Sequence record: NC_071007.1
Length of the DNA stretch: 64,000 bases
Strand: one strand, 5' to 3'
Both the position numbers and the translations under genes were made by a program. This document shows, piece after piece, positions 1 through 64,000 of the stretch (positions are counted from its first letter, which is position 1; every line of letters begins with the position of its first letter). The notes under the pieces are model-generated. The model made no database searches, was not told the DNA's origin, and saw only the letters and a program-made list of their open reading frames with translations.

Positions 1-3000
1 TTGTGGTTCTATTTCATAACCAGTTGGATTATTATACCGACCATATGCGTACAATTCATTACCGATTTGTGTTACAAATAGTTCATCGTATCCGAAGAAC
101 TCCTCAACTCTAGCCTTAACCGGTTTCTTGACCAATGTATTTTTACCATTGACCATAATTACACCACCGACAGGATAAAGAGTAAATCCTTCTGTAGTGC
201 CCATTACACCACCTGTCAAGGTTAAGAAACCATGTTCTCTGGTAAATACACCGTAATTATTAGGTGTCTTTCTAAACGCCCACATTCCTTTAGATAACAT
301 TACAGGACTTTGATAATTGATATGTAATCTGTGCGGAAGTTTGGTTCCATAACAAATTTCTTTATCATAATCTATCTGGTATCCATGTTCAGGATCATAA
401 GGAAAAATGGGATCTACTGAATCTAACTTTGGACCAAAGGTAAAACTTCCTGTCAAGGGATTATGGACAATTTGCAGTTCAATATAGAAGTTATTAAAAG
501 GTGCCACATTAAGCATGACATCATATTTAACTTGGTTCAACGCATCTGACATCTTCATGATATAAACATCTTGGGATTTAAAACTATCGTATCCAAGAAT
601 TGCACCATGGTTAATCTGAAGAGTTGACTTTTTGTTAACATTCATTGTGTTAACAACAATACTACTAGCAATTGATCCCTGCGGTTTAATCGTTTTGCGG
701 CCAGTTCCGTCAGTATGAACATAACAGTTTTTGATGATCCCGTAATAACAATCTTTTTCATTTGTAGGGTAATCGCCATGACCAACACACTGGTTCATCC
801 AAAATAAAGTTGATTTAAAGAAAAAGAATGTTTTATGCTGTTTAAACCATCCGCCGGCATTTTTACTAATCCAATTTAAAATATCTTCATGGATAGAAAC
901 TGGATTGTTAAACGTAATGGGGGTTTCAAGATTATTGGGATCAACTTCATAATTCAGATAGTTAGTGTACCCATTCCCATCATTGAATACCATATTGTTA
1001 ATATTCATAGTGCTAGAAAGATCATCATTTTCAATTAAGAAAGATGGAATATCCTCCATTGAACCGGTTATCCAATTTACGCTATCTGTTTTGGGACCTA
1101 AATAACTACCATAAGGGTTTCCTTGTAAATAACTAGTTCCTGCATCAACAGTTACTAACCCCCACTTATAACGATTACGATAATCGCGACTATAAGTCAA
1201 ATATGTAATCTTTAATTTAGTAGCGACACCAGGATCTGGAACAGGGACAGGATCATCAGTTAAACCATCATACCTTGGCCAACGGTTATTCATTGCAATA
1301 TCAAGAATGGCACGTTCTTGTTCTGTTGCAGTTCCCAATGCAATTTTTACCGGTATGTGCCTTAAATGGTCACCATACATTCCATCATGTTCGATGTTGG
1401 ATTGCGCGACGTAACTGTATTTTGTTGGTTTTGGAAAATAATTATTACCATTATCAATAAAGCTAGTTACTGACGAAATAGAATGGTCGTAACTCCCTAT
1501 GTACTGACGATTATAAAAAGTAAATGTTTTTAAATGTCCGCCAGCAGGATCAAACACACCATCTTGACAAAGAGGGTGTTCAGGCTGTTCTTTGACATGA
1601 GGGGTATAAGCTTTAAACAAGCCAGTGTCGGTTAAATCCCAATTACTATCCAGGGTTTGTTTTGCTTGTTCAAAAACTTGATCAGTAACAATATTTACTG
1701 ACATTTGTTTAGTAGCGTCATTAAAGACAAAATCTAAACGGAAATCAAGATAACCATGCCAGTATTTTGTTTTATCTTTATTAAACCAACCAAAGTAAAT
1801 CCGCATCAGACCTTTATGTCTAATACGCATCTCCCACCCAAACGTTAATTTATTTAATCGCTTAATATCTAATGAATTAAAAAATTCCTCATTTTCTTCA
1901 TCTTGGATATTAAAAAGATTTTTAAATGGAATGACTAAATTTACTTCACCTGTACCGTTAGTATCAACAGCCAGAATTTTAGAATTAACCGGGACTGTTA
2001 TTTGATTAGTTTGGTATTTAATAGGATCTTTGGTGATGAATTCAGCTAATCTATTAGGAGGACCTTCTTGTAAATCCATTGACCACGGATTCAGTTTTAA
2101 ACCTGTTAATGACAGTTTTAAATATGGTACTGACGAACTTTCCCCTGGGTAACTACCTTTATTAATTTTCAAAATAAAATGATAAAGATAGTCTTCTGCA
2201 CTTTCAAATATACCTTCAAAAGGAATTGAGTTTCCTGTTGTTTCTAATACATCAAAAGGAAGAACACTTTTATTAAAAGAACGTAAACAAACTTTATTCC
2301 CTTCCATGTACGAAAATGCAGATCGTCCAAAAAGGTTATCTGAAACTTTCATTACAGTACCCAAACTTCCCGGAGATCTCCAACCTCTTAACTGGGCTGG
2401 CCTAGATCGACGAACATCAATACGTTTAGCGTAGGCACGAACTTTTGTACCGCCACGGGAAGTTTGTACTTCTGGCGCTGTCCCAGATGGGGTAGCTGTG
2501 TATCGACCTAATTCAGGGGATTGATTTAAATTAGGGAAAATATGCATCCCAATTTGTGTTCCAAAGTACCACGCTGTATCCCCAATAAATTGTTTAGGGT
2601 CACTCGGGCTTTGTACTAATTCGCCTTTATAAAAATCATAGTGCCATTGTGGTATTTCACCTAAAATACCGCCTGATGCAATCGGTAATGACCGAGCTGG
2701 GATATAAGACCGAGGATCCACTTTGACACGTTCGTCAATGATTGCTGACAGACCTGCTGGATTGCAATATAAATTTTGAGCAACACCATCGATATGTTGC
2801 TGGATTGTTGCCATGTCCCAGTTATCTTTTTTACCTAATCCAACGGTACTTTTTGTTTCACCATGGACCGGACCAACTTTATTAGTATGTTGCAATAAAT
2901 GTTCATCTATTGAAGCACCCATTTCATCAAGCTTGGTACTAATAACGTTTCTAACTTCCTCGATGATTTCTTCTTGGGTAATCTCAATGACTTCACCTGG

Positions 3001-3210
3001 GGCTGGGATAGGAACTTCAGGATCTGTAATCCCGTCACTTCTGGGCCAAGTATTATTGACAATGACGTCCAAAATAATCCGGTCTTCATCCGAAGATCCA
3101 GAAGACTTTTCTTGTATTTTTCTATCTACTCGGATAAAGGCATCTAAAACCACCCCAATAGGGCTTGTCCGTTCGACAGGAACTAAAGGTTTATCTTTAT
3201 CAATTTTCAT
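1..3210 (-). CDS. Large tail fibre/baseplate-appendage protein, 3'-truncated by the window edge (>=1070 aa); absent from the ORF track
   Basis: Manual translation from ATG at 3210 (MKIDKDKPLVPVERTSPIGVV...) finds no in-frame stop down to base 1. Contains the fibre-type segment PVHGETKSTVGLGKKDNW, similar to the NPH-x-TK-x-GL motif of the two upstream paralogs, followed by a long aromatic/Gly/Asn-rich beta-type region. An in-frame ATG at 3255 lies inside the terminator hairpin and is less likely. Confidence 0.8.
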   Translation of the reverse strand, partial: MKIDKDKPLVPVERTSPIGVVLDAFIRVDRKIQEKSSGSSDEDRIILDVIVNNTWPRSDGITDPEVPIPAPGEVIEITQEEIIEEVRNVISTKLDEMGASIDEHLLQHTNKVGPVHGETKSTVGLGKKDNWDMATIQQHIDGVAQNLYCNPAGLSAIIDERVKVDPRSYIPARSLPIASGGILGEIPQWHYDFYKGELVQSPSDPKQFIGDTAWYFGTQIGMHIFPNLNQSPELGRYTATPSGTAPEVQTSRGGTKVRAYAKRIDVRRSRPAQLRGWRSPGSLGTVMKVSDNLFGRSAFSYMEGNKVCLRSFNKSVLPFDVLETTGNSIPFEGIFESAEDYLYHFILKINKGSYPGESSSVPYLKLSLTGLKLNPWSMDLQEGPPNRLAEFITKDPIKYQTNQITVPVNSKILAVDTNGTGEVNLVIPFKNLFNIQDEENEEFFNSLDIKRLNKLTFGWEMRIRHKGLMRIYFGWFNKDKTKYWHGYLDFRLDFVFNDATKQMSVNIVTDQVFEQAKQTLDSNWDLTDTGLFKAYTPHVKEQPEHPLCQDGVFDPAGGHLKTFTFYNRQYIGSYDHSISSVTSFIDNGNNYFPKPTKYSYVAQSNIEHDGMYGDHLRHIPVKIALGTATEQERAILDIAMNNRWPRYDGLTDDPVPVPDPGVATKLKITYLTYSRDYRNRYKWGLVTVDAGTSYLQGNPYGSYLGPKTDSVNWITGSMEDIPSFLIENDDLSSTMNINNMVFNDGNGYTNYLNYEVDPNNLETPITFNNPVSIHEDILNWISKNAGGWFKQHKTFFFFKSTLFWMNQCVGHGDYPTNEKDCYYGIIKNCYVHTDGTGRKTIKPQGSIASSIVVNTMNVNKKSTLQINHGAILGYDSFKSQDVYIMKMSDALNQVKYDVMLNVAPFNNFYIELQIVHNPLTGSFTFGPKLDSVDPIFPYDPEHGYQIDYDKEICYGTKLPHRLHINYQSPVMLSKGMWAFRKTPNNYGVFTREHGFLTLTGGVMGTTEGFTLYPVGGVIMVNGKNTLVKKPVKARVEEFFGYDELFVTQIGNELYAYGRYNNPTGYEIEPQ

Positions 3211-3229
3211 AAGTTCTTCTCTGTTAAAT

Positions 3230-3261
3230 AAAAAGATGGAAGGTTTCCCTCCCATCTTTTT
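3230..3261 (-). terminator. Intrinsic terminator-like hairpin, GAAA tetraloop
   Basis: Minus strand AAAAAGAUGGGAGG-GAAA-CCUUCCAUCUUUUU, U-rich 3' flank, immediately after the stop at 3267. Confidence 0.75.
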
Positions 3262-3266
3262 ATTAT

Positions 3267-6200
3267 TTAAGCCGGAGGGAGAGGAATAGGTGTATCTGTT
3301 TCACCATCCAGACGAGGCCAAGTATTATTCATCGTGATATCAAGGATTGTCCTATCACGAGTCGGAATATCCCCACCGTAAAGTTCTGATTGTTTAATAA
3401 AACGATATGTCCCATCTTCATTAAGTTTACCAGAAGATACGGGGATACCTGCATCGCGAACTCTTGTTAAAGGGTAACCCGAAATAGCAAATGGTTGGTA
3501 TAGATCAATTGTCACAATACCGTTTTCACCGGTTGTTATTTTTGCAACCAGTAAAGTATGACCATCAGCGTGTTTTAAGGTTTTGGTGAGTTCATAAATA
3601 CCTCTCGAACCAACAGCTGTGCAATATAGATAGAAAACTGTGTTTTTGTATAAATCAGAATACGTTCTTAAATCAAACGTTTTCTTTGTAGCTTTCATGG
3701 TGTAACCGTTAAATGTAACAGTTACGTCACTATTAACAAAAACAGTCCAGTTATCTTGAACAAATATTGCACCTAAGAACGCCAGGTCATTTATAGTAAA
3801 CCCATCTGACCCAACCATCCAATTCGCTAGTGTTGGTTGAACGATATTGGCCGCCGACCCGGTGGCAACAACAGGATAACCGTTTAAAACACCAAGACCA
3901 TCCACTGCTTGAACAGTTGAGTTATACCCAACATAAACATGGTTAGCTGTAAAAAACAACTCCGGTCTTCCATCAGCTCGACGTTTATCATAACGGACAT
4001 TAGGACAATCAACATATCCTGCCGTTATAAAGAAACAACTTGGATATGAATGAATGACAAACTCGTTATTAGTCGTTCCTACATTATAAACTTCAGTTCG
4101 AGGTTTTAATAATGTATTTCCGATATTAGATATACTTGAACTCCAATAACCATTAGTTAAAACGAATGTGTTATCAGTATTACAAACATCAATCCCCGGC
4201 GTGGTATCAACAACTGGGGAATTACCATACCGATCAACACTGGGATAGTACGTTCTTGTTCCTGTAACATTAATAGTTATCTTTTTAAAACCAGTTACGG
4301 GATCAATGCCATTACTTGTCCAGGTAAATGTAATTATAAACCCACGTGTAACGTGTGGATCCTGGGAATAATGATACATGACCAGCATTGTAGAACTATA
4401 AACAGCTGCGCTCTCTGCACCCGCGATTGGACACAAATCAATGGAAACAAATAAATCTGTTATGTCACTGAATCGAGCACCAATATATTGCTTAGGTATA
4501 TCAAGATACTGTTCTTTTGTTAATACAACAATTTCTTCTGGCTTATGTTCAGCAACTAAAACCTTTGTATTTTCGTCATAATTCCATTTCATTGTTATCG
4601 GAAAATACATACGGCCCAAGTCAGGATCAACACTTTTTTGGTCAACGCTTGGTTTAGCAATACTGGGAATGGGATTTGAGTTCCAGTCATTTAATTTAGG
4701 ACGATGTATGTATAAACCTAAGGAATGGGTTGTTGAATACTTATCTCTTTTTTGTGGCCAGTTCCTAATCGGATGAGGTTGCCTTAAGTTTTTAACCACC
4801 CCATATTTGGAATTAGGTTGTCTCCCAAATATTTTCTTACTAATAAATGGTGATTGAAGTTCTGGTCTAAACATGTATTTATTACCATCACCTCCCTCAG
4901 TCATCCTATTGAATCCAATAGTTGTACCTGTTTCTGCGGCAGCCATGAATTGTTCAATTGGTTTTGTCTTAACGCCACCATTATATTCATAAATGTCGCT
5001 GAATACCCTAGGGAACCCTGCGATTCCAAATGGAGTCGGAGGATCATGTCTTACTGACCATGTTGTTAAATCACCTCTATCAGTATATTGAGCTGTAGGG
5101 TTAAAAATGCTTGTGTAATCTTTATCAATATCCCCACTAGTATTTAAATGAAGATTGACATTAAGATAAGGAGGTCCGCCTTCAACAGCAGTAACAGTCC
5201 CGACAGGACCAAACCCAGGTATCCAACTCCAACATGCTCTACTGAATGAGTTATTAAATAATAGAACAATTCCATCATTGTCATTATCGGTTATATAACA
5301 TTTTTCATCAGCTGATAGATTAGTTGTTTTACCAGTTAAAACGTCAAACGTAGGTTTTTTCCATTTTGGATCTATTGTCATAGTTAATGCATTAAAATCC
5401 AAATCGTAATTAATGCAAACAGTAGCCCATGTACTTCCCGTGTTTCCATTGACGTTATAAACCCAATAAAGAGTAGCAACTATTTTTAATTTCGCTATAC
5501 CTTTAACATCTGGATTTTGTAAAATGAAAAAGTTTCTACGACGGTGGGATTGAACAAGTGTACAGGGTTGAGTAAAATTAGATAAATAGCTATTTACAAG
5601 TCCGTTTGATAAGACATACTCACCAACACGTATATTTGGTGAAGATGCTTTTCTTACTCTATCGACTGTGTCATAAGCTAATGAAACCTGCACCGGTGTG
5701 ATTTTTGCTTTATCCGTTGAAGTTAAAGCTGAGACAGGGAATCTAAATATTTTTAAGGTATAGTTAAGGGGACTCCCTACCGGTGGAACAGCTACACCTG
5801 TGGTATCTTGAGATACCCCAAAGAAATAAACCCAATCACCCACTTTTGCGATTGTTAATGCAGCGTAAAAACCAGAATCGGAATCGATTCCAGCTGTCTT
5901 CATTGGAGTGACATCAACTTCAACAAATGAATGCGCGGCAGGGTTTAATGTCCCGTTTGACAAACTAACCATAATGTTCGAGGCGGGAGAGAGCGAGGCA
6001 ATTGCTAGTACATCTCGGCCTGATCCAGAAATAACGTATTCTGGGTTGATTGATTTAGCTGTAAAGTCAGGGTGGGCATAAGGAACATATGTCATTACTA
6101 CATTACTGGAATTGTAACGGTCAAGCATCAACTCCTGATAAATATAATAAAGACCTTTGACCTTTCCATCAAACTGTCTAATTAAACCAACTAACCAACC

Positions 6201-7139
6201 ATTACCTTCCCTAACAAAAACTGAATTCTCATAGTCGCCGCCCAAACCTTGGAATGACCCACTAATCGACGGAGGGAGATATATCCCAGAACCATAATAA
6301 CTAAAAGGGAGTTCATTCTGAAAAAGGTATTCTTCAGAATCTGGTTCTGATTCTGAAATTAATTTAGCTAACCCGGCAGGAGTTGAATAAAGATCTTGCC
6401 TTAACCCTTCACTATCTTGTTGAGGTGAGGCTGTCTGATAGTTTTGGATTTTTTCAATATTAACATCAACCGGTTTAATGCCGTGAGGGTTAACGGTTTT
6501 ACGAGCATGATTCTTTAAAGCATTCCAGCGAAGATTATAGATATAATCTAATTTATCCCAGGAGTCTTTTTCCATTTGGTTTAATAAACCAGATATTTTT
6601 TCGCTTTGTGCTAAAACCCTACTTTTCATTAAAGTAAATAGCTGGAGCATGTTTCCAAAACCAACTATTTCTTCTTTATTACGAACGTCCATTTGATGAC
6701 TGGATGGGTAAAATGTTTTTGGTATCCCTTCTATCTGGGTTTCGTAATCAATTTTACCACCTGTAATTAACGCATTTTCTAAAAGATCAAGTAACTTATT
6801 TCTTGAAATAACTCCAGAACCGACTTTCTGATAAATGACATCAAGTTCTACAGCCGTATTAAGAATATGGTCTTTTAATTCAATATGGAGATAAACTGCT
6901 TTCCCCAGCATTGTTGTTAATTTTGGAACTTGGGTTTCAAAGATATAATCTTGACCTTTATTTAACCTTGTTCCGCCATTATAGATAACTACCCCTTCTT
7001 CATAAAAAGGGCCTTCCGATGGAACGATCCAAGGAATAGGAATATCTGCAACTTTATGTTTTTCCTCAATTTTATAAAGAGGGTTAGTTGCAGTATAATC
7101 TATGTCGATAATTTCAATATCTTTCATAGCAAACCTCAA
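3267..7139 (-). CDS. Tail fibre-like virion protein (1290 aa), paralog of 7192..10830
   Basis: N-terminal ~330 aa align by eye with 7192..10830 (IDYxT-NP, GGKIDYETQIEGIPKTF vs KVHWDNIDNKPLWF, NPHG/NEHG motif, SGSFQGLGG vs DGSFEGLGG, NGTLNPAAH vs NGTLDPSRH). C-termini end with similar IDLYQPFAISG / IVPYNRFSMDG segments. Position resembles the phiKZ gp131-135 fibre cluster. Confidence 0.75.
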   Translation of the reverse strand: MRFAMKDIEIIDIDYTATNPLYKIEEKHKVADIPIPWIVPSEGPFYEEGVVIYNGGTRLNKGQDYIFETQVPKLTTMLGKAVYLHIELKDHILNTAVELDVIYQKVGSGVISRNKLLDLLENALITGGKIDYETQIEGIPKTFYPSSHQMDVRNKEEIVGFGNMLQLFTLMKSRVLAQSEKISGLLNQMEKDSWDKLDYIYNLRWNALKNHARKTVNPHGIKPVDVNIEKIQNYQTASPQQDSEGLRQDLYSTPAGLAKLISESEPDSEEYLFQNELPFSYYGSGIYLPPSISGSFQGLGGDYENSVFVREGNGWLVGLIRQFDGKVKGLYYIYQELMLDRYNSSNVVMTYVPYAHPDFTAKSINPEYVISGSGRDVLAIASLSPASNIMVSLSNGTLNPAAHSFVEVDVTPMKTAGIDSDSGFYAALTIAKVGDWVYFFGVSQDTTGVAVPPVGSPLNYTLKIFRFPVSALTSTDKAKITPVQVSLAYDTVDRVRKASSPNIRVGEYVLSNGLVNSYLSNFTQPCTLVQSHRRRNFFILQNPDVKGIAKLKIVATLYWVYNVNGNTGSTWATVCINYDLDFNALTMTIDPKWKKPTFDVLTGKTTNLSADEKCYITDNDNDGIVLLFNNSFSRACWSWIPGFGPVGTVTAVEGGPPYLNVNLHLNTSGDIDKDYTSIFNPTAQYTDRGDLTTWSVRHDPPTPFGIAGFPRVFSDIYEYNGGVKTKPIEQFMAAAETGTTIGFNRMTEGGDGNKYMFRPELQSPFISKKIFGRQPNSKYGVVKNLRQPHPIRNWPQKRDKYSTTHSLGLYIHRPKLNDWNSNPIPSIAKPSVDQKSVDPDLGRMYFPITMKWNYDENTKVLVAEHKPEEIVVLTKEQYLDIPKQYIGARFSDITDLFVSIDLCPIAGAESAAVYSSTMLVMYHYSQDPHVTRGFIITFTWTSNGIDPVTGFKKITINVTGTRTYYPSVDRYGNSPVVDTTPGIDVCNTDNTFVLTNGYWSSSISNIGNTLLKPRTEVYNVGTTNNEFVIHSYPSCFFITAGYVDCPNVRYDKRRADGRPELFFTANHVYVGYNSTVQAVDGLGVLNGYPVVATGSAANIVQPTLANWMVGSDGFTINDLAFLGAIFVQDNWTVFVNSDVTVTFNGYTMKATKKTFDLRTYSDLYKNTVFYLYCTAVGSRGIYELTKTLKHADGHTLLVAKITTGENGIVTIDLYQPFAISGYPLTRVRDAGIPVSSGKLNEDGTYRFIKQSELYGGDIPTRDRTILDITMNNTWPRLDGETDTPIPLPPA

Positions 7140-7148
7140 AGAAATAAA

Positions 7149-7180
7149 CTGGGAGTATGATCAAAAGATCGTACTCCCAG
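7149..7180. terminator. Intergenic 14-bp hairpin
   Basis: CTGGGAGTATGATC-AAAA-GATCGTACTCCCAG (one non-Watson-Crick pair) between tandem minus-strand genes. Confidence 0.65.
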
Positions 7181-7191
7181 ATGGTTATTAA

Positions 7192-10100
7192 TTATTCAGG
7201 TACAAAGTCAGTAGCCGGATTGAGAATACTTGAAGTATCAGCAACTTCGTAAATACTCCCTCCGGTAGCTAAAATAATAGAACCTTGTCTTGTTTCTCCA
7301 ATGATGGCACCATCCATACTAAACCTGTTGTAAGGAACGATTGTGTTAATTTGAGAAGCTCCACAAATAACGCTAGCTATTAATGAATTAACTGCAGTTT
7401 CTGCGCTCTGAGTAGGAGTAATGAAATAAATGGGTCTCCCGGCACCATATTTTAAATAGACGTAAAATGATTTATTAGCGGGGTTAGAATCAATATCCCG
7501 AATATCCATATAGGTTGCTGGGATATCGTACGCCTTGCCACCAAGAATAACATTTTTCATTGCTTTAAAATAAATAGTAAATGTTGAGCTTAACAAGTTA
7601 CTAAACGTCATGGTGTTGTCAGTTTCATATCCGCTAGAACCAACGCGATCATAGTAATTCCCATTTGCTGGGACGGTGTACTTCCTAGCTATTATTCCAG
7701 CACCTTCTGTCAAGGCTCTATTTTGGGTAGTAGGAACACCCAGTGTTGGACCTGGTGTAATAACACTTATGTTTTCCATAATGACTGAAGGAGCTTTATA
7801 AGCTCTTGCTCTTGAAATAGTAAAGTCATTCGCTATTTCAAGCCCCATTCCGGGCATTAGTGTATCACCAATAACACCATAGCGATGTAAAGATCTACAC
7901 TGTGCAAATATCCCGCCAGTGTTAACCAACACTCCACTACTGTTTGCTACGTTCCAACTTTGGAAATTAACGGCACTATGAGAGGTGAGTTGGTTAGGGA
8001 ACCCAAGAACTTCTGTATCAGTATAGGCAGTGTCATGGAAGAGTACTTTTGAAATAAAGTTTTTCAAAAATGTAATATTGACGTCGGAGTAATACTGGTA
8101 ACCATCTACCGTAGTTGGTGTTCCTATCGGAACAATTTTAACAGGAGCCGCTGACATATAAATGGAACTAATATTGTTGCCGGCCGCCTCTTTCCAACTA
8201 ACTAAAAGAATAAAGAATTCTTCATTGGTAGTGGTCCATGCTCTCGTCAATGTCCAGCTTTTACTGACATCCTTTCCAGTGACACCAATTTTGGCTAATT
8301 CAATCGATAATTGCCGATTCATAGCCTGCTTTAACTGATACACAACTTTAGGAATAATTTTAATTTCTTTCCCAACAATCCGTATATCATTTTCGTAGCA
8401 AAGCAACCCGTCACCGATATCGGAAGGTGACCCTAACAAAGTAGAACATGCATCAGCACCTAAGAATTTCCTAAAGGTATTATTTCTCCCTGCAACAACT
8501 CCTGGCATCGCTGCTTGTGTAATAACACATTGCGGACCCAAGTTTAAATCATAACTTTGATTTAAAAGAGGATAATGTTTTACAGGTGTTACTCCAAAAG
8601 TCATAGTTAATAAATTATTAGTTCGAGTACTCCAATCTGCATTTAAGAAATTGGTTGCCCTCGCTATCCATTTTGAAGTCCCTTTAGTTAATCTTTCATC
8701 AAGGTCAGTAACAGATTGCCTTACAATGACAACTGACGTAGTTGGATCTCTATCGTCAGCTACACCACACCATGGATTAAAGTTACCAGCAGAAAACCCT
8801 AATGGGTTTTTCTCATCAATCGTGATGTCATCCAATATTTTAAAATTAATTGGATCTTCTTTATCGATCATTGTTTCTGCTGTTTTATAAATCCCATTTT
8901 TAAATAATCTCCCTACCAAAGGAACCGTCGGAGAGATAATGGGAGAAACTTCCAAACGAAGATCATCGCTAAGAAAAACACTTCCGGCATTGTCTTGGGC
9001 TGTAAAGACAAATTGGGGTATCTTGTAATTTTTGAAATCTTCATAATCCGGTGACAATGTAATGTTTTCAGGATTAATGGTGTATAACTTTTCTCCTGGA
9101 CCACGTTCAATTTTAACTGTGGGAGTTGTTCCATTAATCGGTTGGAACAGACCTTTCCAGACAACAGTTAATAACTGAGATAAATTACTTCCATCAGTAA
9201 CCCAGAAACAACTCTGTTCCACCATCACTCCCCAGTTTCCATTTGTATGTTTTTTCATAAACACATGAGGAGAGCGATATTGCCAGAAACTGTAAAGAGG
9301 TTTAGTCGGTAAAAATGCTGCACGTACAATTTTGTTATTATTGTCATATTTTCTAATGTACGGGGTAAAAACTTGATCGTTCATTTTACCATCGTCAGTT
9401 TCAAAATCAATATTAGCAAGCTTATAAGTGCCGTCTTGGTAAATATTGGTAAAAACTAACCAACCATCAAGTGAAGTATCGCTTGTAGGGGAAATAATAA
9501 AACTTGGACGAAGTGTTTTTATTAACGCAGCCCCTGCCCCCATAACAATACAGTTAAACTCTCGGTGATTTCTATCCGCACAAACTTGAGCTAATCGCCA
9601 GTTGGAGCTATAATTTAACCAATCGCCGGTAATACGCTTAAGAATGTGTCTGGAAGGATCTAACGTCCCATTGGTTTCTGCCCAATACCAAATATTTTTA
9701 TCCTCATCACCTACTATGAGAATATTTGGACCTGAACCGTTTATGACCGCATTTAAATTTGCACCATCTGCTGTTGCAGTGGGATGGCTATAACGATAAC
9801 CGGTATTCTCCCAAATAGGACGACCTTCACCCCAACGCTGACATTTAATAAAATAAAGTCCTTTTATTCGACCATTGTTTCTACGTTGTAAAACAAGTAA
9901 ATCGCCGTTGGATTCTATTGTCGCAGCACAACGATGAATGGTTCCACCTAGGCCTTCAAAAGACCCATCAATTTTAGGCGGTATAAAGGAATCAGACCCA
10001 TATCTAAGAATAGGTAATGCACCCGCTGGGAATAGACGCTCATTACGACCCGCTGCTAATTCTGCGGCTTTTGTGGCGTTATAAGGTGTAATATGTAAAT

Positions 10101-10830
10101 CAGGTCTTATCCCTTCCAATGTCTCTTGTAACGTTGCTGTCGCAAAGTTGTCAACAAGATCTTTTCCAAGTGCTGCTTTGGTGACGCCATGTTCGTTATT
10201 GTGCGCTAAATCATGGTCATCAATCAATTTGAATAACTGTTTGCGATATTCTTCAATATAAACCAAAATGCGCTCTTGGAATTTATTTAGACGAATACTA
10301 ACATTAGGGGTGTTATTTTCTTGGATGGTGATAAGACGTAATATTTGTTTTGCCATATCGGCAAATGCAAAGAACTGGTACGTCCAATCATGTTGATGAA
10401 TATCCGGAATAAACCAAAGTGGCTTATTATCAATATTGTCCCAGTGAACCTTCCGGTCATCTTCGGTAAGGTTTCTTAACATGTTAAGTATTTCATTACT
10501 TAATTTATTAAAGTTACCTACTGTCTGATAGTCGATTTTCCAATTAGAGACTTCCTTATTCAGAATACGAATATAGAGTCCAACAGGTTTATTGGTGTAT
10601 TTTGTCAACCCGCCCATGATTCCGTAAAATTCATAGTCAACGTCAAGTTCCATTCGTTGGCCATTGGGGAAATACATTTTTACACTATTGATGTAAAAGG
10701 GAGCTTGTAATGGAATAAAAAAATTGTTATGAGGGTTCTCAGAACGTTCCCCTGCCTCTAATGTAATTTGGTTAAACGGCGAAACACCAGTTAAGTCCAA
10801 TTTATAAAGACCGTGATCTTCTCTGTTCAT
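7192..10830 (-). CDS. Tail fibre-like virion protein (1212 aa)
   Basis: N-terminal YKLDLTGVSPFNQITLE attachment-type domain, HNNEHGVTKAALGKDLVDNF fibre motif, long beta-rich body; paralog of 3267..7139. Confidence 0.75.
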   Translation of the reverse strand: MNREDHGLYKLDLTGVSPFNQITLEAGERSENPHNNFFIPLQAPFYINSVKMYFPNGQRMELDVDYEFYGIMGGLTKYTNKPVGLYIRILNKEVSNWKIDYQTVGNFNKLSNEILNMLRNLTEDDRKVHWDNIDNKPLWFIPDIHQHDWTYQFFAFADMAKQILRLITIQENNTPNVSIRLNKFQERILVYIEEYRKQLFKLIDDHDLAHNNEHGVTKAALGKDLVDNFATATLQETLEGIRPDLHITPYNATKAAELAAGRNERLFPAGALPILRYGSDSFIPPKIDGSFEGLGGTIHRCAATIESNGDLLVLQRRNNGRIKGLYFIKCQRWGEGRPIWENTGYRYSHPTATADGANLNAVINGSGPNILIVGDEDKNIWYWAETNGTLDPSRHILKRITGDWLNYSSNWRLAQVCADRNHREFNCIVMGAGAALIKTLRPSFIISPTSDTSLDGWLVFTNIYQDGTYKLANIDFETDDGKMNDQVFTPYIRKYDNNNKIVRAAFLPTKPLYSFWQYRSPHVFMKKHTNGNWGVMVEQSCFWVTDGSNLSQLLTVVWKGLFQPINGTTPTVKIERGPGEKLYTINPENITLSPDYEDFKNYKIPQFVFTAQDNAGSVFLSDDLRLEVSPIISPTVPLVGRLFKNGIYKTAETMIDKEDPINFKILDDITIDEKNPLGFSAGNFNPWCGVADDRDPTTSVVIVRQSVTDLDERLTKGTSKWIARATNFLNADWSTRTNNLLTMTFGVTPVKHYPLLNQSYDLNLGPQCVITQAAMPGVVAGRNNTFRKFLGADACSTLLGSPSDIGDGLLCYENDIRIVGKEIKIIPKVVYQLKQAMNRQLSIELAKIGVTGKDVSKSWTLTRAWTTTNEEFFILLVSWKEAAGNNISSIYMSAAPVKIVPIGTPTTVDGYQYYSDVNITFLKNFISKVLFHDTAYTDTEVLGFPNQLTSHSAVNFQSWNVANSSGVLVNTGGIFAQCRSLHRYGVIGDTLMPGMGLEIANDFTISRARAYKAPSVIMENISVITPGPTLGVPTTQNRALTEGAGIIARKYTVPANGNYYDRVGSSGYETDNTMTFSNLLSSTFTIYFKAMKNVILGGKAYDIPATYMDIRDIDSNPANKSFYVYLKYGAGRPIYFITPTQSAETAVNSLIASVICGASQINTIVPYNRFSMDGAIIGETRQGSIILATGGSIYEVADTSSILNPATDFVPE

Positions 10831-10848
10831 ATTTTAATCTCGCAAAGA

Positions 10849-10876
10849 GAAAGAGAGATCCGAAGACCTCTCTTTC
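10849..10876 (-). terminator. Hairpin with cUUCGg tetraloop
   Basis: Minus strand GAAAGAGAGGUC-UUCG-GAUCUCUCUUUC then UCUUUG; the G-U wobble and UUCG loop both favour folding on the minus-strand RNA. Confidence 0.75.
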
Positions 10877-10882
10877 CATAAA

Positions 10883-11647
10883 TTAATTCCAAAGACCTTG
10901 AGCGTATGAACGAATAAGGTATTTTGTTGCATTTACGTTCATGAGCAATTGAGAACTTTCACTTGTCAATAGTTCTTCGTGTTCGACCATTTCCCAGTCT
11001 TTTAAATGTTCCAATCCTAAATCTGCTAAAGTTGCTTTATGCGCATCACGAAGATCAGCTTCCAAATGTCGCTCAATCAATGCCTGCAAAGATTCGGGGT
11101 TCCCAGGGGAGGCGACAGCATCGATATAGCTTTGCATCGCAACCAACATATCATCGTACCCAATGGTATCACTAGCAGGATGATCGTGGGGGTCCGGAGG
11201 GAACACCAACGGAATATTGACAATTTGATTCCAGTCAGCGCGACGTGGACTAGTAATGATGGTCGCAACAGCTTCTGCATAGGCGATGTCATCCAATACA
11301 AAATCGGCACCAATGGTATTGTATTCAATAACAAGGTTAGTTGGATCAGTTACATTATGGACTTGGATCCCACCATAAACTAATTGTGAATAACGTCGAA
11401 TAAATGCACCAAACGGGTAAACAAAAGAAAAGTCCCCTGTTTCCATTCTAAGTTCACGACCAGAGTCCTTTAGAAATACCTTAAAACTAGTTGTGAAAAA
11501 AGGACCTTTGCGAGGAAGAAAAACCACACCTTTTGGATTTGGTTCAACGTGAACTAATTCATCTTTGATTTCGTTTTCAGGGTTATCGTTAAACGGATTC
11601 CAAGGATAAATTAATTGACCAACTGAGGTGGCGATATCATTTGCCAT
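10883..11647 (-). CDS. Virion structural protein sharing the fibre N-terminal domain (254 aa)
   Basis: YPWNPFNDNPENEIKDE, APFF-like GPFF, ADWNQIVNIPLVFPPDPHDH resemble the N-terminal ~150 aa of the two fibre proteins (DIPIPWIVPSEGPFY; KVHWDNIDNKPLWFIPDIHQHDW). Confidence 0.65.
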   Translation of the reverse strand: MANDIATSVGQLIYPWNPFNDNPENEIKDELVHVEPNPKGVVFLPRKGPFFTTSFKVFLKDSGRELRMETGDFSFVYPFGAFIRRYSQLVYGGIQVHNVTDPTNLVIEYNTIGADFVLDDIAYAEAVATIITSPRRADWNQIVNIPLVFPPDPHDHPASDTIGYDDMLVAMQSYIDAVASPGNPESLQALIERHLEADLRDAHKATLADLGLEHLKDWEMVEHEELLTSESSQLLMNVNATKYLIRSYAQGLWN

Positions 11648-11678
11648 AGAAACCTCTATTAAGAGTAAGGTAAAAAAA

Positions 11679-12911
11679 ATGTATAAATACTTATATGCTG
11701 TTGGACGATATAAGGATTTTCAACCTGGTTTTCATGTCGTAGATATTGGCAATTACTACGTAAAAGATTTGGAGAAATTGTTCTCTATCCTCTATGTGGT
11801 GATCGAGGATCAACTCTATAATGTCAATAAGGCTATTACGCTGGACGATTATAGAACTGATTTTGCTAAAGATTCCCTAAATGGTATTCAGGGCTGGCTC
11901 GATAACAAAAACCAAGTTGTCCTTAAAACATCAGAAATTGTTCCTGGTAAAAACAAACAGTATGTGAAGATGGAACGTTTGTTTACAAACGGGTATTTTC
12001 ATCATCCTGCTGATATTAATCTTGCAAAAGATAGCCAGTCAACGCTCTTAGCTGACTCATCACCAGACGTTCGTTTAGCTCACTATAAATACATAGATGG
12101 CATTGATTATAACAAACAAGTAGAGCAAAGTTTGTTTACAGTCAATGGAGTATTTGTAAGAGCACTTGGACGACAAGACGGCATTTATTTGTTAGGTGCC
12201 GGCTTTGATTACATGGAAACTAAACAAGATCTTCGAATTGGTGCATTAAATTTTCAGAAAATTGGAAAAATAAAAACCATTCCTATTACCAAAGATCTAT
12301 TGTTTAATGTTGATAGTAATGTTAATAAGCGGTGGAAAATAAAATTAGCAGACCAATCCCTTAATAACAAAACTATTTGGGTAGTTGTTAACGGACAGTT
12401 GTTAACAGATCCTGATCTAATTTATCAAGTCGGTGATAACGAAATTATGCTTGATATGGGATCATTCGATGCCATGTCCCATTACCAGACATATCGGGAA
12501 TATACTCGAACACCTAAGTTAACCAATATGCTAAAAATAGATGAGTATAAGAGTAACGTGCTAACAATGCATAACTCATTTATTATTTTGATTGATAATC
12601 CGACCATTGGAATCAGTGTTACACCTTTAACAACATTCCATTACCCTAATGTTTTCCATACGGAAGAACGGTTTGAGCATCCCTTAATGATAGAGAACGG
12701 TTTATTCCCAGTTCCTTATGTTAAAACGTACGGTGTAAAACAGCGATTATTAAATCACGACGTTAGGATTAAACGTCATTACCCTATTCAAACAAGTGGG
12801 GTGATGGCGAATAATTTTGTTAACTCCCTGGATACATTATCAGGTAATCCAGGTCATCTTCCCAAAGGTTTCTTATTTAAAATCTTTGGGGTTAACTTTG
12901 AGAGGGCTTGA
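11679..12911 (+). CDS. Conserved virion structural protein (phiKZ gp130-like position), ~410 aa
   Basis: Long ORF; ATG at 11679 preceded by AAGG. The track start (11628) overlaps the divergent gene and is probably over-extended. Product is inferred from synteny. Confidence 0.55.
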   Translation: MYKYLYAVGRYKDFQPGFHVVDIGNYYVKDLEKLFSILYVVIEDQLYNVNKAITLDDYRTDFAKDSLNGIQGWLDNKNQVVLKTSEIVPGKNKQYVKMERLFTNGYFHHPADINLAKDSQSTLLADSSPDVRLAHYKYIDGIDYNKQVEQSLFTVNGVFVRALGRQDGIYLLGAGFDYMETKQDLRIGALNFQKIGKIKTIPITKDLLFNVDSNVNKRWKIKLADQSLNNKTIWVVVNGQLLTDPDLIYQVGDNEIMLDMGSFDAMSHYQTYREYTRTPKLTNMLKIDEYKSNVLTMHNSFIILIDNPTIGISVTPLTTFHYPNVFHTEERFEHPLMIENGLFPVPYVKTYGVKQRLLNHDVRIKRHYPIQTSGVMANNFVNSLDTLSGNPGHLPKGFLFKIFGVNFERA

Positions 12912-12912
12912 T

Positions 12913-13428
12913 ATGTTTCCTAGTATTCTTCCTGCTGGTTTTGGGGGTATTGATAAAACAAAGTTATTGACTACCCTTGGTGTTTGGATTCTTATTCTGT
13001 TTGTTAGTTATGCCATGTTTTTTAAAGAAGATCCAAATAAGCTAAATCAAGAAACCGTTGAGAAATTAGTTGTTGCAGTTGATAAGTTTTCAGAAGCTTC
13101 TATTAATCTAACTAAAGCAGCTAATGAACAAAGGGAGTGGGTTCAAAATTTACAACAACAAATAGCTAAACAGAACGTTTTGTTGGAACAAGGATATCGA
13201 GGAATCTATGAACAGTTTGACTACAATCAAGCAGATAGTAATGCTAGTCTTGATGACATTTATGCTAAGCAGTTGCTCCAGTCAACCCAAAGTGACGGTA
13301 GCTGGAACTTACGTAGAGATGAAAACAGAACTAGCAAAACTACAACTATACAAGGAACAATTAAAGAACTTAAGGACATCGTTCACCCAGCTCCCGGAGA
13401 CCGTATATTCCCCAAACTGGACAAGTAA
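12913..13428 (+). CDS. Putative inner-membrane spanin (Rz-like), 171 aa
   Basis: GAGGG SD before ATG 12913; single N-terminal TM segment (LLTTLGVWILILFVSYAMFF) followed by a coiled-coil-like periplasmic region; overlapped by a lipoprotein gene in the +1 frame. Confidence 0.7.
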   Translation: MFPSILPAGFGGIDKTKLLTTLGVWILILFVSYAMFFKEDPNKLNQETVEKLVVAVDKFSEASINLTKAANEQREWVQNLQQQIAKQNVLLEQGYRGIYEQFDYNQADSNASLDDIYAKQLLQSTQSDGSWNLRRDENRTSKTTTIQGTIKELKDIVHPAPGDRIFPKLDK

Positions 13429-13654
13429 ACCAGAACGGATGTCACAGTTAAATCAATTTTTAATGATGAATGATTGTCTGACAACCTCCGCTAAAGAAAC
13501 TTGTTACAAAACAACAAGGCTGTTATTAATAGCCACTACTCGTGAATTGGATATGACTAATATTCAAGTAGAGGGGTTAAATAAATCAATTGATCAATTG
13601 ATTAAAAATATAGATATCATCATTACACAATTAAGTAACGAAGAAAAGAAATAA
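13208..13654 (+). CDS. Putative outer-membrane spanin lipoprotein (Rz1-like), 148 aa
   Basis: GAGG SD; signal peptide with lipobox L-S-S-C (Cys23); overlaps the i-spanin candidate by 221 nt in the +1 frame; two further Cys (C-x8-C). Confidence 0.7.
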   Translation: MNSLTTIKQIVMLVLMTFMLSSCSSQPKVTVAGTYVEMKTELAKLQLYKEQLKNLRTSFTQLPETVYSPNWTSKPERMSQLNQFLMMNDCLTTSAKETCYKTTRLLLIATTRELDMTNIQVEGLNKSIDQLIKNIDIIITQLSNEEKK

Positions 13655-13660
13655 CAAAGT

Positions 13661-13696
13661 TAACTCCCACTATCCTGGTTAGGATAGTGGGAGTTA
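13661..13696. terminator. Bidirectional terminator-like hairpin (16-bp perfect stem)
   Basis: TAACTCCCACTATCCT-GGTT-AGGATAGTGGGAGTTA between convergent genes. Confidence 0.75.
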
Positions 13697-13701
13697 TTGC
13701 A

Positions 13702-14409
13702 TTACTTTGGTTTTACTGCAAGTGCTTCAGCCAACCAGGTTCTTAACTTAATAATGATCCCGCCTGATTTTACCAATACGTTTAATGTATTAGCAGCTCT
13801 GACAAAATGCCAGGAAGTAATGATAGGACCAATAACAGCTAAGAATATTTCTATATCACCAGGCATCAATTTATCTAATAAAATAGCTTCCCTAATAGAC
13901 CATGTAAAAATCAAACTACCAAAACAAATCACATGAACTGAAACACATCCGGCAACCGCTCTCATCAACACTGTGGACAATCCAAAGAGCCGGCGCTCTA
14001 TTGCTACGTCTTCTTCGGTAATGATCTTAGAATGCTGTTTAATGTGCTTTGTCGTGCATTTTAAATCATCACAAGCCCTGGTTGTTTCATCTTCTACAAC
14101 TTCTTCAACTTCTGGTTCTTGTTCTACACGTAATACCGAGGAAAGCATAGTGTTGGCGTTAACAAAATGCCATGCCATGATTACAACACCACAAGTCATC
14201 AAAAATATTTGTGTTGGAGTAAACCAACCTATTTTTGTATACATAATGGCATCATGCATTGTTACAACAAATATTAATGTTGTTATGGCAACGGTTAAAC
14301 ATGAATTAAAACCTGACGTTGATTTTAATATCATCGGTATCCAATCATAATCATCGATCGGGTTTACCGATGGAATTGGTTTCTTCTCCATTAAGTACAT
14401 TCCATCCAA
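13702..14409 (-). CDS. Multi-pass membrane protein with internal duplication (holin/antiholin candidate)
   Basis: About four hydrophobic segments in two similar halves, each ending in WHFV-x-A, separated by an acidic loop; adjacent to the spanin pair. Holin role is inference only. Confidence 0.5.
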   Translation of the reverse strand: MDGMYLMEKKPIPSVNPIDDYDWIPMILKSTSGFNSCLTVAITTLIFVVTMHDAIMYTKIGWFTPTQIFLMTCGVVIMAWHFVNANTMLSSVLRVEQEPEVEEVVEDETTRACDDLKCTTKHIKQHSKIITEEDVAIERRLFGLSTVLMRAVAGCVSVHVICFGSLIFTWSIREAILLDKLMPGDIEIFLAVIGPIITSWHFVRAANTLNVLVKSGGIIIKLRTWLAEALAVKPK

Positions 14410-14941
14410 GATCTTTATAGTACTGGACAGCGACGTACAGGGACATCAAAATTGCATCATGGGCGTGTTCTGAAAGAAGATCTAAATCAAAACCATTTAA
14501 ATCTAAAAAGGAACATTTTGATAATCCCTTTTTAACATCTTCTTTTTCAGATCCTCTAAAGTCTGCACCAACTATTTGTTTTCCGAGACGTGGAAGAATC
14601 AGTTTAAACGGTGTGTCTTTCTTGTTGGTTGTCGTATAAATATTGAAGTATGAGACGACTTCAATGAGACGTTTAAACGACGCTGGATTCAGACCTAAGA
14701 AGTTATCTTCGCATCCTACCACATTAGGTTCAATTAAATCAAAAACATGTGAATAAGCGCGTGTCAACCCTTTAGCAAAAACCTGATGTTCTCCATCAGC
14801 TCTGACACCATACGTGTTATAATCACCAAGGATAGTATCGGCATAAATTAGCTTAAAAGGTCCTTTTTTATGGATAGAAACTTCTAAAGCTGCTAAACCT
14901 AAACTCCTTGTCCCTGGGTCAATCCCCATAATTTTAATCAT
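14351..14941 (-). CDS. ruvC: RuvC-like Holliday junction resolvase
   Basis: N-terminal MGIDPG motif, central E (GCEDNF), KEDVKK helix and C-terminal HAHDA motif match the RuvC catalytic acidic residues. Confidence 0.85.
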   Translation of the reverse strand: MIKIMGIDPGTRSLGLAALEVSIHKKGPFKLIYADTILGDYNTYGVRADGEHQVFAKGLTRAYSHVFDLIEPNVVGCEDNFLGLNPASFKRLIEVVSYFNIYTTTNKKDTPFKLILPRLGKQIVGADFRGSEKEDVKKGLSKCSFLDLNGFDLDLLSEHAHDAILMSLYVAVQYYKDLGWNVLNGEETNSIGKPDR

Positions 14942-14945
14942 ACTC

Positions 14946-15548
14946 TTAACCTACTGACAAAGAGTACACAACGGGAATACCCATACTTTTCAATTCAACT
15001 ACTGCGACATAAGACACATTAGAATTGATTTTATATTCTTCTGGGAGATTTTGAAAATCACCTAAATACAGTAATTTAAAATCCGCCGTTGTGTTAGCAC
15101 GATCTGGATTACAGCTCCAGCCTAAACCAATTTTATATTGATTTAGCAATTCCATTAATTGTCGAGCCTTTTCCAACTGAACCAAGTGAGTTTCTTCCCC
15201 ACCAAAACTGTTAGCTAAAAAATCTAATTCTTTTTTGTCGTTGATTAACAACGCCTGATATTTCATGATTTCAGGATGTTTTAAACTTTTTGGATGTAAG
15301 AGAATTTTAGTTTCTTCTATTCCAGTATCGCCGTTTTTAACAATCCACTCAACCAAGCCAGATTTATTATTAATTAAATCAATTCGTAAAGTACCGGTCT
15401 GATCAAGAGAAACAGTTCGGTCCAAGTAATTAGACCGAACTAAACCTAACTGGTAAATATTATTGATTTTGTAAATAACGCTTTCTATTTTTTCATCAAT
15501 TTCAAGCGGGATATTTAAACTGGCTTGGGAGGTTGTTTTTAAATTCAT
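14946..15548 (-). CDS. Hypothetical protein, probably virion-associated (200 aa)
   Basis: Intact ORF with GGAGG SD inside the structural operon; no recognised motif. Confidence 0.5.
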   Translation of the reverse strand: MNLKTTSQASLNIPLEIDEKIESVIYKINNIYQLGLVRSNYLDRTVSLDQTGTLRIDLINNKSGLVEWIVKNGDTGIEETKILLHPKSLKHPEIMKYQALLINDKKELDFLANSFGGEETHLVQLEKARQLMELLNQYKIGLGWSCNPDRANTTADFKLLYLGDFQNLPEEYKINSNVSYVAVVELKSMGIPVVYSLSVG

Positions 15549-15563
15549 GCAACCTCCTCAATA

Positions 15564-16484
15564 TTAACCTGCTAACTGACTTTGATCAATTAGAAGTGGA
15601 AGTGAGTTACCGTAATGGAAGAACCACGGCATCTTCGTATTGGCGTTTGCATCACGAGCCCAAGCTTCAGTAATTACATAAGCAGCAACAGCAGATTGTA
15701 ATTCCTGATAGTTTACTGTACCTGATTCACCAATTTGGCCATCGTGGGTTGTTTCAACACCATAAGCAAGATACATTTCATTGATAGCAGCAACAGAAGA
15801 ATCGTTAAACAAAATCCGACATACATTTTTAATTTCGGTCAGATCAGATTCAGTCAAGCTTAGATCCATCTTACCAGTTGCGTTAACATATTCGTTAGTA
15901 AGAGGAATCGCATTTACAGATGTTAGTTCATACGGGGTGGGGGACAAATCTTCTTCTTTTGGTACATAAGGACGTTCGGTCTCATTACCAGTTTCAGGAT
16001 CTTTACTACCAATTTTAACCGATGGATCAAATTCAGTAAACCCAATCTTTTTCAAGTAATAAAACACGTAAACTTTATCACCAACAGGTCGAACGACTCG
16101 AAGTCTAAAGTTCTTCCGAATTTCCGGGTCAACATCATTGGTGATCTCACGAGCCAGGAACGGGATTGGATAAAAAGCATTCCCATCGGTAGTTTTATGT
16201 TGATTAACTTTACGAGCTTCGATTCCGGATGAACCTACACCGATGGAGCGAGAACCACCAATCCCAATTCCATAATAACCCAAATAGAAATCTTTACCGT
16301 GTTTTTCACCCCAAGATTCATCAGCAAGCACACCATATTTTTCATTTAGTGTTGACCATTTAGGAAGTATAAATGGTTGACGAGTGGTTACTGCTGCTGA
16401 TATAACGCCGCCCATACCAAGCGGAGTTGCTAAGGTACTGGGTAGTTTAGATTTAGTACGACCAGTGTCAATTGTGGTAGACAT
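15564..16484 (-). CDS. Conserved virion structural protein (phiKZ gp127-like position), 306 aa
   Basis: Intact ORF; sits two genes from the portal-divergent gene, as in phiKZ-like synteny; contains YYGIGIGG and AINEMYLAYG segments. Confidence 0.6.
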   Translation of the reverse strand: MSTTIDTGRTKSKLPSTLATPLGMGGVISAAVTTRQPFILPKWSTLNEKYGVLADESWGEKHGKDFYLGYYGIGIGGSRSIGVGSSGIEARKVNQHKTTDGNAFYPIPFLAREITNDVDPEIRKNFRLRVVRPVGDKVYVFYYLKKIGFTEFDPSVKIGSKDPETGNETERPYVPKEEDLSPTPYELTSVNAIPLTNEYVNATGKMDLSLTESDLTEIKNVCRILFNDSSVAAINEMYLAYGVETTHDGQIGESGTVNYQELQSAVAAYVITEAWARDANANTKMPWFFHYGNSLPLLIDQSQLAG

Positions 16485-16807
16485 TACATTTGTTCCTTAT
16501 AAATTTTAAATTGACCGTAATGAATTAAAACATCAGTTTTAATGGTAATTTCAAAATGGTCTCCTTTATCAATAATCGTTTCAATGTCTGAAGCATAAAA
16601 GGGAAGATATGATTCTCTTACAATTAATGCAACATATGAATTTGATAAAGATTCCATTGTTGTTTTAAATTTAAAACTATTAAGAAAACCTAAATTTGTT
16701 TTCTCATATTTAACATGACGATTTTCTACCAATAGAAAAAGTTCAGTTTCTTTATTAATTAATATCTGAACATTCTCTTCTGGAAACAAAGCTTGTAAAC
16801 GTTCCAT
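16484..16807 (-). CDS. Hypothetical protein (107 aa)
   Basis: ORF translationally coupled to both neighbours (TAATG overlap at 16484). Confidence 0.55.
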   Translation of the reverse strand: MERLQALFPEENVQILINKETELFLLVENRHVKYEKTNLGFLNSFKFKTTMESLSNSYVALIVRESYLPFYASDIETIIDKGDHFEITIKTDVLIHYGQFKIYKEQM

Positions 16808-16808
16808 T

Positions 16809-18929
16809 TTAACTCCAGTTTATAGGATCAGAACGAAGTGTTAAATGGTTTCGAATAATAAAGGCAGAAGGTTCGGGTGTTAACTCTACATCATATAAAT
16901 TTTGTTCATTAATAACAGCACCGGAACCAATGGATGTTGCATCTATATGATGAATAAAATTACCTTCAATTGATTGTGCTTTATTAACAACCTCCAACTG
17001 TCCTTCCGGTAACCCTTTTAAACCCAATTGGACAAGCTGTTGTTTATTATCACTTTCAAGTGCCGTATCACCATTGCCTGGATAAACATCACTATCAATC
17101 AACAAAGGAATTTCTAAACTGTAATCGCCTTCAGTATTTTCAGTGCTTCCGATATATTGAACAGTATAACTGGTTAAATCAGACATTAAGTTAATCAATG
17201 TTCTTTGTTGATCACCAATTGAAATAAAATTGATGTTTTCCCAACCAGTTACCTTCTTCCAAATACTCCAAGCTAAATCCAATAACTCTTCTTGACCATA
17301 ATCACTAAAAGAAAGATCATTTTCACTTAGAAATTGTTGATATGTGGGCGTAGTTGTTAATTTAGCGATGCCTGTTTCATACAAAGATTCAACAGCATTC
17401 TTAACACGAGATTGTGTGAATAAATTATTGATTCTAAGATATAACTTTTTATGGCTCCAAATCTTATCGTGAACTTCTTTTACTTTGTTGAAAAATCCAT
17501 CTGGCGAAACCAGTTTAGGATATGATACTTCCACATTTAAAATGTTTTTAACAACTTCTTCAGTCAGAATTTCCTTATGACCAAGATTCATTAAATCCAC
17601 ATAGGTGGGTGGAGTAATTTTTCTAACAAAATAATAATCGTAATAGGGGATATCTGGTCTTTGAAATCCTCTATATTTATCCATTAAATAACACCAAAGT
17701 ATGTAGGCATTCTTGGTGTCTAATCTAAACCTTCTTGCTGTTCTAATATCTGTAAAATCATGATTAATAACATACAAGTCGTTTGCAGCAAGATACAACC
17801 AGTGATTATGTAAGACCCGCATAATGGATTGTGGATTGCGATCGGTTGCATCCACCATGGTAGATTCCAATACCTTTGTTGGGATATTGGAAACCATATC
17901 ATAACGGATGGCGTAATCTGTAATCTCATGATCCATTTCTTGGTTCAATTCATTATCAAAAGCAAGAGGATTCTCTTTTCTAATAACTTCCTGAACACTC
18001 CAAAGACGAGTAGAAACACCAAATTGATCTGCCAAGTTTACAGGTTTGGAGATTAATTTTGGCGTGGGAGTCAATGTTTCTAATTGGTCAGTGGTAGTTT
18101 GTAAAATTTCATAGCGAGCAAGAGGAATAGAACGCTCAGTTAGTAAAATGTCAACTAACTCATCAAATGTTTTACGTCTTCCTTGTAATCTTAATACATA
18201 ATCGAGATTACGATAAAGCCACATTGTCTGTTTTCTTGTTAACACATCTTTATAGATGGTTGAAAGTCCAAGTGAACTTAAGCGAGACCAAATATAAAAT
18301 TCATGCGCGTATCGTGTTCCTTCCGCTTCCTTTCTTATTTGTAAAATAGCAGAAACCAATGAACCATAAAGATTTGCCAACAGGGCAGTTAGCATCAAAT
18401 TGTCGGTTAACAGATATTCCGTATTAAAGGAATTATCTACCATGTTATAAATATGTTCTTGCAACGCAGGGATAAGTTGATATTCATTCCAAAGAACATA
18501 ATCAGTATTATAACGTAAAATTTGATAATTCTTTGCTGGTATGGATTCCGAAGGTGGAATAGGGTTTATGATTCCATTAATCAAATCACGTTGACCTTGA
18601 TATTTATCTACCAACCGAGTGTAGTGATAACTACCTTGTCGATACGCCCTTTTTGTTGCTGGGTGAAGATCAAGATCTGCTTTTGTAAAATTAATAATTT
18701 CGCCATTATCTAGAGACTGAACAGTCATCATAACGTCAGTGCTATGATATTCACCATTAAGATTTAAATAATACCGCCACTTTGTTTTGTCATTTCCTGG
18801 ATTTAATCCGTAATAACCTTCCATTAAACGATTATCTAATAATGCTTGGTCTTCGCATTTAATCACAAAGGTTCGACAAAACGAAATGGTCCTTTTTATG
18901 TAAGCACCAAATTCGACATTATTGAGCAT
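16809..18929 (-). CDS. Conserved virion structural protein (phiKZ gp128-like), 706 aa
   Basis: N-terminal KWRYYLNLNGEYHSTD / SLDNGEIINFTK segment characteristic of the gene divergent from the portal in phiKZ-like phages (recalled). Confidence 0.65.
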   Translation of the reverse strand: MLNNVEFGAYIKRTISFCRTFVIKCEDQALLDNRLMEGYYGLNPGNDKTKWRYYLNLNGEYHSTDVMMTVQSLDNGEIINFTKADLDLHPATKRAYRQGSYHYTRLVDKYQGQRDLINGIINPIPPSESIPAKNYQILRYNTDYVLWNEYQLIPALQEHIYNMVDNSFNTEYLLTDNLMLTALLANLYGSLVSAILQIRKEAEGTRYAHEFYIWSRLSSLGLSTIYKDVLTRKQTMWLYRNLDYVLRLQGRRKTFDELVDILLTERSIPLARYEILQTTTDQLETLTPTPKLISKPVNLADQFGVSTRLWSVQEVIRKENPLAFDNELNQEMDHEITDYAIRYDMVSNIPTKVLESTMVDATDRNPQSIMRVLHNHWLYLAANDLYVINHDFTDIRTARRFRLDTKNAYILWCYLMDKYRGFQRPDIPYYDYYFVRKITPPTYVDLMNLGHKEILTEEVVKNILNVEVSYPKLVSPDGFFNKVKEVHDKIWSHKKLYLRINNLFTQSRVKNAVESLYETGIAKLTTTPTYQQFLSENDLSFSDYGQEELLDLAWSIWKKVTGWENINFISIGDQQRTLINLMSDLTSYTVQYIGSTENTEGDYSLEIPLLIDSDVYPGNGDTALESDNKQQLVQLGLKGLPEGQLEVVNKAQSIEGNFIHHIDATSIGSGAVINEQNLYDVELTPEPSAFIIRNHLTLRSDPINWS

Positions 18930-18951
18930 ATTTTATTTCCAAGGGAGATAT

Positions 18952-21798
18952 ATGAAAAGTAAAAATGCAGGTCTTCCACGTGGCTTTAAACCAGTAGACC
19001 GAACTGTATTAAAAGGTAGGCTTGAAAATCTAGGTACAATTGAACAAAGCCTCCAGGCAATTATGGTTCGTGATGAACGTCATCGCAGTGAAAGCCAGAT
19101 TGAAGAAAATAGTAAACCTCAGTTTCGTAAAGTAAAGAAACTGTCGGATATCATTGCAAAAAGTATTCAAGCTGCAAATGACCTTCGTTCAGTCACACAC
19201 TTTATTAAACGAGCTCAACATATTTGGTTGACTATGTTGCTCAAACCAAATGGCGAGCAAAAACAACTTCTTCGTTACGACACTGAAAGTTCTGATATTA
19301 AGAACCAAAAACTTCATGAAACATTGCTGCAGATTGTTGAAAACTATGGGACAACAAAATACCCTATAGAAGACCTTCCTGCTCAAATTATTAAAGATAC
19401 GTTATTTGTTACTGGTTCTTATGTCCTAATTAACTTACCACATAGCGCTTTAGATCATTTAATTAACGGGATGGAAGTTTCTGGTTCTGAATCAATAAAC
19501 TCAGAACAGGTCTTTAAAAGAGTTCTTGACGAACAATTTAATGACAATGATCTTGGTAAAGCAAAAAATATTGGGTTCATCAGAAAGAATCCAGTACAAA
19601 ATAAAAATGAAGGTTTTGAATCTCTTTGGAAAACTAATACTGACGGGGGAGAAGAATATTCATTAGTTGATCCAGCATTTAATTGGACGTTTACTGATAA
19701 CCCTAATGTCTTAAAGGTAGGTGAGTTACAACAGAAAATCAGAGCTGATAAATTAATGGCTCGGTCTGGTTTTGAAAACATTGGGACAATGATGACCAAT
19801 ATTTTCAGTAAAACGGAAAAGGGTAAAGGAAATCCCAATTCTAACCATGTTGCGATTCCGGAGCGTTCTGATTTAAATGAAGCGTTAAGTAAACTTTATA
19901 AACATCGTAACTATCGTCATAATGAGTCACTTAGTATTCGACGTAGCAAGTTTTATAAAGGAACAGGAAAAGGGATAGGTATTACGTACCATGCTCCTAG
20001 TGAATCAATTATTCCTGTTCATGCTAATGGTGAAATTGGGAAACCGTTTGGTTATATTGCTTTGGTTGATCCTAAAACAGGCGAGTTTTTAAAATCTGCA
20101 GGGGATGTTAAATTCTATCAAAGTAATAAACAAGCTAGTGGGAATCTTGATACTGGTGCTGGTTACGGTTCATTGAATGAAATGGCTTCCCATATCAAAC
20201 AAATTGCCCAGGGCGGTGATTGTAACTTTGATATGGACTGGATGATTCAACTTGCCTCTTCTACTCTTGAAAAAGAATTTGTGGAATCTTTCTTTAATGG
20301 TGATATGAATAAATCTGTTACCGTTTCTTTGTCAGAAGCAAATAAGAAAATTTTCCTTTCTCGTTCTTTTAGGCAACAGGGTGTTCGCTGTGTGTTCATT
20401 CCTGCTGAATATGTAACGTACATTGCAACTGACTTTAACCATCTTGGTATTGGTCGGTCTTTGGTTGAAGAAGCCAAACTTCATATTACTCGTTTAGCTG
20501 TTTTAGATACCGCTGACGCATTGGCAGCAGTAGAAAACTCTATTTCTAAAACAGAACTTCGTGTAACACTAGAAAAACAAAATACTGATCCACGTCAACT
20601 TATTGCAATGATCCGTGATGAGTATTTTGCCAGTAACCCAACAATGCATGATATCTTAGGGTACGCTAACCTTTCTATTGATGAAGTACTGGATCGATTC
20701 AAAGAACAACAACTTATTGTAAAGGTGGATGCAGGTGATAATAAACACATCATCGCACCTCAGATTGAAGCATCGCAAGCACAACATGAACCTTTAAAAT
20801 CGGTCGATAGAGATGTTAAAGAAGGTCTGTTAAACGCGATCGCCGGTCATTTCATGTTGAAACGTAGTTGGCTGGAAGATACTGGGGAAGGCGTTGACTT
20901 TGCAATAGAAGCATTAGCTGATCAAGAGATACTGAGAAACCAAGCCAGTTCCTATTCTCGTGAATTTAGTAAATTTATTAGTGACTTCTTGAGAAAACAC
21001 ATTCGTTGCAATGAACCTTTAATGATTGAGTTAGTCAATGTTATTCGCGAGAATAAAAAGCTTTATGAAAAACCAGATCGTTATAAGAGTTTAGAAGAAG
21101 CGTTAGATGATGGTGAAAAAGATGGTCAATTAACCGAACAAGAAAAAGTTGAAACCGTTTTTCTTGATTTTATCAATAACCTTTATGTTGAACTCCCTCA
21201 ACTTTCGTTGAATGAAACACTTAATAAGATCGAAAACAAGATTGAGAGCATTGATAAATTAGTTGACCGTTGGATGACAATGGCTGGTGCTGAATTGGTT
21301 AAGAAATACGCTAGTGAATTTAACCTTGAAGGTGAAGAGTTGATGACTCAAATTAAAGGTGTCTTTATGTATGACGCTTTTGAGAGATTTAACTTGCCAG
21401 TACCGTTTGAAACCATTCTTAACGATGGTGATGGTGGTGGTATCCTTTCTATTGTTAATGGTATCAACAACTTGGATGGTAACGTTGCTAAGTTCTTTGA
21501 AGCATTGTTAGGTGGTCAAACTAAAGCAATGAAGATTTGGGATAAGTTGAAAGAAAAGTTTGGAACACCAGAAGGTGAAGAACCTCAAACTGAACAAGTA
21601 GAACCTTCTCAACCATTTATGGATGATGGGTTCTTTGAAGATCAACAACTTCCTCCAACAACGGGTGATTTTGAAGATGATCAACAAGAACCTAATGAAG
21701 AAGTTGTAGAGAGTAAAGAACCGGATACTTCGAAAGAGAAAAAACCTACCGAGGATGATTCTCCCTTTAGTGATATTGAACTTCCTCCCGAGTCATAA
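18952..21798 (+). CDS. Putative portal protein (phiKZ gp129-like), ~948 aa
   Basis: GGGAG SD before ATG 18952; size and position; segments IIPVHANGEIGKPFGYIALVD and CVFIPAEYVTYIA; G-x-E-S sites (GSES, GFES) and an acidic C-tail as expected for a processed head protein. Confidence 0.7.
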   Translation: MKSKNAGLPRGFKPVDRTVLKGRLENLGTIEQSLQAIMVRDERHRSESQIEENSKPQFRKVKKLSDIIAKSIQAANDLRSVTHFIKRAQHIWLTMLLKPNGEQKQLLRYDTESSDIKNQKLHETLLQIVENYGTTKYPIEDLPAQIIKDTLFVTGSYVLINLPHSALDHLINGMEVSGSESINSEQVFKRVLDEQFNDNDLGKAKNIGFIRKNPVQNKNEGFESLWKTNTDGGEEYSLVDPAFNWTFTDNPNVLKVGELQQKIRADKLMARSGFENIGTMMTNIFSKTEKGKGNPNSNHVAIPERSDLNEALSKLYKHRNYRHNESLSIRRSKFYKGTGKGIGITYHAPSESIIPVHANGEIGKPFGYIALVDPKTGEFLKSAGDVKFYQSNKQASGNLDTGAGYGSLNEMASHIKQIAQGGDCNFDMDWMIQLASSTLEKEFVESFFNGDMNKSVTVSLSEANKKIFLSRSFRQQGVRCVFIPAEYVTYIATDFNHLGIGRSLVEEAKLHITRLAVLDTADALAAVENSISKTELRVTLEKQNTDPRQLIAMIRDEYFASNPTMHDILGYANLSIDEVLDRFKEQQLIVKVDAGDNKHIIAPQIEASQAQHEPLKSVDRDVKEGLLNAIAGHFMLKRSWLEDTGEGVDFAIEALADQEILRNQASSYSREFSKFISDFLRKHIRCNEPLMIELVNVIRENKKLYEKPDRYKSLEEALDDGEKDGQLTEQEKVETVFLDFINNLYVELPQLSLNETLNKIENKIESIDKLVDRWMTMAGAELVKKYASEFNLEGEELMTQIKGVFMYDAFERFNLPVPFETILNDGDGGGILSIVNGINNLDGNVAKFFEALLGGQTKAMKIWDKLKEKFGTPEGEEPQTEQVEPSQPFMDDGFFEDQQLPPTTGDFEDDQQEPNEEVVESKEPDTSKEKKPTEDDSPFSDIELPPES

Positions 21799-21818
21799 AA
21801 AAAAAATAAGATAAGTTT

Positions 21819-21854
21819 AAAGTACCTCTCACCCAAATGGGTGAGAGGTACTTT
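21819..21854. terminator. Bidirectional terminator-like hairpin (16-bp stem)
   Basis: AAAGTACCTCTCACCC-AAAT-GGGTGAGAGGTACTTT between convergent genes, A/T tracts on both sides. Confidence 0.8.
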
Positions 21855-21858
21855 TTCA

Positions 21859-22386
21859 TTATGCCAGTACGGAGTCCAGATCGGAACCTTGTTGTTCTAC
21901 CAGATCCAGCACGTCCATGTCATCAGTTTCACCTGATTCCATGATTTTGTTGATCCGCTGAATAGCGGAATCACCAATGCTCTTAACCAGAGCACCGGCC
22001 AGGATACCGACGCAGAAGGATTGAGTACCTTCCAGGGTAGCCATACCAATTGACGGTTTAGCGACGTAACCGGCACCGGCACCGGCAGCGATCGCCAGAC
22101 CGTTGGTGATGGAGTTCCCGATGGTGAAGTCTTCAACCAGCGCTACGGGCAGGATTGCAAGGGTAGCACCAGCTGCACCGATGAGGGCGGCTTTGCCTTT
22201 GCTCATACCCAGGGTTTCATCCAGGTGCTTTTGAGCTTCTTTGGCGGCCTTGACCAGATCTTGATGCAGTTGTTTGTTTTTGGCTTCCAGGTTTCCCAGG
22301 GCATTTTCTACGATATTTTGTTGCTCAACGCCAGGAGCAGCGGTGGTTTGATCTTTGGCGGTGGTGGTTTCGTTGATGGTTTTCAT
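21859..22386 (-). CDS. Hypothetical glycine-zipper membrane protein (175 aa), probably early and highly expressed
   Basis: AGAGG SD; three Gly/Ala-rich hydrophobic stretches; visibly GC-richer than neighbours with CTG/GGT/ACC codons; TATATTAC motif upstream. Confidence 0.7.
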   Translation of the reverse strand: MKTINETTTAKDQTTAAPGVEQQNIVENALGNLEAKNKQLHQDLVKAAKEAQKHLDETLGMSKGKAALIGAAGATLAILPVALVEDFTIGNSITNGLAIAAGAGAGYVAKPSIGMATLEGTQSFCVGILAGALVKSIGDSAIQRINKIMESGETDDMDVLDLVEQQGSDLDSVLA

Positions 22387-22463
22387 AGTGAACCTCTAAA
22401 TTTTATAAGTGAAAGTATCCAAATGGATTATGGTAATAAACATTGTTGTTGTTTATCACTTTA

Positions 22464-22481
22464 GTAATATAGGTTTGAAAG
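22464..22481 (-). promoter_or_regulatory. phiKZ-type early (virion RNAP) promoter motif TATATTAC
   Basis: Minus strand CTTTCAAACC-TATATTAC-TAAAGTG, an exact match to the published phiKZ early promoter core TATATTAC, ~78 nt upstream of ATG 22386. Confidence 0.7.
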
Positions 22482-22511
22482 TTTTATCATATTAAAATAA
22501 ACAAAAAAATA

Positions 22512-22537
22512 GCTAACTCTGGAAATCCAGAGTTAGC
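22512..22537 (-). terminator. Intrinsic terminator hairpin
   Basis: GCTAACTCTGG-(AAAT)-CCAGAGTTAGC, followed on the minus strand by UAUUUUUUUG. Confidence 0.75.
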
Positions 22538-22582
22538 CAAACGTTCACCTTCACCATTAATACTTTCACTTTCACTACTTTA

Positions 22583-22600
22583 ATAATGTATATTTAAAAA
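22583..22600 (-). promoter_or_regulatory. Degenerate early-promoter-like motif
   Basis: TTTTTAAATA-TACATTAT-TAAAGT aligns with the 22464 motif, including the downstream TAAAGT. Confidence 0.45.
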
Positions 22601-22619
22601 TATATAGGACATAAATAAT

Positions 22620-22651
22620 ACCCTGCCCTAACCAAATGGTTAGGGCAGGGT
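22620..22651 (-). terminator. Hairpin after the 816-aa gene (14-bp stem)
   Basis: ACCCTGCCCTAACC-AAAT-GGTTAGGGCAGGGT, starting 10 nt past the stop at 22661. Confidence 0.75.
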
Positions 22652-22660
22652 TATCATTAA

Positions 22661-25111
22661 TTAACTGAGATCAATAGGGATGGTCCGAAGTAATCCATCA
22701 TAGCGATTGATGGCACGAAGTTTAATAACAGCTTTGTCAAAATCGCTAAAAGAGACTGCTCGGATTGCTCCACCTTCTGGATACTTAAACTTGATCAAGA
22801 TATTAGGTTTAGTTTTGAAATGTTTAGCGCCATACTTGTACGCTTGTTCAACAATTCCAAACAACTTAGGTTCTTGTGATTGTTTAATTGTCACGATGCC
22901 ATCGTCGACCGGTCCTGCAAAATGATTGACAGATATCAACATGGCATCATTAACCCAAAGCAGATTTGTTTCAGCTTGTTTGGTAGCCAAAATTTCTTCT
23001 ACTTGATCACCGTTTGCTTTCTTAACAAAATGTGCAACAACTTCTTCTTTAGGTGCAAAGATTTGGAAATTATTCAAGAAGAACTCATTCTTTTGAAGTT
23101 GCTGGAATTGTGCTGCTGTTTCAGGATCTTTCTTTGCAAGCATTTCATAAAGATCATCAGCATCATTAAGGATATCAGTAACGTGGATAAACCCAGTATT
23201 ACCTTTACGTTTTTCTGGATAACCACGACATTCAACTAACCAACGGTTTACTACGTTGCTGAGGTGCTCTGTAACAAGTTGTGTGAACTCGTTGTTATCA
23301 ACCCTAGTCAATGCCCTAGAAACAGCATAGAAGTAATCTGTAGTCTTTCTGTGATCGATTTGAACACCACGGACAAACATGAAGATTTCTTTATAAAGAC
23401 GATCAATTTCATCCATAGAAGAAAATGTGAAAGTCCCTATCATTTTAACTGGAATAATAAATGCATCCAGTTTATTTTTAGGATCAAAAGTTTTAACAGC
23501 AGCATCCAGTTTACCAATAATCTCCCCGTCATTTTCAGATGTCACCACTGATTTCGCTACCAGGATTTGGGGTTCAACATCTTGAGGAGCCATGGGATCA
23601 ATAGGGGTAAATTTACCTTGATCATCAAAACGTTCTGTTGTTTCTTGAACTTTTGGAGTCCATGAGGTTTTAATATCACCATCTTCCAAAAACATATAAG
23701 GAAGAATTTTCTCAGGATCAGTTAAGAATTTTTCCATTGTATCTTCCAGGTTATTACTGGCCATATTAACTTTGACCAGATTTACTTTCAGACAGTTACT
23801 GTTAGAGATAAATTGAATAACTGGAATCAAATTACTGCTATTACCAGTAAATGCTTCAATTCCGAGTTTAACATTTCGACCTTCTTGATAGAAATGCTTA
23901 CCAATATTTACGGTGTCTTTCAAAGAACCAATCAACCAAGGAGTTCCTGGAATTTCTTTGAAATAATCCGTCATGTTAAATTTATCTTTAACTGCCAGAG
24001 TAAAGTGTTCAGAGGGAATTGCTTTATAATCATAACTGTTTAGGGAAACAGTATTATCATGCCATTGACTGGCAATTTCTTCTGGTGATGGTTGAACTTG
24101 GTATGCTTTAACTTGGTTTTGCATCCATTGCTCATTTTCCCTCATCATTTTTGCTTTGAACTCTGGGGTAATGGGTACACCATTATTATCAAATTCCAAT
24201 TGGTTTCCAAACATAGCAACCTCGGCAGTGTTAGGTAGGAAATCGGTAGGTTCATGAATTCCTGAAGTAGTCATCAGGGTATCGAGTAAAGCGTTATTAA
24301 TTTGTTTACCTTGCAGCAGCTCTTTTACACGTCCTACTTTCCACGGGTTTTCAGAGTTAGCTGCTTCATAGCGACCAACAAAGAAAAGGTGATTATCTTC
24401 AGCTTTTTGCATCAAGTTTTTCAATGCAGGTGAGATGATTGTCATTTGGATTGCGCGGTCAGGGTGATTATAAACCCAGTCAATTAATGTTTGGACGGCA
24501 CAATACATTGCCGCATCCATTACATAACTTCTGACTTCATCACCATTATTACTTGGTTCACGACCAGCAATAATGTTCCTAGTGACTTCACCAATCACTT
24601 GCAAAATAACACTTGCTAAAATCCGCTGATAAATAATAGCGGTACTTTGAATTTCATTAAATACTGTTTCACCAATTGGATCGATTAGATGTGTTTCTCT
24701 GTTATTAGGGTGAACAATACATTTTAAACCAGCAAGAAAGCTTGAATAAAATCCATGTTTTTCATTACGCAGTTGTATTGCACGCATAACAAGCGTGCCA
24801 ATTTCTACTGCTTGTTGAAATGCTTGAGCTCTAATGAACTTTTCATTTTCAACATCATTGGCCATTTCCCCCCAAGTACCAGAAAGACCACTACTACCCT
24901 TTTCATAACTGAATCCTAAAGAAACTGTCTGGCCGGTTGGAACTTTAGCTCCTGCGACAGCATTCAGGTTTCCAATAAACTGCTGAAAATTATTTTGTAA
25001 TTGCTGTTGCTGTTGTCCAGGGATTTGTGTTCCTGGTTGTTGCATTCCCATCCCCATTCCCATACCTTGCATCATGGGACGGTTACCGGTGATCACACGA
25101 CCATTATTCAT
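22661..25111 (-). CDS. Conserved hypothetical protein (816 aa) with M/G/Q low-complexity N-terminus
   Basis: Long ORF with GGAG SD, downstream of the nvRNAP subunit gene; function not recognised. Confidence 0.7.
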   Translation of the reverse strand: MNNGRVITGNRPMMQGMGMGMGMQQPGTQIPGQQQQQLQNNFQQFIGNLNAVAGAKVPTGQTVSLGFSYEKGSSGLSGTWGEMANDVENEKFIRAQAFQQAVEIGTLVMRAIQLRNEKHGFYSSFLAGLKCIVHPNNRETHLIDPIGETVFNEIQSTAIIYQRILASVILQVIGEVTRNIIAGREPSNNGDEVRSYVMDAAMYCAVQTLIDWVYNHPDRAIQMTIISPALKNLMQKAEDNHLFFVGRYEAANSENPWKVGRVKELLQGKQINNALLDTLMTTSGIHEPTDFLPNTAEVAMFGNQLEFDNNGVPITPEFKAKMMRENEQWMQNQVKAYQVQPSPEEIASQWHDNTVSLNSYDYKAIPSEHFTLAVKDKFNMTDYFKEIPGTPWLIGSLKDTVNIGKHFYQEGRNVKLGIEAFTGNSSNLIPVIQFISNSNCLKVNLVKVNMASNNLEDTMEKFLTDPEKILPYMFLEDGDIKTSWTPKVQETTERFDDQGKFTPIDPMAPQDVEPQILVAKSVVTSENDGEIIGKLDAAVKTFDPKNKLDAFIIPVKMIGTFTFSSMDEIDRLYKEIFMFVRGVQIDHRKTTDYFYAVSRALTRVDNNEFTQLVTEHLSNVVNRWLVECRGYPEKRKGNTGFIHVTDILNDADDLYEMLAKKDPETAAQFQQLQKNEFFLNNFQIFAPKEEVVAHFVKKANGDQVEEILATKQAETNLLWVNDAMLISVNHFAGPVDDGIVTIKQSQEPKLFGIVEQAYKYGAKHFKTKPNILIKFKYPEGGAIRAVSFSDFDKAVIKLRAINRYDGLLRTIPIDLS

Positions 25112-25134
25112 TGACAGCTCCTAAATAAATTCGG

Positions 25135-26832
25135 TTATTCTTTAACTCGTAACCGTTTTTGTGTTTCACTGTACAATTGCCTATCTTCAGGGCGAAGAGA
25201 TGTATACTTTCCTTGTATCAAGTGCACTCGTGGGAGCAGCATACCTCGACAATCAGGAGCAGGTTTTGAGGCATATTGGTAGCTACACACAAATGGTTGA
25301 GATGCATGGATTTTTGATCCAGGGTGAGACGGATCAAACTCTTCTTTCTTTCCACCAGGTCCTTTACTAATTGCAGACCTAGTTTGGAGTATAACCCCAA
25401 GACCATAATCGATAAACGGATTATCCGTACCGGTTTGTTCCATAATAACGTTATTGTCGCGTGTTGATCTATCAATATTGAACAATCTAAAATGCGCGTC
25501 AATCTCACGGTTCAAGGTCTTTGGCGTAATCAAGGTTTTATTCTTAATTTTGAATTTAAAATCGTTCGCCATTTTGATAATGGTGTCCATCATAAATTCC
25601 ATGCTACTAATTTCTTTATGTAGCATATCCGCCGGGTCATACAGTTTAATCAAGTTACTGTAGTTTACCATCAGGTGATTAAGAAGATCATACGTATTCT
25701 TAACTTCAAGATCAAATTTGTTATATTTGTCAATGGTTAAGTCATCGGCATATTCCTCTACGGATGCAAAATGCTCGTGCATCTGTCTGAGATAAACATC
25801 AGGGGAACTTTTAGCAGGTAATCGAATACTACAATGTCCAATAATCAAACGCCAGTAATCAGTATTATCTAACATACCAATATCAAGACGATGACTGAAA
25901 ACACCAAACATATACAGCAGACCACCTACATACTGAATTGCCAAGTTATTAATACGTCCATCGTTTTTCAATGACCGGATAGCAATTGCAGGGTCTTCTT
26001 CAATTGGAAGTCCTTTGGGACGATCAAATGCCTTAGGGTGTATTCCACCTGTGTTAGCATAAATTTCCCAACCGTCAGATTCTTTACAGATATCCAACAA
26101 GGTATCCAAGGTATCAATTTTGTATTCACATTCACCAAATTCTTTCATGGCTTGTGTGAAACCATATTTACCAAAAAGATACCAAGCCAACAAAGGAATG
26201 GGAACTTTGGTATTTTTAATTTGACGATCGCCTTTAGGGCTATAAAAACGGTTTGCGGGCAAAGACAAGTTTGTAGTATTAGTAACAACGTTTTCTCCAA
26301 CACGATAAACTTTATTAATGGTGTGGAGTTCTTTTGTTACTTTAAATTTGTATCCCGTTACTCGTACAAATATTGTTTTGTCTTTACTGCCGTCAACCGA
26401 AGGGCCACGTTCTGATAATACATATTGCGCATTGTATAAACTTCCCCGTACAAAAATATCACCGTGTTTATTACTGAAAGCCAAAAACATCAAAGGTTGT
26501 TTGATGTCATGAATAATACCGGTTTTATGGTCTTTAAAATGATGTTTAATTCTAACACCGTAAAAAGAGTTTTTGGAGATTTCAAACTCTTTTGTTCCAG
26601 TCCCAGTTCCTTGGCCTGGTTTGGTGATTGAATTGTAAAACTCTATTGGATCGACTTTTTCAATTCCTTCAAAGTAATATCCTTTTTCTTCAAGTGAACG
26701 AAACATATTTCTAAACGAATTCTCAAGGTAAGGAATAGCGCGTTTTAGGTCTTTCATGTGAAAACCTTCAACCAGCTCCTTTGTAAAACCACCTTGTTCT
26801 TTGGCCACTAACTTTAACAGCTGCGGATCCAT
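25135..26832 (-). CDS. Non-virion multisubunit RNA polymerase, beta-like N-terminal subunit (phiKZ gp123-like), 565 aa
   Basis: GGAGG SD; size; segment DIFVRGSLYNAQYVLSERG; position two genes downstream of the major capsid gene as in phiKZ-like genomes. Confidence 0.75.
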   Translation of the reverse strand: MDPQLLKLVAKEQGGFTKELVEGFHMKDLKRAIPYLENSFRNMFRSLEEKGYYFEGIEKVDPIEFYNSITKPGQGTGTGTKEFEISKNSFYGVRIKHHFKDHKTGIIHDIKQPLMFLAFSNKHGDIFVRGSLYNAQYVLSERGPSVDGSKDKTIFVRVTGYKFKVTKELHTINKVYRVGENVVTNTTNLSLPANRFYSPKGDRQIKNTKVPIPLLAWYLFGKYGFTQAMKEFGECEYKIDTLDTLLDICKESDGWEIYANTGGIHPKAFDRPKGLPIEEDPAIAIRSLKNDGRINNLAIQYVGGLLYMFGVFSHRLDIGMLDNTDYWRLIIGHCSIRLPAKSSPDVYLRQMHEHFASVEEYADDLTIDKYNKFDLEVKNTYDLLNHLMVNYSNLIKLYDPADMLHKEISSMEFMMDTIIKMANDFKFKIKNKTLITPKTLNREIDAHFRLFNIDRSTRDNNVIMEQTGTDNPFIDYGLGVILQTRSAISKGPGGKKEEFDPSHPGSKIHASQPFVCSYQYASKPAPDCRGMLLPRVHLIQGKYTSLRPEDRQLYSETQKRLRVKE

Positions 26833-26857
26833 TATCCCTCCTTCGTTTTTTATATGG

Positions 26858-27922
26858 CTAAATAAATACCCTTATTAATCCCATTATCGATCCTTTTAAT
26901 TCTGCCCCAAATATTGCAAAGGCAAATTTCAAGTAGTCGAGTATAAAATTACCAGTCTTGTTAGATTTAAAAAGTTTAGTTTCTGCGTTCATTTCTTTTA
27001 CTTCTCGTTGTAGATTCTCAAACTCTTTAATTTTCTTATCTAACTCTTTCTTAAGATTAGCATTTTCTTTACGTTTCAATTCCAATTTAGATTGGAGATC
27101 TTCGTAAGCTTTACTTGACTTTCCAATTTCTGCATCACGCATTTCAAAGAAAATGCCATGTTCTTTGAGTTTCTTTTCGTAGTCAGGATCTTCAAAACTA
27201 ATATGGACGGTGTGACCAGCCTTATTGCCAGTGACAGTTGCATCTATATAGATGCCATCCTTCAGAGATGAAGAACGGATAACAGGAATTTGAAATGCCT
27301 GTCCAAGCATATGTGTCCAAAGACCATATGTCCTTCCTAGTTTATCTACGATTAGAATCTTTGCAGTGAGAAACTTTTCTTCTTCAGAGTTAAGGACCAG
27401 CATACCTTGGTCATCGCCTAAACGACTAGGATCCATGGCAGCCAGTGCTTCGCGAGGCCAAAACCCCTCTCTGCGAATACATCTCAACAAATCTTCATAA
27501 CGAGCAACAATAATACCTAAAGCATGATTGACATAACAATCACCAGGCTCAGGTGGATAAAAGTACGCATGTAATGCATTCTGATCACCAACACCATCAA
27601 CATAATACTGATTATATTCTCTTTGGAATTTCTCAATACCATGTTTGAATTGATCATAAATGAAATCACCATCGGTATCCAACGACGTTTTCTTTATTTC
27701 CATTCCGGCACCATGCGCCGCCATCCAAGCCCTAGTAATTTTTACTTTACCTTGGTCTTGTGGGTTAAACTTACTCCGCTCTGGAGGAAGCATGGAAATA
27801 ATACCGGTTTTATCAGCACACCACAATGCAATGTCTGTACCGTTACTTACTGCCGTTGTGAAACCATAATGCGAGCGTTCTAGTATCCCATAGCCTGTGT
27901 CATAACACAGTTTAACACCCAC
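26858..27922 (-). CDS. Conserved hypothetical protein (354 aa) with C-terminal coiled coil and hydrophobic tail
   Basis: GTG start with GAGGG SD; K/E heptad region ~aa 275-320; hydrophobic C-terminus FILDYLKFAFAIFGAELKGSIMGLIRVFI. Confidence 0.65.
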   Translation of the reverse strand: MGVKLCYDTGYGILERSHYGFTTAVSNGTDIALWCADKTGIISMLPPERSKFNPQDQGKVKITRAWMAAHGAGMEIKKTSLDTDGDFIYDQFKHGIEKFQREYNQYYVDGVGDQNALHAYFYPPEPGDCYVNHALGIIVARYEDLLRCIRREGFWPREALAAMDPSRLGDDQGMLVLNSEEEKFLTAKILIVDKLGRTYGLWTHMLGQAFQIPVIRSSSLKDGIYIDATVTGNKAGHTVHISFEDPDYEKKLKEHGIFFEMRDAEIGKSSKAYEDLQSKLELKRKENANLKKELDKKIKEFENLQREVKEMNAETKLFKSNKTGNFILDYLKFAFAIFGAELKGSIMGLIRVFI

Positions 27923-27942
27923 AGGAATAACCCTCTGTTTTA

Positions 27943-27954
27943 TTAGTCTTTCAT
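27943..27954 (-). other. Three-codon upstream minigene (M-K-D-stop) with strong SD
   Basis: Minus strand TAAGGAGAG-TTCTTTA-ATG AAA GAC TAA TAA, ending 21 nt before the GTG of the 354-aa gene. Confidence 0.45.
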
Positions 27955-27983
27955 TAAAGAACTCTCCTTAATGTTACAAAAAG

Positions 27984-28001
27984 ATAATATCTGCTTAAAA
28001 A
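27984..28001 (-). promoter_or_regulatory. Early-promoter-like motif upstream of the nvRNAP subunit operon
   Basis: TTTTTAAGCA-GATATTAT aligns with the 22464 motif and lies just downstream of the capsid terminator. Confidence 0.45.
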
Positions 28002-28026
28002 CTTATAGAAGAACAAAAATAAAATA

Positions 28027-28056
28027 CCTAGAGACTCCCGTTAAGGAGTCTCTAGG
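28027..28056 (-). terminator. Major capsid gene terminator
   Basis: CCTAGAGACTCC-(6 nt)-GGAGTCTCTAGG followed on the minus strand by UAUUUUAUUUUU. Confidence 0.8.
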
Positions 28057-28085
28057 ATTTATTTAATTATAGTGTAAACTATAAA

Positions 28086-30254
28086 TTACGGAGTAGCCGG
28101 TTCCAGAGCAACTTCTACCTTGTCATTGGTACCCGGAGCACCGCCAGAAACATCGGCAGTCAGGTTACCAGCGATCAGGTGCTTGTTGACGGAAGCGATC
28201 AGGCCTTCATCACCCAGCAGTTTATCCATGTCTTCCACAACCAACATACCTGCAACCGGACACAGATCGATGTGAGCATAAGACGGCTGAGAAATAACCA
28301 TTCGGTATTGACGATCAGCAGCAGCTACTTGACCTTCGATAACCAGCAGTTCCTTGGCCAGGCAGACACCCATACCACCGAAGATATCGATTTCTTTATC
28401 AACGGTATGAGACTTCGGAACAACCCACATTACACCAATTTCAGAATCGATGTTGGTTTCAACAACCTTGAACTTGATGTTTTCACCAAAGGTACGATAG
28501 TCACCAGTGGTCATCAGGAACGGAGCCAAGCAAGCGTGAGCTACAACAGTGTACTCTTCTTCACGCTGATCCAGCTCTTTCAATGCAGAGATGTTGGAAC
28601 GAACACGCAGAGCGGTAATGATGTCATAGATCTTGTTAACCAGGGCTGCTTCGATGTTATCACGAGTATCTTTGGAGTCAAGGGTGCTGACTTCTTCGAT
28701 CAGGTTGATACTGGTACGAACTGCGGTAGTGGTCATGAAATGTTGGCCCGGCAGAACAGAAGCACCGTCATCGTTAATATTAACAATACGAGCGCCGTTG
28801 TTATCGTACAGGTTTTGGAAATGGCGACGAGCTGCCTTAAAGCTATCGTGGGTCATGTTACGGGTAATCATGACATCCATTTGCTTGACCAGCAGAGCCA
28901 GTACATCAGCGTTGTTGTCATCATCCAGCATCGGGTAACGAACAGAGATCGGGTTACGCTTGTGAATGGTGTACGGCTTCAGGGTATTAGCCATAACAAC
29001 GGTGGTACCATAACGGCTACGGTTTACGTTGTTGTGGTTCAGATCCAGATCGATACCAACAATTTCGGCTTCCAGAACTTGTGCTTTGACCAGCGCTTGG
29101 ATATCAGCCGGCATGGACGGAGTATCCGGGACCATTTTCACGCCATCTTTCATTACATAGGCGATGGATACCGGACCAACGGTCGGAGCCCAAGCACGAG
29201 TAGAACGATGATAGGTAGCGGAGAATTCAAACTGGAGATAAACTTTCAGACCAGCAGCGGTCAGAGAGGTGAAAGCAGTAGTAGGTACACCCAGCTTATC
29301 TTTGAAGTTTGCAACATCCAGACCATTGATCGGGAAGTACAGTTGACGTTTTTCGTCAGAAGTGGTACCGGTGCTCGGGCGCATACCACGACCAGACATG
29401 CTGCGGGTATCCAGAGCGTAATAACCAACTTCGGTTTTATCTTTGGATTTCATAGAGAACAGAATTGAATTCAGAGCAATCGAGCTGGATTCAATTTCAT
29501 CGTTCTGTTCAAAGCGCGGGGCACCAGGAGCTTGACACAGGCTCATCAGGTTATTTGCTTTGCGAATAGCCAGATAGTTGGTTTTGTGTGCTTCACGACC
29601 CAGCAGGTCATTAGAACCGTAACTGTAATCACGAGCCGGCCAAATAGCCTTATCAATAAAGGCTGCGTTGTTTGCATCAGCTGCGTCATCCGGGAATACC
29701 GGAACCAGCTTCAGGTCATCACCTTGGTTGAATTTGGAGTCAGACAGAACGGCAGCAATCGGACGCAGATCTTCGAAAGACTCGTTAACATTACCAGACA
29801 GGTTATAAGCACCAACACCAGCAATATCGACCGGCAGAGTGATGGCATCTTGATCATAGGGAACAACAACGGAAGGATACAGAGCTTCACCAGCCGGCCA
29901 TTGACGGCTAGAGCGAGCGTTCAGTTCTACAGTAGCTGCTTTTTGACGTTGGACTTCACCTGCTTCCATGGATTGGGAAAAAGATTCCATACCAGAAGCT
30001 TTCATGAAATCGCCGAGTGCTTTAGCGCGCTTATTGAAATCAGTGTTCTTTACAGAGTCGACAACAATCTGAGCAGCAGCAGTACGAACGGCAGTAAAGT
30101 TATCGCTACGCATCTGGGAAGTCAGGCTTTCATTACCAGCGATCCCTGCCCAGACGTTTTCTGGGTTAAAAGAGATGTTACCCAGGTTCGCCATAATGGA
30201 CTTCAGGCCAGCGCCCTGACGACCAGAACCTTTTACAGAAAAATTAGTGGACAT
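28086..30254 (-). CDS. Major capsid protein precursor (phiKZ gp120-like), 722 aa
   Basis: Size, AAGGA SD, strong highly-expressed codon bias, N-terminal propeptide with GNES/GMES sites, position next to the DnaB-like helicase. Confidence 0.85.
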   Translation of the reverse strand: MSTNFSVKGSGRQGAGLKSIMANLGNISFNPENVWAGIAGNESLTSQMRSDNFTAVRTAAAQIVVDSVKNTDFNKRAKALGDFMKASGMESFSQSMEAGEVQRQKAATVELNARSSRQWPAGEALYPSVVVPYDQDAITLPVDIAGVGAYNLSGNVNESFEDLRPIAAVLSDSKFNQGDDLKLVPVFPDDAADANNAAFIDKAIWPARDYSYGSNDLLGREAHKTNYLAIRKANNLMSLCQAPGAPRFEQNDEIESSSIALNSILFSMKSKDKTEVGYYALDTRSMSGRGMRPSTGTTSDEKRQLYFPINGLDVANFKDKLGVPTTAFTSLTAAGLKVYLQFEFSATYHRSTRAWAPTVGPVSIAYVMKDGVKMVPDTPSMPADIQALVKAQVLEAEIVGIDLDLNHNNVNRSRYGTTVVMANTLKPYTIHKRNPISVRYPMLDDDNNADVLALLVKQMDVMITRNMTHDSFKAARRHFQNLYDNNGARIVNINDDGASVLPGQHFMTTTAVRTSINLIEEVSTLDSKDTRDNIEAALVNKIYDIITALRVRSNISALKELDQREEEYTVVAHACLAPFLMTTGDYRTFGENIKFKVVETNIDSEIGVMWVVPKSHTVDKEIDIFGGMGVCLAKELLVIEGQVAAADRQYRMVISQPSYAHIDLCPVAGMLVVEDMDKLLGDEGLIASVNKHLIAGNLTADVSGGAPGTNDKVEVALEPATP

Positions 30255-30376
30255 ACGTATAATCCTTGAAATTAAACATGAAACGGAAATGTAAAGAAAA
30301 CAAATATATTTGTTTGCGTAATGTTATTTCCACGCATAACATTCTGTACACGTGATAATGATTGATCGCAAAGTAT

Positions 30377-30928
30377 TTACGCAGCTACTTTGGATAAAAC
30401 AAACCCAGCGTCAATGTAACCACGTTCTCTTGCTGTTTTAGTTAATAGCTTTTCTTCTTTATGGTAAAAACCAAAGCTACCAACTGTATTTAAAATAGCT
30501 CGATAAATGGAAAGTGACAGATTACCTTGTGAAATAGTGAATTTATCACTCATCACAGTATTATCAGAGTGCAAAATAAATAGCAAACCATTAAACATGT
30601 AATAACTGCAAATTTTACCGTGCTTAACTTTTTGATCTGAATTTAGAACCCCTTGATATTTTGCTTTGTAAACAGTACCTTGACGATTACTATTTGCGCT
30701 TAGATTAACACTGGGATCATCATAAGTTGTATTACAAAAACCACAGTATTGTTTTTCCATGGAACGTTGATATTCCAACCATTCTAAACAGTCTTCATCA
30801 CTGATCTCTTTGAAAGAGGGTAAAGAAAGAATATCTTTTAATTCCAACTTATACGCTTTCAATAAATCAAGATGTTCTTTCTTTAAAAAGACCAGTTTGA
30901 TTTCTTTATCGCCTAATTTTATTTTCAT
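30377..30928 (-). CDS. Hypothetical protein (183 aa)
   Basis: Intact ORF between helicase and capsid genes; contains YCGFC; no recognised family. Confidence 0.55.
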   Translation of the reverse strand: MKIKLGDKEIKLVFLKKEHLDLLKAYKLELKDILSLPSFKEISDEDCLEWLEYQRSMEKQYCGFCNTTYDDPSVNLSANSNRQGTVYKAKYQGVLNSDQKVKHGKICSYYMFNGLLFILHSDNTVMSDKFTISQGNLSLSIYRAILNTVGSFGFYHKEEKLLTKTARERGYIDAGFVLSKVAA

Positions 30929-30957
30929 ATCATTAACCAGATTTTAGTTAAAGGAGC

Positions 30958-32499
30958 ATGTCTATGAATAACCTCATTCGCCTTGTTAAATTGACCACAA
31001 TAATGTTTCAAGCATTTAGGCTAAAAGACAAGGACATGATGGATGAAATTTTGTTGCTTTCAGAATCTGTTCCTAAAAGCAAGGAAAGTATTGTAGCTCA
31101 AGACAAAAAAGTAGAGCTTCTTTTACGCAAATTGTTAAATTGGATTAGGGAAACTCCCAGTGACTCTAATATCATAACATCTCTTGCAACCAGCAAGATT
31201 GCTGAGATTATTAAGCTAGATCCAGCTTTGGAATTACCGCTATCGAAAGTATTTGATATTTCCATAAAAGAAGAAGATGCTAGACAGCTTATCTTCCAAA
31301 TTATTAAAGAGTTACGGGAACAAGATGAGACTTTAGGGTTTAACCTACAATTTAAAAGTATGGTCAGACCATTTATGTTCGATGGAGAGGATGATTTAAC
31401 TACTGAGGATTGGATAAAGCTTTCTGAACTGATTGCTGCTAAAATTCAGAGTAATGGAAGTAAGTTTGATAAAGCAGTTGTAGAAAAAGCAGGTACTGAT
31501 AATCCAAATGCAATTGCTGATTTGATCAATCAACTTAAAATTGAAAGTTCTCCAGAAGGCATAATCAAACTTGGACTTGCTGGGATTAATAATGCACTAG
31601 GTCCTGATTTTGGTTTAAAACGCGGTCTGATGTATATGCTGGAAGCATTAACAAACCGTGGTAAATCATTTTCACTTGCACATATAGTTGCTAGTATACC
31701 GCTTTATAATAAACCAGTACTTAGGGATAAAAGTAAAATCCCTACTGTTTTACTGATGAGTGCCGAAGATTCACTTGGTTTAATTTTTAAACGTACATAC
31801 GAGTTATTTGGAACCGCTAAAACAGGAACCAAACCAAACTTCTTTGAAGCAACAACCAATGAAGTTGTTGATACCATTATTAATACGTTTAGTGAAAATG
31901 GCTGGAACTTTATTTTCTATCGCGTTAACCCAAGCCACGATAACATATATGAAATAATGCAACGTGTTAGAGATCTAGAACTAAAAGGTCATGAAATTAT
32001 ATTTGCTGCTTATGACTATTTAGCAATGGCTGATTTGGAAGGAACAATGGGCGAGTCTCGTTCTGATCGTCTTCAAGACTTGTATCGAAGAGCAAGAAAC
32101 TTCTTTTGTTCCCGTGGTTCTATTTTTATGACACCACATCAACTTAACCCAGACGCTAAAAAGTTTATTCGAGAGACCGATGATGACTCTGAGATTTATT
32201 TTATCAGAGACGTTGGCGGTAAATCGATGACAGAAGGTTCAACAAAACTAACAAACGAATGTGATGGTGTAATTGGTATTCATGTCGCTAAACTTCAAAA
32301 CAATGAAAGTTATTTTACTTATTATGTAGGTAAAATGCGGGGTGAAGGGGCACCTGAATCTGAACGGTTTGGTATTTATCCACTCGACCCTGTTAATGGG
32401 CTAGTGCATGATATTAACTTTGAGAAGTCAACCTATCGTAAATCATTAGCACACAGAAGTATGGCGATGGGTGGTGGTGAAGATTTTGACGCAATGTAA
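30958..32499 (+). CDS. dnaB: DnaB-like replicative helicase (phiKZ gp118-like), 513 aa
   Basis: Walker A ALTNRGKS, LLMSAED, Walker B FAAYDYL, H3 motif TPHQLNPD, H4-like SMTEGSTKLTNECD, arginine-finger-like KMRG. Confidence 0.9.
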   Translation: MSMNNLIRLVKLTTIMFQAFRLKDKDMMDEILLLSESVPKSKESIVAQDKKVELLLRKLLNWIRETPSDSNIITSLATSKIAEIIKLDPALELPLSKVFDISIKEEDARQLIFQIIKELREQDETLGFNLQFKSMVRPFMFDGEDDLTTEDWIKLSELIAAKIQSNGSKFDKAVVEKAGTDNPNAIADLINQLKIESSPEGIIKLGLAGINNALGPDFGLKRGLMYMLEALTNRGKSFSLAHIVASIPLYNKPVLRDKSKIPTVLLMSAEDSLGLIFKRTYELFGTAKTGTKPNFFEATTNEVVDTIINTFSENGWNFIFYRVNPSHDNIYEIMQRVRDLELKGHEIIFAAYDYLAMADLEGTMGESRSDRLQDLYRRARNFFCSRGSIFMTPHQLNPDAKKFIRETDDDSEIYFIRDVGGKSMTEGSTKLTNECDGVIGIHVAKLQNNESYFTYYVGKMRGEGAPESERFGIYPLDPVNGLVHDINFEKSTYRKSLAHRSMAMGGGEDFDAM

Positions 32500-32503
32500 A
32501 TAA

Positions 32504-32535
32504 AACTCTACCTACTCCTCGGAGTAGGTAGAGTT
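32504..32535. terminator. Bidirectional hairpin (15-bp stem)
   Basis: AACTCTACCTACTCC-TC-GGAGTAGGTAGAGTT between convergent genes. Confidence 0.75.
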
Positions 32536-32537
32536 AA

Positions 32538-33449
32538 TTACTCCTCTAAATACTTTTTCCACTTACCAGTTTGAGAGTTCAGTTGCTGTAAAATCTTGGT
32601 GTTTATATGCATGATGCTATTAAGGGATTTTACACCTACGTTGAGAGGATGAATTGCATTTTTAATGACACTTTTATCTTCGCTTGGAATATTCCAAGTC
32701 GAATCGTAAATACCGCGGCCCTTACATTCCTCATTACACTTATTTAACACCTGAACCCACTGTTCCAAAACCGCATTTCCTGTTTCACCAATTTTTTTCA
32801 AATCTGGAAGAATGGGTTTGATTGATTGACAAATTTCTTCTACTCTTTCAGCTGTATCAGCAAAAATCAATTTTTCATCCAATCTTTGTAAAGCAGAACC
32901 TGTCTTACTGACTAGTTCTAAAAAGTGTTTTTCAGAACTGGTATCAATTCTCCCAGCATTTAAAAGTCTAATCGCATTTTTAATGAGTTCATTTTGATTG
33001 TTAGGATTCTTTTCTTTGGTTTGGAGCAAATCTTTAGCAATGAACTCTAACTCCACAGACGCGTCAATTATTGTTTGTATTTCTATTCGTAAAACCCCTT
33101 TATCCTTTAAGGTTACATGGGATGTTTCTTTCTTGTTAGCGTTTTCAATAGCATTTAGATTGGTTTCTATACTTTTAACTGTTTGCGAAGATTCCTTTTT
33201 GTTTCCAAAAATAAAATCTCTTATGGCCTTTATTAAAGCTTTAATCATCTCATAAACTTTAATTGCCCCTGCTTTAATTGCACTACCAAAACCTTCCTGT
33301 CCAGCGATTTGTCCTAAATCGCAATTATTCAGTTTAAGAACGGTTTGGGTATAAATTGAATTTGGTGATTTAAAATCTTTATTGCAAATTGATTCAAATC
33401 CAAATATGGTTGTAAAGGCGTGATCTATTGTTTCTGTTGTTACTTCCAT
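32538..33449 (-). CDS. Internal head protein paralog (shared leader plus variable C-terminus), 303 aa
   Basis: N-terminus DHAFTTIFGFESICNKDFK...QTVLKLN...AGQEGFGSAIKAGA...IRDFIFG is nearly collinear with 42526..43533 and 59685..60692. Confidence 0.75.
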   Translation of the reverse strand: MEVTTETIDHAFTTIFGFESICNKDFKSPNSIYTQTVLKLNNCDLGQIAGQEGFGSAIKAGAIKVYEMIKALIKAIRDFIFGNKKESSQTVKSIETNLNAIENANKKETSHVTLKDKGVLRIEIQTIIDASVELEFIAKDLLQTKEKNPNNQNELIKNAIRLLNAGRIDTSSEKHFLELVSKTGSALQRLDEKLIFADTAERVEEICQSIKPILPDLKKIGETGNAVLEQWVQVLNKCNEECKGRGIYDSTWNIPSEDKSVIKNAIHPLNVGVKSLNSIMHINTKILQQLNSQTGKWKKYLEE

Positions 33450-33457
33450 AGATTTTC

Positions 33458-34807
33458 CTATTTTCCAGATTTATATTTTTCTTGTCGTTTCAAAAACAAA
33501 CTTAATACGCATGTTCTTTTTAACAATGGTCTTAAATCTCCATTGACTGGTAAATAGTCTTGTCGATATCCGACAAGAATTCCTTTACGAATAATCAATG
33601 TGTCATCCGGGCCGATATATTGATACCGAACAGGATGACCTGGTTCAAGATATCCTACATCACCATTATGCCATTCTATTTGAACTATCTCACCTTCATT
33701 AATTGAATTCTGAGATAAAGCAGCACATAGGTTTCCAGTTGGGTTTGGATCGATTGGAATGTATTCATTACCATCACCTCTCGAAGAGAGTTTGAACTCT
33801 TGCAAAGCATCTGCTCTGGTAATGACTGCTCTTCCTTTTTCGTAATGCGTTCCTGTTTCACCAGAGACCGCCGTTCCTAAAACAACACGTTTACCTACAC
33901 CAGTGTTTTGTTTACGGATATCAGCATTATCATCATGGCTTGATTGCCCGGTTGCAATAATGGTCATCGAAACATCAGAACGATAAAACGTGTAATCTAA
34001 GGTAGGAATTTTATCTTGAGGAACTTTAATGATATCAACAGGTCTGTGATGTGTTTCACATAACGTAGTGTTATAAAGCGGGTAAACCCACCAATAATTT
34101 TGTTTGTAAAATGCACCCAGTCCTTTTGAATAAATTCCGTACTCATTTTGGGTTTGCAAATATTTGGGAACGTCAATTAACCGTGTCCCTTCCGGTATTA
34201 AAATTTGATTATAGTTATTAATGTTATCAAAAGGTTCATGAATATAAAGTCCTTTGTAAGGAGGACAATCTTTCATATCCACTTTTTTACTGTAATAATC
34301 CATTACTAATTTTAATACATTACCGGGATTATTCATTAAGAAGTTTTCACTTATTTGAATATTCCTGAGTTTAGAAAACCCCTTATCCATCAATTGGAAT
34401 TCATATTCCGCTAACGAAACATTATCAAACCCTTTCATGTTACCAACATTAGATACTTGACCTTCTGTTCGAAGGTCTCTATCATTGGTAGGAATAATGA
34501 CAAACTCCCTGACAATTCGTTGCTGTTCAGTGTCTGCAATAACTTGAATTGTTAAATTATCGCGATAAGGTATGATCTCATCAAAATAAACGCTGGGTTG
34601 AAGTTTGAGTTTAATACCAATTTTTTCTGATCTAGCATTAATCATATCTGCTATTTCAGTAAAGTGGGTGATACTGATAACATTAATTTGTTTTTTAGGA
34701 GTAATAATGACAGCATTTAGTTCGATTGTCAAAGATAAGTTAACTTTATGTTTATCGGTTAACCTAGCCTGCTTCAAGAACCCCTTTATTTGTGCTTCTA
34801 AGCTCAT
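33458..34807 (-). CDS. Virion structural protein, possible baseplate hub-like (phiKZ gp101-like position), 449 aa
   Basis: Synteny; YQTQNEYGIYSKGLGAFYK and EWHNGDVGYLEPGHPVRY segments. Hub assignment is inference. Confidence 0.55.
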   Translation of the reverse strand: MSLEAQIKGFLKQARLTDKHKVNLSLTIELNAVIITPKKQINVISITHFTEIADMINARSEKIGIKLKLQPSVYFDEIIPYRDNLTIQVIADTEQQRIVREFVIIPTNDRDLRTEGQVSNVGNMKGFDNVSLAEYEFQLMDKGFSKLRNIQISENFLMNNPGNVLKLVMDYYSKKVDMKDCPPYKGLYIHEPFDNINNYNQILIPEGTRLIDVPKYLQTQNEYGIYSKGLGAFYKQNYWWVYPLYNTTLCETHHRPVDIIKVPQDKIPTLDYTFYRSDVSMTIIATGQSSHDDNADIRKQNTGVGKRVVLGTAVSGETGTHYEKGRAVITRADALQEFKLSSRGDGNEYIPIDPNPTGNLCAALSQNSINEGEIVQIEWHNGDVGYLEPGHPVRYQYIGPDDTLIIRKGILVGYRQDYLPVNGDLRPLLKRTCVLSLFLKRQEKYKSGK

Positions 34808-34810
34808 CCT

Positions 34811-35479
34811 TTAATCTCCTAGTCCAAACGGATTAGAGGAAGAGAACATGTCGTCCATTGTTACTGGAGCGCCTTTAACAATAGATGGCTCATGATAAAG
34901 ACCTTGTTCTGCTTCTTTGAATATGCTTAAGTGCGAAATAAAAGAAGGTCCTTCCCTGGTATCGTACCCGTATCTCCAAGTTGTCGTCAGTGCGTCTAGT
35001 AATACAAGTTCCGTATTATGGCTATTACCACAGCTTTTATTGATTTCTTGCATTTGGTATTGCCGATACCAACCAAAAATATATTTAGCAATTTTTTCTA
35101 GTATTTCTAACTCTTGCATTTTTGGTCGTTCTAACCAAGGTAACTTCCCCATCACCTCACACCAAGTAGAAATATACTCTTGGATATTTGTATACATTGG
35201 GATGATGTCTTTTGAAGGATACCTAAATGAAAATCCTGCGTTTTCCCCCATGTATAAAAACATATCACAAAGTCTAGCAATTGTGATCGGTCTTTCAATA
35301 ACTTGACCAAACATCTCCAATCCCATAATCGGTGGATGTTTTTCCATTTGTTTAATTTGGTCAAAACTTAAGAAATACTGCCTTGGTGCAAAAATATGAA
35401 ACGTTTTATTACTAATGTATTCATAGAGCGCCACCAGGCGCTCTCTATTGTACATATAACGTTCTACATCCATTGTCAA
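34811..35479 (-). CDS. Conserved hypothetical protein (phiKZ gp100-like position), 222 aa
   Basis: Intact ORF in the structural operon. Confidence 0.55.
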   Translation of the reverse strand: MTMDVERYMYNRERLVALYEYISNKTFHIFAPRQYFLSFDQIKQMEKHPPIMGLEMFGQVIERPITIARLCDMFLYMGENAGFSFRYPSKDIIPMYTNIQEYISTWCEVMGKLPWLERPKMQELEILEKIAKYIFGWYRQYQMQEINKSCGNSHNTELVLLDALTTTWRYGYDTREGPSFISHLSIFKEAEQGLYHEPSIVKGAPVTMDDMFSSSNPFGLGD

Positions 35480-35488
35480 TACCTTTTG

Positions 35489-36781
35489 TTATGTATAGAA
35501 GGAATTTACCACCAGCGCTTGTTTGATAGCTCCTAAATAAATTCCACCCATATAAAGTTTTTCAATATCAGTTAAATTCCAGTAGTTTTCAACCACCCTC
35601 AATATTTCTGCTTTATCGGCAGTTTTATCCCGCCATACTTTCCAAATGAATTGCTCTAATTCAGTTCCTTTACCTTCATAAAACTCATTGGAGAAGAAAT
35701 ACTGATATGGTCTACCTGGTTCTTTTGGAACAACTGGTGTAGGACCAATTGGAAATAATGATCCACTATTACGGTACGCTTGGGGATTAGCTGACTCTTT
35801 ATGGATAACAATACACCTATCCATTTTTGAAAAGAAAATCCCACCATACGTTTTAGTGTTTAACATCTCGCCGCGATAATGTTCAAAATAATCTTGCTTG
35901 TACCGTTCTGGATGTTTAAACCCATTACGATAAAACATATCCCAAACTGTAATAGGATCTTGCATTTTTAAACTATCAACATGATAATTACAGTTTAACA
36001 ATTTAATCGATTGTCTTACTCCAGCCAATTTCATAGGAATGGTATAGCTTAAAAACTTGGCAAGATAAGGGTCATAAAGTCGATCATTTTTACTATTAGG
36101 AACAATGATGGTTTCTTCTTCATTAAAATAATGATTAGCAAGAATATCATCCACAATAGCTAATCGAACAGCATAAAGTTCATTATTTAAATCTTTATCT
36201 GTTTTTGTTAGTATTGCATTTCCGCCAGCAATTAAAATGTCTTTTTGGTAATAGAGTTCCTCAATGACTTTTGCATTGAGATTCACCATGATCTGTTCAG
36301 TGACAATTGCGAGTAATTTAGCTTCGAATTGATAACATTTATCAGCATGATAAGTTTGAGGCTCTGGTTGTTCAAATACGGCATAAACACCAGCTCTGCC
36401 GTCACCAATATCTTTTATGAACAAATCACCAATACCGGGTGCCAAATCAAATAACACAAATCCTGAAATAACGTCACCGACTTCTGCACGTTGTTGGTCA
36501 AAACTAAAGCTGCGGTTAGTTTGTAATTTAACAATAAGATTATTGATTCGTTTATAAGAAGAATACACTTCCATTGAATCTGGTGTAAAACTATGTTGCT
36601 CTTCGTCAATGTTACTAGAACCACGGTACCATTCGACCAGTGTCGGTTCGCCGCTGACAAAGGACAACAGACTAGTATGGGGGGTGTATTTGGATTGGAT
36701 AATAGAATGTTTATATCCATCATCAAATATTTTTGTTTCTTGTGGGGGAGGTGTTACTCCCCCAATCACTGTCTGAGTCAT
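35489..36781 (-). CDS. Virion structural protein, possible neck/head-closure type (phiKZ gp99-like position), 430 aa
   Basis: DLAPGIGDLFIKDIGDGRAGVYAV resembles the P-x-x-GD-L-x(n)-V pattern of head-closure proteins; synteny. Confidence 0.55.
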   Translation of the reverse strand: MTQTVIGGVTPPPQETKIFDDGYKHSIIQSKYTPHTSLLSFVSGEPTLVEWYRGSSNIDEEQHSFTPDSMEVYSSYKRINNLIVKLQTNRSFSFDQQRAEVGDVISGFVLFDLAPGIGDLFIKDIGDGRAGVYAVFEQPEPQTYHADKCYQFEAKLLAIVTEQIMVNLNAKVIEELYYQKDILIAGGNAILTKTDKDLNNELYAVRLAIVDDILANHYFNEEETIIVPNSKNDRLYDPYLAKFLSYTIPMKLAGVRQSIKLLNCNYHVDSLKMQDPITVWDMFYRNGFKHPERYKQDYFEHYRGEMLNTKTYGGIFFSKMDRCIVIHKESANPQAYRNSGSLFPIGPTPVVPKEPGRPYQYFFSNEFYEGKGTELEQFIWKVWRDKTADKAEILRVVENYWNLTDIEKLYMGGIYLGAIKQALVVNSFYT

Positions 36782-36791
36782 TTACTCAACC

Positions 36792-38333
36792 TCAACGTTG
36801 ATAGTTTAAGTTATTATGGTTGTAAGCAAAAATGACAGAACCCATCGTTCCTCTTTCAAAGAACTCAACTTCATCACCATCGCCTACTTCAATGTCGTTA
36901 TGAACATCCCACCAATCCAATTTACCGTTATCACCAAAATGAGGAGGAATATTGTAATTTGGAAACAGTTGTTCAATAATCCATTTACCCCATTCCGTAT
37001 CTGTTACGATATCAGTGATACAATCATCACTATACAGTCTGAGAGCATAATCTAAACTAAATACGATTCGATAAATATTTGATAATGTAGGGGATCTTAA
37101 TAAAACCAAATCACCATTTTCTCTTAATTCTAATTGTTCTTCTGCTACTTCTGTATTGTCAGAATAAACTTTAAAATTAAGTGGGCTGTTATGTCTGGTA
37201 GTTACCTTGGTATGGTATTTCAAAATCCATTTAAGGAATGTTGGATCCCAAGAAAAGTTATTAAGTGTTGTAATATTAACTAACACTTGCTCTGGTACAT
37301 TATCAACTGTAGTCAATACCTGTAATTGTGGAGATAACCAATTGACATTAGGCGGTCTCCAGTTATCTTGTTCCGGAAGTGCAACATACCCTGCTGTATC
37401 TATTAGCTTATCACCAAAAATTAAGGAAGCTAATTTTGATTCCATGAATCGATTACTGGGTAAGTCCATTTTGTTTTGTTCGAACACTTCTGGAATCCAT
37501 TCTTCTTCCATTACCTGTTGATAAACTTGGATAGGATATTGAACTTCCCACTTGACATGTTCATTCCAAAAGAACGAATACGTCCAGCTAACTTCATATT
37601 TTCCAATGAAAGCTCCTTTACTAACTTTAGCAAAGTTGACTTCTCCAAACTCTATCCCTGTATTGGCAACTTGTTGATTAAACACCAAAGTGTCATTATT
37701 ACCAATTAAGTTACTAATGATATCAGTAGGAACTGTAGCAAAATACCTAAACCATTTAATAAAATTAACATCAGGACCTTCAGTGTAAATTCCTGCCGCT
37801 AATTGTTTTTTATAAATGGATTGGAAACATTCCAATATTCTCCAAGGAATAGGATAATGCGTGTTCATATCAAACATGTTGTTTTGATGAGAACTTAACA
37901 ATCCAGTTCTAATTTTATTATGGAATGTTTTTGCAGTGAGTCGATCTTTAAAATACTTATTTAATGTTACTGTATATTTTCTATTTTGATATACAGGTCG
38001 AATCATTGCATTTGTAATAGGATCGTACCACATATGTGGTGTTGTTGGTGTCGATCTTGATTCAGCATCTAATTCATCATTATAACCTGAATAATCATCA
38101 TCTAACTCAACAAAGATTTTATCATCAAAACCAAGATCAGTTTTTAGATCATCCCCTCGCCTACTATTATAAAGTCCTCCTAATAGTTTACTGACTTCAG
38201 CTTCACCATTAAAAAATACTTTATGATTCTTAGGGATATTAAAATACTCAATAATCGTTGCTAATGATTTTAAGATAGCGGGTCTTGTCGATATACGGTA
38301 AACCTCGCTTGCAGGTACATCTACTTTAAACAT
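36792..38333 (-). CDS. Virion structural protein (phiKZ gp98-like position), 513 aa
   Basis: Long ORF, first gene after a hairpin, TATG motifs upstream; synteny. Confidence 0.6.
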   Translation of the reverse strand: MFKVDVPASEVYRISTRPAILKSLATIIEYFNIPKNHKVFFNGEAEVSKLLGGLYNSRRGDDLKTDLGFDDKIFVELDDDYSGYNDELDAESRSTPTTPHMWYDPITNAMIRPVYQNRKYTVTLNKYFKDRLTAKTFHNKIRTGLLSSHQNNMFDMNTHYPIPWRILECFQSIYKKQLAAGIYTEGPDVNFIKWFRYFATVPTDIISNLIGNNDTLVFNQQVANTGIEFGEVNFAKVSKGAFIGKYEVSWTYSFFWNEHVKWEVQYPIQVYQQVMEEEWIPEVFEQNKMDLPSNRFMESKLASLIFGDKLIDTAGYVALPEQDNWRPPNVNWLSPQLQVLTTVDNVPEQVLVNITTLNNFSWDPTFLKWILKYHTKVTTRHNSPLNFKVYSDNTEVAEEQLELRENGDLVLLRSPTLSNIYRIVFSLDYALRLYSDDCITDIVTDTEWGKWIIEQLFPNYNIPPHFGDNGKLDWWDVHNDIEVGDGDEVEFFERGTMGSVIFAYNHNNLNYQR

Positions 38334-38373
38334 AGCTATGGTTCCCTAGTTCATAATTCATAACATCAATGAT

Positions 38374-38405
38374 TTCTCCTTACTCCGATTAAGGAGTAAG
38401 GAGAA
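38374..38405. terminator. Intergenic hairpin (13-bp stem)
   Basis: TTCTCCTTACTCC-GATTAA-GGAGTAAGGAGAA. Confidence 0.7.
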
Positions 38406-38412
38406 TTTGACA

Positions 38413-39381
38413 TTACATGTCTGGATCTAAATAAACAACAATTTCTTCTTCTACTTCATCTTGAATAAGGGGTTCTTTATTCTCTTCTGAAGTTAAAGAA
38501 CTATTAGGATGGATTACTTCGTAATCGCTTATATAGTTTTCACCCTTTCCCTCACCCGGTTTCTCCGATACCTGTTCATCTCCCCCGAGTAACAATTCTT
38601 TCGAATCATCGCTCATTAAATTGAGATCTTCAGTGGAAGAATAATTCAGATCAGGAAGATCATCAAGTTTAGAAGTAAAACGAACAAATAAAGATAGTCC
38701 ATTTTGACATTTAAAAACAAGAATGTCGGATAATCCATCTGTGAATAAATGCGTGACAACACCTTTGGTAATTTGCGTATCCATTAGTGTACAAAAGTCA
38801 GGGTTTAAAATATCTTTAATCTGATCTAATAAATATTGTTTACTACTCTGGGTAAAACGATTACCAAGAAATGCTAACCCCTCCATATTTCTAAAATCAA
38901 AGATTCTAGAAACAAAGAAAAGTTTGACCATGGATAATCTAAAACAGTATTCATGGGAAACAGCAGTTATATCTCTATTTAAACCCTCTCCATTCACTCC
39001 AGAATCGATCATAGAGTAATAGACTGGTATTTCCCCATAATAACCATAAGAATCGTTTAAAATGGGAAGGAGTGCGTATTTCTGATCTTGGGTTGGATAA
39101 AGCGGTGCGGCATTGTAATAATCAATTCCTTTTTCTAGACCAAGATTATATTTATCAGACACTAACTGATAAAGATCATCCATAGTGGCGTCAACAGGAA
39201 CTTCTATAACAGGGCTGTACCCAAAGAGCGATCTAATATCTAATTTTTGCAATACAGTACTAACCAACATTCCATTAGCCCGTGTTTCAATAATACTTCT
39301 TAGATTGCTCTTTGCATATATCCGAATAAATTCATGACCAGAACTTAGTTTTTCAATAACTTGTTCTTTAAAGGTCTGCAT
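38413..39381 (-). CDS. Putative virion protein with acidic C-terminal tail (322 aa)
   Basis: KLDIRSLFGY...DDLYQLVSDKYNLGL...SYGYYGEIPV pattern resembles a domain recurrent in phiKZ-like virion proteins (recalled); last ~60 aa are E/D-rich. Confidence 0.5.
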   Translation of the reverse strand: MQTFKEQVIEKLSSGHEFIRIYAKSNLRSIIETRANGMLVSTVLQKLDIRSLFGYSPVIEVPVDATMDDLYQLVSDKYNLGLEKGIDYYNAAPLYPTQDQKYALLPILNDSYGYYGEIPVYYSMIDSGVNGEGLNRDITAVSHEYCFRLSMVKLFFVSRIFDFRNMEGLAFLGNRFTQSSKQYLLDQIKDILNPDFCTLMDTQITKGVVTHLFTDGLSDILVFKCQNGLSLFVRFTSKLDDLPDLNYSSTEDLNLMSDDSKELLLGGDEQVSEKPGEGKGENYISDYEVIHPNSSLTSEENKEPLIQDEVEEEIVVYLDPDM

Positions 39382-39384
39382 TCG

Positions 39385-40272
39385 TTATCCTTTAAATTCA
39401 GATTCTTTTGTTTCAGGTTTAACACTATTGGCGTTATTAGAGATGGCGTTAAGCATACCTGTGATTTTAGTGCGAATAGATCCAAGGAGTTTAGTGTTCT
39501 TTGTTTCCTCTTTAGCTGTATCCACTGTTTCCTTCTGCTCAGCTTTAGCCGCCTGTTGGATCTCATTAGTGACGTCATCGCTTACACTTGGACCTTTACG
39601 CATTTTCTCTGCCGCTGTTTCTGCTTCTTTAACTGCTTGTTCCAACGCAGTTGTGACTGCTTTTGAAGCATCGGATGCTTTCTTACGCATCTCGGTATAA
39701 ACAGCACCCAATTGTCCTACTGTTTTTGCATTAGCAATACGAGAAGTAGCTGCTTTGCAATTCTCAATAGCTGTTTCCAGTGTTGGGTATTTCTTCATTA
39801 GATTTTCAAGTTCAACACTTTCTCCGAGTCCTTTAAAATAACTCAAGGGATTGGTTAATTTAGTCTCTTCCTTGATCGGTGCATTCATGTCAAGTTTACT
39901 TAATGCTTCTAATGACTCCACTGCCTTTTTATCTGCTTCTTCAGCGACTTTCTTACCATCACCAAAGAAAAACTCTTTGATTTTACGTAATGTTTCAATA
40001 ATGGCTTTATAAGCAGCTTCACCAGAACTCTTGAGTGTATCTACCCAACTTTCAGAACCTTGGAAACCGTGAAGTTTTAATACAGTCATACCGTAGGCTT
40101 CAGTTCCAGACATTGCAGCAAAGTCTAGTTGTTCTTTGCTTAACACACCACTATAACCATCAAGGATGTCAACAACATGATCAATGTCACTTTCTTTAAT
40201 AACTGCTAATTCGGGTTCAACACCATAAGGAAATTCTGACAATTTATCATCAATAACATTTGACTCAATCAT
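39385..40272 (-). CDS. Internal head protein paralog (295 aa)
   Basis: DHVVDILDG...GTEA...TVLKLHGFQGSES...AIIETLRKIKEFFFG is a diverged form of the shared leader. Confidence 0.7.
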   Translation of the reverse strand: MIESNVIDDKLSEFPYGVEPELAVIKESDIDHVVDILDGYSGVLSKEQLDFAAMSGTEAYGMTVLKLHGFQGSESWVDTLKSSGEAAYKAIIETLRKIKEFFFGDGKKVAEEADKKAVESLEALSKLDMNAPIKEETKLTNPLSYFKGLGESVELENLMKKYPTLETAIENCKAATSRIANAKTVGQLGAVYTEMRKKASDASKAVTTALEQAVKEAETAAEKMRKGPSVSDDVTNEIQQAAKAEQKETVDTAKEETKNTKLLGSIRTKITGMLNAISNNANSVKPETKESEFKG

Positions 40273-40847
40273 TACTTACCCCATTTGTCATTTGTAAAAT
40301 TAAAAAACCAATCAGCAGTATGGATTAAATTTATTAACCTCAACGCCAACAATAGATTCATGAGTAATTGAGAAACTTCATTAGTAGCGCTAATTTTAAT
40401 AGCTGCAATCAGCCTCTCAATTCCTTCTTCGACATGCGAAATAATTTTAGCTGTTACCGCCCGACCATTATAGAACATGTGTTCATCGTCACGGTTAGTA
40501 ATGGTAATGATCTTTTCTTCTAAATTTGAGAAATTAGGGTAATCGTAAATAGCCGCCTTTAATTCAACAAGGTTGTATTGAAAAATTCTATCAGAGCTAA
40601 TCTGATGAATTAATTTACCAAAATTTTCTTCTAAATCAAGAACGGCATCAACTGCAATTTTTCTACTTAGCAAAGTAGTTGGAATAGTAAAGTCTTGCTG
40701 TATTGCTTGTAACTGATTAACAAGATTATTAGCCAACGCTTTAAGATCAACTTGCTGGCCATCAATATCGATTGCGTATTTTAGAATCGTTGCATTGTAA
40801 ATACACAGTCCTTGTTTTAAGGAAAGGTATTTATCTTGGTTCATCAT
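40272..40847 (-). CDS. Hypothetical protein (191 aa)
   Basis: Coupled ORF (ATGA and TAATG overlaps). Confidence 0.55.
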   Translation of the reverse strand: MMNQDKYLSLKQGLCIYNATILKYAIDIDGQQVDLKALANNLVNQLQAIQQDFTIPTTLLSRKIAVDAVLDLEENFGKLIHQISSDRIFQYNLVELKAAIYDYPNFSNLEEKIITITNRDDEHMFYNGRAVTAKIISHVEEGIERLIAAIKISATNEVSQLLMNLLLALRLINLIHTADWFFNFTNDKWGK

Positions 40848-41368
40848 ACTGTCACCTCAACCGTTCCAGTAAAAATAGGATGTGTGTTTACCACAGAGAT
40901 AGTTAATTTATTATCCTGTTTACCAAGCATTACATCAGAAATCTGTAGCTCCCAAAAACCTAATACTCGACAAAACAAATAAAACTGTTTTACTAGCATC
41001 TCATCAAAGCCATCAGGAATCGTTATAGCGGATTCCGGATATTTAACAAGTGGTTTATTAGGTTCTGTTGGAAAAGCGTTTACAAAGCTTCCCATGTCTG
41101 TTTGTGAATGACTTATTTGTTTAATTAACGTTTGATCATTAAAAATGGTTAAATCAATGTTTTTTGGAAAGAAAGAACCAATGTTAATCTTTTTACTTAA
41201 AATCCCACGATGGGAAAAAAGATCTTTTAATATGACATTGTCTTGGTTACTTGAAACGAATCCTAAACCATTTAAATCAGTTTGAATTTCTGTTTCGTTA
41301 AGTTCGTTAAACAATCTCATCACATCGTATTTCAGTCCTAACTGATTTACTGTAATGATATCAATCAT
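40844..41368 (-). CDS. Hypothetical, probably virion-associated protein (174 aa)
   Basis: Coupled ORF; C-terminal THPIFTGTVEV resembles the SYGYYGEIPV end of the domain in 38413..39381. Confidence 0.5.
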   Translation of the reverse strand: MIDIITVNQLGLKYDVMRLFNELNETEIQTDLNGLGFVSSNQDNVILKDLFSHRGILSKKINIGSFFPKNIDLTIFNDQTLIKQISHSQTDMGSFVNAFPTEPNKPLVKYPESAITIPDGFDEMLVKQFYLFCRVLGFWELQISDVMLGKQDNKLTISVVNTHPIFTGTVEVTV

Positions 41369-42447
41369 TCATTAATCCCCGCTTCGCAGAAATCCAATGC
41401 ACCATCAATAGAACTTGTTACGTAGTTGATTGAACGACCATTAAGCGTTTTACTTAATGTAATCAACCAGTTTAAATAAGTTTTATGTCTAGTACCTAAA
41501 GCTTCACCGTGTTTGTTAATATAAGAAACTACTTCTTTCTCAAAAATACGATGGAGTTCTCCCACGTTCTTTTGATTGGATCGAACCTTATTAATCAAAT
41601 CAGCGATACTTGTTAAGGTACTATCAATAATAAAACTGGTAGGACCAAATGTCGGTGATTTTAATTTTGATTCAATTGTTGTGTTATCAAAATAACAAGG
41701 GGTGTTAATAATTCGTTCAGCAGTCGAAGCCTGATAGACGAAATATCGATTCCCTGGTAACACACCTGAATGATAAGATATAACTCCATCAGAACCTTTT
41801 GGACCAATTTGTAAATTAAATTTATTTACAAATAACCGGTTAACATCTTCGATTTGAGTATTCAAATCAAAATGATTAGGTTCTATTTTTATATGATCCA
41901 ATAATCCCTTATAAACTGTTACAGCTGTGGTGTAAAAATCATTTACTGCAATAATAGATTCCTTTACCCACTGGCCGTCTTCAGTAACTTTGCTAGGGAT
42001 GATTAGTCGTTTAACAGAACTTGGATATTTTTCATCTTTAGTTTTTAAACCGTAACGTTTACGACGAGATGAAATGCGAAAACGTCGATTATCAATTCGA
42101 GTGATTTTGTTGTTAATTAAATTAACAATCCAAGCAACAACATCTTTAGCAAATTGAATCAAGGAACGTAAAGCACTTGCTGCTTTTTCTTTAAAACTTT
42201 CTGTGCCATCAACAGGGTTATTTAATTGTAAAGAAGATTTATTTTTCCCAAATTCTTTAATTACAGTAGAAAGAATTTCGCCTTGTCCTTTAAAAGATTC
42301 CGTCCCTGAAACGTCTTCTGTCTCTTCAACCTTAATTTCTTTACCAATAAAGAAATTAAGACTTTCTTCAATATTATCTACCCGATCACTATAAAAATCA
42401 TCTTGGGTATTTTTATCACTATCTTTGGGCAAAATAGTTGCAGTCAT
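41365..42447 (-). CDS. Internal head protein (360 aa)
   Basis: AAGGAG SD; acidic N-terminus with two GTESFK sites followed by the amphipathic KEKAASALRSLIQFAKDVVAWI helix. Confidence 0.7.
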   Translation of the reverse strand: MTATILPKDSDKNTQDDFYSDRVDNIEESLNFFIGKEIKVEETEDVSGTESFKGQGEILSTVIKEFGKNKSSLQLNNPVDGTESFKEKAASALRSLIQFAKDVVAWIVNLINNKITRIDNRRFRISSRRKRYGLKTKDEKYPSSVKRLIIPSKVTEDGQWVKESIIAVNDFYTTAVTVYKGLLDHIKIEPNHFDLNTQIEDVNRLFVNKFNLQIGPKGSDGVISYHSGVLPGNRYFVYQASTAERIINTPCYFDNTTIESKLKSPTFGPTSFIIDSTLTSIADLINKVRSNQKNVGELHRIFEKEVVSYINKHGEALGTRHKTYLNWLITLSKTLNGRSINYVTSSIDGALDFCEAGINE

Positions 42448-42490
42448 AATGTTCTCCTTAAGAAGTCATAGCATTATTGAAAATAAGCAT

Positions 42491-42520
42491 AGGGTGAAGG
42501 GACTAACGTCCCTTCACCCT
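42491..42520. terminator. Intergenic hairpin (13-bp stem), near-identical to 43590..43617
   Basis: AGGGTGAAGGGAC-TAAC-GTCCCTTCACCCT. Confidence 0.7.
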
Positions 42521-42525
42521 TTTAA

Positions 42526-43533
42526 TTAGCTATTCATCCATGCTTCAAATTCTTCAAGAGAACCAGTTGGGACGGTAAGATTATCAATCTTAGAATTTCC
42601 ACCAACAATTTCTTTATTAATTTTTGAAATAGCGCTGCCTACTTGAATAATGAAATTGTCACATTCAGCAACTAGTTTAGCCATTTTAGTTGCGGCTTTG
42701 CCTAGCGCTTGAGTGTATTTCAACACAGCTTCTGCTTTAGTGTGTTCATTACCATCTTTAAGTAATTTCTCGTAATAGACGGTTGCTCTTTCCAATGATT
42801 CATTGACGTTTTGCAATACGTCTTTTGCAACAGTACGGAACTTTTCTGCTGCTGTAATAATTTTATTCCCATTTTCAACACTTTGGATTACAGCAAAGGC
42901 TTCAATCTCTTCAGTACCTTCCTTTTTATCCAATCGAGAAAAAGATTCAGACAACACGCGGAAAGCGTTTAATAACGTCTGATGATCTCGTTTACCGTCT
43001 AAATTTATTGTTACTTTACCAGTAATTCCACCTTGGACATAACCTTCAATTTTTGCGTCACCAACGTCATTGAAATATTCGCTCATAAAGGTGACGTAGG
43101 GTGCGAACCGGACTTCAATAGTCTTTGGTGTTGCAGCTTTTTTAATTTTATTAACACTAGGTGCAAGTTGATCTGTTTTCTTTTTGACAACTTCTTCTAA
43201 ATCAGGTTGTTTTTTAATTGTTTCTAAAACAACCTTTGTTTCTTTTTCGATTTCTTTTACCTGAAAATCCTTGACTTTACTTTTACTACCAAAGAAGAAC
43301 TCTTTGATACCTTTAATCAAGTTCCAAATCATTTCCAGTACTTTCTTAGCACCTTCTTTAATAGCGCCGCCCAAACCTTCCTGACCTGCAATAGCAGTAA
43401 GATCACAACCATTCAGTCGCAAAACTGTCTGGGTGTATTTGGCGTTAGTTGTTTTAAAATCTTTATTGCAAATGGATTCAAACCCATCAATGGTATCAAA
43501 AACATGATCCATTTGATCAATATTTACGTTCAT
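42526..43533 (-). CDS. Internal head protein paralog (335 aa)
   Basis: AAGGGA SD before MNVNIDQMDHVF at 43533 (track start 43587 is over-extended); GFES and GQEG sites; shared leader. Confidence 0.75.
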   Translation of the reverse strand: MNVNIDQMDHVFDTIDGFESICNKDFKTTNAKYTQTVLRLNGCDLTAIAGQEGLGGAIKEGAKKVLEMIWNLIKGIKEFFFGSKSKVKDFQVKEIEKETKVVLETIKKQPDLEEVVKKKTDQLAPSVNKIKKAATPKTIEVRFAPYVTFMSEYFNDVGDAKIEGYVQGGITGKVTINLDGKRDHQTLLNAFRVLSESFSRLDKKEGTEEIEAFAVIQSVENGNKIITAAEKFRTVAKDVLQNVNESLERATVYYEKLLKDGNEHTKAEAVLKYTQALGKAATKMAKLVAECDNFIIQVGSAISKINKEIVGGNSKIDNLTVPTGSLEEFEAWMNS

Positions 43534-43589
43534 AAATTCCCTTATTAATTTTTGTTTGATGTAATCAAAATATTGACTAGATAACAAAG

Positions 43590-43617
43590 GGGAGAAGGGA
43601 CCGAAGTCCCTTCTCCC
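43590..43617 (-). terminator. Hairpin with cUUCGg loop
   Basis: Minus strand GGGAGAAGGGAC-UUCG-GUCCCUUCUCCC then CUUUGUU. Confidence 0.75.
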
Positions 43618-43655
43618 GCTAATATTTATATTAACTAATCTAGATAAATTTTAGA

Positions 43656-44822
43656 TTAGTAGTGAGCTTTAACCAGAGAGATTTGAGCTTGCAACAGATC
43701 GGCGGCAACACTCAGTGCGCCCTTCTGTACTTTCAGACCAGCACGGCAGGCAGCTTTGATTGCAGCGATGTCTTCTTTGATGTCGGTCTTATCTTCAGCC
43801 GCCATGCGCTCCAGAGAAGCGATGGTTTGGTCACGTTGGGCAGTCAGCGCTTTGCTATCCAGCTTGCTAAATTGGAGAGCTTTAGCAGAAGCTACAACAT
43901 CGTTAGCAATGCTACGCAGTTCTGCTTGGCCCATAGCAGGTTGGTCTTTTTGTGCTTCACCACCATTGATACTAGAAATGGCAACTTTAGCCAGGCCGGA
44001 TACAGTCTTCGGATAAACAACAGTAAAGGTACCAGTACCTACAGTAACCTTAAAGGTTTCGGTATCTTCGTTAGAAGCGGTAGCTGATGCAGTCCCCATT
44101 GCTTTAACCGCATTAACAGCAGACTGAACACCAGAAAGAGCACCTTCTTTACTGGCGGCTTTAACTGCGGTTTCAACGGCACCAATAACTTTACCAACAT
44201 CAGCAGCCGGAGAAACTTTACCGTTCTTCGGCAACCAACCAGCACTTGCAGAAAGAGTTACCTTTTCTTTGGGTTCTTTAACTACAGAAGTGCCCAGGTT
44301 CTTGGCTTGTTTTTCCAGACCTTTAAACTTGTTAAAGAGACCTTGGAAGAAAGCGATGAAACCATTGTAAAGATCGATAAAGAACTTCTTGATCGCTTCT
44401 TTAGCTTTACCAGCACGCTCTTTGAAAGATTCGATACCGGCAACGGCATTCATGGTGGCGGTGGAAGCATCAGCGAAACTTTCAGCACCTTGAACTTCTA
44501 CGGTGGTGCCAAAACGAGCAGCGATCTTAGCGGCACGCTTCATCTTGTCATGGAACAGAGCAGAGTTGAATTCAGTGGCACCATTCAGCATGGATTCCAT
44601 ACCGCTGATTTCTTCTTCCAGCTCTTCAACCTTTTCGGTCAGAATTTCGATAGCGGTATCGTTCTTTTCAATTTCTTTATCTTGCTCAGCCAGTTCGGTT
44701 TCAACTTGGGCCAGCTCTTTTTCTACAACAGCTTCTGCTACCGCTTCTGCAGTAACTTCTACTTGATGATCCAGATCAGCGCTTTCGGTACCGGCCACAG
44801 CTGCAAAAATAGTATCGTACAT
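43656..44822 (-). CDS. Abundant internal head/ejection protein (388 aa)
   Basis: Acidic propeptide with GTES, GMES, GAES and GIES sites; capsid-like codon bias; position like the phiKZ gp93-97 cluster. Confidence 0.75.
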   Translation of the reverse strand: MYDTIFAAVAGTESADLDHQVEVTAEAVAEAVVEKELAQVETELAEQDKEIEKNDTAIEILTEKVEELEEEISGMESMLNGATEFNSALFHDKMKRAAKIAARFGTTVEVQGAESFADASTATMNAVAGIESFKERAGKAKEAIKKFFIDLYNGFIAFFQGLFNKFKGLEKQAKNLGTSVVKEPKEKVTLSASAGWLPKNGKVSPAADVGKVIGAVETAVKAASKEGALSGVQSAVNAVKAMGTASATASNEDTETFKVTVGTGTFTVVYPKTVSGLAKVAISSINGGEAQKDQPAMGQAELRSIANDVVASAKALQFSKLDSKALTAQRDQTIASLERMAAEDKTDIKEDIAAIKAACRAGLKVQKGALSVAADLLQAQISLVKAHY

Positions 44823-44875
44823 AAGGATATCCTTTATTCAAAAAGTTTGTCAATTGAAACAAAAACAGAAACGAT

Positions 44876-45931
44876 TTAATTAAATTGTTTACTCAGGAAG
44901 GAAATTACTCCACCCACATAATCATCCAGGTATAAAGTCACCTTGGGTAAAAACCCACTGTAAAATGCAAATACCGGAACGTTTCCTTTCAGCCTTGATT
45001 CAAGATCACGGACTAAATTGAAACTAATGTTCCCTTTAAGAGATTCCAGATGGAGGTAACTCTTACCTACCACAGTATTGAAATCAGCAATGTATTTGGC
45101 ATATTTTTCATTAGCAGCAGAAAGTGCTTTGAAAAGCTCTACACCTTGATTAACTGTTGTCAGAAGTTTAATCACATCTTCCATTGCAAAAGATGTATTG
45201 TTTTCTTCAACAAAAACTTCATCAGAATGAACAGAAAACTGCTTTTGTTCTGAGTTAAACACAAAGTATTTACCACCTGGCAACACTTCGGAAGCTGACA
45301 TAGAATCACGTTCTTCATTAAACTTAGGAACCGGGTATTTTAGTTCATCCAGTTTATGAAGTAATGAAATTGCATCTTCGGTTGTTTTGATATCAACCAT
45401 GTTTTTTAGAAGTTGAAGTTCTTTCTTATAAAAACCTTCCAAATCTAGCTCAAAACGTTTTATATTATTTAAAACAGAAAACAATGTTTCAGCATCACTT
45501 TGGATTAAATCTGGATTACCGCTACTAGTTGTCTTAATAAGAAATTCTTTTGTAAAAGCAATCTCTTTATTATCGCTATTATTTTTAGCTCTAGATGCAA
45601 TCATTCCTAAAGCCATACGTCGAGTACCCAACGTCGTAATAATTGCACTAGAAGCGCTCCTAAGCGCTTTTGAAGCACCTTCATGAGCTTTGGCAGTAGT
45701 CCACTGTAATCCAGTGGTGACTGAGTTTTGAACAGAAGAAAAAATATTAGATAATAGAGATTCATTACCCGTAATCAATTCATCCGATTTAATAAATGGT
45801 TCTAATGTCTCTTGAAGAAGGTTGGTTTCAATTGGGTAGTGGGTCTCAATTTCCACAGGAACATTAGAAACAGCCTGGAGCGAATATTCGCTCCAGGAAG
45901 TAGAGGACATTATTTCGTCATCGTGCATCAT
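44876..45931 (-). CDS. Internal head protein (351 aa)
   Basis: Acidic N-terminus ending in TGNESLL; in the head-protein cluster. Confidence 0.65.
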   Translation of the reverse strand: MMHDDEIMSSTSWSEYSLQAVSNVPVEIETHYPIETNLLQETLEPFIKSDELITGNESLLSNIFSSVQNSVTTGLQWTTAKAHEGASKALRSASSAIITTLGTRRMALGMIASRAKNNSDNKEIAFTKEFLIKTTSSGNPDLIQSDAETLFSVLNNIKRFELDLEGFYKKELQLLKNMVDIKTTEDAISLLHKLDELKYPVPKFNEERDSMSASEVLPGGKYFVFNSEQKQFSVHSDEVFVEENNTSFAMEDVIKLLTTVNQGVELFKALSAANEKYAKYIADFNTVVGKSYLHLESLKGNISFNLVRDLESRLKGNVPVFAFYSGFLPKVTLYLDDYVGGVISFLSKQFN

Positions 45932-47186
45932 AACACTCCAAATTCAAATTAACTGCTGTTAATACATGACTAGTTAATACTGTCAGGTAAGCAGAAACTT
46001 CGGTTCGGAATACATTAACTTGATGTTGATAATCAGAAGTGATATACTGATAAAGTGCAACCTTCATTGGATCAGTAGTCGAATCCTTTTTCAATGTATC
46101 CAATACATCTTTAACGGAAATTTTATCCAAATCCAATTTGTTATAAAGATTGTTGAGCTCTTTAATATAGGTCACTAACTCTTTTGCAATGGTTAATAGA
46201 CTAAACATTTGAGATAATGTCAGTGTATCAATAGTGACTGTACTTTCAGTATTTTTAGTCTCAGGGGTGAAATAATACCCACATTCTGCTAATGCAGTAA
46301 TATAAGTTTCATTATCAGCAGGAGACTGCCAAGTTTCTTTAATCCATTTTGGATTTAATACTTGACCAACAATTGCACGGTCACCCAACAGTGGTTTAGA
46401 TTGTTGATAAAGGAATTTCGGATCTGGATCAGTTACTTTCGCTTTATCAGTCAGCAGTTTTACAAGATCCAATTTTACTACACGACAATCATCACCTTGA
46501 CTAGTTCCAAAGTGTTTAAAGATACTAGCTTTAAAACGAGTCATTTCCATTTCATACAACTTAATAATTGTTGAAAGGTATTTTAACTCTTTTTCAATTT
46601 CACTAGGGAAATTGGAATTAAAGTTAGAGGTTGGCTTTGAAAGTGTTTTAACTAAAATGGGATTGTAAGTTACTTTTTCACAACCATCTCGAAGAACGTC
46701 TGCTGAATCCAACGCATCTGTCAGATTCTCAATACGTTTTTGTAAAATTTCTAAGGACATTGTTAACTCTGTCCATCGACGTGAAAATGTATCTTGTAAT
46801 TGATTAGCCCAGCGTTTGATATCTTTAAATGTTTCATCTAAAATGGATTCTAAACCACTTACGCGAGAAGCACGCCATTCACTAGGAGTGATGTCCAGAC
46901 CAAAAGCCTCATTCCCAGTAATTTGAAGCACACCGCCTGGTCGAATTTTTAACCCACCGAAATCATTGATAACACGATCAACTTCAGCTGCTTTATCAGG
47001 GGTAATTTCATAGTCAGCTTTAGAATTAATAAAATCCAAAGCTTGGGTAACACGTTCCTTTACTTCAATAGAAGTTCTAAGATCAGTTAATGCTTTTTTG
47101 GCTTCGGTTTGGAGCGCACCAACATCAGGGACTTTTGCCAAACTAACTTCAGCCATTTGGAGATCACGTACCAGTGTATCACTCAT
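45918..47186 (-). CDS. Internal head protein (phiKZ gp92-like position), ~422 aa
   Basis: GGAG SD before MSDTLV at 47186; GNEA and GLES sites then the IKRWANQL helix. Confidence 0.65.
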   Translation of the reverse strand: MSDTLVRDLQMAEVSLAKVPDVGALQTEAKKALTDLRTSIEVKERVTQALDFINSKADYEITPDKAAEVDRVINDFGGLKIRPGGVLQITGNEAFGLDITPSEWRASRVSGLESILDETFKDIKRWANQLQDTFSRRWTELTMSLEILQKRIENLTDALDSADVLRDGCEKVTYNPILVKTLSKPTSNFNSNFPSEIEKELKYLSTIIKLYEMEMTRFKASIFKHFGTSQGDDCRVVKLDLVKLLTDKAKVTDPDPKFLYQQSKPLLGDRAIVGQVLNPKWIKETWQSPADNETYITALAECGYYFTPETKNTESTVTIDTLTLSQMFSLLTIAKELVTYIKELNNLYNKLDLDKISVKDVLDTLKKDSTTDPMKVALYQYITSDYQHQVNVFRTEVSAYLTVLTSHVLTAVNLNLECYDAR

Positions 47187-47703
47187 AGTAAACTCCATCC
47201 AAACTCATCAAGAACTTAGCGGTGAGTTCAGGGCCCATCGCTGCCATAATGTCATAAAGATGTTTATTTTCAATATTGGAAAAATCAACATCTTCAATTT
47301 TAAATTTATCACGAATCGGATCATATTCGTTATACATCACCGGAACTTGAATTTGCGTTCCTGGTTTGCTGATGTTTAAACGATTAAAGTCTTGACGTAA
47401 TTGCCCGGTAATGGCCTTAAACGAAACTTGACCATTAATGTAGGCAATCATCTTGCGAACCAATTCACGACGAGCGCCGACACCCATTCTAAAATTAACA
47501 AAACACCAATTACGGAAATCGTCACCAATGTATTCAGTGGCAATGTTGAAAACTTCCGCATGGCTTTCTGCATTAGAAAGAAGACCAACTGAATCAAATG
47601 TTTTCAAAAAACTTTTGAGGATTTGCTCATTGGCCTCCATCCTGGCATCTGTCATATCCAAAGGGACAAGACCAAAACGCGCATGACGGAAATCTTTAGC
47701 CAT
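47179..47703 (-). CDS. Conserved hypothetical/head protein (phiKZ gp91-like position), 174 aa
   Basis: ATG at 47703 overlaps the stop of the upstream gene; coupled on both sides. Confidence 0.55.
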   Translation of the reverse strand: MAKDFRHARFGLVPLDMTDARMEANEQILKSFLKTFDSVGLLSNAESHAEVFNIATEYIGDDFRNWCFVNFRMGVGARRELVRKMIAYINGQVSFKAITGQLRQDFNRLNISKPGTQIQVPVMYNEYDPIRDKFKIEDVDFSNIENKHLYDIMAAMGPELTAKFLMSLDGVYYE

Positions 47704-48571
47704 TGTACTTCTCCCGAATTTGGCGGATGTACGCATTATCTTTGATGATTTGGTCTGTATAAATCTCGATTTGATGATCCAAGGTTGGATCTTCCAAACC
47801 GCTTGACTTATTATTCAAGCGAGCAATTTTCATTGCAAGTAGATCGATACGCGCTTGCGCTGTTTTAATAGCACGAACATCACGCTTCATTACCCATAGT
47901 AAATACCAGTGGACAGGGTTCAGTTGATGGGGAGAAAGTCCTTCCTTAATAGAAACAGCACCAATACCATCAACGCCCTTTACAATCTCTTCTGACAAAT
48001 TGTCAACTACTTCATCAGAAAGTTGCTCAATCATTTCGGAAAGAGCTTTAGCCGGTTGATTAAAGCGGATCAGCAAAGTAGCATAGTAGTTTGCGGTATC
48101 AGTAAAGAAAGAATAATCAACTTTGGTCAGTTGTTTACTGACATCAGTTTTGTCATAACCGTAAGTGGTTAGAACATCAATAATCATAGTGGTATAACGA
48201 TTAAAGAAATTGATTGCAGAGATTGCGTCCAAAATCCCACGTTCTTTAAAGGTTACCGTGTGTTCGTCATAAACCTGTGTAGAAGATTTATTAACCAGAT
48301 CTTTCAGACGACCCATCCACAGTTCAATGTTTTCAATCCCAAAGCCAATAATACGGATCAAATCAGTTTGTGAGTTCAAGCCTTTTTTGACTTGACCATT
48401 AATTGATTTCAGTATTGCGTTTTGATTAATCAAAGCCATCATTTCGTCTTTGACTTTATCACTTACCCCGGAAAGCATTACCAAATTGTCTTTCAATCCA
48501 ACAAGATAATTTTGCTCCCGTTCAATAACGTTGATAACTTCCCCTTTGCGGGTATCTTTAATATGCAACAT
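47696..48571 (-). CDS. Head/inner-body protein (phiKZ gp90-like position), 291 aa
   Basis: Helical protein in the conserved head operon; synteny. Confidence 0.6.
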   Translation of the reverse strand: MLHIKDTRKGEVINVIEREQNYLVGLKDNLVMLSGVSDKVKDEMMALINQNAILKSINGQVKKGLNSQTDLIRIIGFGIENIELWMGRLKDLVNKSSTQVYDEHTVTFKERGILDAISAINFFNRYTTMIIDVLTTYGYDKTDVSKQLTKVDYSFFTDTANYYATLLIRFNQPAKALSEMIEQLSDEVVDNLSEEIVKGVDGIGAVSIKEGLSPHQLNPVHWYLLWVMKRDVRAIKTAQARIDLLAMKIARLNNKSSGLEDPTLDHQIEIYTDQIIKDNAYIRQIREKYNG

Positions 48572-48573
48572 TG

Positions 48574-49662
48574 TTATCGCCCACCAAACAGTTTCAGAAG
48601 AGAAGCAAGGTCCAAGGAGGTATCTTTCTTAGCCGTTGCGGTAATATTACGAATAGTGAAAGTCTCAGGCAGAACACTACCACTATTCCAGAAAGTAATC
48701 AGACCTTCACCATCATTAATAATGACAATGGTGTTAGCCAAAACTGCTTTACGAATACGAGGCATTCCAGTCTTATCAAATCGGAAACCATTTTCGCTTT
48801 CAATTTGTTTAGCTGTTTCAGCGGAAAGCACAATAGTATTTGCCATGGTATTCATGGACATAACACCACTTGCCAGTGCAGCAGCACGATTTCGACTTTG
48901 ACGATCTTGGGCTTCTTCATAGTAACCAGAAAGGTCATTAGCGCGAATATTAAATTCACGTTTAATGATATCGGTCCCTTTAAGAAATTCAGGACGAGTC
49001 AACTCATCAGCACGATACATCATAACACGACCAAACCAACCGTCTTCAGGACGAGCTGCTTCGAACATGACTTTAAGATCGTTTGAACTCATAGGGACAG
49101 GAACTTCTTTAAAGTTCAGAGGGAAACAAACTTGGGTTTGACCAATTTGGGTTTGAGCAGTAACAGTCCGACCCACTGCCAGTGCGGCATTAACTGTAAT
49201 CTCACCAAGTTCCTTACCACCAAAATTAGCACTCTTACCATTTGTAGGACCGGCTTCTGACCCACTGATCAATTGTTTCTTAGCAAGTGCTTCAACACCC
49301 TGCAAAGAAAGAAACCCGCCAGTACGTCGGGGCTGAATAGAATCCACCAGGCTACTGATTTTGATCCCTTCAATTTCACCTTGCATAGCAATGTGGGTCA
49401 AGGCATCTTTAATATCACGAAGCATGATAACTGTCAGTAAATCCTGCATGTAATCTGCATGAACAAGATCACGTTCGATTGCTACCATAGGTGCAACAGT
49501 AACTCGACCTGCCGATTGCGAAACAGACATTGTGTTAAACAGATTGTATGCTTTACCGGCCATTTTAACCGCTTTATCTACTGCATTAACGGTATCCCCG
49601 GTTTTACCTGCCGCTTTGGCAAGCTGAACAAGGAAACCGCCAAAGTTGATGACACTCAGCAT
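48574..49662 (-). CDS. Head/inner-body protein (phiKZ gp89-like position), 362 aa
   Basis: GGAG SD; GVEA and GSEA sites; LAVGRTV segment; divergent from the gp88-like gene as in phiKZ-like synteny. Confidence 0.65.
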   Translation of the reverse strand: MLSVINFGGFLVQLAKAAGKTGDTVNAVDKAVKMAGKAYNLFNTMSVSQSAGRVTVAPMVAIERDLVHADYMQDLLTVIMLRDIKDALTHIAMQGEIEGIKISSLVDSIQPRRTGGFLSLQGVEALAKKQLISGSEAGPTNGKSANFGGKELGEITVNAALAVGRTVTAQTQIGQTQVCFPLNFKEVPVPMSSNDLKVMFEAARPEDGWFGRVMMYRADELTRPEFLKGTDIIKREFNIRANDLSGYYEEAQDRQSRNRAAALASGVMSMNTMANTIVLSAETAKQIESENGFRFDKTGMPRIRKAVLANTIVIINDGEGLITFWNSGSVLPETFTIRNITATAKKDTSLDLASLLKLFGGR

Positions 49663-49687
49663 CTTTGACTCCTTAAAGGTATAAATT

Positions 49688-50761
49688 ATGAATGAACAAG
49701 AAAATGATTTTACAAATTATTCGGGAGAGACCATAGAAAAAAGAAAAGAGGTTTTTGATACCGCTTTAAGGGATCAAGGTTCTCCGGGTTACACGTCACC
49801 ATTAATAAACTCTTTGAGGGGTTTTAGAATACTGGGGACGGGGCCGGCAATGATGCCGCTCTCGGATAACACCATAGGATTGAGCTTTGTAACAAGACCG
49901 CAACTCAATTTAACAGATGATAATGTAAGTCGATCTGAGAAACTTTGTAGTCTTTATGGGTGTGGACAATACAGCATTGGTGCCTATATACGTGGTATGT
50001 TAGATGAGCGCTGGGCCGCCGCCAACCAACCAGTTGCTCTGAATAATAAAATTCCTTTTATACCGTGTCTAACCAGTTATCTAAAAACAAGTACTGGATT
50101 TGGTGATTTGCAAATGCAAATCCAAACTTCCGATCCTGGTATTCGTGATCAGGTTTATCAGCGTGTCGCTAGTAAATTGGAAGAAAACGGTTTATACACA
50201 ATGTCGCAAACTTATTTTAATCCCAAGCCTGGTGTCATACCAGCATTATTTCAGACATGGGAAGATTACATTTCGGAAGTAACTTCCGGTGATCGTAATT
50301 TAAGTCCTAGGGATTTTTATTTGTTTAGTAATCGGATTGATTACGATTGCCGTATCTATCATTTAATCATGAATAAAGATGCGGAATACTTAGAGCATAT
50401 TTTTGCTACAGTTCAATCTATTCCTAATACGTATCAAGCTGGTGCATTAGCTAATATTGACAACACTCAAAATTCAATCAGAGCAGAAGGTCAAGATGAC
50501 TTTAGTGTACAATTTAGTTCTGTTGGGATGCGTTTCAATGAACTTGGCTTGATCCAATCATTTAATGAACACAGTTTTTCTTATAATCCTAATCTTAGAC
50601 CGGAACGGCGGGCAGGATATTATCGAATGTTAAAAACATCCGAATATCAAGATTATGGATTTGGTGCATATCCATTACTTTTACCAATGACTGATGATCG
50701 CCGTAATCCAAATGGTGTTGGACGGTATGGTATCAAGCTCACCTGGTGGGTAGAAAAGTAA
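49688..50761 (+). CDS. Tail/baseplate structural protein (phiKZ gp88-like position), 357 aa
   Basis: FVTRPQLNLTDDN and NRIDYDCRIYHLIM segments; precedes the baseplate wedge-like gene. Confidence 0.6.
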   Translation: MNEQENDFTNYSGETIEKRKEVFDTALRDQGSPGYTSPLINSLRGFRILGTGPAMMPLSDNTIGLSFVTRPQLNLTDDNVSRSEKLCSLYGCGQYSIGAYIRGMLDERWAAANQPVALNNKIPFIPCLTSYLKTSTGFGDLQMQIQTSDPGIRDQVYQRVASKLEENGLYTMSQTYFNPKPGVIPALFQTWEDYISEVTSGDRNLSPRDFYLFSNRIDYDCRIYHLIMNKDAEYLEHIFATVQSIPNTYQAGALANIDNTQNSIRAEGQDDFSVQFSSVGMRFNELGLIQSFNEHSFSYNPNLRPERRAGYYRMLKTSEYQDYGFGAYPLLLPMTDDRRNPNGVGRYGIKLTWWVEK

Positions 50762-50786
50762 ATCTAATTTAAGCTATGGAGTAATT

Positions 50787-53705
50787 ATGGACTTTTCAGT
50801 TCTTGAAAAATATGCAAATAACCCCAGCCGAATTATACCGGTTATTTTTAATGACATTGAACAAGCAGCCGATGCTGGAGGTGGACAATTAAATGCAACG
50901 GGCCATCCTTTTGCATATATGGTTGATTTGATCATTGGAACTAATTACGGTTTTATTAGCCGTCTTGGAGATAGTACAGCAAAAACTTATCCAGCCCATG
51001 CACGCAACTTACAAGACTTATCAAAGGTAATGAGTGATGAGGATTGGGTTGGGGTGTTCTCAGAACCTAGCGGAGAAACAATTCGTTGGATCATTGGGAT
51101 TGAATCTCTTGGGAAGATTGCGAAAGAGTACACTGAGCAAGATGGGACTTTAGTTAATAGTTATAAAAAATTAGAGTTACCACCCGACACTCAGTTTTAT
51201 GTCGCAGGAATTCCATTTTTATTGGAAAACCCAGTAGAAATTAGAATTATGGAACACGGTGGAATACAAGTTGTTTATAATAGCAATTATAATTCTCCAT
51301 TTAAACCGTTGGTGGATAATTCACCTGAACGTGAAATTATTCAAATCAATGGTGAAAATAAATTAGCTATCCATCTTCCAGTAAGACAACTGGAAATTAA
51401 AGAGTACCCAAGCCGGCCTGTTAACATCACTTCTGGTTATCGTGAAACCATTACTTTTAGTGATCGTCTTTTTGGTATTCGCGCTTTTATCACCCCGGAT
51501 GGTTCAAATAAACGTCAAGAACTTTCTATTGTTTATAACAATGAAATTTTTGATCCTAATCAACCGACTCTTGTTATTGATATGATTGACGATCATAATT
51601 TTCAAGCAAGCATTCCTACTGTATATTTGCAAAATGAAACTGCATTAGGTCGGTTAACTATTTTGACATATACTACCCGTGGAGAACTTTATCAAGATCT
51701 TTCTACCTTAAGAACGCAAGAACATAAAGTTGGTTATTATGATTATCGTAACGAAAAAGGTAAGCTCTCTACTTATTCTGAAGAGTTACGAAATGTTAAT
51801 GACGTGTTGGTGGACAGTCTTACTCCAATCACTGGGGGTAAAAACGGTTCTAGTTTTGAAGAAATCAAGAACATGGTTATTTACGGATATCGTCGTAGAC
51901 AAATCCCTATTTCCAATAGTGATTTTAGCCAACTGTTATCAAGAGCAGGATTTGATAATGCAAAATCAATTGATACAGTAAGCCGTCGTCTGTTCAGAAC
52001 TACCAAAGATCTACCCATCCAAGAAAATAAACTATTTGAAGGGGAAGATGTTGCTCGGTTTAATAGTTCTATTGGAACATATACTGGGAGTACTCTGACA
52101 TCTATTGAGGAATTAGTAAGTTCCGGTAACGCCATTGATAACGGCAGACGAATTACTATCTTGCGAGGATGTGTTTACGACATCACTGAGCAAACTCCAC
52201 GTCTTGTTCCTTTGTATGAAATTGAAGCATTAAAGAACGCAAGTAATCAAGTTAAAATAGATACCATGGGTAACCACTCAATGGTTTATCTTCCATTCAT
52301 GTATGTTATCGATGTCACTAATGATCGAGCAGAGGTCAGATGTTATCGAGTCACAAAACCAGAGATTCGGTATCAGACCTTTAGGTATGAAAATGCAACT
52401 CTAGGAATGCAAGTTTCTGTTGGTGCAATTAATATTGTATCTGATGAAACAGGTTACACTATTTCCTTAGAAACGAAATCAACCGATACATATAAACAAC
52501 TTTCGAATGATGTTGTTGGAATTCAATTAAGTTTTAAAGTAGAAGGTTCGACAGCTCCTGCTGTAATGAAAGGAACACTCTTAGGTAAAACTTCAGAAGG
52601 TGAACGTATATTCCAATTTAAGATTCCAAGTCGTTTTGACATTGATGCAAATGACACAATTGATTTGAAAAACTTTAATCAGTTTGGAAGACCACAAGAA
52701 ACGATTCGAGTTAATCTGGAAGAAACGGCTAACTTTATCTTTACTTATAGTGGAGATGGTCTGTCATTAAAATCCAGTACTGACTTTAAAATTGATCAAA
52801 CCTTGTTTAACAATATCACTGTTGCTATTATTGAGACTGAATACAAACTAACGTTTGGACAAACCTTAAACAGTTTGTACACTCGTATTCGTCCCATGAT
52901 AGGTGAAGCGCAGTATGAGAAATATCTTCAAGGTGTTCCTGAGACTTATTTAACAGATACATTTGTATACGAAAATGGTAAGTTAAAGATTGTTGACGGT
53001 AAAGCAGTTATTGAACATCGTAAAGGAGAAGTTGTTTATAATACAGATGGTTCTATTAGATGGAAACACCTGGCTGGAACAACTGTTTATGATGAAGATG
53101 GAAACCCGGTACTATTGAAGCCACGTGAACTCAAATATCATTGGGATTTCATCGGATTTGATTTTAACTATCTCCTAAGTGAAGATGATTACGATGCCGA
53201 TTATGTTACGTTGGTAGAAGATTTCTTTGCACAACAGGTAGATAACGAAGTCATTGAGTTTAATAAGAAAACATTGGATGAAACCAAGATCGTTTTCAAA
53301 CCTCGTTCCACTATGGGGTTTACTCAAGTTATCCTTAATGAAAACATCACCAAGACAATTCGAACTGATATTCGTTTGGCGGTTACATACTACTTAACAA
53401 CAGAAGGAATGAGTAATGAGGATTTGAAAAAGTCCTTGAAAAACAATACTCATAAAGTTTCTAATGAACAATTGGCAAAAGGAACTTTCTCTGTCAGTGA
53501 GTTGACTAACCAGCTGAGAACATCTGATGCTGTTGCAGTTAAGATTATTGCCACAGCGGGAATTGATAACGTTGATGTTATTACCAACATTGATGAAACA
53601 AATGGATTTTCAATTCGTAAAGTCTTGGATCAAACATCAGACCGACTGTTAACTATTAAAGAGGATATTGATATTACATTTAAAGCTCATATCCAAAATA
53701 AATAA
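50787..53705 (+). CDS. Baseplate wedge protein, T4 gp6/baseplate-J-like (phiKZ gp87-like), 972 aa
   Basis: TGGKNGSSFEEIKNMVIYGYRRRQIPISNSDF matches the GG-x-D/N-x-E-x2-E-I-R...Q-R-x-V-T-x2-D-Y pattern of gp6-like wedge proteins. Confidence 0.7.
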   Translation: MDFSVLEKYANNPSRIIPVIFNDIEQAADAGGGQLNATGHPFAYMVDLIIGTNYGFISRLGDSTAKTYPAHARNLQDLSKVMSDEDWVGVFSEPSGETIRWIIGIESLGKIAKEYTEQDGTLVNSYKKLELPPDTQFYVAGIPFLLENPVEIRIMEHGGIQVVYNSNYNSPFKPLVDNSPEREIIQINGENKLAIHLPVRQLEIKEYPSRPVNITSGYRETITFSDRLFGIRAFITPDGSNKRQELSIVYNNEIFDPNQPTLVIDMIDDHNFQASIPTVYLQNETALGRLTILTYTTRGELYQDLSTLRTQEHKVGYYDYRNEKGKLSTYSEELRNVNDVLVDSLTPITGGKNGSSFEEIKNMVIYGYRRRQIPISNSDFSQLLSRAGFDNAKSIDTVSRRLFRTTKDLPIQENKLFEGEDVARFNSSIGTYTGSTLTSIEELVSSGNAIDNGRRITILRGCVYDITEQTPRLVPLYEIEALKNASNQVKIDTMGNHSMVYLPFMYVIDVTNDRAEVRCYRVTKPEIRYQTFRYENATLGMQVSVGAINIVSDETGYTISLETKSTDTYKQLSNDVVGIQLSFKVEGSTAPAVMKGTLLGKTSEGERIFQFKIPSRFDIDANDTIDLKNFNQFGRPQETIRVNLEETANFIFTYSGDGLSLKSSTDFKIDQTLFNNITVAIIETEYKLTFGQTLNSLYTRIRPMIGEAQYEKYLQGVPETYLTDTFVYENGKLKIVDGKAVIEHRKGEVVYNTDGSIRWKHLAGTTVYDEDGNPVLLKPRELKYHWDFIGFDFNYLLSEDDYDADYVTLVEDFFAQQVDNEVIEFNKKTLDETKIVFKPRSTMGFTQVILNENITKTIRTDIRLAVTYYLTTEGMSNEDLKKSLKNNTHKVSNEQLAKGTFSVSELTNQLRTSDAVAVKIIATAGIDNVDVITNIDETNGFSIRKVLDQTSDRLLTIKEDIDITFKAHIQNK

Positions 53706-53714
53706 CAAATAAAC

Positions 53715-53747
53715 CTACTCTCTAGCGCACAGTGCGCTAGAGAGTAG
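53715..53747. terminator. Bidirectional hairpin (16-bp stem)
   Basis: CTACTCTCTAGCGCAC-A-GTGCGCTAGAGAGTAG between convergent genes. Confidence 0.75.
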
Positions 53748-53756
53748 AATATTTGT

Positions 53757-54428
53757 TTAGTAATTCAAAAACGTATCAAGATAGTCAAGATAACTTTCAA
53801 TAGATGTCAACGTAATGTCGTTATCCAAATTCCACCAATCATACCAAATAGATGGGTGGATGTCATTATCATAACTTAACTTCTGCAATAACTCATCTAG
53901 TGTGTTATTAAGGTAATCGATATATTCGTTTACCTCTACTTCGCACCATTGATCTTTTTGAATTGACACAATTGGTTGAGATTTGCAAACTGTAATCAAA
54001 CGACCAACTGCACGACGTAAATACGTTTGACGCTCCTTAGCGTCTTTTAACGTACTTTTGTCTAGCTGTTCGTGAATCCACTTGATATGTTCAGCAATTG
54101 ATTCTAAAAGCGTTCTACGAGCTTTAAACAGCTCTTTAGCATTATGGGTCTCAACGGCTGATTTACCAAGCAACATTCTTAAACGATTAGAATTAAATTC
54201 ACTTTTTGCACCAAGTAGTGTAATACTCATATCCATCAGTTCACGATGAAAGATACGAGGTGTTGCTGAATTTTCATTATTATCAGTTAATGACTTAATA
54301 AATTCAATGCAACCTTTTTTACATCTTGGTTGATTTGTGAATTCAATATAGTGCTCTCGGAACTTGTTCTGGTTATTGATCAGAATTCTTAACTCCGAGA
54401 TAATCTTTTTAACTTCTTCTTTAACCAT
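53757..54428 (-). CDS. Hypothetical helical protein (223 aa)
   Basis: Intact ORF with AAGG SD; no recognised motif. Confidence 0.55.
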   Translation of the reverse strand: MVKEEVKKIISELRILINNQNKFREHYIEFTNQPRCKKGCIEFIKSLTDNNENSATPRIFHRELMDMSITLLGAKSEFNSNRLRMLLGKSAVETHNAKELFKARRTLLESIAEHIKWIHEQLDKSTLKDAKERQTYLRRAVGRLITVCKSQPIVSIQKDQWCEVEVNEYIDYLNNTLDELLQKLSYDNDIHPSIWYDWWNLDNDITLTSIESYLDYLDTFLNY

Positions 54429-54432
54429 GTTA

Positions 54433-55980
54433 TTACACCTTCATTGGGAGTCCAAGCTCCTTCAGTAAGTTGTTCATCGGAGTTTTGACTTGGGGAAGTT
54501 CTTTAAGAATCCTGACAACGTCAATGCTTTCTTGCTTCAAATCAAATTCTGGATAATAGGCTTTTAATACCTTTGTATCATCAGGAAGTAAACGAGGAAG
54601 ATTTAGTGAACCATCAGAATTTTTAGAAAAGAATTCTTGTTCATAACCAGGTGTTGCTTCTTGATGTGCAAGGATAATTTTCTCGGCATCTTGGGTAACG
54701 TACGCCATCCCAAGGGTTTGGAGAGATGTAATCCATTTACTGATCGAAGCTGTGGTGATAGCACAACGCTGAAGAACATCAGAAATCAAATTAACAGATT
54801 CATTAAAGTTTGTAATAGCATTTGAGAATGCCATATAGGAACCGATTAACCCTGAATGTTGGGGATACATCTGAACAACAGAATCCAGGACTTGAGCAAA
54901 TTTATCATCTACCGCGTCTTTGAGATTTGAGTAATCAAAGCCGGTAATACGATGATACTCATTTTCATTAACACGTTTGATGTAAGACTTTTGAAGTTCT
55001 TGATAAATATTAACGTGGTCTTCTGAGATCGCCTGCTTGGTTTGTTCTAAATTGGCTTTTAATGTTTCACTGATAACTTTAAAGGTAGTCTGGACACCCA
55101 GATCTTTAATTTCAATCTCATAAATCTGTTCAACCAACCGTTTTGCCATTTCAGCATATTGGGTCGGATCCAGATTTTCCATTACCAATTTATCCAAATC
55201 ACTGGTAAATGCAATAACATCTGCTTCAGTCACATTCTTACTTTTAACAATGTTTCTGAAATTATTGGTGATTCGCACATAGTTGTTTTTAACATTGCGG
55301 GACTTTTGACTACCCTCAATTAACAATTTATATGCTTTATCAATATCTTCAGATGCTTTATTCATTGCATTGACTACATCACTCGCACTTTGCGCGCGAT
55401 TCTTAATGATAGTCATTGCTTCTTTACCAGTCACACCTTTTGGAAGAGTTTCCATAAACTCATCTAAATTAAAGCTAACTGCTTCTGGTGTTCCACCAAA
55501 CGCACGAATCATAAAGTTCCGCAGGAGAGGTTTCAATTTCTCCATGTGTTGTTCGGCGGCAGCAATTTCTTTTTCGGTTTTATTAAAACCAAACAATGAT
55601 TTTAATTTGGTCAGCGCCCAATCAATAATGGCACCTAGCCATTTACGAATTGCTTTGATGATTGTCACAAATCCTTCTTTCAATGTAGAAAGAAAAGACT
55701 CCCCACCCATACGAGCATTGTGTTTATCATAAACAGGGAGGAAACTTTCAGTTCCAGAGATTTTTAACGCGGAAAAGGATTCACGGTGTAACCGGCCTTT
55801 GCTAAAAAACTCTTTAGTAGAACGTTGAATAACTTTTAAAGCTTCCTGACCCGTTGTTTCATAAAGATCATCAAGGGAGATTAAATCTTCTCCCTCATCG
55901 TTTTTTGCAAGAACGGTGACTTTTTCACTTTCGCCATGGGGAGAAAGTTGAATGACACTTGAGAGTGTAACATCAGACAT
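54433..55980 (-). CDS. Internal head protein (phiKZ gp86-like position), ~515 aa
   Basis: GGAG SD before MSDVTL at 55980; GQEA, GTES and GGES sites followed by the STLKEGFVTIIKAIRKWLGAIIDW amphipathic helix. Confidence 0.7.
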   Translation of the reverse strand: MSDVTLSSVIQLSPHGESEKVTVLAKNDEGEDLISLDDLYETTGQEALKVIQRSTKEFFSKGRLHRESFSALKISGTESFLPVYDKHNARMGGESFLSTLKEGFVTIIKAIRKWLGAIIDWALTKLKSLFGFNKTEKEIAAAEQHMEKLKPLLRNFMIRAFGGTPEAVSFNLDEFMETLPKGVTGKEAMTIIKNRAQSASDVVNAMNKASEDIDKAYKLLIEGSQKSRNVKNNYVRITNNFRNIVKSKNVTEADVIAFTSDLDKLVMENLDPTQYAEMAKRLVEQIYEIEIKDLGVQTTFKVISETLKANLEQTKQAISEDHVNIYQELQKSYIKRVNENEYHRITGFDYSNLKDAVDDKFAQVLDSVVQMYPQHSGLIGSYMAFSNAITNFNESVNLISDVLQRCAITTASISKWITSLQTLGMAYVTQDAEKIILAHQEATPGYEQEFFSKNSDGSLNLPRLLPDDTKVLKAYYPEFDLKQESIDVVRILKELPQVKTPMNNLLKELGLPMKV

Positions 55981-55985
55981 TACGT

Positions 55986-56408
55986 TTACTCCACATAGCA
56001 ATGTTGAAAGTCTTTGTATTTACCTTCTGCTTCTTTCACTAAGGTTTCAACCAAATCAGTGTAACCGGGTGTTTCAACAACGCTACCTTCAAATTCAATG
56101 GGTGCAATTTGAAGTGTAATCTTGTCAAGAGAAGCGATGTTTTTAATAGCTTCGTTTAATTGGCCATTAAAGTGAGTGATTTCAGCAATAACCAAGTTAC
56201 CGGCAACCGGATGAACTTCATTCCAGTAAGCAAGCACATAACGATAAAAATCGCCTTGATGTTCAGCTGGAATATTCAGTTTATTTTTCACCATAAACAA
56301 AGCGCGAACGTAAGCGGTTCGAACAACTTCAATCTGTTTTACAGGATCGGTTACACCCAAGCCAATCAACGCTTGTTTAACGGTGACAATGTGAGATAAA
56401 TGGGACAT
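55986..56408 (-). CDS. Conserved virion protein (phiKZ gp85-like position), 140 aa
   Basis: GAGGA SD; synteny. Confidence 0.55.
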   Translation of the reverse strand: MSHLSHIVTVKQALIGLGVTDPVKQIEVVRTAYVRALFMVKNKLNIPAEHQGDFYRYVLAYWNEVHPVAGNLVIAEITHFNGQLNEAIKNIASLDKITLQIAPIEFEGSVVETPGYTDLVETLVKEAEGKYKDFQHCYVE

Positions 56409-56410
56409 GT

Positions 56411-57766
56411 TTATTCCTCAGTAAAATATTGGGTATAAAGAGAAAGATTATGACTAAGCAGTTCTTGGGTGAAATGTTCAAAATCACGTGCTTTAAAATC
56501 AGTTCCGAATTCTAGCCAATTCATGACTCGTTGTACAGAAGTTCCTTCAAAATAAGGTTTAACTTCATCCAGGATCTTTTCCATTTCACGCGCTTTCTTT
56601 AATAACTCAGTTTTCTCTTTTACAGAGATTTCTTTCTTGTTATTAATTTCTGCCGCATAAACACGTAACACGTTTTTAGCTCGTCGATAAGGGCTATCGT
56701 ATTCGTTATTAATTTCAAGTGTATAGGAAAGTTTACACAAACCAAAAATAATTGAAAGCGCAGCAACATGAACGCCTACATAAATACCGACCGGTGGGGA
56801 AATAAAGAATAACGTTGCAGTAGCCACACCACCAATACTAAATAACTTCCCTAATGGGATAGGAAAATCAGTCAGTGAAGAAAGAGCCACGACTAAAGTT
56901 TTGGGGCATCCTACTTTTAACGCATAGATATCAGCGTACGTTTCAGAAAGACGAGTATATACACCTAACGACAAAGTCCGTCTGGTATTACGATCGTTGA
57001 TAAATTTGGTGACCATGACATTTAATGCTGTTTCATCCAAGCCTTCAAGATCTTCTTTTTTAACGGGGGTTTCTGTCCCAGTCTCTTTACCAAAATCTTT
57101 AATAATATTATAACGATCAATTCCTGTTTTTGCATTAGCTGCAAGACGTGATGTCACATAACAAGAAACTGTATCGAAACATTGACTTTGAATGGTTAAG
57201 AAATGGGTAAAGACATGGCCGATCTCGTGACAAATAAAAACAGCTATTGCAGAATGATACGGAACTTTGTATTTTTCATGAAGTTCTTTGAAAAAGTATC
57301 GGTCAATACTACCACCAACTAACAGCTCAAATTTTACTTTACTAAAGTCTCCACCGATGCGTCCTGTTTTTGTGTCTACCCAGCCCTTTAAAATATCAGT
57401 TTTAAACGTTCTCATTGCCATAGCGACAGAAGAGTGTTGTGCTGAGTAGTAATCTTCCACTAGTTTGGAATTCATCAAATGGTTAGGGAGTATATAACCA
57501 CTATCAATAGCTAGCTCTGGCTCTCCGGGTTCTGGACTACGGGAATTAACCAACACACCTGATTCCGCAAAAACGATTGTATTTAAATCTTTATAATCGT
57601 TTTTGTTCATTACCAGTCTAACAGCACCATCAATTTCTTTAACCAATGGTGCAAAGAAATCTTCTAGTTTTTTAAACATGGTTGGAGCAACACGTTCCAT
57701 AAATTCTAAGCCAGCAACACTGACTTCAAATGGAACGTCTTTTTTAAGAAAATCTATTCCAATCAT
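56411..57766 (-). CDS. Putative membrane-associated zinc metallopeptidase-like virion protein (phiKZ gp84-like position), 451 aa
   Basis: CHEIGH (HExxH, nt 57215-57229), downstream SETYAD (ExxAD third ligand), then a ~45-aa hydrophobic hairpin. Confidence 0.65.
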   Translation of the reverse strand: MIGIDFLKKDVPFEVSVAGLEFMERVAPTMFKKLEDFFAPLVKEIDGAVRLVMNKNDYKDLNTIVFAESGVLVNSRSPEPGEPELAIDSGYILPNHLMNSKLVEDYYSAQHSSVAMAMRTFKTDILKGWVDTKTGRIGGDFSKVKFELLVGGSIDRYFFKELHEKYKVPYHSAIAVFICHEIGHVFTHFLTIQSQCFDTVSCYVTSRLAANAKTGIDRYNIIKDFGKETGTETPVKKEDLEGLDETALNVMVTKFINDRNTRRTLSLGVYTRLSETYADIYALKVGCPKTLVVALSSLTDFPIPLGKLFSIGGVATATLFFISPPVGIYVGVHVAALSIIFGLCKLSYTLEINNEYDSPYRRAKNVLRVYAAEINNKKEISVKEKTELLKKAREMEKILDEVKPYFEGTSVQRVMNWLEFGTDFKARDFEHFTQELLSHNLSLYTQYFTEE

Positions 57767-57852
57767 TGTTATACTCCGGAGTAAATTAAAAAGAAAGAGG
57801 CAATAGTTTAGACCACCTCTTAATAAGACGTCATAACATTCGGGCCATTATT

Positions 57853-59571
57853 ATGCAAAAGAAATTAGTAGCTCGTGTTTGTAAACACGCTTATCTATCG
57901 TTTTATAAATACAATAAAGAAAAAGATCTTCTTACAGCAAAGATTACAAATATCTTTGATGATGGTTCAAGAGAAAGTCAATTAGTTCATATTGAAGATT
58001 ATAAGCGTGACTTCTATATTGTCAAAAAGAAATACAGAACATTTAAAGATTCACGCGACTATATTGAATTGAACAAATGCGATAAATTCCAATCTAACGA
58101 GGGGCGTTTAGCGACTAATATTTCTAAAGTTCTTTTTGGTAGACCTGATCGTCAATCTGATTTAAATGAACTTAAGAATAATCCTTTTATTTTTGGTTGT
58201 CAGGAAACCGTCCCTGTTGTTTTTAAACAACGGTTCTATGACAAATACCCTGACCATCAACCACAAGAAGCCTATAGTGTTGCAGCGTATGACGTTGAAA
58301 CATTTATTTTGCCAGATGGTTCCGTTGGACCTGTGTGTATGGCTTCCACCACATCCGAGAATCGCGTATATTGGTCTGGGTTACGCTCTATCTTTAAAGG
58401 CGAATCTGATCACGTTATCATTAAGAAATTAAATGAGTACGCTGATAAGTACCTTAAAGAGTACATGGAAAAACACAATGTTGTTATTCATTTCCAATTA
58501 GAAGATACTCCCGGAAAGGTTGTCTATAACAATATTCAGTTCTGGCATGAATTAGGTCCTGACTACGTTGTTTCTTGGAACGCTAACTTTGATATGGAAG
58601 CAAACCAAAGAGAACTGAAAAATGAAGGGTTTGATTTAGCAAGAACGTATTCCGATCCTAATACACCAAATGGTTATCAGGATTATTTTTATTATCCAGG
58701 TCGTGAATTTAAAACTAAAGTTGATGGGACTAAAACACCCCTTGATAACCATGAACGGTTTCCTGTTGTTAAAGCACCTGCTAAATGGCAGTGGTTTGAT
58801 GGCATGTCATTTTACGCTATTAAACGTGCACCGCAAGGAAAGAAAGAGTCGTATTCACTTCAAGCTACTGCTCAGCATGAGAAAGTGCTCTCAAAGCTTT
58901 ATACAGACGTTGGGAACCATTTACAAGAAGGTTCTGCTGAATGGCATAAATGGATGTTGGAAAACGAACCTTATTTGTATTCCATGTACAACATTCAAGA
59001 TAACTGGGTTATTGAAGATATTAATCGGGCAACTAATGATTATTCAATGTCACTTCCGTCATTGTTGACTTCTTCTGAACTAAACTCGTACCAATCTCAA
59101 CCAAGCATGATTTCGGATATGCTTTCTTTTATTGCATTGAAGAATGGTTATGTTTGGGGGACAGTAGGTCGTCGTAAAGAAGATCCTTTTAAAGAAATGA
59201 AACCAGACCTTCGTGATTGGATCGCCCTGCTTCATGCAGAGATGAATGAAGAGAATGGTAAGAAACTTTATGAAGGATTAAATAACTGGGGTTCTAAAGC
59301 CCATGGTTACACTGATGACATTGACGTTAGTTCAGCGTATCCTTCTGTAACTGTTAGTTTGAACGTTAGTAACAAAACAACCAAGCTAGAGGTATGTAAG
59401 ATAGAAGGGATTGATCGCATTGAATATAGACGACTTGGGGTAAACTACGCAAGTAGTCCATTAGCTAATGCAGTTACCTTGGCGTCTACTATTTATGGGA
59501 TGCCTTCATTGATTGAAATTAATAACTTCTATACGACTAAAGTTAAAGCCTTTATTGAAGAACAAAATTAA
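57853..59571 (+). CDS. Split family B DNA polymerase, exonuclease plus motif A part (phiKZ gp82-like), 572 aa
   Basis: ExoI AYDVETF, ExoII SWNANFD, ExoIII YNIQD, motif A DIDVSSAYPS; ends ~75 aa later without motifs B and C. Confidence 0.85.
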   Translation: MQKKLVARVCKHAYLSFYKYNKEKDLLTAKITNIFDDGSRESQLVHIEDYKRDFYIVKKKYRTFKDSRDYIELNKCDKFQSNEGRLATNISKVLFGRPDRQSDLNELKNNPFIFGCQETVPVVFKQRFYDKYPDHQPQEAYSVAAYDVETFILPDGSVGPVCMASTTSENRVYWSGLRSIFKGESDHVIIKKLNEYADKYLKEYMEKHNVVIHFQLEDTPGKVVYNNIQFWHELGPDYVVSWNANFDMEANQRELKNEGFDLARTYSDPNTPNGYQDYFYYPGREFKTKVDGTKTPLDNHERFPVVKAPAKWQWFDGMSFYAIKRAPQGKKESYSLQATAQHEKVLSKLYTDVGNHLQEGSAEWHKWMLENEPYLYSMYNIQDNWVIEDINRATNDYSMSLPSLLTSSELNSYQSQPSMISDMLSFIALKNGYVWGTVGRRKEDPFKEMKPDLRDWIALLHAEMNEENGKKLYEGLNNWGSKAHGYTDDIDVSSAYPSVTVSLNVSNKTTKLEVCKIEGIDRIEYRRLGVNYASSPLANAVTLASTIYGMPSLIEINNFYTTKVKAFIEEQN

Positions 59572-59586
59572 TTTTTTAGCCTTAAT

Positions 59587-59619
59587 ATTCCTACCTACTC
59601 CAATGGAGTAGGTAGGAAT
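59587..59619. terminator. Bidirectional hairpin (15-bp stem), near-identical to 32504..32535
   Basis: ATTCCTACCTACTCC-AAT-GGAGTAGGTAGGAAT between convergent genes. Confidence 0.75.
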
Positions 59620-59684
59620 TTATATTATATTTTTGTCAACATCCATAAAGATTGGACCACGACATTATGGGTTAAAAATATTAT

Positions 59685-60692
59685 TTATTTAAAACTAGCG
59701 ACATTGTCATCTAACATAAGCTTATCAAATTCAGCAAGTATTTGTTTACTATTATTATCATTACCAGAAATATTTGCCTCCATTTTGACACAAACATCAG
59801 CAATGTTAAAAATATATTTCTCGCAATCTTTACTGAGTTTTACCAACTTGGCAATAGATTTCCCAAGTTGGATAGTGTAAGTTTCAAGACGTTCGTGTTG
59901 CTTAGTAAGGTTTTCATCTTTCCCAACAAACTGTTTATTCCTGTTCAAAGCTTGGGTTGCAATTTCAAGATCAGCAGTCATAGTCGCAATTAGCTTCTTT
60001 GCTTCTGTACGAACAGAAGCAATAATATTGGCCATTGATTGTCCGTCTTCGACTGCCTTAAAAAGAGCAAGTATTGAACCGTCCTGAGTTCTACCATTTT
60101 CATGGTCTTTGATCATTTTAGTCAGTTTTTCAAGTTCTGCACGAAGCTTGGTCCCGTTATAACCTTCAGCATTACCAAGTGTAGTAATAGAAAGACCTGT
60201 TAGGTCAAGTTTTCTATAGGACGCCGACATAGTCTCTGTCATTACATCCCAGAATTCATTGTAACTTGCAAAACGCACGCTTCCATATTTCCCAGAAAGA
60301 ATACTTTCCAGTTTTGCTTTGGATGCGGTCGCTTCTTCCAATAACTTTTCTAGTTTATGATTTGGAGCGGCCTTGATTACAAATGTCGATTTGGGAATTT
60401 GTTCAATCACTTTTGAAAGACTTGTGTCACTTTTACCAGAACGACTGCCAAAAAAGAATTCCTTAATCGCCCGTAAGAAATTCATGATCATTTCGAGTAT
60501 TTTCTTACCTCCAGCTTTAATAGCGGTACCAAACCCTTCTTGACCAGAGATCGCTCCCATATCTACGCCATTGAGCTTCAGTACAGTTTGAGCGTAGATA
60601 CCATCAGGGGTTTTAAAATCTTTATTAGCAATAGATTCAAATCCAGAAAGTACACTAAAGACATGATCCATTTGTTCAATATTAACGTTCAT
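59685..60692 (-). CDS. Internal head protein paralog (335 aa)
   Basis: MNVNIEQMDHVF...GFES...GQEG...AIKEFFFG leader; similarity to 42526..43533 continues patchily through the body (VRFASY/VRFAPY, AVEDGQ/SVENGN, YTIQLGK/YTQALGK). Confidence 0.75.
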   Translation of the reverse strand: MNVNIEQMDHVFSVLSGFESIANKDFKTPDGIYAQTVLKLNGVDMGAISGQEGFGTAIKAGGKKILEMIMNFLRAIKEFFFGSRSGKSDTSLSKVIEQIPKSTFVIKAAPNHKLEKLLEEATASKAKLESILSGKYGSVRFASYNEFWDVMTETMSASYRKLDLTGLSITTLGNAEGYNGTKLRAELEKLTKMIKDHENGRTQDGSILALFKAVEDGQSMANIIASVRTEAKKLIATMTADLEIATQALNRNKQFVGKDENLTKQHERLETYTIQLGKSIAKLVKLSKDCEKYIFNIADVCVKMEANISGNDNNSKQILAEFDKLMLDDNVASFK

Positions 60693-60760
60693 ATTAAAAT
60701 CCTTTAAAATAAAAATACCCAGTATAGCAAAATATTAAGCAAACAAAAAATATTATAACC

Positions 60761-60790
60761 CTCCCATTTCCTAGTGTTAGGAAATGGGAG
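60761..60790. terminator. Intergenic hairpin (13-bp stem)
   Basis: CTCCCATTTCCTA-GTGT-TAGGAAATGGGAG. Confidence 0.7.
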
Positions 60791-60796
60791 ATAAAA

Positions 60797-61180
60797 CTAT
60801 GCATTCAATTGGTAATTATCTTCCATTTCTTGTTTTTGAGGATCAACAAGATTTAGAAAATATTCTTCTTTGATTTTCTTTAAACTAGCTAAAGGGGAAT
60901 TCAATGTAAAGAATTCTGGATACGGGACAATATCAGATTCAACATCAAATCCAGGAATAAATAATTTATTTTTAGGTGTAATGTAAATGAATATTAAACT
61001 GTCGCTTAATGATCGTACTGCGTGTTTAGTCCCTGTTGGAATTGTATCTTTATTAAAATCAGAAATATGACAACGATAACCTACCAGCTTTGGCAATATT
61101 AATTGAACTGTATTCTTTTCACAGAAAAAAGATCCAATATAATTATTGTCTTTTAAAACAATTAATTCTGAAATTAACAT
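60797..61180 (-). CDS. Hypothetical protein (~127 aa)
   Basis: GGAG SD before MLISEL at 61180. Confidence 0.55.
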   Translation of the reverse strand: MLISELIVLKDNNYIGSFFCEKNTVQLILPKLVGYRCHISDFNKDTIPTGTKHAVRSLSDSLIFIYITPKNKLFIPGFDVESDIVPYPEFFTLNSPLASLKKIKEEYFLNLVDPQKQEMEDNYQLNA

Positions 61181-61190
61181 AATAACTCCA

Positions 61191-61769
61191 TCAATTTGCA
61201 ATCCGGTCAATATAACGTTTCATAATCTGATTTGTTGTTTCCAACATTTCATTTTTGAATTGATTCAACAAATCTTGTACTTCTTGATTAGTGTAGGTTT
61301 CTTTATGGAGTGACCATTGATTGATGTGGGTCTTTGGCTTAAGCAGCTCTGTGTGTAATTTAACTTCCCCGATAGGGCTGAAAGAATGATAAAGGGTTTC
61401 TAAAGCAGTCAAAACAGAATTGAATTCATTATCCCTTCCTACGACAACATAATCTTCCTCGTTAGTTAAAGGAAACTCTTTAAATTCCGACATTTGTTTA
61501 AAAGTCTTTTCAATACTAATAAAGATATAATTTTTATTTGCAGTTTTTATAATATTGAGATAACATAGATTTTTACTATTGAACCGGTTTTTAACCGCAG
61601 TAAGATTATCTAATCTATTTTTCCATCTACTAGATTCTTTTCCGGATACTTCTAGTGGATTAATACCCTTGTCCCAGCTCAAATAGATATACCCACTGGT
61701 GTTATAGACAAAATCCGTAAAACCACCATTACTGAATCGATTCAAGATAACGTTATCATTAATAGACAT
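61191..61769 (-). CDS. Hypothetical protein (192 aa), possibly early
   Basis: AAGGA SD; early-promoter-like motif at 61799-61816. Confidence 0.6.
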   Translation of the reverse strand: MSINDNVILNRFSNGGFTDFVYNTSGYIYLSWDKGINPLEVSGKESSRWKNRLDNLTAVKNRFNSKNLCYLNIIKTANKNYIFISIEKTFKQMSEFKEFPLTNEEDYVVVGRDNEFNSVLTALETLYHSFSPIGEVKLHTELLKPKTHINQWSLHKETYTNQEVQDLLNQFKNEMLETTNQIMKRYIDRIAN

Positions 61770-61798
61770 GTTTGTTTCCTTTTGTCGGTTACATATAA

Positions 61799-61816
61799 AT
61801 AATATCGGTTTATAAA
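61799..61816 (-). promoter_or_regulatory. Early-promoter-like motif
   Basis: TTTATAAACC-GATATTAT shares AAACC and ATATTA with the 22464 motif; lies just downstream of a hairpin. Confidence 0.5.
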
Positions 61817-61829
61817 AATATAGATAAAA

Positions 61830-61864
61830 TTAACTCTTACCTCCAAATTGGAGGTAAGAGTTAA
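61830..61864. terminator. Intergenic hairpin (15-bp stem)
   Basis: TTAACTCTTACCTCC-AAATT-GGAGGTAAGAGTTAA. Confidence 0.75.
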
Positions 61865-61875
61865 ATAAAGTATTA

Positions 61876-62421
61876 TTAACGATATGCGTAGTTGTTCAAA
61901 GTCTGAGCTGCGTTTGCCGGGAACATATGAACAAGTTTTGCGACATCAAAACCATTAATGAATTGGTCGCGCACTTTGATGTTAGCGGAAAGCATTACCA
62001 TGAACAACATGAATTTCTTGTAACGATCGATATCCATGGCAGGAGCAAGTTTTTGCTTTTCAATTTCATAAAGAGGGGCGTACAAACTGTTTTGACCAAA
62101 TACAGGTTTGTTTTCTGCGATTTTAACTACCCAGTGGTCAAGTACTTCATGTGCTTGATTTCCATCAATTTGAAGAAGATTAACAATGTCCTTCATAAAG
62201 GCAATTTGGAAATCAGTTCGTTCTTCTGGAGAACTGTTTTTATATTCTCCTTTAAGGAACAGAATAAACTTATCAAAACCATTCTTATAAATGGTTGCCG
62301 GAGTTGTAGGAATGACTTCAGTAGGAACACCCAGAGCGGTATCCATCCCCTTTACTTTATCAGTTTGTTCTTCAACAACGTTACTGCGGGTTTCAACAAC
62401 AGGCGGTTTTAACGTTTTCAT
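61876..62421 (-). CDS. Conserved hypothetical protein (181 aa)
   Basis: AAGGA SD; start abuts the upstream stop (TAAATG). Confidence 0.6.
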   Translation of the reverse strand: MKTLKPPVVETRSNVVEEQTDKVKGMDTALGVPTEVIPTTPATIYKNGFDKFILFLKGEYKNSSPEERTDFQIAFMKDIVNLLQIDGNQAHEVLDHWVVKIAENKPVFGQNSLYAPLYEIEKQKLAPAMDIDRYKKFMLFMVMLSANIKVRDQFINGFDVAKLVHMFPANAAQTLNNYAYR

Positions 62422-62808
62422 TTACATGTTATCCTTAATGTGTTTTTCCAACATTTTTGTTGGATCTAAATTACCCATTTTGTTTTTAGCGGCACGCTGC
62501 GCTTGTTCTTTGGCTTTACGTTTACCTACCGCTACACCTTCCAAAAGATCATCAATCAAATTGACAGGAGAATCCATGTAATCTTTCAAAGGTATTAATG
62601 TGTCGTATTCACGAAGCCCAAATGTTTCACCGATACTTTTAATTGAAAATATATGGAAAAAATCTCTACGTTGATGATTATACACTAACGTATTCGCCAT
62701 TGTTTCTTTTTCATTAACCCATCCGTATGACATGCAATATGCACGATGTTCGGAAAACAACGTCTCCAAGCTAGAGACGTTGTCTTTTCTATAGGTATTG
62801 TAAAGCAA
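62422..62808 (-). CDS. Reading frame lacking a credible start; probable -1 frameshift extension (T-like segment) of the upstream gene
   Basis: Frame is open from 62949 to the stop at 62422; the track's TTG start has no SD; C-terminal IPLKDYMDSPVNLIDDLLE resembles GT-extension motifs of tail assembly chaperones. Confidence 0.55.
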   Translation of the reverse strand: MLYNTYRKDNVSSLETLFSEHRAYCMSYGWVNEKETMANTLVYNHQRRDFFHIFSIKSIGETFGLREYDTLIPLKDYMDSPVNLIDDLLEGVAVGKRKAKEQAQRAAKNKMGNLDPTKMLEKHIKDNM

Positions 62809-62861
62809 CTTATTGGCTGATTCTAACCATCGTTTTCCACTACCGGTGTGGTCGGGATAAC

Positions 62862-64000
62862 TTAAGAAAGAATTTCCTCTTGTAAAGCTCCGATCTCCCG
62901 ACGAAGTGCTATCAACATCCGGGCCTGGTCGAAAAAATTCAATATTGGATCAATTGGTGTAAATCCAGCACGAATTTCTTTTTGAGGATGATGTTGTTTG
63001 CATTTTGGACATTGATCGTCGGCAATACCAACAAAGGTATAAGAGAAACGAGGAATAACTTTTAGCACTTTAGTAAGTGCCTCGGTGTAGAACTCTTCAT
63101 CCTCATTGAACATATCAATGAGACCTTGGTTAAACTCACCAGGGTCTTCTGACCGAAGAATTACTTCATCTTTCTCATCGGGGTTAAGAGGATCTGCTTT
63201 ATTTGTCATTGATTTAAAATATTGCAGATAATCGATCATTCGCAAAGAACTAATGAGTTCTTTTCTCTTTTCGCTAAATTCGTTGGCATTTGGGAATTGA
63301 GATGCTAGTTCTCGAATTTCTTTATTAACCAGATTAGCTGCGTGATCGAAACAAGTGAAATATTCAGACAAATAAGGACTGTCAATATCAAGTACAATAT
63401 CGCCAGTTGGGCTGACCACTTTGGAATCAATATCTGTCATATCGACATCACGATAAGGAACTGTACTTTTCCACAACTCTTCACGGGTATATTTTTTACC
63501 AGTGTTAATTGTTTCAAGCATTTGATTCCAATATGCTTCAGGATACCGGATATCATCAAAAACAACCAGCTCAGCGGGGTCAACCAAAATGTTCCGAGAG
63601 TCTTGGCAACTTTCCGCAAGACAGGTAAGACGATAAGAAACGCCCTTAGGTGCTGCAATAGCCAAAATAGCAGTGGCAATAATATCAGCATCTTCACGCT
63701 TAATAACGGTCAGCAGTTCTTCTGATTCGACAATATCACTAACTGACCAATAAGTGCAACGGCTCAGTACCCAATTCATGATGGTTCTGATAATCAATGC
63801 GCGTTCCAAATGTAAACTTGAAATACGAATTCGACCACCAAACTGAGTACGTTGTAGCGATACAGAAATATTATTAATTAGACTAGCCAATTCCCATGGA
63901 GTAGGAACTTTAACCCGAAGTAAAATTCGAGAGTTCATCAGAGTGATAATAAATTCATCTGCCGATGACGATGCTTTCAAAAGACTACGCCGCATTCGAT
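62862..64000 (-). CDS. Tail/baseplate assembly chaperone-like protein, probably 5'-truncated at the window edge
   Basis: Frame is open to the window end; CLAESC and CPKC Cys pairs with a D-x2-I-L-x-x-I segment, as in T4 gp26-like/G-type chaperones (inference). Confidence 0.55.
   Translation of the reverse strand, partial: RMRRSLLKASSSADEFIITLMNSRILLRVKVPTPWELASLINNISVSLQRTQFGGRIRISSLHLERALIIRTIMNWVLSRCTYWSVSDIVESEELLTVIKREDADIIATAILAIAAPKGVSYRLTCLAESCQDSRNILVDPAELVVFDDIRYPEAYWNQMLETINTGKKYTREELWKSTVPYRDVDMTDIDSKVVSPTGDIVLDIDSPYLSEYFTCFDHAANLVNKEIRELASQFPNANEFSEKRKELISSLRMIDYLQYFKSMTNKADPLNPDEKDEVILRSEDPGEFNQGLIDMFNEDEEFYTEALTKVLKVIPRFSYTFVGIADDQCPKCKQHHPQKEIRAGFTPIDPILNFFDQARMLIALRREIGALQEEILS
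62931..62937 (-). promoter_or_regulatory. Candidate -1 ribosomal slippery site U UUU UUC
   Basis: In the 0 frame AAU UUU UUC, heptamer in X XXY YYZ phase; -1 frame opens four codons earlier; possible hairpin at 62897-62923, 7 nt downstream. Confidence 0.55.

Follow-up and report, generated by a model that had tools for sequence, protein, structure and literature searches.

A probable, deeply conserved -1 ribosomal frameshift in the gp77-family gene of phiKZ-like jumbo phages

The DNA analysed here, a 64,000-nt window of sequence record NC_071007.1, comes from Aeromonas phage ZPAH34, which is a phiKZ-like jumbo phage and encodes chimallin. Near the end of this window, two consecutive genes of the gp77 family locus are probably connected by an ancient programmed -1 ribosomal frameshift, conserved among chimallin-encoding (phiKZ-like) jumbo phages and related ones. 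We reach this conclusion because the geometry of the site is conserved, a stretch lacking start codons evolves in the manner of coding sequence, and synonymous sites are frozen at the slippery heptamer. The "second gene" likewise probably represents a C-terminal extension carried by a transframe product and not an independent gene, since a -1 slip would take translation past the 0-frame stop and add 169 residues. The original prediction knew of no earlier description of such a mechanism in phiKZ-like phages, and we also found no description of frameshifting in these phages within the searchable literature.

Results

The slippery site and its reading frames in ZPAH34

All features described below lie on the minus strand. 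The upstream gene is cut by the end of the window and its start lies outside; the window holds its 3' part (62862–64000), which encodes residues ~158–536 followed by the stop codon TAA (62864–62862). Its full product is 536 aa long and is deposited in GenBank as UOX39622.1 (1611 nt). It had been predicted to be a chaperone similar to lambda G. With this length, and running off the window end, the gene is not small.

Close to the 3' end of the gene, the 0-frame codons at 62939–62931 read AAT TTT TTC and contain the heptamer T TTT TTC (62931–62937) in X XXY YYZ phase, which we propose as the -1 shift site. It spans codons 513–514 (Phe-Phe) and is followed in the 0 frame by 22 sense codons and the TAA. 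The -1 frame is closed by a TGA (62950–62952) four codons 5' of the heptamer, is open from 62949, and continues for 169 codons past the T run to a TAA at 62424–62422. Direct reading of the sequence thus bears out both the predicted U UUU UUC heptamer at 62937–62931 and the predicted -1 frame, which was said to open four codons before it and to extend for 169 codons to 62422. The extension (62422–62930, including its TAA) belongs to phrog_19747, and the 22-codon 0-frame tail together with the first -1-frame codons forms a dual-coding overlap (62865–62930). Such an arrangement is exceptional within the window: its long open reading frames (ORFs) contain 102 in-phase XXXYYYZ heptamers, among which this site is an extreme outlier, with 171 open -1 codons counted from the first base of the heptamer, compared with 33 for the runner-up and a median of 6.

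After the T run, the earliest ATG, GTG or TTG in the -1 frame is a TTG at 62808, which is not preceded by a Shine-Dalgarno-like sequence. GenBank instead places the start of the downstream CDS (UOX39621.1, 103 aa; 62422–62733) at an ATG at 62733. We interpret this CDS as the extension's C-terminal part, and the sequence separating the 0-frame stop from the GenBank start (62734–62861), annotated as intergenic, evolves as -1-frame coding sequence (see below).

The extension stop directly abuts the ATG of a conserved 181-aa gene (61876–62421; phrog_14374), the final gene of the cluster, which ends at a terminator-like site with a 16-pair stem and a T tract (61830–61864). A homologue of this gene (~180 aa) comes next in most related loci. 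Neighbours of the ZPAH34 locus are the virion RNA polymerase beta' subunit, a gp79-like virion protein, hypothetical genes and the DNA polymerase, and relatives share the same gene context. In the ZPAH34 annotation, the sequence up to 6 kb away from the locus contains no gene for a tape measure, tube or sheath. Scanning for sigma-70 promoters before the downstream ORF returned nothing, a result that carries little weight for such phages, and an Rfam search gave chance-level matches only.

Under the proposed mechanism, ribosomes translating the 536-aa gp77-family gene would arrive at U UUU UUC at codons 513–514. The majority would decode 22 more codons and terminate, yielding the 536-aa protein, while a fraction would slip back by one base, with the two Phe-tRNAs re-pairing on UUU UUU. 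In the -1 frame, shifted ribosomes would move beyond the 0-frame stop and add 169 residues, giving a product of ~683 aa whose first 514 residues are common with the 536-aa form. We infer both the slip on the ribosome and its frequency.

Conservation of the site across related phages

The upstream protein belongs to the family of phiKZ gp077, 201phi2-1 gp136, PhiPA3 gp074 and EL gp47, and was assigned to phrog_4585 by a full-length profile match (E 2.6e-69; 2.6e-69 to 1.6e-76 overall) and conserved gene order. A record note names the phiKZ, 201phi2-1 and EL homologues. Searches by tblastn with the family retrieved 69–253 phage records, and approximately 250 GenBank phage records contain it. We compared 37 related loci, including those of Goslar, SPN3US, OBP, EL, a phiKZ-like phage, a Bacillus phage and metagenomic contigs; an IMG/VR scan contributed only 6 of them. 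The genera covered include Chaoshanvirus, Ferozepurvirus, Petsuvirus, Elvirus, Risingsunvirus, Tidunavirus, Ludhianavirus, Phikzvirus, Miltoncavirus and Seoulvirus, as well as Agricanvirus, Chiangmaivirus, Noxifervirus and Goslarvirus. Identity of the upstream protein falls to ~20% across this set.

All 37 loci, which are mutually related and do not represent 37 independent events, carry a run of T5–T9 located 11–37 codons 5' of the 0-frame stop, and in every one it is the -1 frame that contains the downstream ORF and that is open back past the run. Most runs are T6, with T5 in one locus and T8 or T9 in some. The canonical X XXY YYZ phase is kept in 34 loci; the remaining three (PhiPA3, Noxifer and the metagenomic locus L040) have G TTT TTY, an imperfect site for tandem slippage. 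One locus has exchanged Phe for Leu in the protein and yet retains the heptamer pattern (T TTT TTA). The original prediction proposed aligning orthologous loci across phiKZ-like phages; this alignment, with heptamer and open -1 overlap in 37 of 37 and no conserved independent start, strongly supports a programmed -1 frameshift joining the upstream gene and the "second gene" in a phiKZ-like phage.

Start codons are positioned without any such regularity. Across 33 tabulated loci, the first ATG, GTG or TTG is found 20–89 codons 3' of the run, with a median of 43 codons, and a Shine-Dalgarno sequence is missing in most cases; in PA7 and the Bacillus phage no start codon occurs for 87–89 codons. 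The starts annotated for the downstream gene in relatives lie 8–236 nt past the 0-frame stop and do not align with one another. The claim that the second ORF has neither a Shine-Dalgarno sequence nor a credible start therefore holds for ZPAH34, where the TTG at 62808 is the first candidate, and no conserved start is found in relatives. GenBank calls two CDS in all 35 records examined, none of which is annotated with a frameshift.

In-frame fused versions were absent among 15 close relatives and the best 150 of 617 profile matches, which is consistent with a need for both products. Among the matches listed, the few longer family proteins have their extra length at the N-terminus and not at the C-terminus.

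Coding-type evolution and synonymous constraint

The start-less stretch shows the substitution pattern of protein-coding sequence. Comparison of ZPAH34, AerS_266 and CF8 gave pN/pS values of 0.37–0.41, with an excess of changes at third codon positions (11, 12, 22). CF8 has no in-frame start codon 5' of the aligned position. The 87 start-less codons of PA7 are 40% identical to PhiPA3 (E 8e-14). Within the overlap, synonymous divergence is suppressed (pS 0.05–0.18 versus 0.35–0.93 further on). Both the 0-frame tail, which ends at a conserved stop, and the beginning of the -1 frame are conserved.

Constraint is concentrated at the heptamer itself. Across 19 loci, third positions of the 0 frame are frozen (0.95–1.00) over codons -1 to +3 around the heptamer, whereas they are free (share 0.37–0.63) in the adjacent, nearly invariant G-F-T-P-I-D-P motif. 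The codon before Phe-Phe has T as its third base in 34 of 37 loci, irrespective of the amino acid that it encodes.

RNA structure around the site

Stimulators of -1 sites, either a structure 5–9 nt 3' of the heptamer or an upstream Shine-Dalgarno-like sequence, are common but not obligatory. The stem that had been predicted at 62923–62897 is present, with ~5 pairs, but it is neither stable nor conserved: the 70 nt 3' of the run fold at -14.0 kcal/mol (z +0.48), no better than shuffled sequences, and no common structure 3' of the heptamer was detected in 27 loci. We consequently rejected a stimulatory structure directly after the heptamer, including this stem. No Shine-Dalgarno-like sequence is visible 5' of the heptamer in ZPAH34.

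Further downstream, the extension contains a near-perfect 15-pair hairpin (62754–62786; z -2.6 for the region) with a candidate TTG in its loop, and CF8 shows compensatory changes in this hairpin. Strong hairpins occur in the stretch past the 0-frame stop in 11 of 15 loci. Similar in appearance to gene-end signals, they could point to an ordinary intergenic region.

Features of the upstream protein and the extension

The upstream protein contains four cysteines that are invariant in 15 of 15 homologues: Cys284 and Cys289 in a C-x4-C motif (63606–63623), and Cys488 and Cys491 in a C-P-K-C motif (63000–63011). Together, the two motifs probably form a metal site, to which each would contribute one half. 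The C-x-x-C motif, situated ~25–35 residues 5' of the shift site, is present in distant relatives too.

Pfam gave no match for the ZPAH34 upstream protein or 14 homologues, and neither Pfam nor PDB sequence searches returned anything meaningful for either piece. The AF2 model of the upstream protein is good (pLDDT 80.7); a PDB fold search with it found no match at E < 1. A fold search against BFVD retrieved eight T4-like hub proteins, named or unnamed, with E-values of 1.5e-3 to 9e-3, probabilities of 0.92–1.0 and TM-scores of 0.34–0.55 on the target. The family member P0132 matches PF12322 (T4_baseplate) below threshold (E 0.0076; 16.4 bits against a cut-off of 24.5) and phrog_150 "baseplate hub" weakly (E 0.009). 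T4 gp26 and gp51 are hub-assembly chaperones (PMC3004832, Table 2), required for building the hub but absent from the virion. The matches described above, weak fold similarity and two sub-threshold profile matches, link the upstream protein weakly to T4 gp51/gp26 and make a role in tail or baseplate assembly through a family other than G/GT plausible. Membership in the gp51/gp26 family is not established because the ZPAH34 protein stays below every Pfam threshold.

Labels given by depositors vary across the family, from hypothetical and "ZipA-like" to "baseplate protein" and "baseplate (hub assembly) protein" in some homologues. The "ZipA-like" label in GenBank is without support from any of the searches. 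The "gp77" of the Goslar virion paper is a different protein; the Goslar homologue is Goslar_00081.

The extension keeps a steady length of 151–182 codons across 33 loci and probably consists of a flexible linker followed by a helical domain; its AF2 model is poor (pLDDT 42). Homologues annotated as small ORFs include PhiPA3 gp073 and 201phi2-1 gp135, and the corresponding families are phrog_19747, 24181, 12109, 7580 and 13274. The two large groups of extensions are homologous to each other (hhalign probability 95.7%, E 1e-8), and the extensions make up a single family. The hhalign comparison of the Bacillus phage piece with A5 was excluded from the evidence as circular, since that sequence is itself within A5.

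Alternative explanations

The annotation in all 35 GenBank records examined amounts to two ordinary genes, the second having its own start at TTG 62808, ATG 62733 or a non-canonical codon, and the T run being a by-product of the conserved Phe-Phe. The pair of phenylalanines is indeed conserved in the protein, hairpins like gene-end signals follow the 0-frame stop, and some loci (e.g. OBP, pTD1 and Ea35-70) have an ATG near the stop. We nevertheless consider independent genes unlikely: the starts of relatives do not align and are missing for 87–89 codons in PA7 and the Bacillus phage, protein-level conservation extends 5' of every candidate start, the -1 relation holds in 37 of 37 related loci with the -1 frame always opening 5' of the run, and the codon before Phe-Phe ends in T in 34 of 37 whatever the amino acid. 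The same long protein could also arise by normal translation if the phage or host RNA polymerase added a base at the T run. Such transcriptional slippage would fit a conserved element that is a homopolymer of T5–T9, reaching T8 or T9 in some loci, the unusual multisubunit RNA polymerases that phiKZ-like phages use, and the lack of a detectable ribosomal stimulator. T5–T6 is short for polymerase slippage, and yet most loci have T6 and one has T5; moreover, the X XXY YYZ phase, irrelevant to a polymerase, is kept in 34 of 37 loci, and the codon preceding the run is frozen together with the base that follows it, which makes this explanation quite unlikely. Homopolymers are error-prone in some sequencing chemistries, so that the two ORFs might in reality be one gene or a decaying pseudogene. 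We regard this as exceedingly improbable, given the same frame relation in 37 independently sequenced loci with runs from T5 to T9, a post-run 0-frame tail that is conserved up to a conserved stop, and the absence of in-frame fusions among the best 150 of 617 family members.

A separate question is whether the frameshifted pair is of the lambda G/GT type. The lambda proteins gpG and gpGT are tail-assembly chaperones produced by a -1 frameshift that is conserved in long-tailed phages, with equivalents in P2 (E/E+E') and Mu; their genes sit between those for the tail tube and the tape measure, and their products bind both of these proteins and are absent from the virion. The jumbo-phage locus follows the same logic, with a long -1 extension reached from a slippery site close to the 3' end, and fold searches gave very weak matches to "tape measure chaperone" proteins (E 0.94 and 1.5). 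Membership in the G/GT family, as originally predicted, is very unlikely all the same. The upstream protein has 536 aa, compared with ~100–150 for that family, and carries a four-cysteine site; no tape-measure, tail-tube or sheath gene is found within 6 kb; searches of the Pfam and PHROG tail-chaperone families gave no match; and, among annotated fold matches, the best are to hub-assembly proteins and not to G-like chaperones.

Discussion

The programmed -1 frameshift proposed here has counterparts in other phage and bacterial systems. Recoding in the -1 direction yields C-terminally different isoforms of the T7 capsid protein (10A/10B) and of E. coli dnaX (tau/gamma), with which the jumbo-phage site shares the tandem-slip logic and would share the output of two isoforms per gene, at a ratio that depends on slip frequency. 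The genes and functions differ in both cases. Frameshifting in dnaX is clearly stimulated by a Shine-Dalgarno-like element upstream and a hairpin downstream, whereas no stimulator was found at the jumbo-phage site; the shift shortens the dnaX protein but would lengthen the jumbo-phage protein by ~170 residues.

Similarity to lambda G/GT concerns the logic of the frameshift. Lambda relies, and the jumbo-phage locus would rely, on a -1 slip at a heptamer close to the 3' end of the upstream ORF, which leaves a short and a long protein sharing their N-terminal part; both systems are conserved across distant phages and linked to morphogenesis, and annotations often wrongly present the second frame as a separate gene. 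The two systems show no sequence or fold relationship: the jumbo-phage upstream protein is ~4 times larger and has a probable four-cysteine metal site, and its locus lies between the virion RNA polymerase and DNA polymerase genes and not beside a tape measure. The pair would thus constitute a functional parallel to G/GT without homology. T4 gp51 and gp26, which give the upstream protein its best annotated fold matches, have ~210–250 aa and are not known to involve a frameshift; the jumbo-phage protein is twice as long. Direct homologues are phiKZ gp077, 201phi2-1 gp136, PhiPA3 gp074 and EL gp47, whose loci share gene order, T run and frame relation with ZPAH34. They show no difference in kind, and ZPAH34 is another member of this group.

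The two isoforms may act jointly in assembling the tail or the baseplate hub, with a shared body related to the T4 gp51/gp26 chaperones and an extension that would recruit a further partner. A broader proposal, to which we assign about even chances, is that the phiKZ gp77/gp76 pair undergoes a universal, unannotated recoding in Chimalliviridae and relatives including a Bacillus phage. It would produce short and long hub- or tail-assembly isoforms unrelated to G/GT, and would represent a second, independently evolved -1 solution for making two chaperone isoforms, in which the hairpins of the extension provide an extra layer of control.

If the frameshift is real, the annotation of two conserved "hypothetical" genes would be corrected in several hundred jumbo-phage genomes, where the current starts of the second gene are arbitrary. 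Proteomic and ribosome-profiling data of phiKZ-like phages would be expected to contain a ~78 kDa species and peptides that ordinary databases leave unmatched. A deeply conserved member without an evident stimulator would join the few -1 sites of bacteria and phages, and the G/GT principle of chaperone isoforms in a fixed ratio would extend to a different protein family. For the biology of nucleus-forming phages, the finding would offer a handle on a protein conserved across the group, which would have two isoforms, probably a metal site and perhaps a role in hub assembly.

A candidate -1 shift site in a gp077-family gene

The sequence matches Aeromonas phage ZPAH34 (OM810292; record coordinate = window coordinate + 124000), a Chaoshanvirus with a genome of 234.5 kb, at 100% identity. 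The nearest relative, AerS_266, has genes for chimallin, PhuZ, and two multisubunit RNA polymerases (PMC10673249), so the original prediction was correct in speaking of a phiKZ-like jumbo phage. The gene carrying the proposed shift site (the upstream gene) lies on the minus strand and is truncated by the window end (62862-64000; L001:5529-7139 in the ZPAH34 locus); its complete length is 1611 nt, or 536 aa. Its product matches phrog_4585 (PHROGs, E 2.6e-69), and the PhiPA3 record names phiKZ gp077, 201phi2-1 gp136, and EL gp47 as homologues.

On re-reading, the sequence features described in the original prediction all hold. Positions 62939-62931 read AAT TTT TTC, and the T TTT TTC heptamer (62937-62931) is thus in X XXY YYZ phase. 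After it, the 0 frame continues for 22 sense codons to a TAA (62864-62862). The -1 frame is closed four codons 5' of the heptamer by a TGA (62952-62950), stays open for 169 codons past the T run, and ends at a TAA (62424-62422); its first ATG, GTG, or TTG is the TTG at 62808, and the GenBank start is the ATG at 62733. Among the 102 in-phase XXXYYYZ heptamers in the long ORFs of the window, this site has 171 open -1 codons, compared with 33 at the next best and a median of 6.

The predicted downstream stem (62923-62897) has only about five pairs, and folding of the 70 nt that follow the run gives -14.0 kcal/mol, no better than shuffles (z +0.48). No conserved or unusually stable stimulatory structure follows the heptamer among 27 loci, and no Shine-Dalgarno-like sequence lies upstream of it. 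Inside the last 0-frame codons there is a Shine-Dalgarno-like AAGAGGA (62870-62885, minus), which is kept in Chaoshan-, Ferozepur-, and Petsuvirus-like loci, with no in-frame start at suitable spacing beyond.

Conservation of the arrangement

Homologous loci were taken from 35 GenBank phages and eight metagenomic or IMG/VR contigs. Three contigs duplicate other loci, and ZPAH34, OBP, and pEt-SU were each counted once, giving 37 distinct loci. These cover Chaoshan-, Ferozepur-, Petsu- (OBP), El-, Risingsun-, Tiduna-, Ludhiana-, Phikz- (PA7), Miltonca- (PhiPA3), Seoul- (SPN3US), Agrican-, Chiangmai-, Noxifer-, and Goslarvirus, together with Halocynthia phage JM-2012 and Bacillus phage AgentSmith, and upstream-protein identity to ZPAH34 falls to ~20%. 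The ortholog comparison proposed with the original prediction gave a uniform answer: all 37 loci have a T5-T9 run 11-37 codons before the upstream-gene stop, and each continues with an ORF in the -1 frame, which is open back beyond the run. After the run, this frame extends for 151-182 codons (median 171) in the 33 tabulated loci; of four further metagenomic loci, two lie within this range, one ends ~100 codons after the run, and one leaves its contig. The canonical in-phase T TTT TTN is found in 34 loci, and G TTT TTY takes its place in PhiPA3, Noxifer, and metagenomic contig L040. In Kosakonia phage Kc263, Phe-Leu replaces Phe-Phe, and the heptamer pattern is still kept as T TTT TTA. In Ea35-70, RSL2, and Noxifer, the -1 frame is open for 44-62 codons upstream of the run, an overlap much longer than in ZPAH34, and the run falls inside the small ORF as called by some annotators or PHROG profiles (phrog_13274).

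Nineteen loci share identical geometry, and their columns are therefore directly comparable. Just 5' of the heptamer, in the motif G-F-T-P-I-D-P, codon positions 1 and 2 are nearly invariant (share 0.84-1.00) and third positions vary freely (commonest-base share 0.37-0.63). This freedom ends at the heptamer: from one codon before it to one codon after, the commonest third-position base has a share of 0.95-1.00. Synonymous divergence is suppressed over the whole overlap (pS 0.05-0.18 versus 0.35-0.93 farther downstream). The overlap is conserved in both frames: in the 0 frame the tail terminates at a conserved stop, and in the -1 frame residues 1, 2, 4, and 6 of the first six do not vary in any of 13 sequences from one large group. 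The frozen heptamer and conserved dual reading look like a functional slip site with dual coding.

The small ORFs fall into five PHROGs families (19747, 24181, 12109, 7580, and 13274). The two large extension groups match each other in profile-profile comparison (probability 95.7%, E 1e-8, 99 columns), which argues that the shift arrangement is ancient, not convergent. A profile search yielded 617 family members; the best 150 of these include no simple in-frame fusion of both parts, which fits a need for both short and long products. The AF2 model of the extension is poor (pLDDT 42), with ~30 N-terminal residues predicted to be disordered and helical structure beyond.

Mechanism and alternative explanations

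The sequence pattern is best explained by the two Phe-tRNAs slipping back in tandem by one base on U UUU UUC (codons 513-514). The products would be the 536-aa protein and a longer one of ~683 aa, made up of 514 shared residues and 169 added ones. The main mechanistic rival, transcriptional slippage on the T run, would yield the same long protein; it is disfavoured, as the runs are short (mostly T6, once T5) and their codon phase is conserved.

A conventional gene end, followed by an ordinary intergenic region, finds its best argument in hairpins after the 0-frame stop, which we counted against frameshifting. These near-perfect hairpins lie within the extension, 20-110 nt past the stop in most loci (62754-62786, minus, in ZPAH34, with the equivalent stretch in L002-L014, L019, and L020), and in 11 of 15 loci this stretch has a more stable fold than shuffles (z -2 to -5.7). 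A T tract is absent in most, and the ZPAH34 and CF8 stems differ by compensatory changes with the frame still open. The start-less stretch of the -1 frame is nevertheless conserved as protein. Among ZPAH34, AerS_266, and CF8 its pN/pS is 0.37-0.41, with 11, 12, and 22 substitutions at codon positions 1, 2, and 3, and Ser and Arg codons switch codon family with the residue unchanged. Over its 87 start-less codons, PA7 shares 40% identity with the PhiPA3 frame (E 8e-14).

In keeping with the original prediction, which saw no Shine-Dalgarno sequence or credible start for the second ORF, the loci have no conserved independent start. Annotated starts lie 8-236 nt past the upstream stop and are mutually unaligned, and 20-89 codons (median 43) follow the run before any ATG, GTG, or TTG appears, in most cases one that lacks a Shine-Dalgarno-like sequence. 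The -1 frame has no start codon for 87 codons in phiKZ-like PA7 or for 89 in the Bacillus phage, and CF8 has none whatever 5' of the site at which a TTG is all that ZPAH34 offers. As for the extension hairpins, their distance from the T run is too great for classical stimulators. They often enclose candidate in-frame start codons, and their roles might be to hide internal starts, to protect or terminate a portion of the transcripts, or to attenuate expression.

Nature of the upstream protein

The upstream protein has four invariant cysteines, in C-x4-C (284, 289) and C-P-x-C (488, 491), which probably form a metal site. Its AF2 model is confident (pLDDT 80.7, pTM 0.81), with the last helix beginning at the shift site. 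No fold neighbour of the model was found in the PDB. In BFVD, its matches behind the jumbo-phage homologues (E 1.5e-3 to 9e-3, probability 0.92-1.0) carry names such as "baseplate hub assembly protein, T4-like", "hub assembly chaperone", "baseplate hub subunit", and "T4 gp51-like". Family member P0132 has sub-threshold matches to Pfam T4_baseplate (E 0.0076, 16.4 bits, cut-off 24.5) and phrog_150 "baseplate hub" (E 0.009), and several depositors label homologues as baseplate or hub-assembly proteins ("baseplate protein", "baseplate hub assembly protein"). In T4, both gp26 and gp51 are classed as hub-assembly chaperones, with gp51 absent from the particle (PMC3004832). Because of these matches, names, and T4 roles, we tentatively regard a function in hub or tail assembly as plausible; the likeness to gp51 and gp26 lies in weak fold and profile matches, and family membership is only putative. 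"Putative ZipA-like cell division protein", the GenBank product name for this gene and for the homologues in RisingSun, Joad, and LAh10, is unsupported in Pfam, PDB, and fold searches.

The original prediction had proposed a G/GT-type tail assembly chaperone pair. The logic of two isoforms made by a 3'-proximal -1 shift is indeed shared, but membership fails on size, gene neighbourhood (virion RNA polymerase subunit, gp79-like virion protein, and DNA polymerase), and family and fold matches. The pair is therefore treated as a functional parallel to G/GT, not as a member.

Gene neighbourhood

The extension stop TAA directly abuts the ATG of a conserved 181-aa gene (phrog_14374; window 62419-62424), an arrangement that could couple translation of this gene to that of the extension; there is an AGGA ~11 nt upstream. 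A terminator-like hairpin 3' of the gene (61830-61864, minus; 16 pairs and a T tract) probably ends the conserved cluster, which consists of the gp78-like and gp77-like genes, the extension, and the 181-aa gene. A 335-aa ORF (59685-60692, minus) has a sub-threshold match to PF12699, phiKZ internal head protein (E 6e-5, 22.8 bits, cut-off 27). One conserved gene (57853-59571, plus; L002:7479-9206; L017:5051-6446) is named inconsistently, as "DNA polymerase" in ZPAH34, OBP, EL, and others and as "ribonuclease" in AerS_266 and KPN8. HNH/homing endonuclease genes occupy differing sites around the cluster in AerS_266 (L002:6248-6823), ZPAH34 (L001:25-1071), and PhiPA3 (L019:379-1572).

Relation to known frameshifting

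Frameshifting in phiKZ-like or nucleus-forming phages is not reported in the full texts covered, which come mostly from outside subscription journals. The ZPAH34 and AerS_266 papers (the latter PMC10673249) do not mention a frameshift, and a joined CDS is annotated in none of the 35 GenBank records. The type of mechanism proposed here is known; what appears new is the gene family that would host it, its family-wide conservation, and the absence of a stimulator.
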